Of a DNA stretch of 64,000 nt, positions 1-64,000 are shown piece after piece. This DNA comes from Octopus sinensis (Eukaryota), in assembly GCF_006345805.1 (NCBI RefSeq), contig NC_043010.1, positions 50,282,001 to 50,346,000 on the forward strand, in the 5' to 3' direction. The notes under the pieces were generated by a model that worked only from the letters and a program-made list of their open reading frames with translations, was not told where the DNA came from and made no database searches. The position numbers and the translations under genes are program-made. Position 1 is the stretch's first letter, and the number at the start of each line of letters is the position of its first letter.

Positions 1-619
1 ACGATGACTGTATTCAAAACACTTTCAATACAGTAACCATAAGAGCATCACAACAAACCACAGCACATACCCAAGGCACACAGAGCTGCGCTCGGTAGTG
101 AAAGCACAATATAAAAATAAAACTTACTGAATAAAAATAATTGTGTGCATATCGAACTAAGGGGCTTACAAAGACACCTATTGCAAAATAAGGGAACTTT
201 GCTAGTGTCAGTTAGGAATGATGGAGTATCGAACTTCATGATTACATGACTTGGAATACATATATGCCTATGTACATAATTTTTCTATTTAATCCTGCTT
301 CTATTTATTATCCCAACCTTATTACATTTTGAAACTGAATCAGGAAATATCTCTAAGCTACTTGAGTGAAGGAAATAACAAACTAATGGACTGCTTAAAG
401 TCTTATTTATAAACAACATCCGGAATTAACAAAAAAATCTTAATTCAAAACAGATTTTCCTTAATGTCTAGTAGATTTTGGTAACTCTTTATCTTTCTTC
501 CTTTCTTTCCTTTTAAAATATCTTTTTACTTTAAATTATTAAGTTGTTTTCTATATATAAATGACAAGCTGGAACAGGTATGAGTGAAAGAAAATTTTTG
601 TATAGATATAGCCCACTTA

Positions 620-1200
620 TGCATGCCTTTCCTCCCTTGGACACACAAAGACCTGTTGAGGCAAGCGAAGTCGATATCGAACCTCATCCGACGACAGGCA
701 CCTATGCCAACCCCCCTTTGCTTGCGAAGACCTGTTGGGGCAAGTGAAATCGGAATCGAAATTGAACCAATCCTATGACTGGCACCCGGCAGATGCCAGG
801 ACCCCTGGACTGGAGATACGTAAAAAGCACTATCCGAATCGTGGCCGATGCCAGCGCCGCCTCAACTGGCTTCCCTGTCGGTGGCACGTAAAAAGCACCA
901 TCCGAATCGTGGCCGAAGCCAGTGCCGCCTCGACTGGCTTCCGTGCAGGTGGCATGTAAAATGCACCAATCCGACCGTGGCCGATGCCAGCCTTGCCTGG
1001 CACCAGTGCAGGTGGCACGTAAAAAGCACCCACTACACTCACGGAGTGGTTGGCGTTAGGAAGGGCATCCAGCTGTAGAAACATTGCCAGATAAGACCGG
1101 AGCCTGGTGCAGCCTTCTGGCTTCCCAGATCCCCGGTCGAACCGTCCAACCCATGCTAGCATGGAGAACGGACGTTAAACGATGATGATGATGATGATGA
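620..1200 (+). mobile_element. SINE-like family C with internal ~60-bp tandem units and (GAT)n tail (other copies about 7690-8100, 18740-19010, 44390-44800 plus; 16505-16790, 31775-32030, 38760-39110, 43030-43320 minus)
   Basis: Repeated ggtggcacgtaaaaagcacc units, then ttaggaagggcatccagctgtagaa..cccatgctagcatgga..gttaaacgatgatg. Confidence 0.8.
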
Positions 1201-2081
1201 TATCATCAGTATCAACATCATCAGCTTAACATCCACTTTTCCATGCTTGCAGGGATCAGACAAAATTTGTTGAGGGAGATTTTCTAAAGTTGGATGTACT
1301 CCTTATTGCCAACCAGTTTTTCTTTTAAAGCCTGGTACTTACTGTATCAGTCTCTTTTTGTTGAATCGCTAAGTTATAGAGACGTAAACACACCAAGTCT
1401 CATTGTCAAGCTGGGGTGATGATAAATACAACACAAACATGTCCATAGCCAAATACGTTTGTATAGGAGACCAGAAATGAGGAACACCACTTGTAAGACA
1501 GTGACATGATCATTTATGACTATTGTCATCGTTAATGAGATAGAGAGAGTAATATCATCATCATCATCATCATCGTTTAACATCTGCTTTCCATGCTAGC
1601 ATGGGTTGGATGATTTGACTGAGGACTGGCGAACCAAATGGCTGCACCAGGCTCCAGTCTTGATCTGACAGAGTTTCTACAGCTGGATGCCCTTCCTAAT
1701 GCCAACCAGTTGAAAACTGTAGAAATGCATATGTAAGACACACACAGACATCTTTTGTTTTATATATATATAGATTACAGGCACAGACATGGTTATGTGA
1801 TAAGCCTGAAATTTTATGGTATTCTAGGAAATTACATTAAACTATGTAATAGATGATATAGAGTAAGTGGTATTGCTTCCCTCACTTCCCTCGTCTGTGA
1901 TTCATTTCCTTGACCCAGTTTTTAGTCCTGATTGTTAACCACTTGTATTTCTACTTCCACTACACTAAAGGACTGAAAAAAAAAACAACAAACAAATAAC
2001 ATAATAAAAATTTTCTCACACAATATTTTCCCTTATGAAACTGTGTCCTTGAAGATACAGAAAAATCAAATTCAAAATTAT

Positions 2082-2468
2082 ACTCTTTACTCTTTTACTT
2101 GTTTCAGTCATTTGACTGTGGCCATGCTGGAGCACCACCTTTAGTCGAGCAAATCGACCCAGGGACTTATTCTTTGTAAGCCCAGTACTTATTCTATCAG
2201 TCTCTTTTGCTGAACCGCTAAGTAACGGGGACGTAAACACACCAGCATCGGTTGTCAAGCAATGCTAGGGGGACAAACACAGACACACATATATATACAT
2301 ATATACGACAGGCTTCTTCCTGTTTCCGTCTACCAAATCCACTCACAAGGCATTGGTCGGCCCGGGGCTGTAGCAGAAGACACCTGCCCAAGATGCCACG
2401 CAGTGGGACTGAACCCGGAAACATGTGGTTGGTTAGCAAGCTACTTACCACACAGCCACTCCTGCGCC
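2082..2468 (-). mobile_element. tRNA-derived SINE family A, full length (other copies about 20690-21070, 23115-23510, 48548-48925 minus; 36745-37180, 43972-44268 plus; many fragments)
   Basis: Head aggagtggctgtgtggtaag..ggttcagtccc (A/B boxes), internal (TA/TG)n, tail ending gtaaaagagtaaaagagta. Confidence 0.85.
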
Positions 2469-2559
2469 TATACTATGCAATTTACGTGAATAAGTGTTAG
2501 ATGAATAAGGAAAACAGACATTAACATATTCATTTCTACTTATCAATCAAGTCATTTAT

Positions 2560-2560
2560 A

Positions 2561-2602
<42 letters not shown>

Positions 2603-5020
2603 CATTACCATTATTATTATTTTAGTTTGGCTCAAGTACAGTCTTATTCCTGGTAGATTTATGTGGATAGCAGGTTACTATCTGTAACCTTAGGTATCCA
2701 GAAGTTTTCAGCAGTCTTTCAAATGCTTAGAATTTTCCTGATAATCCTTGCTGTCCCTAAGAGGCAAACTTTCTGTAGGAGCTCTACTGGGTATTCTATT
2801 TCAATCCCCTTCAGCCATTTGGAAAATGTTTAGCCATGCCAAATAAAACAATTTTAGTATATTAGAAATTATTTGTTTTCCAAAGGGAATTATATACCAT
2901 TCGATATAGCTAGAGGTATCTATGTTATTGAAGTATGTATTTCTATTTCTAGAAATACATAGATACCTCTAGCTATACTGAATGGTATATAATTCTCTTT
3001 GGAAAACAAATAATTTCTAATATACCAAAACTGTTTTATTTGGAATTGGCTAAACATTTTCCAAAAGACAGTAAATACTATAGAATTTTTAATAAACGCA
3101 GTGTTAGATTTGCTTTACTGTTCACATGCTCCAAATTATTCCAAATTCAAAATTCAAGGGATTGTTTTTTTTCTTCTTCCTTTTTCTTTAAGATCCTGGA
3201 ATCAAATGGGCATAATGGGTTGATAAGTAGGCAGTTTCACTTTTCCTTATCTATGATCATTATGTCCGGTCTATTACTTTCTAACTTCCTGTCTGTTTGA
3301 ATAGGAAAGTCTCACAAAATCATACATTTCTCTGACTCCAGTACTCTTCCAACTTGATGATTGTACCATGAGTTTCCAACTTCACATCCCCATTTCTGGC
3401 ACAGTTTCCAGTGTAGAACTCTTACAACCTGGCCGTGCCTCCATTTCTTATATTCTTCTTGTGCCAACTTGGGGCATTCTTCCACAATATATGCCACTGT
3501 CTCATTCCAAGTTCCACAGACTCTACATTTTTCAGACACGTTCTCTCCATATATATTTTTTCTCAAGTCGTTTGCTTATACCACTTGATCTTGGGCTTCT
3601 ACAATTAGGCTCTCGGCTTCTTTTTTTAATTGCCCCCCTTTTTTTTTAACCAAGCCCAGGATTTTGTTCCACATACATCTTCAGTGGCTCTCCAAAATTG
3701 GCTATGCAGAGGTTTCTCTTCAATCTGTCTGATGTACTCTCTTCGTATTTCATTCTTGTCCTTTTATTATTATTATTATTGTTATTATTATTATTATATT
3801 ATTATTATTATTATTATTATCATTACCATTATTATTATTTTAGTTTGGCTCAAGTACAGTCTTATTCCTGGTAGATTTATGTGGATAGCAGGTTACTATC
3901 TGTAACCTTAGGTATCCAGAAGTTTTCAGCAGTCTTTCAAATGCTTAGAATTTTCCTGATAATCCTTGCTGTCCCTAAGAGGCAAACTTTCTGTAGGAGC
4001 TCTACTGGGTATTCTATTTCAATCCCCTTCAGCCATTTGGAAAATGTTTAGCCATGCCAAATAAAACAATTTTAGTATATTAGAAATTATTTGTTTTCCA
4101 AAGGGAATTATATACCATTCGATATAGCTAGAGGTATCTATGTTATTGAAGTATGTATTTCTATTTCTAGAAATACATAGATACCTCTAGCTATACTGAA
4201 TGGTATATAATTCTCTTTGGAAAACAAATAATTTCTAATATACCAAAACTGTTTTATTTGGAATTGGCTAAACATTTTCCAAAAGACAGTAAATACTATA
4301 GAATTTTTAATAAACGCAGTGTTAGATTTGCTTTACTGTTCACATGCTCCAAATTATTCCAAATTCAAAATTCAAGGGATTGTTTTTTTTCTTCTTCCTT
4401 TTTCTTTAAGATCCTGGAATCAAATGGGCATAATGGGTTGATAAGTAGGCAGTTTCACTTTTCCTTATCTATGATCATTATGTCCGGTCTATTACTTTCT
4501 AACTTCCTGTCTGTTTGAATAGGAAAGTCTCACAAAATCATACATTTCTCTGACTCCAGTACTCTTCCAACTTGATGATTGTACCATGAGTTTCCAACTT
4601 CACATCCCCATTTCTGGCACAGTTTCCAGTGTAGAACTCTTACAACCTGGCCGTGCCTCCATTTCTTATATTCTTCTTGTGCCAACTTGGGGCATTCTTC
4701 CACAATATATGCCACTGTCTCATTCCAAGTTCCACAGGCTCTACATTTTTCAGACACGTTCTCTCCATATATATTTTTTCTCAAGTCGTTTGCTTATACC
4801 ACTTGATCTTGGGCTTCTACAATTAGGCTCTCGGCTTCTTTTTTTAATTGCCCCCCTTTTTTTTTAACCAAGCCCAGGATTTTGTTCCACATACATCTTC
4901 AGTGGCTCTCCAAAATTGGCTATGCAGAGGTTTCTCTTCAATCTGTCTGATGTACTCTCTTCGTATTTCATTCTTGTCCTTTTATTATTATTATTATTGT
5001 TGTTATTATTATTATTATTA
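2560..5020. repeat. Near-perfect tandem duplication, period 1218 bp
   Basis: ORFs 3040/4258 and 3312/4530 are offset by exactly 1218; units are bounded by (TTA)n. Confidence 0.95.
2690..3750 (-). mobile_element. REL-type LINE 3' fragment interrupted by a Penelope-like insertion (duplicated at about 3908-4968)
   Basis: CRVCGTWNETVAYIVEECPKLAQEEYKKWRHGQVVRVLHWKLC and LQKVCLLGTARIIRKIL motifs. Confidence 0.8.
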
Positions 5021-8000
5021 TAGACATTATACAGTATACAATATCATGAGGTTGTTGATTTGAAGATATCGTGTCTACCGGGGGTTTGTACTGTTTGTCA
5101 AGTCACAAGGACCTCAGACAGACAGTACTTTACACAATATGCATGCAGTTCCAGGTAATGCCGACTTTTGCAATACACCTAGATTGTAGTCATGGAATTT
5201 CATCCTGCACATTCTTTGTCCACATTGTTAAAAGAGATGTGGTTGGCTTCTTGAGGTTCACCATCTTTTGTAAGCTCCTGGTGTGAAGGTATTCAAGTCA
5301 TTTGTATCTAATGTGTCTTATCCTTCAATAGCTTTATCAACACCACAACAAAAGGTTGTGTGTTCAGCAACTTAACATGTTCTTTCATTTTCCAGTCATA
5401 GGTCCATGAAAGAAGTTCCATAGTAGGAATGATTTTTTTTTTCCCCAGAAGAGACCCTAGTCTCTTATTCCACACATGTTTTAGTGACAGTACAATCCCT
5501 TCATCATGCAACTAGGCCTTGAAATAGCAGTGAACCAAAATTCCAGCAGACATTTTCTTTCCTTTTGGTAATCTTTCACTCTTAAATATTACCATCAACT
5601 TTTACTTAATTCTATTTTCTGTAAACACACAAACTACAGTATATGTGTTTTCATGACTGTGTGGTCTTTACACGAAAAGTCTTTCTTTCTTTGATATCAA
5701 CAGTACAGTTTCAACAAGATCAAAACAAAAACGTTTCACTCATATTTTCCCTCTAAGCTACAAAGCATGATGTTTTCTTTGCTCCAAAATGAAGACGTGA
5801 AACAAATTTACCTTATCTACTCAGTCACATTGTAATTTTAAGGAATTCTTTGTTTTCTTTTGTAGGCTGTTCATTTCTCACCGTAAGTTCATTCATCAGA
5901 AACTTCAATTAATGGAGTGAGAAATATCTTGGCTGACTTAACTATAACAAAGTTACAATGTAACTTAATGAAATAAATCCTCTGGTCTATTACCTAGACT
6001 AACATTTTCCCCCTACATCTATAGAAATAGAACATGCTTGCTTGTATATGAACTTTCATGTTTTTGGCATTTCATTAAGGCTTCTTACTTGGTTCAAATT
6101 CTGACATATTTCTCTGACACAGAAAATTCCCTCTCAGCAGCTCTTTACCATTAATGTCAGTAAATTCCATAACTTTTAAGTTTGAAAACATCAATAGAGG
6201 GTTAGCGTTTCCTCTTAAGAGCATTAGTAGCCATTATGACAATATTTGATAGAGGGTAAAATTACACCATTTTATACCTACCCTTATAAAATTTTATACC
6301 TACCCTTATAAAAAATAAAATTACAATGGTGTAATTTTATAAAAATAAAATTACACCATTTTATACCTACAAATAGACCCTTATAAAATAAAAGTATAGC
6401 ACAATTTTTGTCCTTGGGTAGCAATTGTTATTTCCTATTTGCATACTTTTAGAAAGTATGAAAAATGACTAATATTTCCTTCAAATTTTGCTTTTTTTAC
6501 ATTTATTCAAACCCCAAAGAGCTCCTCTCAACACATGGCTATGATGCTTCCCTATTACTCCTGCTTGTGATCAGAGATGCACTTATTGTCAGCCACCAAG
6601 GGACATGTTCAAGTGGTTAAGGTCAGGCAACTGACAAGCAAATCTGTGGTATTGAGCAGAATATTTGTTATAACAATATTTCTGCTTCAGCAATTTATTG
6701 CTGAATTTGCTTGAAATGTAATGAAAAATAGATCAGTTTCAAAACATTGATGTCCAGGTCACAAAAACAAAGTGTGAAGGGAATAGTAGTCATTTCCTTT
6801 GATTTCTAGGTAGAAGCAAATAAGATATAACACTTACTGACCAAAGACAAAAAAAGAAAAAGAAATAAATATAAATTTTGTTACGCAGCGTTATTTTTGT
6901 TTTTTCTCTCTCTTGACATTTACTCTTTCCACATTTTCCCTATTTCTGCAACCCTGTTTGTTACAAATTTTGCCATCACCCACTTTCATCAACTATCTTT
7001 GTTTAAATCATCACCATCAACTCCCCACCTATGTTGCTCAATATATCAACCAACCAACCTACTGATCTCTTCTCTAACATGTTTACATACATTTAGCAAA
7101 ACTCAAAAGACCAGATCTAGCGTAACATATTCTGGCTTAGATTTCATACATTGAAATCTAATCTAGTAAATCATTTATTCAAGATAGCTGCACCTATGCA
7201 ATATGCACTCATATGTTTTGGTATTCATAATAGCAGCTGATTTTAGTAATGATGAGATTTCATGCATAAGTTGCAGCTCTGATATAATTTGTATTTAACA
7301 ACATACAAAAAAAAAGTTTAAAAGTAAATATGGCATATCAACTGAGTCCCATAAACATTTATGTGAGTGAGTGAGTGTGTGTGTGTGTGTGTATAAGTTA
7401 CTTGGTGATCCTGCCAGTGCTGGTGCCATGTAAAAAGCATCAAGTACACACTGTGAAGTGGTTGGTGCCTGGAAGAGCATCCAGCTGTAAAAACTATGGC
7501 AAAACCAACCTTGCCTGTACTGGGGCTACATAAAAAGCACTCAGTCCACTCTGCAGGGTGGTTGGTGTTAGGAAGGGTATCCAGCTGTAAAAAACTGGTG
7601 CAGTCTTCTGCCTGGCCAGCTCCTGTCAAATTGTCCAACCCATGCCAGCATGAAAGGCAGATGTTAAATGATGAGATATATATATATATGACCGAGACCT
7701 CTGGAGATATGCTGTGACTGCAAAGACCCGACAAATGAAGTGAGCTCATGGCTCACAGGAAATTGTAGTTGTGATACCCGTGCCTGTGGCACGTAAAAGA
7801 CACCATCCAAATGTGGCCGATGCCAGCGCCACCTTGACTGGCATCCGTGCTAGAAGCACATAAAAAGCACCAACCAATTGTGGACGTTGCCAGCCTCCTT
7901 TGGCCTCTGTGCTGGTAGCACATAAAAAGCACCCACTACACTTATGGAGTGGTTGGCATTAGGAAAGGCATCCAGCTGTAGAAACACTGCCAGATCAGGC

Positions 8001-8865
8001 TGGAGCCTGGTGCAGCCTCCTGGCTTCCCAGACCCCAGTCGAACTGTCTAACCCATGCTAGCATGGAAAACAGACGTTAAACGATGATGATGGTGATGAA
8101 GATATACATACGATGGGCATCTTTCAGCTTCCATCGACCAAATCCACTCAAAAGGCTTTCATTGGCTCAGGACCACAGCAAAAGACACATGCACCAGATG
8201 TCACTCAATGGGATTGAACATAGAACCGTATGGTTGGGAAGCAATTTTCTTACCATGCAGCCACAGTTGCACCTCTACACAGCCACACATGTAAGTTATT
8301 TATAAAACAGAACCAGTCTTACAACTTTATGTTTGTTGGGAATACTATACAACGCTGCCAGTGTTAATTAGGCAATAAATATATAAAGTTGTTATTCTTG
8401 TTAAATAAATCAGTGCAAGTAATAGATGTTATATCATTTGATATGGGTGGATATCACATTGATGTGTAACACATCGTGTTCATTCCTTGTGAATTTGATA
8501 GTTTGTCTTAATGATCAAAGTACTTATAGTTATGGCTTTCTCAGAGGTTGCATCATCACCACCATCAGTACCACCACCACCACCACCACCATCGCAGCTA
8601 TTACCACTGCTATGACCAGCACTATTACTGCCATCCCATAGCACCACTGCCACCAAAACTATTAACCACCACCATCATTATGACCATTTCTATTACTACC
8701 ATCAACAAAGACACCCATGCTATGATTACCATAACACCCCTGACATCCCTACCATGGTTGTTATGGTAACAACCCATGAAAGGAAGTAGAAAAACAAAAA
8801 CAAACAAGAACAACATGCAACAACAACAAAAAAAAAAGCACTGTATGCTTCATGATAAGACTTAC

Positions 8866-9006
8866 CACTTTAGAATGTGAGAGAAGTTGCAAGACGCCAG
8901 GTGTAACACGAGCCCAGAAGTCCATTACGTTGTCTGATGCGGTTTGATGTTGTTCGCTGTTTGCTGGATGGTGCGCAGCGGCTGATTCACAATACATTGT
9001 CCACAA
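8866..9006 (-). CDS. unc79: unc-79 exon (LWTMYCESAAAHHPANSEQHQTASDNVMDFWARVTPGVLQLLSHSKV); last exon found in the window
   Basis: LWT.YCE and FW.RVTP..LQL..H.KV motifs; gtg|gtaag donor implies a further downstream exon. Confidence 0.96.
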
Positions 9007-9497
9007 CTGTTGACAGAAACAAAACATTTTTGGTACATAGTATACATAAGGACATGGTTCTGGGTTCAGTCCCACTGCATGGCACATTGGGCAAGTACCT
9101 TATGATAAGACTTCTCCTGTTTCATTATCAATAGTCTGCTAGTGGGCGACCCCCTTAATTATCAGCTAACATCTTGTTTTAAGTTTTCCTTTACTAAACC
9201 TCATGCCAACTAGAATGTCTGTCTACTCTACTCAGTCCTACCCATAACAGATACTGCCTTCTGTTCTCTCAGCCTTAGATATACAAGGGATTTGATAAAC
9301 TAGTCTATAAATTAAAACTGACACCATAAAGACGAAAAAATCAGTGGCAGGCAGAGTCTTCTTGATAATTTTAGTAACTTCTATGCTGAAGTAGAGACAA
9401 CATGTTCTTTATCTATTTCCTTAACTTCTTGGAGATTTTAGGTATAATTATACTAATGTGTCCATCTGTTCTAATTTAATTAAATTCTATGTCTTTG

Positions 9498-9584
9498 TGC
9501 AGCTGAAGATTGCTCTATATTTTAAGTTGATGTAATGATTGCATTGTTCAATTAAATGGAGTTGCATGAAACAATCGTACTGCA
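9498..9584 (+). ncRNA. Type-I hammerhead ribozyme with extended stem II (Penelope pLTR type)
   Basis: TGCAG-CTGAAGA-(about 58-nt hairpin)-GAAAC-aatc-GTA-CTGCA; stem I is a perfect 5 bp and the core is intact. Confidence 0.75.
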
Positions 9585-10451
9585 TTACCTTTGGATATCC
9601 TTGTTGCTTATTTTGATTTTAATCACCTTATTTTGAAATTGTATGGATAATACCGTACTAAATTCTGGTGCCTCAACTTAAGTATCATATTCATCTGAAT
9701 CTAAATATATATATACATACATACATACAGAGTGTAGACAGTATTTGAGGACAGATTTATGGTTTAAAAAAAAAAGCTTATATAATAAGAAAAAAAATAG
9801 CATAAACATAAAGCTAAATTCATTGCCTTGAATTTTTAGTCAAATGAATTGACCTCAGCAATTATTTAAACCTTTTGATACCAACCTACTTCAGACTGCA
9901 CTTGGTTCCACGATACAAATTTTCTGTGAAAGTCTCATAAGTGTCAAATTTGAACAATTGATTGTTCGGCAATAACCCCCACCACCTGGAAATAATTTTT
10001 ATTTGTTTACTTTTGTTTTCATGTCCTATTGAAGCCAACATTTGTTTTGGAGTCGGTGAGGGAGGTGAAAGGTAATACATGCGCCCAGACAGACACACAC
10101 ATCTATTGATTTTCATGTCCACAAGTTAAATAGTGAAACATACACTCACACACACATACTATCTTTCATATACATGTACATACATATACATCTTTTTTGT
10201 ATGTATGTGTACATGAAAGATAACGGGTGTATGTATAAGTGTGTGTGTGTGCCTGTATGTTCAGGTTTATGTATTTGTATTCACACACACATGCACATCC
10301 TGACCCATACATACATAATCATAAAAAAGGTAAATGATTTTCAATATATTGAGTAACAGAAAACACAAGAAACAAACTGGTGATGTGAATGACTGATAGA
10401 AGGTACATGCACGTACACCCAAACATATATACATACACATAAATGCATATG

Positions 10452-10765
10452 TGGAGGCACAATGGCCCAGTGGTTAGGGCAGTGGACTTGCGGTTGTAGG
10501 ATCGCGGTTTCGATTCCCAGACCGGGCGTTGTGAGTGTTTATTGAGTGAAAACACATAAAGCCCCACGAGGATCCTACAGGAGGTGGTAGTGATCTCTGC
10601 TGTACTCTTTTGCTACAACTTTCTCTCACTCTTCTGTTGGCCTGCTCGCAGAGCCAGTGGGGTGGCGTCATTTGAAGGTTAAAACAGTGTGAAGCGCATT
10701 GTGACCAGCGATGTGTAGCAACATCTGATAGCCTGGTCGGTCACGGTGATCACAGTGACGGTGAT
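10452..10765 (+). mobile_element. tRNA-derived SINE family D (second copy 49474-49785)
   Basis: tggcccagtggttagggcag..ggtttcgattccc A/B boxes; tail ending tcacggtgat repeats; two similar copies. Confidence 0.8.
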
Positions 10766-11480
10766 AAATGCATACACACAAAAATATATACATACACGAA
10801 AATACAGGTGCATACCCACACGCACACACACAGATCTATACATACGCAAATCTGCATACATACATCATTATCATCATTTAATGTCTGTTGCCCATGCTGG
10901 CATGGGTTGGATGATTTGACCAGGGCTAGCAAGCTTGAAGGCTGCACCAGAATCCAGTCTTTTTGGCATGGATGCCCTTCCTAATGCCAACCACTCTGAG
11001 AGTGTAATAGGTGCTTCTTAACATGCCACTGGCACAGATGCCTTTTGCATGACACTGGTATCTGCTACAACTGCAGTTTTACTTGGCTTGATGGGTTTTC
11101 TTCTCAAGCACAGCATAATGCCAAATGGACTTGGTCATTGCCTCCGTGAGGCCTTACGCCCAAAGCACAGCATAATGCCAAATGGTACAAACATATACAC
11201 ACATATTTTTCTTTTGTTTCAGTCATTTGACTGCGGCCATGGAGGAGCACCGCCTTTTGTCGAGCAAATTGACCCCAGGATTTATTCTTTGTAAGCTGAG
11301 TATACTCAATGCCCACGAGAAGAATGAGACAGATCTGAATGGATGGTAGGGTCAAGATTGGAATGTCTTTGACCTGAGGCCAAACAACAGCAACTCATTT
11401 TTTTCATTTTCAAAACATTTCATTTGTAACCAGTAATAAATTGCATTAATAATTTATCTAAAATATTTCCACATACTTAC

Positions 11481-11531
11481 TTGACATAAAATAAAAGCAT
11501 GGAATAGGGAAGACATATGTAGCACTGAAGT
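11481..11531 (-). CDS. unc79: unc-79 exon (TSVLHMSSLFHAFILCQ)
   Basis: TSVLHM.SLFHAFI..Q motif; ttgcag acceptor, caa|gtaag donor. Confidence 0.96.
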
Positions 11532-11619
11532 CTGCAACAAAAAAAAATATCAAAGTTAATTGAGACTAAAATTACTAAACAGCATACATAATATAAATAT
11601 ACGTTACATAACATATACA

Positions 11620-13100
11620 TGGGGAATACCAAATGAACAAAGGGATCGTTTTTATGATATTCTTTTGCAGACTACCTCAAAGACAAATGATAGTGACCTT
11701 GTCTTCATGGCTGATGACTTCAATGGGCATGTTGGGCAGCATCTGAATGTCTTCCGTAGTGTACATGATGGCCATGAAATATGCTCCTGTTACAAGGAGG
11801 GAACAAGGCTACTGGAGTTCTGTGATGCAAATAACCTAATGATCTGCAACACCAACTTTAGGAAGCCTGCCAGTCAACTGATAACCCTATCAATCTGGTG
11901 GCCATACGAGCCAGAATCACTACATTCTCACCAGAAAGTGAGATATATGGTTGCTCATAAATGCAAAGATCTTCCTTGGTGAAGAATGTATCCCACAGCA
12001 TAGGTTTATCATTAACGATAGCTTAGAAGGAGTCCAAGAAGCAGACCAATCTGGAAAAGAAGGATTTGGAAACTTAGAGATCCTTTGAACCGTCAGAGAT
12101 TTAGAGAGGTTCTAACTGAAGCATTGAACAAGGAAGAGGAGGAGTTACAGACATGTAACATAGAGGACAAATAGAAGTTCCTATGAGACAACTTCCTGAG
12201 AGCCAAAGACCAAATTTGTGGCTGGTGCAAAGTCCAAACCACACCTAGGGTGACATGGTGGAGAAACAGTGTAGTTGACAGGGTCATTAGAATGAAAAAC
12301 AGGACTAGAAGGACTGGAAGGGTGATGGTAGCAGAGAACTATATCAGGTAGCTAAAAGGGAAGCTAAGAGACAGGTATATTTAGCCAGGGAAAAAGCAGA
12401 AAGGAAGAAGTTTGCCAATGTTCTGGCAATGTTTTGCCAATGTTCTGAGGACTAAAGGTTTGAAGTGTTTCAGATTGCAAGGCAGTGTATCAGAGAAAAT
12501 TATGTTGTAGGAGAGAAGTCTGATCACATGGATGATGACTCACTTGCATTCTACAAAGTGATTCTACAAAGAAAACAGCTTGGAAGAGTCACTATGAAAG
12601 GTTGCTAAATGTAGAGAATGCATGAGAGAAGGAGAGCCTGCCCAACACAGAAACAACAAAGGGACTGGCGAATTGACAGTAGCTTAGTTGATAAAGCAAA
12701 TAAAGATATGAAGACAGAGAAAGCATCCAGACCATCAGGAATCACTGTTGAGATACTTAAAATATCTGGTAGAGCTGGATGTAGCCTAATCACATGTATA
12801 GTTAATCAGGTTGTCCATGAGGGAATCATACCCAACGACTAGTGTAGCAGCATTATAGTCAACTGCTACAAAGTTAAAGGTGAAACCTGAGACAGAAATA
12901 ATTACAGCAGTATCAAATTACTGGATCAGATGATGAAAGTTACAGAAAGGGTCATAGCTCAATTAATTAGGAAGAGAGTTGGCCAAGATGAGATACAGTT
13001 TGGTTTTGTGTCAGGAAGAAGCACTGCTGATGCTATCTTCCTGGCTAGGCAATTTCAGGAGAAGCATTTAGCAAAAAATAAATTTCTGTATTTGGCTTTA
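11620..13100 (+). mobile_element. Decayed RTE-clade LINE (APE plus RT)
   Basis: DFNGHVG..EGTRLLEFCDANNLMICNTNF (APE) and QFGFVSGRSTADAIFLARQFQEK (RT), many stops. Confidence 0.88.
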
Positions 13101-13302
13101 GCAAGTAAACAAAGGAGAGTCCCTGTAGTCACTCAGCCAACTAAAAACAGCAGCTAATTCTCCTTCACATCTTAACCAAACATCTTAAAAAAGAAAAAGA
13201 AAAAAAGAAAACAGTAAACACAGGCCAACGTAGTGAGATAAAGGATAAGACTGAAATAACTTTGATGAAAGGTCTGCTAGATCAGGGCTGATCTGGGGTT
13301 AA

Positions 13303-13823
13303 CCCCTTGACAACGGTTGACGCAAATATGAGATCAAACTTTTGCTTGCCTACCCATGGTTAACGTAAATATATGATGTAGAGCCGCCCTACATCTATCA
13401 TGGACTTTTTAGCGGCTGACGTATGTTTACGTTCGCTATTGTGTACTTTATCTCTTGAGTTGCGAGCGCTTGCTGTCCCGTGCATTATCTTAGCTATTCT
13501 AGGTTATGTTCAAGTCATGAGACTAGCAGTAGACCAATGACATGCGGATACTTTACATGCATAACACTGTGTTTTGAGTTGTACCACACGCAAGCTATTT
13601 TTTTAACTTGAACAGAATAACTTGTGCGTATCATATTATGATAAATAGTTTCACATAGTTTGTTTTCATAAACCGGTAGACATAAATATACGACGCTATG
13701 TTATTGTAACAGTGAATGTAAATAGACGTGAGCTTGTTGGCACTTGTGTGTTTGTGTGGCCTCATTAGATAAAAAAACCGGAGCAGTGTCTCACATGCTT
13801 CAGGTAGTACTGGCATCAAGGGG
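13303..13823. mobile_element. piggyBac-like non-autonomous element
   Basis: TTAA|CCCCTTGA ... TCAAGGGG|TCAA (TIRs with one decayed TTAA TSD). Confidence 0.65.
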
Positions 13824-13910
13824 TCAAACAGCAAAATAATAAATAAAAATATTTAAAAATTCAAGCAATAAATATATACATATATGTACATATCCATATT
13901 GGATGCTTAC

Positions 13911-14100
13911 CTTAGAATAATCTGCAAAACCAGTTAAAATGACCATAATGTGTTCAGCGATGTGTGAGCCAGCATCTAATGGTACGGGGAGGCAGTAAAT
14001 AGATTCAGATCCTTCTGTAACTGCTGTATGGGTTAAAGATCCAATTAGGATCCAACTTAATAAACGAATATGACTTACACAGTCTATGAATTCTTTTGGT
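13911..14100 (-). CDS. unc79: unc-79 exon (PKEFIDCVSHIRLLSWILIGSLTHTAV...PLDAGSHIAEHIMVILTGFADYSK)
   Basis: PKEFI.CVSHIRLLSW.L.GSLTH motif; canonical splice sites, phase 2 to 0. Confidence 0.97.
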
Positions 14101-14152
14101 CTGAAAGAAGAAAAAGAAATTTAAAATGTTTTAGTAATTTGACAGATGGTTA

Positions 14153-14375
14153 AGGGGGTGAGCTGGCAGAATCATTAGCATGCCAGCAAAATGCTTTGTG
14201 GTATTTCGTCGGCCGTTACATTCTGAGTTCAAATTCCGCCGAGGTCAACTTTGCCTTATATCCTTTCGGAGTCGATAAATTAAGTACCAGTTACACACTG
14301 GGGGCGATGTAATCGACTTAATCCCTTTGTCTGTCCCCTCTATGTCTAGCTCTTTGTGGGCAATAAAGAAATAAG
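14153..14375 (+). mobile_element. tRNA-derived SINE family B (other copies about 35060-35285, 35904-36140, 40275-40470 plus; 25620-25822, 27130-27340, 39140-39348, 45372-45600 minus)
   Basis: gagctggcagaa..ttagc..gagttcaaattcc..gaggtcaactttgcc..aagtaccag conserved across copies. Confidence 0.8.
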
Positions 14376-14555
14376 ATGGTTGATATAGTTGAAATCTTTT
14401 TTCTTTTTGTTTTCTTTTTTACTACTTTGTCCAGATAGGAAGCTCAATACAAACTCCTACTTTTATGCTTCTTTCTTTCTATCCCCTTGTTCTTTTATTC
14501 CCTTCCTCTATGTCATCATCTTATTAATACATGCCATTCTCATTTTCCCTATTTT

Positions 14556-14609
14556 TCCCTGATGACGGAATATCCCATACTCAGGGATATCCCAGAAACA
14601 GCTGTAAGA
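14556..14609 (+). ncRNA. Type-I hammerhead ribozyme, stem I partly decayed
   Basis: CTGATGA, stem II ggaatatccc/gggatatcc, GAAAC-agct-GTA (palindromic acagctgt); first stem I pair is a C.A mismatch. Confidence 0.6.
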
Positions 14610-15408
14610 TTTTGAATTTCTTCCTATAATAATACTGTATACGACTTGAGATGTTTGCCTTGCCTTAATGTTTGCTATCCTGTTTAACAATTATATATCT
14701 GCTGCATCGGAAATCTGCAATGTCACCATAACTACCGTCTCAGCTATAACCTTGGAGCCCCAGTAATCCGTTACAGCACTTACCTAGCATACCTAATCAT
14801 TTAGATCACCTGTGAATTAAACCCCCATACTTTGTGTGTGTGTGTGTATATATATGTGTATGTATCTATGTGTGTGAGCCTTTGTGTCCATGTTTGTTCC
14901 CCCCATCATTGTTTGATAACCAGCGTTGGTGTGTTTACATCTCTGTAACTTAGCAGTTTGGGAATAAGAGACTGATAGAATAAGTACTGGAGTTGATTCG
15001 TTCAACTAAAAACTTTTCAAGGTGGTGCTCCAGCCTGACCACAGTCAAATGACTGAAACCAGTGAAATAATGAAAGAAATAATAAAAGAATATGTGTGCG
15101 TGTGCGTCAGTGTTTGTCCCCCTTGCCCACCACTTAGCAACCACTGTTGGTTTGTTTATGTCCTCTTAAGTTGGTGGTTTGGCAAAAAGAGACTGATAGA
15201 AGAACAGCCACACTTAAAGCGGCAACTAAGTACTGGGATCAATCCATTTGAGTAAAACCTTTCAAAGGGTTGCCCCAGCATGACTGCAAGTCATGTGACT
15301 GAAACAAGCAAGTGATGGAAGATACCAGTTCCTTGCTTCCCATACCCCAGAGTAGAAAAATCTATAGCCTGAATAAAAGTGGAGGAAGTGGACATTTCAT
15401 CAACCTAC

Positions 15409-15578
15409 CCTTGTTGCATAGCTGACGGTGGATGATAAAGCCAAGGAAGGTAGCGTGCAATGGCCTTGTTTTCTCGGCCATTGCTTTTGGTAATTTCCAG
15501 TGCGATGTACTGTGCAATGCCAGACTTTAACTGGCTACCAAGTGTGTCTTCATTTAGTGCACCTCCTTTCATAGTACT
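15409..15578 (-). CDS. unc79: unc-79 exon (STMKGGALNEDTLGSQLKSGIAQYIALEITKSNGRENKAIARYLPWLYHPPSAMQQG)
   Basis: RYLPWLYHPPSAMQQG matches the conserved UNC79 C-terminal motif as I recall it. Confidence 0.97.
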
Positions 15579-17158
15579 CTAGCAGAGAAGAAATAAAAAA
15601 AGAATTGGAATAAAATTGAACTGTTAAATGCAGTATACAACATAGACAATGTCATCAAAATCACCATCATCATCAAAATGTTATCGTCATCATTATCCTC
15701 ATCAAAATTACCATGATCATGATGATGATCATCATCATCATCATCATTAAAATTACCATAATTATGATGATGATGATGATCATCATCATCATGTTTCTAA
15801 CCACCAGCACCACCACTACTACCATCACTACTGTGCTGGCAGGAATTGAATGATTTGACAAGATCCAAAGGATTTAAGGACCACATTGTGCTCTAGTGTC
15901 TGCTTTGACATAGTTCCTATAGATGGCTGCCCTTCCTAATGCCAGCCACTTTAGTGAATGTACAATGTGCCTTTTTTCGTGATACTGACACCAGTGATAT
16001 CACCATATGGCTTGCAAGACTACTAAAACTAGATTTGTGAGGGTAGCTATATGCTAGGAAATGAGGGTTAAAGTATGGGAGAAGAGGGTTCCCCACCCCA
16101 TCATTTGAAAAAAAGATGCTGGTTTGTTTATGGCACTGTAACTTAGTAGATTGGCAAAAGAAACCATGCTTCAAAATAATAAGTACTAGGGTATATTTGT
16201 TCAACTAAGTAGTTGTATGGTAAGAAGCTTGCTTCCACACCACATGGTTCTGGGTTCAGTCCCACTGTGTCAAACCTTGAGTGTTATCTACACTAGCTTT
16301 GGGGAAACCAAAGCCTTGTGAGTGGATTTGGTGGAGGGAAACTGAAAGATGCCTATCACATATGAGTTCCTTTATGTGGAAGAGTGTAGACTCAAAACGT
16401 TAAAGACTTTTTTACTTCCCGAGCAATAAACTAATATATCTGTTTGTTGTCTACACCACCTGCCTTCATCTTTTGTTTTTTTGTGAATTCTCCCTATATA
16501 TATATCACCATCATTTAACATCCGCTTTCCATGCTGGCATGGGTTGGACAATTTGACTGAGGACTGGCAAACCAGATGGCTGCAACAGGTTCCAATCTGA
16601 TCTGGCAGAGTTTCTACAGCTTGATGCCCTTTCTAATGCCAACCACTCCGAGAGTGTAGTGGGTGCTTTTACATGCCACCGGCACGAGGGCCAGTCTGGC
16701 GGTACTGGCAACGGCCATGCTCAAATGGTGCTTTTTACGTGCCACCTGCATAGGAGTCAGTCCAGTAGCACTGGCAACGACCTTGCTCAAATGTTATATA
16801 TATAGGTGTGTGTATGTGTCCTTCTATTTCTGTTTGTCTGCACAACTGCTTGACAACAGATGTTGGTGTGTTTACATCCCTTTAACTTAGCAGTTTGGCA
16901 ATAAAGCCCAATACAATATGTATCAGGCTCACAAAAAATAATTCTTGGGGTCAAGTTATTTTACTAAAAGTTGTTCATGGTGGTGCCTCAACATGGCCAG
17001 AGACTAATGACTGAAACAAGTAAAAGATAAACGAAAAAAGTGGTGTCCCAGCATAGCCACTGTCCAGTGACTAAAACAAATAAAAGATAGAAGGTCAATC
17101 AACGGCAACAATGACAAAAAGAGTGTTAGTGAAGGAAAAAAAAAACGTTAATACCAAC

Positions 17159-17341
17159 CTTGACTTTTGTAAGGGTGTGTAAGTCTGAGATGAACTCTAC
17201 ACAGTCATTGAGGTATTGTTTCATGCAGTCAGCTACGCAGGTACTGGTTAACATTTGCGATTGGGACTTGAATAACATACATACATCATTGTTTACAATG
17301 TTTGAAGGGCAGATTGTACCACCAGCATCCAGAACAACAAA
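17159..17341 (-). CDS. unc79: unc-79 exon (FVVLDAGGTICPSNIV...DCMKQYLNDCVEFISDLHTLTKVK)
   Basis: D.HTLTK.K motif; tag acceptor, aag|gttggt donor, 183 nt, phase 0-0. Confidence 0.94.
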
Positions 17342-17352
17342 CTACAACAAAA

Positions 17353-17387
<35 letters not shown>

Positions 17388-18245
17388 GCCCTGATGCAGT
17401 ACCAGGCAGTGACTCTTGTGGCTGCTGATCTTAACTGATTGGAAGTGTTATCATGCACATGGTATTGTCTTGGTATAAAAGATGGGCTACAGCAAATATT
17501 CTGCTCAATACCACAGATTTGCTTGTCAGTTGTTTGACCTTAACCAGTTGAGCATGTCCCTTAGTGGCTGACAATATGTGCATCTCTGATCGTGAGCAGA
17601 AGTAGTGGGGGAGCATCATAGCATCATAGTTGAGAGAGATTCTTTGAGGTTTAACTAATTCACCTCTGGAAACATGGGTGTTTTGTTCAACATCCTTAAA
17701 CAACCCTTATTCAGGGATCTTTTGAGCAGGATGGGTTATTCGACCAGAAGAAAATTCTACCACATAGCTTTGAGATTTTGATGACGTGATTGTTTATTTT
17801 TAGAATGACATTGTAAGGTAGGTGTGAGAAGCCACCATTTGGCTGGATTTAACATAAAGCAAGGAGAACATTTGGGCCAGATATACCTGGTTTAATTACT
17901 AAAGGATTAAAGTAGCTCGCCATCTCAGACATTTAAGCATATTCTCATATACATGTATTCAAATGTTTGTTTTGCAGACATAAACCCATTAAGCCTTTTG
18001 TTACCAACCTACCTTAAACCATTCCAGGTTCTATGACATAAACTTACTGTTTTAAAGTGGTTTAAATTAGAATCTTCCATCAATATTTCATGCCAAATTG
18101 TTCCAGGCCCCAGCTTAATAATTAGAAAGTTAATTTACTAAATTCTTCCTTAATTTTTAAAATAAATTGAAACAAAGGCAGCATATTTTAACAGGATTAT
18201 GGTAACAAAATTGTTAACAAAAAATAATAATAATTCTTTACTTAC

Positions 18246-18350
18246 TTGAACTAGTGACAACAAATTTTCATCTGGTAAACTCTGTTTGAACTTGAGAGCT
18301 TGCACCAATTCCAAGATCACAGTCCGTGTGAGGAACAGTTTGTCCCTTTC
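18246..18350 (-). CDS. unc79: unc-79 exon (ERDKLFLTRTVILELVQALKFKQSLPDENLLSLVQ)
   Basis: Resembles recalled UNC79 ERDK..L.R.V.LEL.QALK.K..LPD.NLL.LVQ; aag acceptor, caa|gtaag donor. Confidence 0.95.
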
Positions 18351-20093
18351 CTTAAAGGGAAGAAGAAAAATATTTAGAAAGTTTACTTTAGAACTGGACC
18401 AAAATAAGCAAAAGGCTATTTTCTTTAATACTCTTTTACTCTTTTACTTGTTTCAGTCATTTGACTGTGGCCGTGCTGGAGCACCACCTTTAGTCGAGCA
18501 AATCGGCCCCAGGACTTATTCTTTGTAAGCCTAGTACTTATTCTATTGGTCTCTTTTGCCGAACCGCTAAGTTAGTGGTTCAGCAAAAGATACCGACAGA
18601 ATAAGTACTAGATTTACAAAGAATAACACCTGGGGTCAATTTGTTCAACTAAATCTCCTTTTAACACACCAGCATCGGTTGTCAAGCGATGTTGGGGGAA
18701 CAAACAGACACACAAACATATACACACACATACACACTCGACTAGCTTCCGTGCCGGTGGCACATAAAATACACCAATCCGACCGTGGCCGTTGCCAGCC
18801 TCGCCTGGCACCTGAGCAGGTGGCACGTAAAAAGCACCCACTACATTCACGGAGTGGTTGGTGTTAGGAAGGGCATCCAGCTGTAGAAACATTGCCAGAT
18901 AAGACTGGAGCCTGGTGCAGCCTTCTGGCTTCCCAGATCCCTGGTCGAACCATCCAACCCATGCTAGCATGGAGAACGGACGTTAAACGATGATGATGAT
19001 GATGATGATGATACACATATATACGATGGGCTTCTTTCAGTTTCCGTCTACCAGATCCACTCACAAGGCTTTGGTCGGCCCGAGGCTACAGTAGAAGACA
19101 CTTGCCCAAGGTGCCACGCAGTGGGAGTGAACTTGGAACCATGTGGTTGGTAAGCAAGCTACTTACCACACAGCCACTCCTAGTGCAAACCATTTTTTGG
19201 TTATTATGCAGTATTTTCTCGTATAACTACTTTCAGAATTTATTGACCCTTCTTCATACTGCTCCACGTGAAATAACTCATTACACCCTGTCTCTTCTGC
19301 AACTCACCATGTTCCTCCTTCAGAACAATCATATTTGATGCCTAAAAAGATGTGCTTCAGTTTATGGCAAAGTTCATTCTTGAAAAAAAATTACAATTCA
19401 GGTTTTAGGGTTGTGTGGTAACAATTTTGTTTCACAACCACATGATTCTGGGTTCAGTCCCATTACATGGCACTTTGGGTAAGTGCCTTCTACTATAGCC
19501 CTGGACTGATTAAACCCTTGTGAGTAGATTTGGCAGGCGGAAACTGAAAGAAGCCTATCCCATGTATATGTATACGTGAAAAGCACCCATTGCAGCCTTG
19601 AAGCGGCAGGTGTTAGGAAGGGCATCCAGCCAACTCAGAAACCATGCCAAATCAGACTGGAACCTGCCCTCTTGCTTTCCAGTTCCAGTCAAACCGTCTA
19701 ATGCATGCTAACATGGAAAGTCAATGTTGATGATGATGATGATGATGATGATAACGATGTGTGTGTGTATGCATGTGAATGTGTGTGTGTGTATGCGTGT
19801 GTGTGTGCATGTGTTACCTTCTAAGAAAAAGTCTGAAACCACTGGTCCAGGAGTTAGATGGTAAATGTTTTTATTTTTCATTCCCTTCGAAATTTTATTC
19901 CTAATAGTGGTTTGGAATTTAACTGTCCTCTCTAGCGTGCAAAGAGCCCTATGATGGATGTCTCTTATGTGTTTATAAGTATACTGTATCTATATGACTA
20001 ATATATAGTCTACTGACTAAATTTTTACACGCTAGGCCACTGGTAATGGAAATTTTTAATACCTCTGATTACCCTTTGATATTATTAATTATA

Positions 20094-20143
<50 letters not shown>

Positions 20144-20479
20144 CCTTTGTGTTTGCATTTGTCTGCCATCACCACTTGACAACTGGTGTTGGTTTGTTTA
20201 CATTACAATAACTTACCAGTTTAGCAAAAGAGATTGACAGAATAAGTACTAGTGAAACAAAAAACAAAAAACAAAAACAAACTAAGTACTAGGCTTGGTT
20301 TGTTTGACTAAATCCGTCAAGGCAGTGCTCCAGAATGACCGCAGTCCAATAAATGAAGCAAATAAAATTAAAAGGTGAAAGATAAACTTTTTACTGTTTC
20401 ATAAAACAATTTTAATGTAAATTTACTATTTTTATCATTTAGATATCTGATGTGGTATACAGACTTTGATTAACAAATG

Positions 20480-20680
20480 TCAATAGTATTCAGCACTGCG
20501 CAATGAGTTACAATATGTGAACACTGGACCAGGGAGACAAATGTAATATTTTGATAAGTTTTGGCCTTGACTTTTGTTAATTGCCAACACAAATGCAGAC
20601 CTGATAAGGATTTGGCGTCTTTTTAAAGTAAGTGACAAATCTGTACAGGATGATTGTAGACTGATATGAAGAATCATCAA
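20480..20680 (-). mobile_element. Helitron PIF1-type helicase relic
   Basis: LKRRQILIRSAFVLAINKSQGQNLSKYYICLPGPVFT corresponds to the RRQFP..AFAMTINKSQGQTL..P.PVF motif. Confidence 0.75.
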
Positions 20681-22002
20681 AGCACTCTTTTATTTGTTTC
20701 AGTCATTTGACTGTGGCCATGCTGGAGCACCACCTTTAGTCAAGCAAATCGACCCCAGAACTTATTCTTTGTAAACCTAGTACTTATTTTATCGGTCTCT
20801 CTTGCTGAGCCGCTAAGTGACGGGGACGTAAACACACCAACATCGGTTGTCAAGCGATGTTGGGGGGACAAACACAGACACACACACATATACATATGCA
20901 TGTATACGACGGGCTTCTTTCAGTTTCCATCTACCAAATCCACTCACAAGGCTTTGGTTGGCCTGAGGCTATAGTAGAAGACACTTGCCCAAGGTGCCAT
21001 GCAGTGGGACTGAACCCAGAACCATGTGGTTGGTAAGCAAGCTATTTACCATGCAGCCACTCCTGCACCTGCTTACCACACAGCCACTCCTGCACCTGCT
21101 TACCACACAGCTACTCCTGCACCTATGTTCAACTTCAACACAAATAATTTTACTTGCTTCCCAACCACATGGTTTCAGGTTCAGTTCCACTGTATGGTAC
21201 CTTGTGCAAGTGTCTTCTTCTATAGCACCAGGCTAACCAAAGCTTTGCGAGTGGATTTGGTAGGTGGAAACTGAAAGAAGCCAATTGTATGTATGTATGT
21301 GCATGCATGTGCACATGCATGTGTGTGTGGGCATGCAAGTGCATGTGTGTGTGTGTGTGCATGTGTGTGTGTTATTATATCCTTTTCTTGTCTTCATGTG
21401 GTATTTGTAAACGAATGCCGCCCACATGCAAACAGTTCCCTTTGTTTCCAATCTTCCATGGAAATATGTCTGGTCATGGTGAAATATTACCTCACTTGGA
21501 AACAGGTGAGGGTTAGTGACAGGAAGGGTATCCAGCTGTGGAAAATCTGCTTCAAAAATTCCATCCAACACATGCAAAAAGGAAAAAGGGGGACATTAAA
21601 GATGATGAAGATGATGATGATACACAGACACACACATATATTATTCTGCTTAGGCATGGCAAGACTAATAGCCTAATGTAGAACTCAATATACATATGTG
21701 TCAGAACGAATCATTAGTCGAGTACACACACACACACACACGAGGGTTGATTCATATGAAAAAGTAAGTGAACAAAATGAAATACTTAAAGAAAATATTG
21801 CATAGCAATGATGGCAGGTGAATCAAATATACTGTAGTTCATTGTAGGATATAAACAATATGACCACTTGCTTATCAGGAAATTTTTAAGCTTGATTTAA
21901 AAAAAAAATTTTAATGTTTTTCTTTAAAGTATTATAGTATTTACACTCCAGTGAAATCAAGAAATCAACTCATAAATAAACAAAACCCTCAAATCCATCA
22001 CT

Positions 22003-22037
<35 letters not shown>

Positions 22038-22276
22038 CACATATCTATGTATGTATTTATGTATGTTTGAAGATAATCAAACCAAATTTTCACCATTTCG
22101 AGCCACTCACCCAATGAGTATTTTCTGCCAAATTTGATGAAAATCCATTCAATCATTTTCCAGTAATTTTGCAAACACACAGACCAAGATCAGTGATTAA
22201 GCTTTTGCTTACATGCACAGGGTAATGAAGGTCATATAGTAATGCTTATTCCTTTGTCATCTTATTTTCTTATTTT

Positions 22277-22331
<55 letters not shown>

Positions 22332-22430
22332 GAACAAGATAGTAAGATGAACTAAGTAACCACTCTATTTCTTCTTTACTTTATTATTATAATCTTTTCT
22401 TTTTTAAATACCATAATATTAAGAACTTAC

Positions 22431-22541
22431 CTTCCCCATTGTACGGCTGCACAGGGAACATATGTCGATAATCTGCTGAAGTTTAAATGAACAATTCTGG
22501 ATGGTAAAACTCATCACTTTTGAAAATGGTTCAAGGATTCC
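22431..22541 (-). CDS. unc79: unc-79 exon (GILEPFSKVMSFTIQNCSFKLQQIIDICSLCSRTMGK)
   Basis: LEPFSK..SF.IQN motif; poly-T plus tag acceptor, aag|gtaag donor. Confidence 0.95.
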
Positions 22542-23033
22542 CTAAAAAAAAAAGAGAGAAAGAGCAAGTGAAGAATTTGTTTCTATGAGATTAAAAAGAA
22601 AGTCAGATAGAACATTAGAGAGAGAGAGAGAGAGAGAGAGGTGGAGGAGAATATCTTATGATTCACATTCAAAAATTTATGTTGGGTCACAGAACATTCT
22701 AAATTTCATAATTCTAGTTTTTATGGACATGTATGAGCCTCTAGGACAGAATGGTTAAAATACTTAAAATATCTTTAAACCCATGTGTATTTTAACAACA
22801 AGCTCGTAATACAAATTGTAACCAAAAAATGCATGGTTGTGTAGTTAAAAAGTTTGCCTTGTAACCGGGTGATTCTGTGTTCAGTCTCACAGCGCAACAT
22901 CTCAGGCAAGTAAATCCAATTTTATAGTAAAATATTATATAATATTAATTCGAGACAAAACCACTATTTTGCAAAACAAACAAGGAAAGACTTAATAAAT
23001 ACATAAAAATTTTTAATATAAAGAAATAAACCG

Positions 23034-23076
23034 CCACTACAATCGTTTCATGTCTTCAATGACATTCGTCAGGTGG
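23034..23076 (-). ncRNA. Minimal type-I hammerhead ribozyme, sense to unc-79 pre-mRNA
   Basis: CCAC-CTGACGA-ATGTC-attgaa-GACAT-GAAAC-gatt-GTA-GTGG; stems I and II perfect, core intact. Confidence 0.85.
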
Positions 23077-23553
23077 ATTTTCGATCTAAATATTATATAT
23101 ATATATATATATTCTTTTACTTGTTTTGGTCATTTAACTGCAGTCATGCTGGAGCACAACCTTAAAAGGAGATTTAGTCGAACAAATTGACCCCAGGGGT
23201 TATTCTTTGTAAATCTAGTACTTATTCTGTCGGTGTCTTTTGCTGAACCGCTAAGTTATGGGGATGTAAACACACCAGCATCAGTTGTCAAGTGATGGTG
23301 TGTATGTGTGTGTGTGTGAGTGAACTGAGACACAAACACACAAATATATATATATACAACAGGCTTCTTTCGGTTTCTCTCTGCCAAATCCACTCACAAG
23401 GCATTATTCAGCCTGAGGCTATAGTAGAAGACACCCAAGGTGCCATGCAGTGGTACTGAACCTGGAAAAATGTAGTTGGGAAGCAGGCTTCTTACCGCAT
23501 AGCCATGCCTGCATGTATGTATGTATGTATGTATGTATGTATGTATGTGTGTA

Positions 23554-23602
<49 letters not shown>

Positions 23603-23833
23603 ATATCTGGACTTAAAAGATATATGCTAGTTCACAAAAACATTCCTTCAGAATCAGATTCCAAAGCGCAAGGATGCAGAAGAAACTTGAATAATATTTG
23701 TCACTTGTGTTTTAAACCCTGTCAGTCAGCAAAGTCATCTCAGGACTCATCAACAGAGTGATTGTGCCATGTGATGGGGTGTGGTATGTGTGTTGATAGG
23801 ACAGCTATCATCTGTCAAGATGAAGAAATCATC

Positions 23834-23865
<32 letters not shown>

Positions 23866-23923
23866 ATGAGTGAGTAGACAAATGAAAGAAGGGCACTCAA
23901 CACATTTATTGGGAGTTACATGT

Positions 23924-24082
23924 ATGGATCAAAACAGTTTGAATCTAACTCCTTGGTACTCTGAGTTTCAAGTGTGATACTAATCTTTGGTCATTGGAGT
24001 CTGAATCTGACTCCAATGGCCGAAGATTAGCATCATGCTTGAAACTCAGAGTACCAAGGAGTTTGAATCTGTTTTGATCCAT
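23924..24082. repeat. Palindrome, arms about 75 bp, 7-nt loop
   Basis: atggatcaaaacag...cattggagtc-tgaatct-gactccaatg...ctgttttgatccat. Confidence 0.9.
24017..24056 (+). ncRNA. Hammerhead-like motif (CCGAAGA core variant) in the right arm of a palindrome
   Basis: TGG-CCGAAGA-tt-AGCA-tca-TGCT-t-GAAAC-tcaga-GTA-CCA; decayed mirror copy at 23954-23993 on the minus strand. Confidence 0.5.
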
Positions 24083-24113
24083 GAATATATATCATCATCA
24101 TCATCATATATAT

Positions 24114-24145
<32 letters not shown>

Positions 24146-24274
24146 ATATATATATATATAACTTTAGATTCGTTCAAATAACATTGCAATCTATCATAGA
24201 TAAAGAACTTTCTCATTTATGGTAATGATATAAACAGACTATTATCAGCCAGCACGCTGGCATCCTCTCTTGGA

Positions 24275-24318
24275 CTCCTAGATGCATTTCTGGCATGTTA
24301 TGCCTTCTTCAGTAGAAG
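24275..24318 (-). ncRNA. Minimal type-I hammerhead ribozyme, sense to unc-79 pre-mRNA
   Basis: CTTCTA-CTGAAGA-a-GGCA-taaca-TGCC-a-GAAA-tgca-TC-TAGGAG; single-pair stem III with palindromic TGCA loop. Confidence 0.8.
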
Positions 24319-24607
24319 ATACCAAAGAAAGATAACTCTGAGTTGATTAGGAAGCCATAGCTTTATAATAAATCGGTCAATGCTAGTGACTGATTTGCAC
24401 TTGTAGACTGGCTGATCTGAACAAATACATTTGCAGTGACAGGAAATAAACAAACATATTTGAACTAACCTAAAGCTACACACACACAAACACACATACA
24501 CATACATACACTCACACACAAACACACACTTACAAACACACACACTCATGCACATGTAACAGTAATATAAAGTAAAAAGCAAGTGAAAAAACAGATAAAA
24601 AACTTAC

Positions 24608-24847
24608 CCGGACATTTGTAATTCCAGGGATTTTTAAAATGGAAATCATAATGCGTAAAATAGAAGTAGTATCACATGGATTTGGCAAAACTAGAGGAAG
24701 ATGACGGAAAAAAATCTCAAATTGAGTGAGAATGTTAGGCCATAGTGGGGAGGAAGTTTCCAATGGGATGCAGTTTAGGTAAGTGGCCAAATTACTCAGA
24801 AGTAGCATGATGTTCTCAGATGGAAGTGTTTTTTTGTTGTTTAAGCC
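24608..24847 (-). CDS. unc79: unc-79 exon (GLNNKKTLPSENIMLLLSNLATYLNCIPLE...ILKIPGITNVR)
   Basis: GLNNKK.LP motif; 240 nt, phase 0-0; cgg|gtaag donor. Confidence 0.94.
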
Positions 24848-25879
24848 CTGGAATTATATATAATATATGTATATATTGCATAAGTAATAACCATCATAAG
24901 TGCAACAATTCATATAATAAAAATAACAATAGCAGCAATAATAATAATAATAATAAAAGATGTACAGGTGTGAATAGTTGTAGGGCTAGGTGGTATTTAT
25001 TACAAATGATGGTAAGTGTTGGTGGTGTGGCTCATGTACAATGGTATGAGTTTTGTAATCCACAATTTTCCTAACCCAGTGTTAACTGGATTATGTAATT
25101 GTAACAAGAAACTTAAATGCCCATTAGAAAATAAATGACTAATGAAAAACGTTGCATAAAAATGTAACATTAAAACTAATTTACATACTTTCACATATGT
25201 GGTGGGTTCCACATCTTCCACTTTTAGATCAAGATTACATAATTATTTTCATACATTTAGAAGACGAGATAAAGTGGAAATAACATTGCTCTCCATGAAG
25301 GTGTGAGTGTTAAAGGACAAAACTGTCCATTTTCACTTAACATGGAACTTTGCTAGACATACTAAGCCTTTTGTTAGTGATAAAAATGGTTGCAATCTCT
25401 GCTGTTTGGAATTGCTGAAAATTTTTAAATGCACAAGTGATGTGCATTTTAAATCAGATGAATTTAGGATGTCAGCAAAGTCAGCCTCAGTGGCATTTGA
25501 TCATATGAACATATAAAATGTAAAGTCAGAAAAAAATGCAGCTAAACATTTCGTCTGGCACAGAAATAATCCTGCTGCCACCTTACTACTACTACTACTA
25601 ATTTACATATTGGTTTCAAATTTTGGCAGAAGGCCAGTGATATTGGGGGAATGCGTAAGTCAATTACATTGATTCCAGTGCTCAACTGATATTTATTTTA
25701 TCAACCCCAAAATGATGAAAGGCAAAGTCGACTGTGGTGGAATTTGAACTCAGAACGTAGAAAGGGACGAAATGCTGCTAAGCATCTTGCCCGGTGTTGT
25801 AACGAATCTGTCAGTTCACCACCTTTACTACTGTACATATTGATAACAAACAATATATAAAATACACATAAAATTATAC

Positions 25880-25965
25880 CTCCAGAAGAAGCTGCATCGG
25901 TGTATGGCATGTGAGTTCATTAAAGTCAATAAGAGCAGATGCCATCGTCTTCCAAAAGTTTGTAT
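25880..25965 (-). CDS. unc79: unc-79 exon (DTNFWKTMASALIDFNELTCHTPMQLLLE)
   Basis: ttcag acceptor, gag|gtata donor, phase 1 to 0; DFNEL motif. Confidence 0.92.
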
Positions 25966-27410
25966 CTGAATAAATAATATAAAATGTTAAATAGCAGGAT
26001 GATGATATCACAATGGGTCTGACATTTTGATAAATACTTTGTAAATCATGTATTCTTTCAATTTTCTTTCAGATTTTTCACCACAAGATATATTCATTTC
26101 CTATTTATACTATATAGGGTGCTTTGGAATTGTAAATTTAAAGCAAAAAAAAAATAAATAAATAAAGGTATTATTACATGTAAAAACTCATTCACAATTT
26201 TGGCACACTTCATGTGGTAAGAAGCTTGGTTCTGGATGTGTGGCACTTTGGACAAGTGTCTTCTACTGTTGGAGGGACAAACACAGATACACAAACACAT
26301 ACATATATATACATATACATATATACGACAGGCTTCTTTCAGTTTCCGTCTCCTAAATCCACTTGCAAGGCTTTGGTCAGCCCGAAGCTATAGCAGAAGA
26401 CACTTGCCCAAGGTGCCACGCAGTGGGAGGTACCAGATGATAGTTTATATTTAAATATATGGGTAGAATTATTACAGGAGTATAGATTACAAAGGTCAAT
26501 AAAGGATCAAATGAGGAAAGTTCATAATGATTGTGGTATATGCTAGTATTCTCCCTGCATTTTTAGTTGCTACTCAAAAAGGAGTTTTAGGCAACAAGTC
26601 AACTTCAACGCTAACTGTATGTGCCTATTACTTTATATCATCAAGCATAACATTAAATAAACATATAGAGCTCTGATCTGGAAGAATTGTTGGTACGCTG
26701 AACAAAATGCATAGTAGTATTTCATCTATCTTTTATGTTCTGAGTTCAAATTCCATTGAGGTTGACTTTGTCTTTCATCCTTTTGGGGTCAATAAAATAA
26801 GAACCAGTTGAATTTAGGGTCAAAATAATAAACTAACTCTTTTCCTAAAATTGCTGGCCTTGTACCAAAATTTGAAACCAATATTACATAAGCATAAGAC
26901 ATTTCTTCATGCTCCATAGAGTTCATCCTACCTTAGAATTGATTTTCTTCTTAAGAATTATTCTTACCCTAAAGAGTTAATCCAATATTTAATATGGTCG
27001 TAGATATACAAGCATCAGGATGATCAACAAATGGAATAATTTGACTGGTAACTCTAAAGCGTTTGTGCTTATCTAGAGCTAAATAACAACATAGCATGAT
27101 GGATTGACAGATTAAAATAAGCCTTCCTTGTACAGGCACAAGACTTGAAATTTTTTAGAGGGGGGGGGGGCTAGTCAATTACATCAACCCAAGTTTTCAA
27201 CTGGTACTTATTTCATTGAGCTTGAAATGTTGAAAGGCAAAGCTGACTTCAGCAGAAATTGAACTCAGAACATAGAGACTGATGAGATACCACTAAGCTC
27301 TGTGTCCAGCATGCTAATGGTTCTGTCAACTTGCTGCCTTAATGATAAGTTAATAAAATAACAGCAGATTGATTTTATTACACACACCACACATCCTATA
27401 CAATACTTAC

Positions 27411-27526
27411 CTTCTAAATTACTTTGGAAAAGTACTGGAAAAATTCCATTCGGGGCAAGGTGGTGTAAACAACACCTCATGAACTGTCTGGCAATACTTA
27501 CACAATTGCCAGGTGCCATTAAAGTA
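27411..27526 (-). CDS. unc79: unc-79 exon (STLMAPGNCVSIARQFMRCCLHHLAPNGIFPVLFQSNLE)
   Basis: Resembles recalled UNC79 PGN...VAKQFLRC..HQLAPNGIFPQLFQS; canonical splice sites. Confidence 0.95.
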
Positions 27527-27719
27527 CTGAAAGAATAAGATGAATATAATATGAAACAGAATATAAATATGGTGTTGAATCATTTTTTTTCTTTTTTGGT
27601 TTATGATTAAGTTTTTTAAAATTCAATCTCACTTCACAGAATCGTGGGTAAATTGTCTTTTATTATCCCAACCTGTGCATTATAAACGAATTTGGTAGAC
27701 AGAAACTGTATAGAAGTCT

Positions 27720-27753
<34 letters not shown>

Positions 27754-27929
27754 CATCATCATCTATGTGAAGGCATGTGGTTAGGCCGTTGCACACTAGA
27801 TCATGAGTTCAATTCCCTGAGTGGGCAGTGCATTGTGTTCTTGAACAAAACACTTCCACATACAAAGACTACCTTCTCTGATAACTTTCCTATTATTTCA
27901 CTGCACCTCTTGTGTATACATAGCTTGCA

Positions 27930-28540
27930 CTGGGAATGCCATATGGAATTCCTGCTTTTTTTCTACTTATTGAGCAGAGCCATTTACCTGATGGAGGAAG
28001 GTCCTGTTTGTTTTCTTGTTTACTAGAATCTTAGTCTTTGCTAAGCTAACCTTAAGGCCCTTTGATTCCTTTTGCTTCCACATTTGGAATTCATTTTGTA
28101 GTTCTGTTACAGAATCTTCTATAAGAGCAAGATTATCAGCATATAACAGTTCCCAGGGGCAACCAGTTTTGAATTCTTCTGTTATGGCTAGGAGGACGAT
28201 GATGAATAGGAGGGAACTGAGAACTAAATCCTGATGAGTGCCTACCTGTATACTAAATTCATCACTATACTCATGGTTAACTCATCATACTGACAGAACC
28301 TCTGTACATGGCTTGTATGGCTTTCACAAGTTACCCGTCTAGTCCTAGTTTCCCTAGAGCCATATCACAGAATGGGGTACTTTGTCAAAGGCTTTCTTTA
28401 AGTCAACAAACACAATGGTACAAAGGTTTGTTTATTCTTGAGCAGAAGTCTGACTATAAAGATAGCATCAGTAGTGCTTCTCCTTGGCACAAAGCCAAAC
28501 TGCAGTTCATTTAATCTGATTCTGCTCCTAATTAGGCCAT
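27930..28540 (-). mobile_element. RTE-clade LINE RT fragment
   Basis: QFGFVPRRSTTDAIFIVR and ELLYADNLAL-like motifs. Confidence 0.8.
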
Positions 28541-28729
28541 GTAAATGTGTTTTTTTTACTTTATTAAGGTAACAATACATTAACTACATAAGCGTAGCTT
28601 TATTCATAGCAAACACATTAAAAAAAACAATCAAAAAGTAATCCATACAATTCAAAAGAAGTGGAAAAAGATATCTTAATTCATAACAATAATGTGGTCA
28701 GAGGAAAACAATAATAGCAACAGCAACAC

Positions 28730-29070
28730 TGACAGAACGATCCAGGCGAATCAACCAGATATAGTCATTTAGGACAGATAAGACAATATTTGTAGACTAA
28801 TAGCTGTAAGTATTCCCACTGATAAAAATATATCTGTAAATGAATTTGACAAATTAAGTAAATATAAGGACCTGGAAATTGAAATACCAAAGATGTGGCA
28901 TCTTAAAGCAAGAACTGTTCCTGTTATTGTAGGTGCCTTAGGTATGATAAAAAAAGATATGTTAGGAACATCTAGATAACATCCTAGGTGAACCATGTCT
29001 CAGAGAAATCCAAAAGATAGTGCTGACAAGTACTGCCCACTTCCTTATAAAAACCCTATCAATTTAAATG
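28730..29070 (+). mobile_element. REL-type LINE endonuclease fragment (related copy at about 47480-47810 on the minus strand)
   Basis: PDIVI..SIPTDKNI..KLSKYKDLEIEI.KMW..TVPVIVGALG motif. Confidence 0.75.
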
Positions 29071-29522
29071 TCTGTATTGTATTACATGAAGATATTTAGC
29101 CACTTCCCTTCCCCAAGCTTTCAGCCATACTGAAACATCTCTTATCCCTCACCCACCCTAGGATGCTGGGTGAGTCTTGGCAAGTGATTGTAACAAACAT
29201 GCAGATTAAGAGTAAATAATATAATAATAATAGGTGCACTTGGAAGTATACCAATAGTAAATTGGTGCACTTGGAATAAACCAATAGTAATTGGTACACT
29301 TAAAAGTATTAGCACTCATCTGCAAACATGGCTGAAAAAGATCGGTTTAAGTGTGAAGGTAGAACGCCTACATACATCAGTATTGCTTGGAACTGCAAGA
29401 ATTCTTCGAAGAGTTCTTGAAGCATGACCAGTATACAAGTGTTATCTTAGTCTGCTGGATGTGGGCAGCTGACACTTTCCATCATACCAAGCAAAATAAG
29501 CTGAAAATTTTCATCAAATAAT

Positions 29523-29553
<31 letters not shown>

Positions 29554-29586
29554 GTTTAGCGTCCGTTTTCCATGCTAGCATGGGTT

Positions 29587-29622
<36 letters not shown>

Positions 29623-29627
29623 CTTAC

Positions 29628-29666
29628 CTGTCAACTTGCCAGGGATATGAATTAGAAGAAGCAATC
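29628..29666 (-). CDS. unc79: unc-79 39-nt exon (IASSNSYPWQVD)
   Basis: ctccacag acceptor, cag|gtaag donor, phase 2-2. Confidence 0.88.
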
Positions 29667-30169
29667 CTGTGGAGCAAAAGAAATTTCCATAAATAACCAA
29701 CAGATCCAGACATTAAGGGAAAATAAAAACATTCAAGAAGCAACATATAGTGCTTTGGGAACCTGTCCAGTCGGTCTTGTGCTGGTTTTTGTCAACGATG
29801 TATGTGCGTGTGTGTGTGTGTGTATGTATGTATGGATGGATGGATGTCTATAGAAATCTGTGATGACTTTCACATTTGACATGTGGCACACAATGAACCT
29901 GTACAGGCAATGTTGATTTGAGGGAGAGAGCTGGAGTAATAGATGTAATATGTACAATGTAGGGTGTCCCAAAATCATGGTTTTGATTCACAGACTGCAT
30001 GGTTCATTGTGTTCTTGAGCAAAACAACTTCATTTCACGTTGCTCTGTGAACACTTCAACACCTGACATGTAGTACACCATGCGACTGTAAAGGCAATGT
30101 TGATTTGATGATGGAAGCAAGCCAAGGTATAGCACAAGCATTTGATCACCGTAAACAAATCACCTGTCA

Positions 30170-30350
30170 TCATCATTCATCATTGTTCGACCGTGGTCGA
30201 GACAATGGAATTTACCATGCTACGCCAGACTTCACGGTCCATCATGGCATTACGGAGGTCCTGTTGCTGGATGCCTGTATCCCTGGAGATTACATCAGTA
30301 CTGGTTGTTTAGTAAGAAAGGGTAGAACTTCCATCTGTCGTTTATGACAG
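30170..30350 (-). mobile_element. RTE-like LINE 3' end
   Basis: DVISRDTGIQQQDLRNAMMDREVWRSMV followed by a short TGA-repeat tail. Confidence 0.6.
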
Positions 30351-30544
30351 GAGAGGCCAACATGTATGTACAATAATTAATTGGATCTTAGTTTTGCATG
30401 CAAATAGCTGTTAGGTTTTCCAAAAGATAAATATATCTTTAATGTTGACATTGAATGTAGTCACTAGCTGTGAACATGGTCCCTAAGGATCAAAACGGAG
30501 TTAACTCTGTAAATTTGACAATAAAATAGAAATAAAATAAAAAT

Positions 30545-30637
30545 ATATATGTGTGTGTGTACATATATGCACATATACATGTATATATGTGTATGTATAT
30601 ATGTATATATATGTGTGTTTGTATATATATGTATGAA

Positions 30638-30720
<83 letters not shown>

Positions 30721-30841
30721 CACATATATATACATAGATACACACACAGATATATACATACTTACATATATACATATAAATATACGTACATATATATATA
30801 TATATACATACATACATGCAAATACATATATACATATATGC

Positions 30842-30872
<31 letters not shown>

Positions 30873-30960
30873 CATATATGTATGCATACATACTCACATG
30901 CACACATACAGACACACATATCCATACACACACATTTGTGTGTATGTAGACATGTACATG
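30545..30960. repeat. (TA)/(TG)/(CA) compound microsatellite (similar tracts at 22278-22330, 49785-49950, 55110-55305, 62470-62540, 63570-63872)
   Basis: Direct inspection. Confidence 0.95.
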
Positions 30961-31199
30961 TGTAAATCAATGTAAATGCCTTGTAGTAAGTATTTCAGTC
31001 CATAAAATACAGAGGTAACTTTCTGAAGAAAGTATCTCCTGACGAAACTACTCATTCAAGAAATAGTGTGTGATTCTTCATGTGTCAGACGAAGTACTAA
31101 GGTTCAGTATAATCGACTAAAACCCTCGACCCCTTATGTCAACCAACCCTGGATAGCCACAGTCAAAAACCAAAAAAAGCAAAAAAAGAGTATATTTAC

Positions 31200-31442
31200 T
31201 TTGCTACACACTGGAGGCTGTCCAGCATTGTGGGCATTGCCAGTGAGGGCTCCCTGTATATAAAAGCTGATAATACCAGAATGCACAGCCCAATGGTTTC
31301 TTCATCATATTGTTCCAGTATAACATGGCATTCTGGACATCTATCAACCATTACTGTATCTCCATAGCGATTGAATTGTGGGCGCTGATGTGTTTTCTTT
31401 TGTTGACTTTTGTTTAGTAATTCACTACGACGAGTTCTTTGG
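31200..31442 (-). CDS. unc79: unc-79 exon (...DRCPECHVILEQYDEETIGLCILVLSAFIYREPSLAMPTMLDSLQCVAK)
   Basis: Matches the recalled UNC79 motif C..C...LE.YDEET.GL.I.VLS.FI; ttttag acceptor, aa|gtaaat donor. Confidence 0.93.
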
Positions 31443-32454
31443 CTAAAATGGGAAATATTTAAAAAATATTTTAAAATAAATCTAAAAACCGAAGAAAAAA
31501 TGGTCTTCATAAAACAGTTAATAAAATATAGTTCCTAAATGGAAGCATTCATTTATTATTTACTTTTCTGTTGTTTTACATTTTTTTTTTTGAAACATGC
31601 AGTAATAAATCTGGAAATATAAGTATTTTCAAACATTTTTATTTTGGTCATTATCACTGTCATCATTTAAACTGGCCATACCCTGTCCAAATATTCCACC
31701 TGTTTCATGTTCAAACCAACCAGATCTGACCTCTCACACCCACCTTACAATGTTATTCTAATAATAAGGAATCCTCATCATCGTCATCGTATAGCGTCCG
31801 CTTTCCATGCTAGCATGGGTTGGACGGTTCAACTGGGGTCTGGGAAGCCAGAAGGCTGCACCAGGCTCAGTCTGATCTGGCAATGTGAATGTAGTGGGTG
31901 CTTTTTACGTGCCACTGGCACAGGTGCCAGACGAGTCTGGCAAACAGCCACGATCGGATGGTGCTTTTTACGTGCCACCGGCACGAGGCCAGTCGGGGCG
32001 GTGCTGGCAACGGCCACGTTCAGATGGTTCTCTTGTTCATCATTTAAATCCCAAAGCTACAAGATAATACATGATTAATTCAAAACAATGTGAATAAATA
32101 AGTATTACATTTGACAAAATAATCATCATTGTTTAACATCCATTTTCCATGCTAGCATGGGTTAGACAGTTCAACTGGGGTCTGGGAAGCCAGGAGGCTG
32201 CACCAGGCTCCAGTCTGATCTGGTAGTGTTTCTACAGCTGGATGTCCTTCTAGCTCCATTTAGACCCCTTTTTACATAAAAATCCAATTTGTATCAATGT
32301 TTGCCTTCTTCATTTTATAGATTAGATTATGATATCTCAAATGGTGTTCTTGTAGTCTCCTCTATTATTTTTCTCTTCCAATTCCAAATAACAATGATAA
32401 AAAATTTTTTTGTTATTAATAGATTGAAATGTTTGCAGGCAAAAATATTCTTAC

Positions 32455-32620
32455 CTGGTTCTTCCAGAACCTTCAACGGCTTGAGACGGTGCATTTTCTG
32501 AAAGCTCAGGAAATATCTTTTGAAGTTCCACAGTAGTAAGACCAGTTTTTCTGGCTTTGCGTTGTCTGTAATTTGGTTTGAATAGAAAGTCTCGAGAAAA
32601 CAACGTGCCTTGAGAATCTT
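32455..32620 (-). CDS. unc79: unc-79 exon (EDSQGTLFSRDFLFKPNYRQRKARKTGLTTVELQKIFPELSENAPSQAVEGSGRT)
   Basis: ttctgttccag acceptor, cag|gtaag donor, phase 1 to 2. Confidence 0.88.
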
Positions 32621-32697
32621 CTGGAACAGAAATTTAAAAGTGGTTTTAATTATTTTTTAGGTAAAGGAAAACATAAAAGTCTTTTTTTATTTTATAT

Positions 32698-32915
32698 CCC
32701 TTTAACATTCAGATTAATCCACCAACAGTAATGCTTATTTATCCACATTGTTTCAAATTAATCATGTATTATCTCATAATCTCATAGTTTCATAATTTTG
32801 ACGATGTGATTCTTTATGTTTAAAGTGACATTGTAGAGTAGGTGTGAGAGGCCTAATCTAGCCAGTTTGAGCAAAAAAACAAATAAAATATTAGGGCTGT
32901 TTGAATACTAAAGGG
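32698..32915. mobile_element. piggyBac-like MITE
   Basis: TIR ccctttaacattc / gaatactaaaggg followed by TTAA; related pieces near 17760-17910, 45630-45760 and 50685-50790. Confidence 0.55.
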
Positions 32916-33404
32916 TTAATAGAAAGATAGCATAAATTTTAATAAATTCCCCCCCCCCCAAAAAAAAGCAGAATATTTCAGCATACAAATATCACAAAAT
33001 ATCTTTTAGCTGTTATTAATCTCAGTCATTATACTGTGGCCATTCTGGGGCACCACCTTCAAGAATTTTAGTCAAAAGCATCGACTCCAATACTTATCTT
33101 TTAAGCCTGGTACTTATTCTATCAGTTTGCTTGGCTGAAGTGCTAAGGTACAGAGACATAAATACACCAATACCAATTGTCAAACACTGGTAGACGAGAA
33201 GCATATACACAAAATCACACATGCACATGACAGGCTTCTTTCAGTTTCCATCTATCAAATCCACTCACAAGGCTTTGGTCGGCTCAAGCCAATAGTAGTA
33301 GAGACTCACTCAAGGTGCCACACTGTGGGTCTGAACCCAGAACCATGTGGTTGGGAAGTAAACTTATTACCAAATTCCTATATATATATATATATATATA
33401 TATA

Positions 33405-33782
33405 CGAGCAAAACACTCCCCTGTCCAATGGACAGTGCTGAGTTGTCAAACATTTAAACCAAATTTTCTCAAAACAACTTGTCCAACTGTCGCATAGGCC
33501 TCCCCTTTGAGAAACACTGATTTAACCTAAATTTGAAATACCAGCAAAAGAAGCAATAAAGATAGACTTTTTTCTATTCCAAGAAAAACGATTTTAGAAA
33601 TGCCCGTTCCCACAGCTTTATCGATCACATTCTCACCTGGAATCGATTTTCGCAATTTTTTCAAGACTTATACATGCCCTGATACCATCGGTATCTACAT
33701 ATCAAATTTGAGCGCAATCAGATGGAGGATGCCCGAGGTCCTAGAAGACACACACACAGACAGACAGAACAGATTTTATATA
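33405..33782 (+). mobile_element. Non-autonomous repeat, possibly Helitron-like; inverted partner at 37732-38115
   Basis: Shared blocks gagcaaaac..tgctgagttgtcaaa..ttctcaaaacaacttgtcc and ccctgatacc..tcaaatttg..cctagaagacacacacacagacagacagaa.agattttata. Confidence 0.6.
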
Positions 33783-34364
33783 CATATATATATATATATA
33801 TATATACGCATTTTGTAGTTACATGAGCCTTGAGACTCAATGAACTATTTATTATTATCTTTATCATATAGGAGTAAGCTGGTAGAACCATTACTATGCT
33901 GATTCTTTACACTCTAAGTTCAAATGCCACTGAGGTTGATTTTGCCTTTCATCCTTTTGGGGCTGATAGGGTTGAAATATTATGAATATGCATATATACG
34001 ACGGGCTTCTTTCAGTTTCCATCTACAAAATCCACTCTCAAGGCTTTGGTCGGCCCGAGGCTATAGTAGAACACACTTGCCCAAGGTGCCACGCAGTGGG
34101 GTAGAACCCGGAACCATGTGGCTGGTAAGCAAGCTACTTACCACACAGCTACTCCTAGTAAAATGACTTTGCCATTATTAAGGTGGTTGTTTGGAACTCA
34201 CACAGAAACTGAAGATTTATTGCAACATATGGGGAGAAGATCCATCAATCCAAGCCAGCATTGAAAAATGAAAGTAAAATGATGACAATAATGATGACAA
34301 CAGAGATGATGATGATGATTACAACAATAATGATAACATATACATTAACATCAGTGCAACCTAC

Positions 34365-34803
34365 CTTTATTTTCATCTAATGCAGCATCTCCTGAATCAG
34401 TTGCTGTGTGATGCTTCTCGGATTCAGCATCCGATGTCTGCCCCTTTTCACTGTCCTCAGTGCTGTCTACTTCTGACAGTGCTTGGTCACGACTCCACTC
34501 TGAAGTAGTGGTACCATCACGGCCACTATTGCCATCAGTAGTGGTGCTACTGGACAGTGTTGGGGCAGCTGCTGGGTGCTTTTGAACTTCGTTCTGCTGT
34601 TCGAATTCCTGAATTTGCTGGGCCATCTTCTTCTCTACTGCAGTAGTAGGAGAGGATGTTGCTTCACCACTACCAGCAGCTGTATTAGCAGTAGCAGCAG
34701 TGCTACTACTACTAGCACTAGTAGCAGTTGATGTAGTTGTAGTGGTACCAGCAGTGGCATCATCAGTCACATCACGCAGTGGTACTATACTATGCTTGAA
34801 GTC
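34365..34803 (-). CDS. unc79: unc-79 exon, T/S/A-rich disordered linker (DFKHSIVPLRDVTDDATAGTTTTT...ALDENK)
   Basis: Within ORF 34351-34830; cag acceptor, aag|gtagg donor, phase 0 to 1. Confidence 0.82.
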
Positions 34804-34957
34804 CTGTGTTTTAGAGAATAAGAAAAGCATTTAAAAAAAAAATATCAGATCTTCCTCAAATATCTTTTTGTCTTTATGTTTAGTTCAGTGAATGGTCTAA
34901 CCCTTCCATGAGTATATTTCTATAGTTCAGTGAATGGTCTAACCCTTCCATGAGTAT

Positions 34958-35030
34958 ATTTTTATAGTTCAGTTGGTAGAGCATTAGACTTTTAATCTGA
35001 AGGTTGTGGGTTTGAGTACCTCTGTGGGTG
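34958..35030 (+). pseudogene. tRNA-Lys(TTT)-derived pseudogene or SINE head
   Basis: atagttcagttggtagagcattagactTTTaatctgaaggttgtgggtttgagt resembles eukaryotic tRNA-Lys-TTT; acceptor stem and T-arm are mutated. Confidence 0.7.
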
Positions 35031-36278
35031 CACGATTATTTTTATGGGTGCAGGTATGGCTGTGTGGCAGAAATGTTAGCATGCCGGGCGAAATGCTTAA
35101 CGGTATTTCGTCTGTCTTTATGTTCTGAGTTCAAATTCTGCCGAGGTCGACTTTGCCTTTCATCCTCACGGGGTCAATTAAATAAGTACCAGTTACGCAC
35201 TGGGGTCGATATAATCGACTTAATCCGTTTGTCTGTCCTTGTTTGTCCCTTCTGTGTTTAGCCCCTTGTGGGCAGTAAAGAAATAAGAAGCCTGCTTCTG
35301 AACCACATAGTTCTGGGTTCAGTCCCACTGTGTGGCACCTTGGGTTAGTGCCTTCTACTACAAACCCAGGCAAGTGGATTCCCCTGAAGAGAAATGAAAT
35401 ATTATTGGTTAAATTTTGAAATCATATGATAGGGTCTTATCAACTTACTACATTGAGCAAGTTTTATTTTGCTGGAGAAAGCTGTGGTGGCTTGCTGCTC
35501 ATAGTCCCTTTGAACATTTCATGAGGTTGGTATTCTACCTTTTTGGTTTTTACAATAAGATATTATAATGATAAATTAATAATAATAATAATAATATAAT
35601 AATAATAATAATAACAACAACAACAACTAGAAAAAACTCGGAGAGTGCAGACCTCCAAGCCAAGCAGCTCATTGCCATCCATATACATGCATGCTGAAAA
35701 TCGCCCAATTTCCCAAACCAACACCAGCAGAAACATAACCTCCTTGTGTGTGCAGCAGGCCTTAACCACACAGCTATGCCTTTGTCCATGTCCATGACTA
35801 TGTTTGTGTTTGCATTGGTCAAACACCAGTTTTGTTTATATAGGGTCTTTTTATGCCCCATAGCCTAGCATCTCGACTTATATAAATTGATAGAATTTCT
35901 CAAGGCGGCGAGTTGGCAGAAACATTAGCATGGTGGGTGAAATGTTTAGCAGTATCTCGTCTGCCGTTACATTCTGAGTTCAAATTCCGCCGAGGTCAAC
36001 TTTGCCTTTCATCTTTTCGAGGTCGGTAAATTAAGTACCAGTTATGCATTGGAGTCGATGCAATCAACTTAATCCCTTTGTCTGTCCTTGTTTGCCCCCT
36101 CTATGTTTAGCCCCTTGTGGGCAATAACGAAATAAGAAATTGATAGAATAAATACCAGAGTACCAGACTGAAATAAGTAAACATTCAAAGACAGTAGTCT
36201 CATCATATCCACAGAACAAGAACTGAATTCAGAAAAAGAATGAAAAGGGTAGTAGATGATTAAAAGTGGTCCACCTAC

Positions 36279-36652
36279 ATCATTATCATCTGGAGACTGG
36301 GCAGGAGAGGTTGATGATCTAACATCCACTTCATTTGCTGCACCATGTCTCCCTCCTTGTCGACTGAAGCGGTTGTGTTTCGCTGCTTTCTTTTGATCTT
36401 TCTTATTACTGCTGCTGTGTGTCGGTGTTGAATCTGTATCCGACATAGGGCCTTCTGGAATCACTTTCTTCACTGTATGCTTGTTCTTTGTGTAATGAAC
36501 AATGCTGTCTTTCACAGGAGATGTCATTTTGATGTGAAGGTTGCTCACTTTGTAACCGCCTCCACTCTCTTCCTTCTGATAGGTGGGGCTTTGAGGAGGA
36601 GTTTCCGTTTCTTGAATATTCTCCAAATCACTTGCAGAAACTTTACTGGCAT
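36279..36652 (-). CDS. unc79: unc-79 exon, S/T/K-rich low-complexity linker (DASKVSASDLENIQETETPPQSP...SPDDND)
   Basis: Within ORF 36069-36704; polypyrimidine tract plus tag acceptor; gat|gtagg donor chosen because the next exon needs phase 0. Confidence 0.82.
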
Positions 36653-37731
36653 CTAAGATATAAGAAAAACGAAAAAAAAAAAGAAAAAAGAGAATATGAG
36701 GCATTCATTGCTTTCAAGTAGGTACAATGCAACAATCTTATCAGAGGTGTGGATTGGATGTGTGGTAAGTAGCTTGCTTCCCAGCCACATGGTTCTAGGT
36801 TCAGTCCCACTGTGTGGCTCCTTGGGCAAGTATCTTCTACAATAGCCTTGGGCTGACCAAAACCTTGTGAGTGGATTTGGTAGATGAAAATTGAAAGAAG
36901 CCAGTTGTATATATATATATATGTGTGTGTGTGTGTATGTATTTACATGTGCAGATGTGTGTGTGTGTGTGTTTGTGTCCCCCACCCCATCCATCGCTTG
37001 CCAGTCAACATTGGTGTGTTTAGGTCCCTGTAACTTAACAATTCAGCAATAGAGGCTGATAGAATAAATACTAGGCTTACAAAGAATAAGTCTTGGGGTT
37101 GATTTCTTCGACTAAAACCGTTTAGCATGTTACTCCAGCATGGTCACAGTCAAATGACTGTAACAAGTAAAAGAGTAAAAAAATAAAAGAACAATAATAA
37201 AACCTAGGTGCTTTTTTTGTTTTGTCGTCGTCGTCATCATCATCATCATCATCATCATCATTTAACATCCATATTCCATGCTGCTGGCATAGGTTGGATG
37301 GTTCGACAGGATCCAGTGGGTCCGAGGACTGCACCATTCTCTAACGTCTGCTTTTGGCATAGTTTCTTCACCCTGATGCTTTTCCTAACACTAAGTGCAT
37401 TACAGCATGTAACTGTGCTTTTCTCATACCACCAACTCTAGTGTGGTCACAAGACCCTGACTGTGGGAGTAGCTTTAGGATAGAAGATAGGGTGTTAAAG
37501 TATGAAAGAAGGGGGCAAAGTAGGTTTCTTGTAAAGCTACTTGCATTTAGAAGAAAGGGTGAGAATGATCAGGTGGAGTTGCAAACAAATAGATAATGAT
37601 GATGATGAGGTGTCCAGGTTATCTTCACAAGGTAAAAGGTGAATGATATATGCAGGAAGAGACAGCTGCCTGTCCGCCAGTCTGTCTGTTTGTCCGTCCG
37701 TTCGTTCATCCATCCATCCATCCATTCATCA

Positions 37732-38114
37732 TATAAAATCTATTCTGTCTGTCTGTGTGTGTGTCTTCTAGGATCTCGGGCATCCTCCATCCAGTTGTGC
37801 ACAAATTTGATATATAGATACCGACGGTATCAGGGCGTGTATAAGTCTTGAGAAAATTACAAAAATTGATTCCAGGTGAGAATGCGATCGAGAAAGCTGT
37901 GGGAACGTGCATTTGTACACACAAGTACATCAGCTGTTGCGATCACTACTACGCATATGCGAGAAAAATGCACGTGTAGTTTGCATAAGAAAAGCCAGCT
38001 GGCTTGAAATAATGCCACAAAATGGGATGGTTGGACAAGTTGTTTTGAGAAAAATTGGTTCAAATATTTGACAACTCAGCACCATCCATTTGACGGGGTG
38101 GGGGAGTTTTGCTC

Positions 38115-38115
<1 letters not shown>
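37732..38115 (-). mobile_element. Second copy of the 33405-33782 repeat, in opposite orientation
   Basis: Reverse-complement similarity; ORFs 33600-33818 (+) and 37706-37930 (-) give nearly the same conceptual translation. Confidence 0.65.
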
Positions 38116-38158
<43 letters not shown>

Positions 38159-38370
38159 CACACATAGTGGTATTTATTGCTGAACACTAAAGAGATGGAG
38201 TAAAAAGATTATATGTTTTAACAGCAATTATGTACTCCTGGTGGTAATTCAATGAAAAGTGTATAAGTTTGATAAAGCACAGAATACCATAACTGTTTGC
38301 TGTATTTTATCAATATTGTGTGTGTGTATAATAAATAGAAATCCTGCAAGCTAAAAGTAGTACAACTTAC

Positions 38371-38518
38371 CTCTACTTCTATGAAACTGCGGTATTGGTG
38401 GAGTAAAACCCTCTTCTCCTTTTTTACATTTGTGATGTTGAGCTTCAATTGTGTTGATTACAATTCTTATCAGAATTTGAACTATTTCTGTTGTTGCACT
38501 GTTGGCATTGACTTGGTA
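38371..38518 (-). CDS. unc79: unc-79 exon (YQVNANSATTEIVQILIRIVINTIEAQHHKCKKGEEGFTPPIPQFHRSR)
   Basis: ttccag acceptor, gag|gtaag donor, phase 0 to 1. Confidence 0.9.
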
Positions 38519-39414
38519 CTGGAATGAAAGAAAGCTGAATGGATCAGTGGTTAGCAGTCTTTATAAATTTGGTAATGTGCAACATGAACATCACATGTTT
38601 TAAAATTGCATATTTAGAAATACAGAGATGAACTTGTTATATTAATCACATTTCTGTATAACATATGTGAATAACAAGCATGGCTGTGTGGTAAGAAGCT
38701 TGCTTCCCAACCACACAGTTCTAGGCTCAGACCCACTGTGTGAGATCTTGGGTAAGGCCTCAATCTGATCTGGCAATGTTTCTACCGCTGGATGCTTTTC
38801 CTAATGCCTACCACTCTGAGAGTGTAGTGGATGCTTTTTATGTGCCACTGGCACAGGAGCCAGTCAGGCAGGCCTGGCATCTATCACATTCATATAGTGC
38901 TTTTTATGTGCCACCGGTACAGGGACCAGTCAGTGGGTAATGGCATCGGCCATATTTGGATGGTGCTTTTTACATGCCACTGGCACAAGAACCAGTCAGG
39001 GGGTACTGGCATCGGCCACATTCGGATAGTGCTTTTTACGTTCCACATGCACAGGAGGCAGTCAGGCAGAGCTGGCATCGACCATGTTCAGGTGGTGCTT
39101 TTTACATGCCAAAGCAGAATTATTATAAGATGATAATCCTTCCTACTAAAGGCAGAAGGCCTAAAATTTTGGGAGAGGGAATAAACCGATTACATTGAAC
39201 CTAGTGTTTCACAAGTACTTAATTTATTGATCCTGAAAGGATGAAAGGCAATGCTGACCTCATCAGAATTTGAACACAGAATGTAAGGATGGACGAAATG
39301 TTAAACATTTTGCCTGGTATGCTAACAATTCTGCCAGCCTGCCACCTTGACAATAATAATAATAATAATGATAACAATAATAATAATAATAACAACAATA
39401 ATAATAATGATATA

Positions 39415-39970
39415 CCTTGATGCAGTACCAGGCAGTGGCTCTCATGGCTTCTTATCTTAACTAATTGGAAGTGTTATCATGTACGTGTTTTGTCTTGCTA
39501 TAAAAGATGGGCTACAGCAAATATTCTGCTCAATACCACAGATTTGCTTGTTAACTGTCTGACCTTAATCAATTGAGCATGTCCCTTAGTGGCTGACAAT
39601 ATGTGCATCTCTGATCATGAGAAGAAACAGTGGGAGAAAATCATAGTCATGTGTTGAGAGAAATCCTTTGTGGTTTGAATAATTCACCCCTAGAAACATG
39701 GGTGTTTCATTCAACCTCCTTAAGCAAACCTTATTCAGGGACTTTTTGAGCAGGATAGGCTGCTTGACCTGAAAAGAATTCTAACTGGGCCCCACCTGCA
39801 AGGTCACGTGCAGTTTATCTTGATATGAGATCACCATGTTACGCACAAATGGTTGTGATGCTTCATGTGCCTGGTGTACCCTTATCAGACGGGTAGTCAT
39901 GATGAGTATACTGGGTTTTGTATATTTGTACCCCAGTTTCACTTTGATAGCATGCAACGCTCTCTCACCC
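39415..39970. mobile_element. Interspersed repeat family E (copies about 17385-17760, 53500-53745; inverted copies 40485-41030, 6470-6665)
   Basis: gatgcagtaccaggcagtggctctcatggc..ctgctcaataccacagatttgcttg block recurs, often next to (TAA)n. Confidence 0.75.
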
Positions 39971-39997
39971 AGTAATAATAATAATCCTCCTCCTCCT

Positions 39998-40028
<31 letters not shown>

Positions 40029-41044
40029 AACAGCACCACCACCAACACCACCACCATCATCACCATCAATGACTGTATCATAGACGTACTCACATATTTT
40101 GTATGCTATAAATACCTGTCTGATTTCCCTCTCCTTCCCCTTTCTCAGCTTCACCTTTTATATAAAGCCCCACAGAAATTATAAACTGTCCTTATAATAT
40201 CCCCCTCATGTGATGTCCCTGTGGCAAATAAAAAATTGTCATCATTGTCATCATCATCATCATCATGACAATATCATTAGCATGTTGGACAAAAGGCTAA
40301 GTGGCATTTCTTCTGGGTTTATGTTCTGAGTTCAAATTCTGCTGAAGCTGACTTTACCTTTCATCCTCTCAGGGTCAATGAAATAAAAACCAGTTGCACA
40401 CTGAGTTTGATATAATTGACTAGACCCCTCCCACCAAATTCCAGACATTGTGCCTATAGTGGAAAGGATTATTATTATTATATTATTGAGTGAGAGACCA
40501 GTGCATGCCATCAAAGTGACACTGGAGTAAAATATACGAAGCCTAGTATACCCATCATGACTACCCGTCTGATAAGGGTACACTAGGCACATGCATCACA
40601 ACCATATATGTGTGACATGGTGATATCATTTCAAGATAAACAGCACATGACCTTGCAAGTGGGGCCCAGTTAGAATTTTCTTCTGATCGAGTAACCCATC
40701 CTGCTCAAAAGGTCCCTGAATAAGGTTTGTTTAAGGATGTTGAACGAAACTCATGTTTCCAGAGGTGAATTATTCAAACTCCAAAGGATCCCTCTCAACT
40801 ATGATGCTTCCCCACTACTTCTGCTTGTGATCAGAGATGCACATATCATCAGTCACTAAGGGACATGCTCAACTGGTTAAGGTCAAACAACTGACAAGCA
40901 AGTCTGTGGTATTGAGCAGAATATTTGCTGTAGCCCATTTTTATACCAAGACAAAACAATGTACAAGATAACACTTCCAATCAGTTAAGATCAGAGCCAT
41001 GAGAGCCACTGCCTGGTGTGGCATCAGGACATATAGGTACTGCA

Positions 41045-41076
<32 letters not shown>

Positions 41077-41426
41077 GGCATTGAACAAGGTATTTTGAAG
41101 GCAGAATGTATAAGCATAGTTGTACTTTCAGCATTTTGGTCTTGCAGTGTAGATGGACTTCACTTTTCATAATTATTTATAAAGCAAAGAAGACAAGGAG
41201 TTAGAAGCAGAGACAAAGCATAAATCAAAGGATCAGAGAACAGCCAATATACATGTGAACACACACACACACATCAACACTTAATTACATTTGCTCAATC
41301 TGAACTGCCCTGGGGGTTAAATAACAACAACAACATCAACACCACTAACAGTGGCAGCAACAAGAACAACTAAACCACAACAACAAAAACAACAACAAAA
41401 ACATGTATTATTTATCTAGTTCTCAC

Positions 41427-41609
41427 CTTATAGAGGACCACTAGGAAAGCCATTAGCCAAGAATGTCTCACACATGGTTCTAGGAACCACAAAGTATAAT
41501 TGGGAGGTTGATAGTCACTGGCATAGCGCTGTGGTGAGGGAGAGTATTTCAGGACCATTAATGTAATTGGTAATATCATGTTTCCAAGGGCAAAATTCCG
41601 ATCTAGGAT
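41427..41609 (-). CDS. unc79: unc-79 exon (ILDRNFALGNMILPITLMVLKYSPSPQRYASDYQPPNYTLWFLEPCVRHSWLMAFLVVLYK)
   Basis: Polypyrimidine tract plus cag, aag|gtgag donor; resembles the recalled vertebrate UNC79 segment VLKYCSCPQ...QPP..SLW.L.PH.RQ.WL.ALLVILYK. Confidence 0.93.
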
Positions 41610-42179
41610 CTGTAGAAAAAGAAGAAAAAAAGTAAGAAATGAGAAAAATCTTATACAGGTGCAGGAGTGGCTGTGTGGTAAGTAGCTTGCTTACGAACCA
41701 CATGGTGCTGGGTTCATTCCCACTGCGTGGCACCATGAGCAAGCCTTGTGAATGGATTTGGTAGATGGAAACTCAAAGAAGGCCGTCATATATATGTATA
41801 TGTATATATATATGTAAGTATGTCTTAAATCCCTGCAGGCATGCCACAAGGTTTAAAATGTCAACTGATAAAATAGTGTACGGGTAAAATGGTTTGACTT
41901 TCAGAAAATTTTAACTGTTGCATTTGAATTTGACTTTACACCTTATAGTTATTTTGCATTACAATGCTGGTGCATATTTTGACTTTACTTTTAAGAAAGC
42001 CTTCGACTGTTTTACAAATTTAAGCTTAAGCTTCACTGAGGTTTATTTTTATTGTTTACTCATGTATTTAATTACGTTATATCAATTTATTGTGCAATTT
42101 CCTTATTTTAACACTTTAATATTATATATACCAGACAGTTTTTAAAATTGTTTGCATATATACGTTAAAAATAAATAAA

Positions 42180-42420
42180 TGCGCCCTTTTAAAGCCTAGC
42201 CAGGCTCATGGGCCCGGTTTCTATGGCGTATGTGTTTCCCAGCTGGATGGGACGCCAGTCCATCGCAGCATTACTCATTTTTGCCAGCTGAGTGGACTAG
42301 AGCAATGTGAAATGAAGCGTTTTGCTCAAGAACACAACGCGTCGCCCAATCCAGGAATTGAAACCACAATCTTACGATCATGTTGCTGATGCCCTAACCA
42401 CTAAGTCACGTGCCTCCACA
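42180..42420 (-). mobile_element. tRNA-derived SINE (distinct subfamily)
   Basis: ggaggcacgtgacttagtggttaggg..ggtttcaattcc head; gcgatggactggcgtcccatccag central block. Confidence 0.7.
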
Positions 42421-42937
42421 TATATATGTTATGATGTATATATTTATCTTGATGTGAAGATATGTCTCTATATATTTATGTGCATGTATGTATTGTAGGT
42501 AGGTATGTATATATATGTATGTATGTGTGTATGTGTATGTATATGTGTATATACATTTATATGTATGGGCAGGTATTTGCATACATTTTTTTTTGTATAT
42601 TTGTATGTGTATCTATATGTGTGTGTATTTGTATGTATGTTTGTATTTATGTAGATATACATGTAATTTCATGCATGCGTTTCGCAAGCTGAACGAAGTA
42701 TCTACCCTTAGTTAGATACTTTTTTGAATGCCATTATTTAACGCTTTCTACCTCTATCTATTTTCTCCTTTTCTCTCTCTCTCTAATTTTCTGTTTCTCT
42801 TTCTTTTATTTCTTTTTCTTCTCCTACTCCCACTTATTATTCTCTGATTTTTTTCCTTTTCTTTTTTTTTCACCTGTAACAACTAACTGGTATAAGCATA
42901 CACCAGAAAATTTGGTGCAAGTGCATGTGTGTGCATG

Positions 42938-42980
<43 letters not shown>

Positions 42981-43432
42981 TGTATATATTTATGTCTTGC
43001 CAATATATGTCTGTATATTTATGTAGCCATCATCATCATCATCATTGTTTAGCATCCGCTTTCCATGCTGGCATGGGTTGGACGGTTCAACTGGAGTCTG
43101 GGAAGCCAGAAGGCTGCACCAGGCCCAGTCTCATCTGGCAGTGTTTCTCCAGATGGATGCCCTTCCTAATGCCAACCACTCCATGAGTGTAGTGGGTGCT
43201 TTTTACGTGCCACCGGAACAGGTGCCAGACAAGGCTGGCAAACGGCCACAATCGGATGGTGCTTTTTACGTGCCACCGGCACAGAGGCCAGGCGAGGCTG
43301 GCAACAGCCACAATCGGATGACGTATATTATAGATTGTTTGCTATGTGTGTATATTTTGTGTGTATATACTCCCACATCAACATCATCATCATCACGCGC
43401 ACAAACACACACAAATACACACACAGATACAT

Positions 43433-43470
<38 letters not shown>

Positions 43471-43518
43471 CCGGCTTCTTTCATATAAGAAATATAAAGA
43501 AGTAAATGTGATACTCAC

Positions 43519-43561
43519 ATAAGGTACTCCACTGATGAAAGCATTAAAAACAGCTGAGGAT
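43519..43561 (-). CDS. unc79: unc-79 exon (SSAVFNAFISGVPY)
   Basis: aag acceptor, tat|gtgagt donor, phase 2 to 0 fits both neighbours. Confidence 0.85.
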
Positions 43562-45174
43562 CTTTGTTGATAAGAAGTAAAATGAAAAGAAAAATAAGAC
43601 ATTGTTAGAAGTTATTTAAAGTGAAATGTCTGAAACAAAGGCAAAACAACCTGGGGAAAGAAGCCTTGGAAACCGAAAGGTCCCTCAACAAAAATTATAT
43701 TTACATATATGTGTAGGGATAACTACGTAGGAAGAAGCCTGCTTCCTGACCACATGGTTCCAGGTTCAGTCCCACTGTGTGACACCTTGGGCATGTACCT
43801 TCTACTATAGCCTTGGACTGACTAAAACCTTGTGATTGGATTTGACAGACAGAAACTGAAAGAAGCCCATCATATGTGTGTGTGTATTTATATGTGTGTG
43901 TCTTTGTGTCTGTGTTTGTCTCCCCACTATTCTTTGACAACCGATGTTGGTTTGTTTATATCCCCATAGACGTAGGAGTGGCTGTATGGTAAGTAGCTTG
44001 CTTACCAACCACATGGTTCCGGGTTCAGTCCCACTGTGTGGCACCTTGAGCAAGTGTCTTCTACTATAGCCTCAGGGCGACCAAAGCCTTGTGAGTGGAT
44101 TTGGTAGACGGAAACTGAAAGAAGCCTCTCATATATATATGTGTATACATATACGTGTGTACTAGGCTTACAAAGAATAAGTCCTGGGGTTGATTTGCTC
44201 GACTAAAGGCGGTGCTCCAGCATGGCCACAGTCAAATGACTGAAACAAGGAAAAGAGTAAAAGAGTAATACAGAGTTTTGATAGCTAACAGCCTATGTGG
44301 GAAGTTTATTCTGTCTTGACAATTTTGAACATGGGAAAAATGTTTCCCAAATCATTTATGCTACACTGGATTATGATTTGTAAAGGCTAAATGAAATCGT
44401 AGTCATGGCTGTTATCAGTGTCATGTGAATGGCACCCGTGAAATCATAATTGTGGCCATTGCCCAGTAGCATGATCTTCAAATGCCGGGCCTCACGGAGG
44501 CGATGACAAGTGATTGAGACCTTTGGCAATATGCTGTGCTTCAGAAGAATTGTGAAGCCAAGTGAAATCGTAGTCATGGATGTTGCCAGAGTCATGTAAA
44601 TGGTGCCTGTGCGGCAGCATGTAAAATAGCACCACTTACACTCTCAGAGGTGGTTGGCATTAGGAAGGGCATCCAACTGTAGAAATCATGCCAAATCGGA
44701 CTGGAACCTGGTGCAGCTCTCTGGCTTACCAGTTCCAGTCAAACTGTCTAACCCATGCCAGCATGGAAAGCAGATGTATTATTATTATTATTATTATGAT
44801 GATGATGATGCTGAGGAAGAAGAAGAAGAAGAAGATGATGAAAGAATCTTCGTCGTCGTCGTTGTCATCGTCATCATCATGTCTGATTGTTTTATCCAAA
44901 CGGGATGGTGCCGATTATGTCCACAGATGTTAAAGATACTGAATTCAAAAAGGTGATCAAAGTTTTTGTTGAAGAGATAGTGGATAATTTTATATGCTTC
45001 TAACAAGTGAAGTGCTAGACATCAATGTTTTAAGTTAGTCAATGGTCAGAAAAGCAAAAGATGTTCAAGATACAGTAACACATGCCAAGCAAACACCTAT
45101 ATTATGTATTCGGAGGAGACATGGATTTAAAACAACAGTAACAACAAGAAAAAAAGTACATTTACAATAGTTAC

Positions 45175-45257
45175 CTCAGTTTATATGGTGGAACACTAAA
45201 GGTTTGTTCTGTTTGATTATATCCTAACAAGACATTAAGATGCCGGAGAACGATGCT
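45175..45257 (-). CDS. unc79: unc-79 exon (SIVLRHLNVLLGYNQTEQTFSVPPYKLR)
   Basis: tttacag acceptor, gag|gtaac donor, phase 0 to 2. Confidence 0.88.
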
Positions 45258-46163
45258 CTGTAAATGAGAGAAATAATATTTAGTAACTTAAAAGAAATCA
45301 CAAACAATGAAACAAACAAATAATATACTGCAGTTATGTAACATAGAGTAAGCTATGTTCTCAATAAACTTATTTCTTTATTGCTCACAAGGGGCTAAAC
45401 ATAGAGGGGACAAACAAGGACAGACAAAAGGATTAAGTCAATTCCATCGACCCCAGTGCGTAACTGGTACTTAATTTATCGACCCCAAAGGATGAAAGGC
45501 AAAGTCAACCTTGGCAGAATTTGAACTCAGAACACAGCGCCAAACGAAATACTGCTAAGCATTTTGTCTGGCGCGCTAACGATTCTGCCAGCTCACCACC
45601 TTATTTTCAATAAACTTGGTCACAGTGTTAACCTTTTAGCATTCAAACTGACCATATCTGGCCCAAATATTTAACCTGTTTTATGTTCAAACTGGTCAGG
45701 CCTGGCCTCTCATACCTACCCTGTAATGTCATTCTGAAAATAAACAATCACATTACAATATTTCATGTGTCATCGCAGGAGTGGCTGTGTGGTAAGTAGC
45801 TTGCTTACCAACCACATGGTTCCGGGTTCAGTCCCACTGCATGGCACCTTGGGCAAGTGTCTTCTACTATAGCCTCAGACAGACCAAATCCTTGTGAGTA
45901 GATTAGGTGGACAGAAACTGAAAGAAGCCCATCATATACGTCTTTGGAGTAAGGAGAGAGTTCTTGCAAAGTATACTTGGTGAGTAGAGCAGCTCAGGAT
46001 CTGTGGCCTTTCCTGCCTACTGAGGAATTTATTTGCTAGAATGTTTTTGCAAATTGTTATTTATTTTTTATAGTTTACACATTTTCTTAGTAAATTCCCA
46101 CCATCTTTTGTGTATCGTCCAAAATGTTTTTTCAAACCCCTTCAAACCAATAAAGAAAGAAAG

Positions 46164-46198
<35 letters not shown>

Positions 46199-46229
46199 AT
46201 AATATTATTATTATTAATATTATTATTAT

Positions 46230-47085
46230 TATTAGGCAATGGGATCAGTAAGTGTTCTGCTTAGAAATTTATAGAGAATTAATGGCGGGCAAGTGTGATG
46301 AAAATGAACTGGCCAGTTTGTTTGAGTCAGGAACTATCATGGATAATTTCCTGATGTTCTTGCCCTGGCAGTGCTACCAGGGGCGGGGGGGGGGTAGCTA
46401 CCAGTTTGAAATAAACTCTACAGGCACGGATGTGCTGTCAGATGGACTTTTCTGAGGTATGTGCAGTGTCCATCTGTTGGCTGAGTCTGTAGCGATGATT
46501 GTACTGCCGCCCCACTTCAATCGGGCAGACAAGACAGTTTTCCTTTGCCTGGTGGCTGTGGGGAAAGAGGTTGTTTGGTGGACAAGGCTGAAAGGCATCA
46601 GGACAGATACAGCCCTCTTTGGTAGAGCTCTCATTGACCTTTCCAAATTTCACTTGAAAAGGAAATTGAGAGTGGAGAGTGAAGTGCTGTCCTTGAGTGA
46701 GTTTATTGAAGGGCGGATTAAGATTGTAAAAATGGCAAGAGCGGATGGTACCTCTCTGAGTATAGACCTGTGAGTTGGAGACAAGGAATTGGAAAGGGCA
46801 CTTGCTCATAGGGTTTCAGGAAATTTCGAACAGTGGGGTTTCTCAATTAACCCTAGAGGCATTCCTGTATCAGGAGGGTCACATCTCCTTCATCTTCACC
46901 TAACTTTTTTTTCTTTTACCTTTCAAATGCTATGCATATGTCCCTTCTTTTCCAGTGTATTCTGTGTATACTTTATTTCTTTATTTTATTTTTATCATTT
47001 CGTTTTCATATGTAAACCCCCACACTTTATGTCTGTCTCTGTACTGTCCCCCTCATCCTTTGCCCTTGTGCCAAATAAATGAAAT
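46230..47085 (+). mobile_element. Tx1/L1-like LINE 3' end
   Basis: KEVVWWTR..KFHLKRKLRVESEVLSLSEF-type C-terminus, T-rich 3' UTR ending aataaatgaaa. Confidence 0.55.
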
Positions 47086-49205
47086 CATCATTATTATAAG
47101 TAGTAGTAGCAGTATTAGTATTCCGCTGACATCCACTTCGCCTTTCATTCTTTTGGAGTCAATAAATTAAGTACCAGTTAAGTACTGGGGCCAATGTAAT
47201 CAATTTAACCCCCCCCCCAAAAAAAAAAAATTTCAAGCCTTATGCCTGTTGTAGAAACGATTACTATTATTATTGTTATTATTATTATGTTTTACTTTTA
47301 ATCTGCATGTTTGTTACAAATGCTTGCTGAAACACACCCAGTGTCCTATGGCGAGTGAAGGATAAGACATGGTAGAATATGACTGAAAACTTGGGGAGAG
47401 GAAGAGGAAGGGGCAGTTGCAAAATATCTTCATGTAATACAACACAGACATTTAAAATAGTAGGGTTTTGCAAAGGATGTTGGAAGTATTTGCCAGCACA
47501 ATCTTTTAGGTTTTTCTGAGATATGGTACTCCTGGGATGTTATCTAGAGGTTCCTAACATCTCTTTTTTTATCATACCTAGGGCACCTACAATAACAGGA
47601 ACAGTTCTCGCTTTAAGATGACACATCTTTTGTATTTTAAATAATCCAGGTTCTTATATTTACTTAATTTGTCCAATTCCTTTACAGATATATATTTATC
47701 AGTGGAAACACTTACACCTATTCGTCTACAAGTATTTTCTTTCTTTAATAATAGTCTATTTGATTAGCCTAGATTGTTCTGTCAGTGTTGACTGGAAAAT
47801 CCCAGTATTATTATTATTATTTTTTTCTCATTTGATCACATCAATGTGACATTAGGAGAGAATTAAAAAAAAAAACCTAACCTATTTTGAATATTTTATT
47901 TTATTAATTTACATTTTCACACAATGAAGTGACTTATTGCACACTAAAAATTTTTTTTTTTTTTCCCACACTTCCACTCCTGCCAATGAAACACTCTTGG
48001 TACGAGAATGAGGGAATATTAACAGAGTTAATTAATGATATCTTTAGAATAATGATTTATTAGACATTTTTATTGACATTTTAGAGTAATTAAATTTAAA
48101 TTAAGCGTAATTAGTATAAAGACATCATTACTATTGTTCATGATATACCACATTTTATTCCATCTCTCTTTCTCTCAAGATATTGTTGTTTAGCCTCAAG
48201 TCAGTTCTGAAAGAGTAAACCTATTCTCAAAAGTATTCCAGCCATGCCCATCCCATCTTTTATGTACATCAAGGACCATATTATTCTTTGTGTTCCCTAG
48301 ATTTAAGACAGTAGGGTGTGATGTGAAATGCACAGGTCAAGCTACTACACAGAGAATTTTTTATTGATTTGCTTTCTCCGTGCACATGTGTATGTGTGTG
48401 TGTGTGTGTTTCAAATAGATAAGGTAGAAGAGGCTGGGAAACAGAAAGTTGATGACAGGGGTAGATACAGAGAAAAAAATGCATTTGTTGTGCACCAACA
48501 AGCTCCCAGCACGTGTGGGTGTGTGCAAGTGGCAATTTGGACAGCTTTACTCTTTTACTTGTTTCAGTCATTTGACTGTGGCCATGCTGGAGCACCGCCT
48601 TTAGTCGAGCAAATCGATCCCATGACTAATTCTTTGTAAGCCTAGTACTTATTCTATCGGTCTCTTTTGCCGAACCACTAAGTTACGAGGACGTAAACAC
48701 ACCAGCATCGGTTGTCAAGCAATGTTGGGGGGACAAACACAGACACATATATATACATATATACGACAGGCTTCTTTCAGTTTCCATCTACCAGATCCAC
48801 TCACAAGGCTTCGGTCGACCTGAGGCTATAATAGAAGACACTTGCCCAAGGTGCCACGCAGTGGGACTGAACCCGGAACCATGTGGCTGGTAAGCAAGCT
48901 CATTACTACACGACCACTTCCACACCTATAGGGGAAAAAATTTATATTCAGGTTATACTGTGGCACCCCTAGCATCGTCTTATGACACACAAGTGTTCCG
49001 CGACATACTGGTTGCAGAGCACTGCTCTTTTTCACAAAGTTATGAAGCTCAAAGTTCAGAGACACAAATCTAACAATGACATGTTTTTTATAAATGACAA
49101 AATTTATATTATTTACTCGCAATCGAAGCAAGGCACTATAACCAAATAAAAGAATAAAAGAAAAGTGTAATGATATATGTTTTGTGTCACTTTTCTGTCC
49201 CTCAC

Positions 49206-49265
49206 CTGGGGTTTACCTGGACAACAGTAACCAGCAATATCTTCGTCTTCTATTTTTGCCATAAA
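49206..49265 (-). CDS. unc79: unc-79 exon (FMAKIEDEDIAGYCCPGKPQ)
   Basis: tttttcag acceptor, cag|gtgag donor, 60 nt, phase 0-0. Confidence 0.82.
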
Positions 49266-49784
49266 CTGAAAAACAGAAAGTTTACAATTGACTCATGGAA
49301 AATGCATGGAAATATATGCATAAAAACTAAAAAAGAAACAAAGGTAAGCTGATGGAATGATGCTAGAATACAGTGGAAGCTGAGATGCTGAAGTTAGTAG
49401 ACCCCAGTTGAACTGTCCAACCCATGCTAGCATGGAAAGCAGACGTTAAATGATGATGATGATGATGATATATGTGGAGGCGCAATGGCTCAGTGGTTAG
49501 GGCAGCAGACTCGCGGTTGTAGGATCGCGGTTTCGATTCCCAGACCGGGCGTTGTGAGTGTTTATTGAGCGAAAACACCTAGAGCTATACGATGCTGCCG
49601 CAGGGGTGGGTGGCGATCCCTGCTGTACTCTTTCGCCACAACTTTCTCTCACTCTTTATTCTGTTGGCCTGCACACTTAGCCAGTGGGGTGGCTTCATTT
49701 GAAGGCTAAAACAATGCGAAGCGCATTGTGACCAGTGATGTGTAGCAACATCTGATAGCCTGGTCGGTCATGGCAATCACAGTG

Positions 49785-49847
<63 letters not shown>

Positions 49848-49885
49848 TACATGTAAAATATATATGTACAATATATGCATGTAAA

Positions 49886-49916
<31 letters not shown>

Positions 49917-50297
49917 GTGTGTGTGTGTGTAATATATATATGTAACATACATATTCATGGAGGCAATGACAAATGACATACTTGAGAAGAAGACCCATCA
50001 AGCCAAGTGAAATTGTAGTCATGGCAGATATTGGTGTCATGCAAAGTGACACCCATACCAGTGGCATGTAAAAGCATCCATTATATTCTCAGAGTGGTTA
50101 GCATCAGGAAATTTGATGTAAGAGGGGCAAATAGAATACCAGGCTTACAAAAAAAAAAAAAATGAAAAAGAAAAAAAGAGCACTGAATCAATTCCTTCAA
50201 CCAAAATCCTTCATGGTGGTGCCTCAGCATGGCTGCAGTCCACAACTAATACAAGTAAAAGGTCAGAAAGGCAAACATTTATAAACAGGAAACTAAC

Positions 50298-50419
50298 CTT
50301 CATGAGTAAAGCAACAAGTTGATGTATTGTGTCTCTATCAACTCCTTCTAAATCCATTGCTTTTTGAAGTAGTTCAGTAAAATTGCTTTCTTCATCGGTA
50401 AATTCTCGTAGATTTCCAC
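50298..50419 (-). CDS. unc79: unc-79 exon (GGNLREFTDEESNFTELLQKAMDLEGVDRDTIHQLVALLMK)
   Basis: cag acceptor, aag|gttag donor, phase 1 to 0, open frame. Confidence 0.85.
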
Positions 50420-52009
50420 CTGTTTTAATTTTGTATGGGTTTTTTGGTGGGTTGCAGGGGACATTTTTTGAGGTTTAAAGAGAAAATACAGTGAAGCAAT
50501 TATAAGAGAAATATTTTTTTAATAAAGATATGGTAAGAAAAAATCCAAAATAAAATTATATTCCTTTATTAGTAACGGAAACAGTATTAGTTAAGAATAA
50601 CACTTTGCGTATCATACTTAATATAGATACAAAGCCTTGAAATGAATATTGCATTTTGAAGGCTTTCTACAGCATATCTACATTAATCCTTGAGCATTTA
50701 AATCAGCAATATCTGGCCCAAATAATCTACCTGTTTTATGTTCAAACTGGCAATGTTCAGCTTCTCACACCTACCCTACAAGGTCATTCTAGTGTAGTGG
50801 GTGCTTTTTACATGCCACCAGCACAGGGGCAAGAGGAGGCTGGCAATGACTATGATCAGTTGGTGCTTTTTACATGCCACTGGCACGGAAGACAGTCAAG
50901 GTGGCGCTGGCATTGGCCATGTTCGGATGGTACTTTTTACACGCCACCGGTATCATAACTACAATTTCCATCTAATTTTTATTTTGATGTTGTACTTGAC
51001 TCAAAAGGTCTCCTCAAGCACAGCAGGTCACCCTCACACAGTATACAATATCATGAAGTTGTTGATTGAAGATATTGTCTACTGGGGATTTGTACAAGTC
51101 ACAACAAGGACCTCAGATAGTACTTTACGCAATATGCATGCAGTTCCAAGTAACGCTGACTTTTGCATAGGGTATCTCTAAGGTTTACAGATATTTTTTT
51201 CTGATTGGGTTGTATTGAACCCAATGCTCCAATGATAATAGGGATAACCTTTATGTTTGACTCTCATAGCTGCGATCTCAATTCTCAGGTCTCCGTATCA
51301 TTATTATTATTATTATCATCATTATTATTATTATTATTATCGTTGTTGTTGTTATTATTATTCATGCACAAGTATGTGTGCATTCATCATTATTTTATTT
51401 ATTTGATTCAATTTCAGGAAAACTGAAATGTGCCTTTGACAATTCTGGAGTGTATTGATTTTTGGCATGTTCTGTATTTTAACCTTTCATTACAAGGCAT
51501 AATCTCACTTTCTTCAATACCACACCCCATCTTAGCTAAGGGGTCTTGATCTTGAAGTTACTTGGTGACCTTACTAGTGCTGGTGCCATGTAAAAAGCAC
51601 CCAATACACTGTAAAGTGGTTGGTGATAGGAAGAGCATCCAACCATAGAAATCATACCAAAACCGATACTGGAGCTTGGCACATTCCTCTGGCTCAGCAA
51701 CTTCTGTCAAATCATCTGACCCATGCCAACATAGAAAAACAGACGTTAATTGGTGATGATAATGATGATATTTAACAGTTTGGTTATTGTCACTTTGACC
51801 AATCCATTCTGAACTGTAGATCATTTTTCTAGATTTGAAACTGTATTTTCTTTTGTAACTCTTTGACAGCTTATGTCAAGAAAAGTAGGTCATCAAGAAA
51901 TATAAAAAGCACACAAGGACATTAATTTTTGAATTCCTGTGTTATTGCTTCATGAACTGAAAAAGTAACTGCCAAAAAGAAGAATTTAAGGAATTTCAAA
52001 AATACAAAC

Positions 52010-52120
52010 CTCCAGCAAATACGTAATTTGTAAAAGTACCTAAACCAAATTTGGCAGTCATGCGCCGTCCCAAGCTAAACTGTGGGGCTGACTGTTGTCT
52101 GATGCAAGATTTTTCCTTAT
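52010..52120 (-). CDS. unc79: unc-79 exon (DKEKSCIRQQSAPQFSLGRRMTAKFGLGTFTNYVFAG)
   Basis: ttttacag acceptor, gag|gtttgt donor, open frame, phase 1-1 compatible with the next exon. Confidence 0.75.
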
Positions 52121-54445
52121 CTGTAAAAGTGTGGAAAAGAAAAAAGCAAAAATAACTAAAACATAGAATAAAGAAGATAAAAATATATTATTGTCGCTTA
52201 CCAAAAATGTTCCATTAAAATTTATTATAATTTCTTAAGAAATTGTTAATGATTACATTCAAAGAGTTCACTTGATCAAATAGATTATGAATAAGTAATA
52301 TGGTTTGATCTAATTAATTGTAATTAATGCATAAATCAAAATAATTCAATGAGAGAAGGAGAGGTGGAGAGTGGAGAGTATTTAGGTCGTTTAAGGGCAA
52401 ATAGAAATTATAATTTTATAATTTAATTAAAACAACCTGAAATTATTTCTTCATAAAAAGCAACAACTAAACTCTTCAATTTCAAAAAACTTTATATCTA
52501 ATTATACATTTATTTATTTATCTATTTATTCATTTATCTAGTTATTTATTTATTTATTGCTATTTCTTACTTTACAGAATTTTATGACTGAAGAAGGAAT
52601 TGAATAAAGAAAAAGACAAAAATAAATTAAAGGTGAGAAAGTGAGAGAGTGAGAGAGAGACAGGGTGAGAGAGGGAGAGAAAGAAAGAAAGACAGATGAA
52701 ATTGGTTTTCAATTTTGCCAAATTATTATTTGGCTTTTATTTATTTTTATCATTTTTATCTCAAATATTTATTGCATTTATTTTATATTATATGTTGACT
52801 CATTTGCTCAATAAATATAAATTATTGTTAAAAATCATATCTTACAGCTTTTTTTTTTTTATTAATTGATTAAGAAGAGTACATAGAGAACATACAAGAC
52901 TTTACTTTGGATACATTCAAGATTCCATATTTAAATACAAAGAAAAAAATTAAAGAAATCAAAGCAAAATAAATAAATATATAAATCTAATAATAATAAT
53001 AATAATAATAATAATGATAATAATACAACTTTCTGAGAGGCAAAAATTAATCATTTTTCACTTTTAATCACAACCTACCAGCAATCAATCATGATTCTTA
53101 TTTATTTTGTAAAAGAAATAAAATGTTGCAAATAATGATATTAATCAAAGCTATATGGTAAAAGTCAGCAAGACCAAGAGAATTAAATGTATGATAGGAG
53201 GACCTAACAGTCTAAGAATTAGATATAAATATAGTCTCAGAAATAGATATAAATATAATCAAAGAAATAGATGTAAATAAATTATTGATAAAATTGTGTA
53301 ACAAAATTTTAACTTTTTTTTTGTCTTTGGTCAGTAAGTGTTATTTCCTATTTGCTTCTATTCAGAAATCAAAGGAAATCACTTCTGCACCTTCCAAACT
53401 TTGCTTTTGTGACCTGGACATCAATGTCTTGAAACTAACTTATTTCCCATTACATTTCACAGACGGATTCAGTGCTGAGATGCTGAATCAGAAATATTGT
53501 TATAGCAAAATATTCTGCTCAACACCACAGATTTGCCTGACCATTTGAGCATATCCCTTAGTAGCTGACAATATGTGCAATTCTGATCATGAGCAGGAGT
53601 AGTCAGGGAGCATCATAACCATGTGTTGAGAGGGATTCATTGGGGTTTGAATAAATGTAAGGAAAGCAAAGTTTGAAGGAAATATTAGCCATTTTTCATA
53701 CTTTCTAGGGATAAGAAAATAGGAAATAACAATTGCTTTCCAAGGACAAAAATCAGGTTACATAGTGTAATCATATTAGGTCTTTTTGTTCATAAAGTAT
53801 GACTCCATTAAATATTTCATTTTAGAGAGTACATAATCTTTAAGGTTTGTTTTCACTACCATATCATTTTATCAGTTCTATGATTAACAATTATAACTCA
53901 TTAACCATTTCATGACCATATCTGTAATGAGATGCACTGCCTTATTGTTTTAGAGTTTCAGTAAATTTTATGAAAATAATCAAGAATTTGGTGAAATTTG
54001 GTAAAATAACAATTTTTTTCATTAATAATCTGGGGTTTGGGATAATAAATTTAATATAATTAAAGCTTCTTTACATAAGGTACAGGTATTGCTGAGAGGC
54101 TAAGAAGCTAAGAAGCTTGCTTTGCAACCATGGGATGTCAGGTTCAGTCCTGCTGTGCAGCATGTTGGGCAAGTGTCTTTTACTACAGCTCTGGGACAAC
54201 CAATGCCTTGTGAAGGAATTTGTGTGGAAACTTATTGTATATATGTGCGTACTTAGAGATAAGTAGTAGAGTCAATTTGTTTTCAACTAAACCCGTCATT
54301 GTGGTGCTCTAGCATGGCAGTTGTCCAATGACTGAAACAAGTAAAAGATAAATAACCAAAAATATTATCAAATAAATCCTTCTGTCTTTTAAGATGACAG
54401 AGTCATGATTTAAGAGAATTTAGCTGCTGTTTCTAACATCTAGGG

Positions 54446-54777
54446 TAGTGGTTTTCAACTGGGGTCAATATACGATTTTTTGGGGTCCACGTAATAAAAA
54501 AATATATTGAGGATCCACAGTAGTATTTTAAGGGCCATGAAAAGAGATGTTTTAGATGTATGTATTGGTGTTTATTCCAAAAAACAGCTAGGTTTCTTTC
54601 TCTAACATTGTACTTAGTTTAATATGCAGAAGTTAATGAGTAGAAAACAAAATAAGTATTTTGAAAGAACTTTCTATCAAACTCATTTTTAAACCTTGAA
54701 TGGCTTGGGGATGGGGTCTACCTCAATAAAATAGTAATTAAAGAAGTCAATAGGTAAAAAATGCTTGGGAACCCCTG
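54446..54777. mobile_element. hAT-type MITE
   Basis: tagtggttttcaac ... ttgggaacccctg termini flanked by an 8-bp TSD atctaggg/atctagag. Confidence 0.7.
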
Positions 54778-55104
54778 ATCTAGAGAGACCATGTAGAGCT
54801 GTTTGGTTAACTTGTTGGCCTGTGCATTTTACTGTATTCTGCTTTCTAGCAGTATTGAGCTGTACCACTTTATGGTACATGTTTACAGCCATGAGGACTT
54901 GTCTATTTAATGACCTGACCGAGGGATACAATGCAACATCAGTGACAAAGCTAATACTTGCTGACTCCTCTTCATCAACTACAACATTAATTCAGCCACC
55001 TGAAAGCTTTATAATGTTAGTAATAATACGACAGACATAACAGCTTCAAAATCTTTTCACCCATAGACTAAAGAAAAACAATAAACAATAAAAAAATTTG
55101 GAAA

Positions 55105-55170
<66 letters not shown>

Positions 55171-55267
55171 CATACACATATACATACATACACACATACA
55201 TACATACATACATACATACATACATACATACATACATACATACGTACATACATATATGCATGTATAT

Positions 55268-55300
<33 letters not shown>

Positions 55301-55308
55301 GTATGTAT

Positions 55309-55715
55309 CAGGGATGTGCCGTCTAGGTAGGTAAAGTAGGCAGTGCCTACCTTGGATAAAATAGATCGATGGCAGCATTTTCCTTTCATGGCAAAATATG
55401 AACCTAATTCAATAAAAGCATGAAGCTTACTCTGCTTACTATGTATAAAATGCAAAATATTTTATTTTTTTATAGATTAGGTAGACATAATTCATCCCAA
55501 CTTTTCAATCTCAGTATTTAAGCTACACATAATACTGCTGTAGCATACATTCTGCGTACACTCCTACAAAAACGTTTTCTTTATGTGCTGTGAAGGTAGA
55601 AGTAAATCTGCCTACAACTCAGTTGCATGCCTGTCTTTCACTTATTTTTTGAGTGTTTTTCTACATAAAGGTGACAAACTGCCTACCCTGAGTAATTACT
55701 AACGACACGTGCCTG
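55309..55715. mobile_element. MITE with 14-bp TIRs
   Basis: cagggatgtgccgt ... acgacacgtgcctg, inserted in TA-rich repeats. Confidence 0.55.
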
Positions 55716-57139
55716 ATACATATGTATGTATATATATGTAAGTGTATGTGTATATAAATATATATATATGTGTGTACATATAAATACATGCATCTTAAAC
55801 AGATTGCATAAATACTTACTTTCTACAAATGTTTTTCAAATTTAAAAAATAGATGTTAAAATTTTTTCATCAATGCATTTTTTTAAAGTGTTTGTTTATA
55901 CAAAATTCTCGAGTCATGCAAATAAACAGTGATGAAATAGAATATAATGAAGTTTAAATGTAAAAAATTCCAGAATAGAAAAAATAGTAATAAAAAAAGA
56001 AGGAAAACAGGGAAAAGGTTGTTGGGTAGGAAGCCGTTCTTGTCAGCCATTCAACCATGCTAGGGGGACAAAACTCATGGAAAAGTTCATTAGTTTAGGT
56101 GAATGAGGCAGAAGGGGAAAAAAGAAGGAAGACCAGTACGAAGCATGTAGACCCCTTATGAAGTTCAATTAAAACAAAAAAGTAAATGACTTTTTAATGT
56201 AAATTCTTAAAAAAATCTTTGTAGAATGAAGGCAATTTTTTTTTTTGGTAAATAAATAAAATAAAACGCTTTATTTTGGGACTACGTTTATTTAATGTTG
56301 TCTTTTAACATACACATTAATCTACAGCTAACTGATCATAAAATTTGTAGTATTTTAAATTAGATCATTTAGTCTAGTTTTAAACCAAAATATGTTTTGC
56401 TTTATCCAAGCAACAACATATTTCAGTAATTTTTTTTTTCTGATTATCCTTTTCTTGAATTTCTTATTGATATACAAAACATCTTACTGTGATTTATATA
56501 TAAAACTTATTATTATGTCTCATATAAAATAAATTATAGATAATGTGTATGTATGTATGTATGTATGTATGTATGGGTATGTGTGTTTGCATATTTAAAC
56601 ATGTAGTGTACTTTGGTGGACAGTTAATACAAGGGAAATAATCATTTCTTCTTAAAATTTGGTAGAAAGAGAAGTTTGAATTTGAAATAAGAAATAATGA
56701 AAAAAACGCATAAAATACACAATACAAAACTTATCAGAGTGTCTCATATAAAATATATACATATATTAGATACATACATACATATATATATATATAATAT
56801 ATATATATATATTAAACAGGTAGTATCTCTTAGAGACAGTTAAGTGAGGGGAGATAATCATTTCTTCATAATTAGTGAGATTAGAATTTTGAATTTGAAA
56901 TTAAGGAATTATGAAAATGATGCTTACAGTGAACATTTATAAGATTTTTATGTTACTTAATTACTATGGAGTCCTTAAATTTTCTAGTCTGTGGTAAACA
57001 TGTATAGCACTTTTTAACATTTTCATCCCTATAGATAACATAAATACCAACTGTTATAAGTGCTATACAGCTCCCTTATATTTGCCAATAAGTAAGAGAA
57101 ACTCTAACAACAACAATAATATATTCAGTAGTTTTTGTT

Positions 57140-58140
57140 GATTGAAAAAGTATGAATTAGCAAACCTAAAAAGAAGAACTAGGAAGGAATTCAACATGAA
57201 TGGAGGATTTCATCCTAGAGCAGGAGCAGCAAGGTGGTGGAGGTTTAATATCAGTAGAAGACTATGTGGAATTAGCTAGAGTACATACAGCCTCTAATGG
57301 TGAGGCTGTATTATTATTTTATTTAGAGCTGTTAGTGCAACAGTAGGAGATAGGGAAACCAAAAGGCCAAATGTAGTTAAAAAACCAGAAAAAAGAAACA
57401 AGATTTTCTGACTGGCAAGAAAAAGCTTTGCATGGTAAATTTCCAAAGATAGTTGCAGGAAATAATAATAGTGAGACATGATTGTGGTTTCAGAAAGGAA
57501 GGTTGAAAAGGGAGGCAGAAAGTTTATTAGTAGCAGTACAAGATCAGGCATTGAGGATAACAAGGTAAAAGCTAGGAGAGACAAAATTCATATAGATTGC
57601 CAATGTAGGTTATGTAAATCAAAGGAAGTTAGTAATTGTAGTATGCTGGCACAGAAGAATACAAGAACAGACATGACAACCTAGGGAGAATAATCCACTG
57701 GGAATTATGTAGAAAGCTAGAATTTGACCATTCTGAAAAGTGGTATGAATATGAACTTTATCAAGTGCTAGAAAGTAAGAAATATAAGATGTTATAGGAT
57801 TTTAACATTCAGACTGACAAAATAACAGAATAACAGAAGCTAGAAGACCTGATTTAGTAGCAGTAGGCAAAGAGAATAGATATTGACTTTACAGTCTCAA
57901 ATGACGAGAAAGTTAATATGAGAGGTCTAGAGAAAAACATAACAAAGTACCAAAATTTAGCTATTGAGTTAAAATGCATCCTTGTAGTTATAGGCGTATT
58001 AGAAACTATTCCTAAGGATTTGAATTGATGGATAGAGGAAACAGATCTAAAACCTAGTTTAGTGATACTCCAGAAAACAGTATTATTATAGGCAGCTAGG
58101 GTCCTTACAAAGGTTCTAGACATCTAAGGTTACTTGTAGC
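57140..58140 (+). mobile_element. Decayed non-LTR retrotransposon 3' half (REL-endonuclease type, R4/Dong-like)
   Basis: GGFHPR, CRLCK zinc-knuckle region, IHWELC, DFNIQTD, QKTVLL.AARVL.KVL motifs across frames. Confidence 0.75.
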
Positions 58141-58189
58141 TTGATATTAGGAATTTTTTCAACAATCTAATCTATAGTGCATTTAACAA

Positions 58190-59350
58190 GACATACTGAC
58201 AGATAAAGGGCATGGCTATCGGTACAAAATTCGCACCTTCATATGCCAACCTGGTGATGGGATTCCTTAAGAACAAACTATATGATGAAATAGGGAAAGC
58301 CTTCGAACGCGACTTCAGAGAAGACATCAAGAAAAAGTGGAAACACTACCATGATGACTGCTTCATCTTTTGGAACAGATCAGGAGATCTACGAACATTC
58401 CACAACATCCTCAACATACTGCACCCATCCATCAACTTCACGATAGATACCAGCCACAACGAACTTCCCTTCCTAGACATCAACATACACAACTCCATCA
58501 TCACAACAGACATCAACTGCCACCCATCCCACATAAAAAGAATCATCCCATATAGTATGGCAAGACGTATATGTAGCATAGTAACTGACTCACAAACACG
58601 CCAAATAAGACTAGATGAACTTAAAAACTCCCTACTAGAACAAAAATACCCACACAAAATAATAAAAAATGGAATCTCAAGAGCAATGAAACTAGACATG
58701 ACACAACTCAGAACTCCAAAAACGAAAAACAAAGAAAACATCATCCCTTTCATAAACACACATAACCCTGGAGTTACCAACATGTTTCAAATCATACATT
58801 CAAACTTACCAATAGTCCTACAAAGCCCCAAAATGGGAAACATATTAAACAAATATTGCATAAAAAACAGTAAATGACAAGACAAAAACCTGAAGAAACA
58901 ACTAACAAGAGCGAAATTCTCATCAGAAACTAAAACCAAATTCTTTGTAAAAGAGTGCGGAGATGGTAGATGTGGGATCTGCAGTAACACCACATATAAA
59001 TATATAGAGTGAGACAAACAAATTAAATTTAAGAGTGGTCACATATTCAAAATAAATGCAGACATGAACTGCAAGACGCAGAACGTAATATACAGCATAA
59101 CCTTCCCCACATGCAAGGAGAATTATATAGGCGAAACTGGAAATTCTTTATGCCAATAAGCTAGAATTCACCGACAACATGTCCAACAGGAGGAACTGTG
59201 AAAGATTCCACTGAGTAAACACCTAGATACATGTGGAGAAGGAAAATTTAAGATCTTTCCCTTCTACAAATATCCAAAGAACGACACCTCCTTCAGGAGA
59301 AATATAGAAAAATACTTCATAACAAAGTTCTCCCCCAAATTGAATGGCTG
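58190..59350 (+). mobile_element. Penelope-like retroelement fragment (RT plus GIY-YIG endonuclease), disrupted
   Basis: ORF 58212-58877 GMAIGTKFAPSYANLVMG..YHDDCFIFW..LPFLDI..HPSHIKRIIPYS; downstream NVIYSITFPTCKENYIGETG (GIY-YIG) with stop codons. Confidence 0.9.
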
Positions 59351-59559
59351 AAAATATTTCTATAAAAATTTGTACTAGATGAAGGACCAATTTTGTAAAG
59401 TAAATTGCATTAAACACACACACACACAGTACTACACATATGTACATATACATAAATAAAAACAATCTTTCATCCAGATTCTCCAACCCATGTCAGCATG
59501 GGAATCAAACATTGGATTGAAAGAACTGAACAGTGGTATAAATGTCAACACAATTATTT

Positions 59560-59899
59560 CTTCTTCCTCTCTTTCTTCTTTTTTCCCTTCTCAAGAGACA
59601 CCCCTTCCAGATACATAGGTACCCCCACACACACGCACATACACACACACACACACACTCACAAAACAATAATAAAAAGAAGTCCAGACAATTTTTTGAG
59701 AAGTGACATTTTGCCCCCCTTGAAGTGGCCAGCTGAGTTTGCCATTTCTAAAAGCCAAGAATCATTTACTATTGAAAGACTGACCAGTTGCAAAAATGTA
59801 AACACATATAACACATTCCTATTTCTCTCCTCCTCCTCCTTCCTTTCATTCCCCATTCCCATTTGACACTCTTTCAGATAGACACAACACACACACACA

Positions 59900-59937
<38 letters not shown>

Positions 59938-60170
59938 AGACAATGATAAAAACGAAATCCAGACAATTTTTTGAGCAGTGACATTTTGCCCCACTTAGAG
60001 TGACCAGCTGGGTTTGCCATTTCTAAAAGCCAAGAATCACTTACTATTGAAAGACTGACCAGCTGCAAAGATATCAACAATATTTTTTCTTCTTTCTCTC
60101 CTTCTTCTTCCTTTCCTTCTCTTTTTCTTTAACACTTCTTTCAGATACAAACACACACACACACGTGTGC
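59560..60170. repeat. Diverged tandem duplication with period about 275 bp, containing CA/CT microsatellites
   Basis: ccagacaattttttgag..gtgacattttgcccc..aaagccaagaatca..tgaaagactgaccag occurs at about 59684 and 59959. Confidence 0.85.
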
Positions 60171-60747
60171 TCTCTCTCACTTTCTCCCCATTCCTCTTGT
60201 ACTATCTTATATCTCTCCCCACCCCTACACACTCAATAATACTATAAAAAGAGACAAAATTCCTGCAAAAGTTCAATTTGAAAACTCTACTAGAGTGGAT
60301 GAAAGTGCTAATATATATGATTCATAAAAACATGCAACATACTAATAAATATCTGTAAATATAAAACTATCCAGATTTCTGAGTACCTCATTTCTTCTAA
60401 TATATAATACTTGTACATCATCTCCAAACCTTCTAATATGTTTATATATATATATTATATATATCACACACACAATACATATATATTATATATATATATA
60501 TATAAAATTATTAAGGGTAGAAATTGATATTTATCAATATTAGACCAGTGGTCTAGCATATTAAAAAGAATCCGAAGATTAAAATATTTATATATACCAA
60601 TTAAGGACTGAACACGAAAAGTGGACAGTCAACATGCTAATATAGACGTCAAATCGCATTCACCACAAAAGATTATGTTCTCAGATCAAACTCAACACAA
60701 AACCATAGCAATAAACAAGTGAAAAATATACGAAATAAAATAATTAC

Positions 60748-60812
60748 CCATGTACTAAATTAGTTTCAGCTGTTATTTTCCGCAAGGAAAACTGCAGCCA
60801 TCATCAGCATGG
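60748..60812 (-). ncRNA. Type-I hammerhead ribozyme (left arm, mirror copy, sense to unc-79)
   Basis: Exact reverse complement of 60959-61023. Confidence 0.8.
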
Positions 60813-60958
60813 TCCGTTATAAATGTAATTTGCTGGACTAGATGCAAACACGATACCGAAATATCGCGTGCTGGAGTTCAGCCTATTACTGAACTCCATG
60901 CACTCGATATTTCGGTATCGTGTTTGCATCTAGTCCAGCAAATTACATTTATAACGGA

Positions 60959-61023
60959 CCATGCTGATGATGGCTGCAGTTTTCCTTGCGGAAAATAACA
61001 GCTGAAACTAATTTAGTACATGG
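60959..61023 (+). ncRNA. Type-I hammerhead ribozyme (right arm of the 590-bp palindrome)
   Basis: CCATG-CTGATGA-t-GGCTG..TTTTCC-ttgc-GGAAAA..CAGCT-GAAACTA-att-TAGTA-CATGG. Confidence 0.82.
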
Positions 61024-61176
61024 GTAATTATTTTATTTCGTATATTTTCACTTGTTTATTGCTATGGTTTTGTGTTGAGTTTGATCTGAGAACATAATCT
61101 TTTGTGGTGAATGGCGATTTGACGTCTAATATCTAGCATGTTGACTGTCCACTTTTCGTGTTCAGTCCTTAATTGG

Positions 61177-61223
<47 letters not shown>

Positions 61224-62290
61224 CAAAATTATATATCTATATTTATAAAAGAGGCTTTGGGTCATATTGTGTGCACATTTTGCTATGCAGAGGTTGGCAG
61301 CCAGACCAGTGGTTGGATCGAGCTGAAAATTGACATAGAAGACGTGATGAGGCAGAGAATTGAGTAGGTTAACTTGCCATCTGGAAAGATGCGGTTGCTA
61401 TGGTGAGAAGAGTGATTTTTTTATCGATTCAAGGGGGCATCTAATCTAATCTATAAAATGAAGAAGGCGAACATTGATACAAATTGGCTTTTTGTGTAAA
61501 AAAGGGTCTAAATGGGGCTGGAAGGGGATTAAAATTTACAAGAGGGGGTAACTTGAGGTGAGAAATTGATTGGGAGACGTTTTGGGGTGCTACAGTGGTT
61601 GCGCTGCAGTGAAAAAAGATTTTATTGATTTTTGGGGACACTTGGGGGTCTAGATTGGACACCTTTTGCTTGATTTCAATCAAATTTCAACACGGTAAAG
61701 TAGAAGTGGATTTGTAATTTAAGCGCAGAAAATGGGTTTGAAATTTTGAAAATTAAGGCAAAACTTTTGAAGTTGAAAAAATTTCTCGTTTTTACATATT
61801 TTTGCCTTTTCTTTTTTATAGTTTTCATTTTTTCTTAAAGAAATTTACAGTTGCATGTAGCCCATGTTTAGAGCTTTCATTTGCTTGGTCAATCGTCGAA
61901 AAATTCCCAAAATAAGTACTAAATTTAACAAAGAAATCTTTTTATTCCTTATTTTTAATTGCTCAAATAGTGGCACATACAAAAGGCAAGTGTGCTTTCC
62001 GTTGTCACTGCCTGATATTTATGATTGATCTTCTAAAATATTTTCTTTCTCAACATACTCAAGATCTTTTGCTTTTTATAAATAGGAGAGAGATAGATAA
62101 ACATAGAGAGTAAGAGAATGCGAGGGAGAGCCCGAGAGAAAGGAAGAATAAAAGAGTGGCAAAGTGAGAGAGAAACAAAGAGGGAGAATGTAGTATTCAT
62201 TCTAATAGCCCTTTTGTCTTAATGATGTCAATCACACAGTAATTTCCCTTTGTTTAATGGTCATTTTCCTAGCATTTTTTTTTGATGGCC

Positions 62291-62353
62291 TGATAACTAA
62301 AGAGATGCCAGCATGGGTTTCCACCCCGACATCCAAAACTTAGAGTTTTATCA
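62291..62353 (+). pseudogene. Decayed hammerhead ribozyme
   Basis: Perfect stem I TGATAA/TTATCA enclosing CTAAAGA (G5A), stem II gatg..catc, and AAAAC (G12A)-ttaga-GTT. Confidence 0.5.
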
Positions 62354-62465
62354 TGACTGCTGAATAATTGCCACATACATATTATATTTACAGATAAAGT
62401 CCTCTATTTACATAATATCGAGTCTCTTTCATTCTTTTGTTGTCTCGCCATTTCTATCAATATAT

Positions 62466-62532
<67 letters not shown>

Positions 62533-62584
62533 TATATATAATGATAAATCTCAGAGCGAGTTATAAACGTAGCGGCAACACATT

Positions 62585-62842
62585 GTGACGTATATTTGCC
62601 ATTTGATATTGGCTAACCCCTAAGGGTGGATGCTACTGTAGTTTGTAGCACCAGGAAGACACCTCCTCCAGCTGGCTATAGACACACTTTCTGTGCCCTA
62701 TCAGTATTTGTGAAGGGAAATACTGATAGGGCACAGAAAGTGTGTCTATAGCCAGCTGGAGGAGGTGTCTTCCTGGGGTTACAAACTACAGTATCATCCA
62801 CCCTTAGGGGTTAGCCATATTCAAATGGCAAATATACGTCAC
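62585..62842. repeat. Palindrome, arms about 125 bp, 8-nt loop
   Basis: gtgacgtatatttgcc...cagtattt-gtgaaggg-aaatactg...ggcaaatatacgtcac. Confidence 0.93.
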
Positions 62843-62939
62843 TATATATATATATATATATTTACAATATATGTATATATACATATAAAATATACACACA
62901 TATATATACAGTATTTTTTTTTTGCTTTAGTTTCAGTTG

Positions 62940-63395
62940 ATAGTTGTGGCCATGCTGGTGCACCACCGTTTTGCTACACTGTCATTACTGAGCGCCTCCT
63001 CCAATATGTGGCACTTGGTGAAGAATGGAGTTTGATGCAGCTACCCTCATTTGCACCTCTTGCCATGAGGTAGGTTCATCTGGAACTTTCAACAGGAAGA
63101 TGTCCAGCTTTCATTTACAAATGCCTACATCTACTTTGTGCAAGTTCTTTAGGTTCTCTGGAAGAATATTAAAAAGCTGTGGGCCCCTGAAACCCAGGCT
63201 GTTGCAGTAGCTGGTCCTGATGGCATTTGCTGGGATTTTTGGCACTATGCAGTGTTGTCCTGTTCTGGCATTAGAGTAGCTTTCAATGCCAAAATTTGGC
63301 ACAATTCCTTCCAGGATCTTTCAGATGTATATTACTGCATACCTCTCCTGTCTTTTCTCCAGGGAGTAGAGTCTTAGCTGTTTCAACCTTTCTGA
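62940..63395 (-). mobile_element. CR1/L2-group LINE RT C-terminal fragment
   Basis: YSLEKRQERYAVIYI..ILEG..PN..NSLGFRGPQLFNILP..KLD.FL..VPDEP. Confidence 0.75.
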
Positions 63396-63411
63396 GTACA
63401 TATATATATAC

Positions 63412-63447
<36 letters not shown>

Positions 63448-63585
63448 TGTAGGCTCAAAACGTAAAAGACTTACTCATTTCCTGAGCGTTAAACTATACA
63501 TCTGTTTGTTGTTTATACACCCGCCTTCATCTTTTGTTCTGTTTTTTTTTGTAAATTCTAACTATATACAGTGTATGTATATATA

Positions 63586-63618
<33 letters not shown>

Positions 63619-63800
63619 AATACAATATATATATATACATATATATATTATATATATAAAATTATATATATGCATACATATATTATATATATAAAATTAT
63701 ATATATGCCTATATATATACATATATATATACATATACATATATATATTATATATATATATATTATATATACAATATATATATACAATATATATATATAT

Positions 63801-63834
<34 letters not shown>

Positions 63835-63940
63835 GTGTGTGTATATATATATATACATACAATATATATATAGATGAGATCAGATCCCACAAAAAGAAAA
63901 TATTAAGATATAATTAGTTACAATGCATATAAATACATAC

Positions 63941-63966
63941 CTTCCTCAGTGAGCATATGTAATAAT
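63941..63966 (-). CDS. unc79: Candidate 26-nt unc-79 microexon (LLHMLTEE)
   Basis: Strong acceptor (ttgctatttttcttag) and donor (aag|gtatgt); ends in phase 1, matching the exon starting at 52120; no homology support recognised. Confidence 0.55.
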
Positions 63967-64000
63967 CTAAGAAAAATAGCAAGTTTAACTTATATACTCT

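Follow-up and report, generated by a model that had tools for sequence, protein, structure and literature searches.

Two hammerhead ribozyme motifs that lie within a single intron of the octopus unc-79 gene belong to unrelated repeats and are very probably scraps that were inserted independently and by which next to no cutting of the host RNA is predicted. All coordinates given here are positions in the window, i.e., the 64-kb stretch of DNA that was analyzed, in which unc-79 is encoded on the minus strand. The two motifs, termed A (24275-24318) and B (23034-23076), are both on the minus strand and hence in the sense orientation. In the scenario that we favor, a young Penelope-like element (the source of B) and an old retrozyme-like tandem repeat (the source of A) would have inserted independently into the intron. 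Within the parent elements, tandem copies of each motif would have paired as homodimers and excised RNA of unit length, and a lone copy in the unc-79 intron would have no partner in cis.

The exon on the 5' side of the intron (24608-24847, minus strand) consists of 80 codons in an open frame, and its product is, from end to end, 100% identical to part of P0002, a UniRef protein from Octopus bimaculoides that in turn matches UNC79 structures with an E value of 6.6e-172; a Pfam search of the exon product and of P0002 returned no significant family. UNC-79 works with the neuronal leak channel. The exons of P0002 map in succession across the window, from 43602 down to 11460, which fixes the intron at 22542-24607 (minus strand), and the exon on its 3' side (22431-22541, minus strand) was located by tblastn with residues 592 to 628 of P0002 at 100% identity. 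The intron is of the GT-AG type, has 2,066 nt and 35% GC, and is made up mostly of repeat scraps. It is spliced, since a contig from a sequencing run guessed to be RNA links 24607 directly to the next exon. The protein match, the exon map, and the spliced contig thus confirm the placement in unc-79, between these two exons, that an earlier sequence-only reading of the window had proposed. In the guessed-RNA run, an intronic contig with a depth of 2.3 covers 24316-24466 and stops 35 nt before the cut site of motif A, and no loose end at 24280 was seen among the matches listed over 24120-24640; contigs of this kind cannot show RNA ends. A search of the literature on unc-79 intron ribozymes, octopus retrozymes, and cephalopod hammerheads yielded nothing on the present locus, as judged by title and start of the abstract.

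Several other repeats surround the motifs. High-copy short repeat pieces at 23091-23517 (minus strand), for which each 50-nt bin had 57 to 77 matches in the 580 kb of genome that were sampled, presumably represent a SINE, and their (TA)n tail is the site into which the repeat carrying motif B inserted. An inverted-repeat element of 159 bp at 23924-24082, which has no assigned strand and is also present elsewhere, is separate from the ribozymes; its 64-nt arms are 88% complementary, and it may be a DNA transposon of small size. A decayed endonuclease-end fragment of a Penelope-like element lies in the adjacent upstream intron, at 25067-25441 on the plus strand, antisense to unc-79 (E value of about 1e-13). 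A tRNA-like match with a poorly paired acceptor stem, found at 34958-35030 on the plus strand, is probably a pseudogene or a repeat head.

The sequence-only reading had described A and B as two intact, mutually unrelated type I hammerheads and had suggested Infernal and RNAmotif searches as checks. When the 64-kb window was searched with a strict descriptor of type I hammerheads, motif B was the sole match, and 200 dinucleotide shuffles gave an average of 0.0 matches. It has a helix I of 4 bp, CUGACGA, a helix II of 5 bp, GAAA, and a GUA site; an A-U pair occupies positions 10.1/11.1, positions 1.1-2.1 and 15.1-16.1 are paired, and helix III is a self-complementary segment of 8 nt with 2 bp. 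Cleavage is predicted after 23038. Motif A was matched only once a mismatch at 10.1/11.1 was permitted (average of 0.005 matches in 200 dinucleotide shuffles). It contains CUGAAGA, GAAA, an AUC site, and a helix II of 5 bp, with cleavage predicted after 24281. All of its 11 invariant core letters are present and all 6 bp of helix I are formed, two of them G-U, whereas positions 10.1/11.1 carry an A·A in place of a pair. Its palindromic helix III of 6 nt comprises 2 bp and a 2-nt loop, which makes it a dimer-only helix. The near-zero match numbers in the shuffled sequences indicate that A and B are real motifs and not chance folds, and the descriptor results together with membership in separate repeat families substantiate the claim of two unrelated sense-strand motifs. 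The claim of intactness held for B, which is fully canonical with perfect helices I and II, but not entirely for A, owing to its A·A. The Infernal-type check gave a different result, as the Rfam hammerhead models produced no match at gathering thresholds across the window, nor over 21000-26000 with E values as high as 10; it may be that these models do not cover minimal variants.

Motif B is part of a fragment at 22911-23090 (minus strand), an ORF-less end (pseudo-LTR) fragment, ~190 bp long, of a repeat (family B) located at a (TA)n run. Genome-wide, the 43 letters of the motif recur without any change 267 times, with 130 copies in forward and 137 in reverse orientation, whereas the control gave 0, and the family comprises 1,157 candidates, with 90 to 99% identity among the matches listed. 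The window copy shows 1 to 4 differences in 146 to 147 nt to its 19 best copies, 17 of which carry an identical motif. Many copies are arranged as inverted pairs. At loci L041 and L162 to L167, repeats of this family flank RT and GIY-YIG ORFs, and near-full-length, ORF-bearing copies occur in the genome; at L164, a 762-codon open frame contains YRDD and a C-terminal AVYIG, the domains having been read from motifs. The motifs of the parent ORF are KWK (RWK-like), DKT, YRDD, a CxCX5C linker, and a GIY-YIG-type C-terminal part followed by CxxC and CxH. Family B thus has the makeup of an EN+ Penelope-like element, namely, hammerhead-bearing terminal repeats that enclose one ORF in which an RT is followed by a C-terminal GIY-YIG. 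A Pfam search of this ORF and 7 relatives returned no significant family, and the comparison of an alignment of the ORF and its relatives with the PDB gave no significant match, so that the Penelope-like call is based on motifs and layout. The parent of family B is, on its sequence, a young Penelope-like element with the hallmarks of the Hydra clade, to which it was assigned by its motifs and (TA)n target.

The Hydra clade, as described in the consulted part of PMC8557442, contains C-terminal EN+ Penelope-like elements, including Hydra-1_Obim of Octopus bimaculoides, and its supplement lists a hammerhead-bearing Hydra family from the same species. Family B has in common with the clade (i) the ORF motifs, (ii) (TA)n insertion, (iii) a hammerhead in the terminal repeat, and (iv) tandem and inverted copies. 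However, the hammerhead given there for Hydra-1_oBim is not the same as that of family B, which is therefore considered a separate family. The likeness of the Hydra-1_Obim protein to that of family B was judged by eye, and the window piece itself is an ORF-less end fragment. Metazoan pseudo-LTR hammerheads of Penelope-like elements, as presented in excerpts of PMC4209133, resemble the present motifs in their short helix I, small palindromic helix III, and dimer-dependent design, as well as in their occurrence as mostly solitary copies and as inverted pairs 100 to 700 bp apart. Motif B differs from them in two respects, as the base that is usually bulged after position 9 is missing and the pair at 10.1/11.1 is A-U, where theirs is G-C; motif A differs by an extra A flanking helix II on both sides. 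Other subfamilies of B, found at L162 and at L163 (minus strand; reversed coordinates of ~1011 and ~6447), have U·U at 10.1/11.1. Together with the A·A of the repeat family to which motif A belongs, this observation suggests that mismatches at this position are propagated by mobile elements here. Several of these subfamilies have a perfect helix III palindrome, of which the window subfamily has a G-U version.

In samples X2 and X3, contigs follow 22653-22912 with a single difference, after which they continue with 98 and 106 letters, respectively, that were not placed on B. As the edge of family B is at 22911, these contigs leave the window sequence exactly at that edge, which makes it likely that B is absent there. 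X2 and X3 likely carry an empty-site allele, a reading that draws on contig letters that were neither placed nor viewed. A search of the assembly returned no alternative allele of the motif B site. The read depth of family B was 16 to 43 in X12, from organism E, compared with 10^4 to 10^6 in X2, X3, and X7; depth is not copy number, and these values are only a hint that the family is lineage specific. Motif B would look perfect because its insertion is recent and likely polymorphic. Of the two reasons that had been offered for the intact cores, recent insertion is accordingly borne out for B, whereas retention is not, as A falls within the spread of its own family (see below).

In a rival scenario, some cleavage would take place at motif B alone, which would act as an inefficient monomer or pair in trans with transcripts of its still-active parent element. 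When B is folded with flanks of 100 nt, the opening pair is predicted with a probability of 0.53 for helix I and of 0.81 for helix II; with a helix III of 2 bp and helices I and II predicted to form, weak cleavage as a monomer is possible. In addition, B has a fully canonical core, the minimum-energy cofold of B with B is a double hammerhead, and the genome contains the 267 identical copies and near-full-length, ORF-bearing relatives. Such cleavage would slightly lower or alter the unc-79 pre-mRNA of the insertion allele and would be accidental and allele specific, not evolved. However, in trans, two RNAs would have to meet before splicing. In the consulted part of PMC4209133, a single minimal hammerhead of a Penelope-like element showed no detectable cleavage, and the dimeric forms cleaved only weakly in vitro. 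Spliced message was also present in the guessed-RNA run, from an animal that may or may not carry B. Low-rate cleavage of B is thus improbable. Were it to be shown, alleles with and without the insertion, which is likely polymorphic, could be compared as a natural experiment on whether host pre-mRNA is ever cut by transposon hammerheads.

Motif A lies in a scrap of ~260 bp at 24190-24448 (minus strand), which amounts to less than one monomer of a circularly permuted tandem repeat of ~335 bp (family A). Scoring of 40 of the 112 candidates gave 44 matches, the longer of which are 71 to 84% identical. Off-diagonal matches, in which sequence downstream of the motif aligns upstream of it in other copies, peak at 330 to 340 bp, and locus L036 contains two hammerheads of this family in tandem; these data define a circularly permuted unit of ~335 bp with one hammerhead each. 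A GC content of 40.8% was determined for one unit (L035). Decay is considerable, since about 20% of the letters deviate from the commonest letter of their column. A search for ORFs of Penelope-like elements near family A copies with 8 Hydra-like proteins gave, apart from the locus of the window itself, one weak and distant match (L028). The layout corresponds to that of non-LTR retrozymes, i.e., a tandem unit of 170 to 400 bp with one type I hammerhead each and a GC content below 45%. Family A therefore appears to be an old, non-LTR-retrozyme-like tandem repeat. It resembles mussel repeats of ~350 to 390 bp in unit length and GC content, as far as the excerpts of PMC7229834 and bioRxiv 10.64898/2026.07.22.740005 go, but, compared with the non-LTR retrozymes in the former, it is decayed and its copy in the window falls short of a full unit. 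The Penelope pseudo-LTR origin proposed for both motifs was hence retained for B and replaced for A by a tandem, retrozyme-like family, beside which the 8 Hydra-like queries found no convincing ORF of a Penelope-like element. The broader idea that both are minimal, dimer-needing hammerheads derived from mobile elements proved correct, given their self-complementary helix III segments and their repeat families.

To what extent motif A stands out was assessed in an alignment of the window copy with 26 other copies from 23 loci. The A·A at 10.1/11.1 is the commonest state (17 of the 26 other copies), all 11 core letters are kept in 9 of 26, and the core plus helices I to III are kept in 2 of 26 by the same intactness test. 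The good state of motif A would thus be explained by its frequency in the family, where roughly one copy in 13 is similarly preserved. Among the 27 aligned copies, A has the fewest changes in the motif, and its helix II has 5 bp, where family A usually has three. These features, and the 0 to 1 differences over 24172-24466 in X2, X3, and X7, would fit an alternative in which selection has preserved A for a role in the host, namely, as a ribozyme of the intron that shapes unc-79 RNA processing, similar to those of RECK and C10orf118. According to the consulted part of PMC3088659, the latter are conserved across mammals (RECK also in birds) and cleave in vitro; they are like the present motifs in being sense type I hammerheads in host introns and probably repeat derived, but they are conserved and cleaving, whereas A and B are members of repeat families. 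A number of observations argue against selection on A. (i) The window copy deviates from the column majority at 4 of 44 positions in the motif and at 34 of 187 positions in the flanks, so that the motif is not significantly better kept than its flanks (Fisher test, p = 0.18); the other copies average 19% differences in the motif and 22% in the flanks. (ii) Two other copies pass the same intactness test. (iii) The A·A belongs to a class rejected by the filter described in the consulted part of PMC3088659. (iv) Helix III is dimer only, and A is predicted to be misfolded in its context, where, with 100-nt flanks, the predicted probability of the opening pair is 0.0 for helix I and 0.12 for helix II. 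(v) Other stretches, including the flanks, are just as similar in X2, X3, and X7, so that no constraint on A is shown. Being the sole exact match to two tight patterns might also seem to favor selection, but both patterns were written from window A, and this uniqueness was set aside as circular; a looser family A pattern gave 9 matches, of which only the window copy keeps GGC/GCC. In runs X11, X13, and X14 from the more distant organism E, no piece at least 95% alike was found on 24120-24640, a gap in cover that proves nothing; the pieces of organism E listed over family A look like paralogues, and X12 likewise listed no long piece there. Taken together, selection on motif A is very unlikely, and an old scrap within the spread of its family remains the preferred account of it.

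The predicted cut sites are 1,243 nt apart, in agreement with the sequence-only reading, which had proposed that cleavage at both sites could release an intronic RNA of this length and yield a retrozyme-like circle. Hammerhead cleavage leaves 5'-OH and 2',3'-cyclic phosphate ends, and both motifs are in the sense orientation, so that the ends of the released RNA would be those that a tRNA ligase could join; in the consulted part of PMC7229834, RtcB circularized retrozyme monomers in vitro. This route would require two independent, dimer-dependent cuts, and cofolds and pair probabilities computed with ViennaRNA, which are predictions and not assays, disfavor dimerization of A with B. The A:B cofold contains no double hammerhead, and in the A:A cofold helix III forms but the core is buried in another hairpin. 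The helix III duplex of A:B has an energy of -0.5 kcal/mol, compared with -4.7 for A:A and -5.8 for B:B, and the cross helices I of A:B both open with two mismatches beside the core. As both helix I and helix III are incompatible, A and B are predicted to be unable to partner. Circle closure would pair the 5' helix I strand of B with the 3' strand of A, and the first two positions of this junction are mismatched; unlike a retrozyme junction, it would therefore not rebuild a ribozyme, and closure would need RtcB. The interval does not recur as a unit but is pieced together from repeats that are unrelated to one another, and its ends are two different ribozymes in place of two direct-repeat copies of one hammerhead, so that it is not a retrozyme. 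In view of the predicted dimer incompatibility, the lack of a helix I at the junction, and the likely absence of B in two samples, the circle found no support, and we regard it as highly improbable. Just as little credence is given to a variant in which a fresh Penelope-like insertion would have brought a second hammerhead to within 1.2 kb of an old, retained one, A and B are each cut by pairing in trans with RNA of their own family, and the chimeric 1,243-nt RNA is closed by RtcB in carriers. If this variant were true, it would offer a snapshot of how a new retrozyme-like circle is born, or of how a subunit of a neuronal leak channel acquires a switch that senses transposons.

Independent insertion of two scraps, as preferred here, also agrees with the abundance of such motifs. 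A background set of 58 stretches at round coordinates (579,800 sampled bases), searched with the relaxed descriptor, contained 6 hammerhead matches, two of them in one locus, compared with 0.0 in 20 shuffled sets. The resulting density of ~1 per 100 kb corresponds to ~28,000 motifs genome-wide (95% range, 10,000 to 61,000), an estimate from 6 matches only. Under independence, ~190 same-strand pairs within 1.3 kb are expected (25 to 890), or 131 (14 to 711) if the tandem pair is counted once. By the same density, two sense matches in one named 2-kb intron are expected in about 6 of 100,000 cases. The A/B pair is therefore ordinary for a genome scan, though rare for one chosen intron, and it is the genome-wide, after-the-fact count alone that makes it ordinary. 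With intact-looking intronic hammerheads at ~1 per 100 kb, pairs mean little here. The suggested tuning of unc-79 splicing or levels likewise failed to gain support, considering the predicted incompatibility of the dimer, the likely absence of B elsewhere, and the expectation of such pairs by chance. With this locus, the octopus repeat catalogue gains a Hydra-like family of Penelope elements and a retrozyme-like family that is decayed. One of the sampled stretches contains a same-strand tandem hammerhead pair of a further family (L099:16 and L099:489; 473 nt apart).

A third, decayed copy had been reported between A and B. The best match to the relaxed descriptor in this interval is at 23753-23710 (UUGAUGA, a stem, and GAAA absent), which is probably the copy meant, as that report gave no coordinates for it. 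The match belongs to a separate repeat, family C (23605-23830, minus strand; 440 candidates with 83 to 88% identity). Among the 24 closest relatives, chosen by likeness to the window copy, none has CUGANGA and none has GAAA after the stem. With a noncanonical core in 24 of 24, the notion of a decayed third copy was not upheld, and 23753-23710 appears to be hammerhead-like in outline alone. At one locus (L080:487-1049), a copy of family C is preceded, ~450 bp upstream and in the same orientation, by a fragment of a Penelope-like endonuclease, with a microsatellite in between; since this is one locus only, any link between family C and Penelope-like elements is tentative.

The relaxed descriptor matched 4 motifs in the 64-kb window. 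Inverted partial copies of a very young, noncoding tandem repeat of ~505 bp, with one type I hammerhead per unit, are present at 60490-61187, where the hammerheads start at 60807 (minus strand) and 60964 (plus strand); their helix III is longer than that of A or B. The family has 807 candidates, 33.5% GC, and a longest open frame of 60 amino acids, and a comparison with 3 Hydra-like proteins gave no match. A literature search found no paper on an octopus non-LTR retrozyme, with the proviso that supplements of bioRxiv 10.64898/2026.07.22.740005, a source consulted in part, might list further species. At ~505 bp, the unit is somewhat longer than the 170 to 400 nt published for non-LTR retrozymes. 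Its arrays (L174 to L177) contain up to 6 hammerhead-bearing units, most of them 95 to 99% identical. This family looks like a possibly active non-LTR retrozyme, and it is a better lead than the A/B pair.
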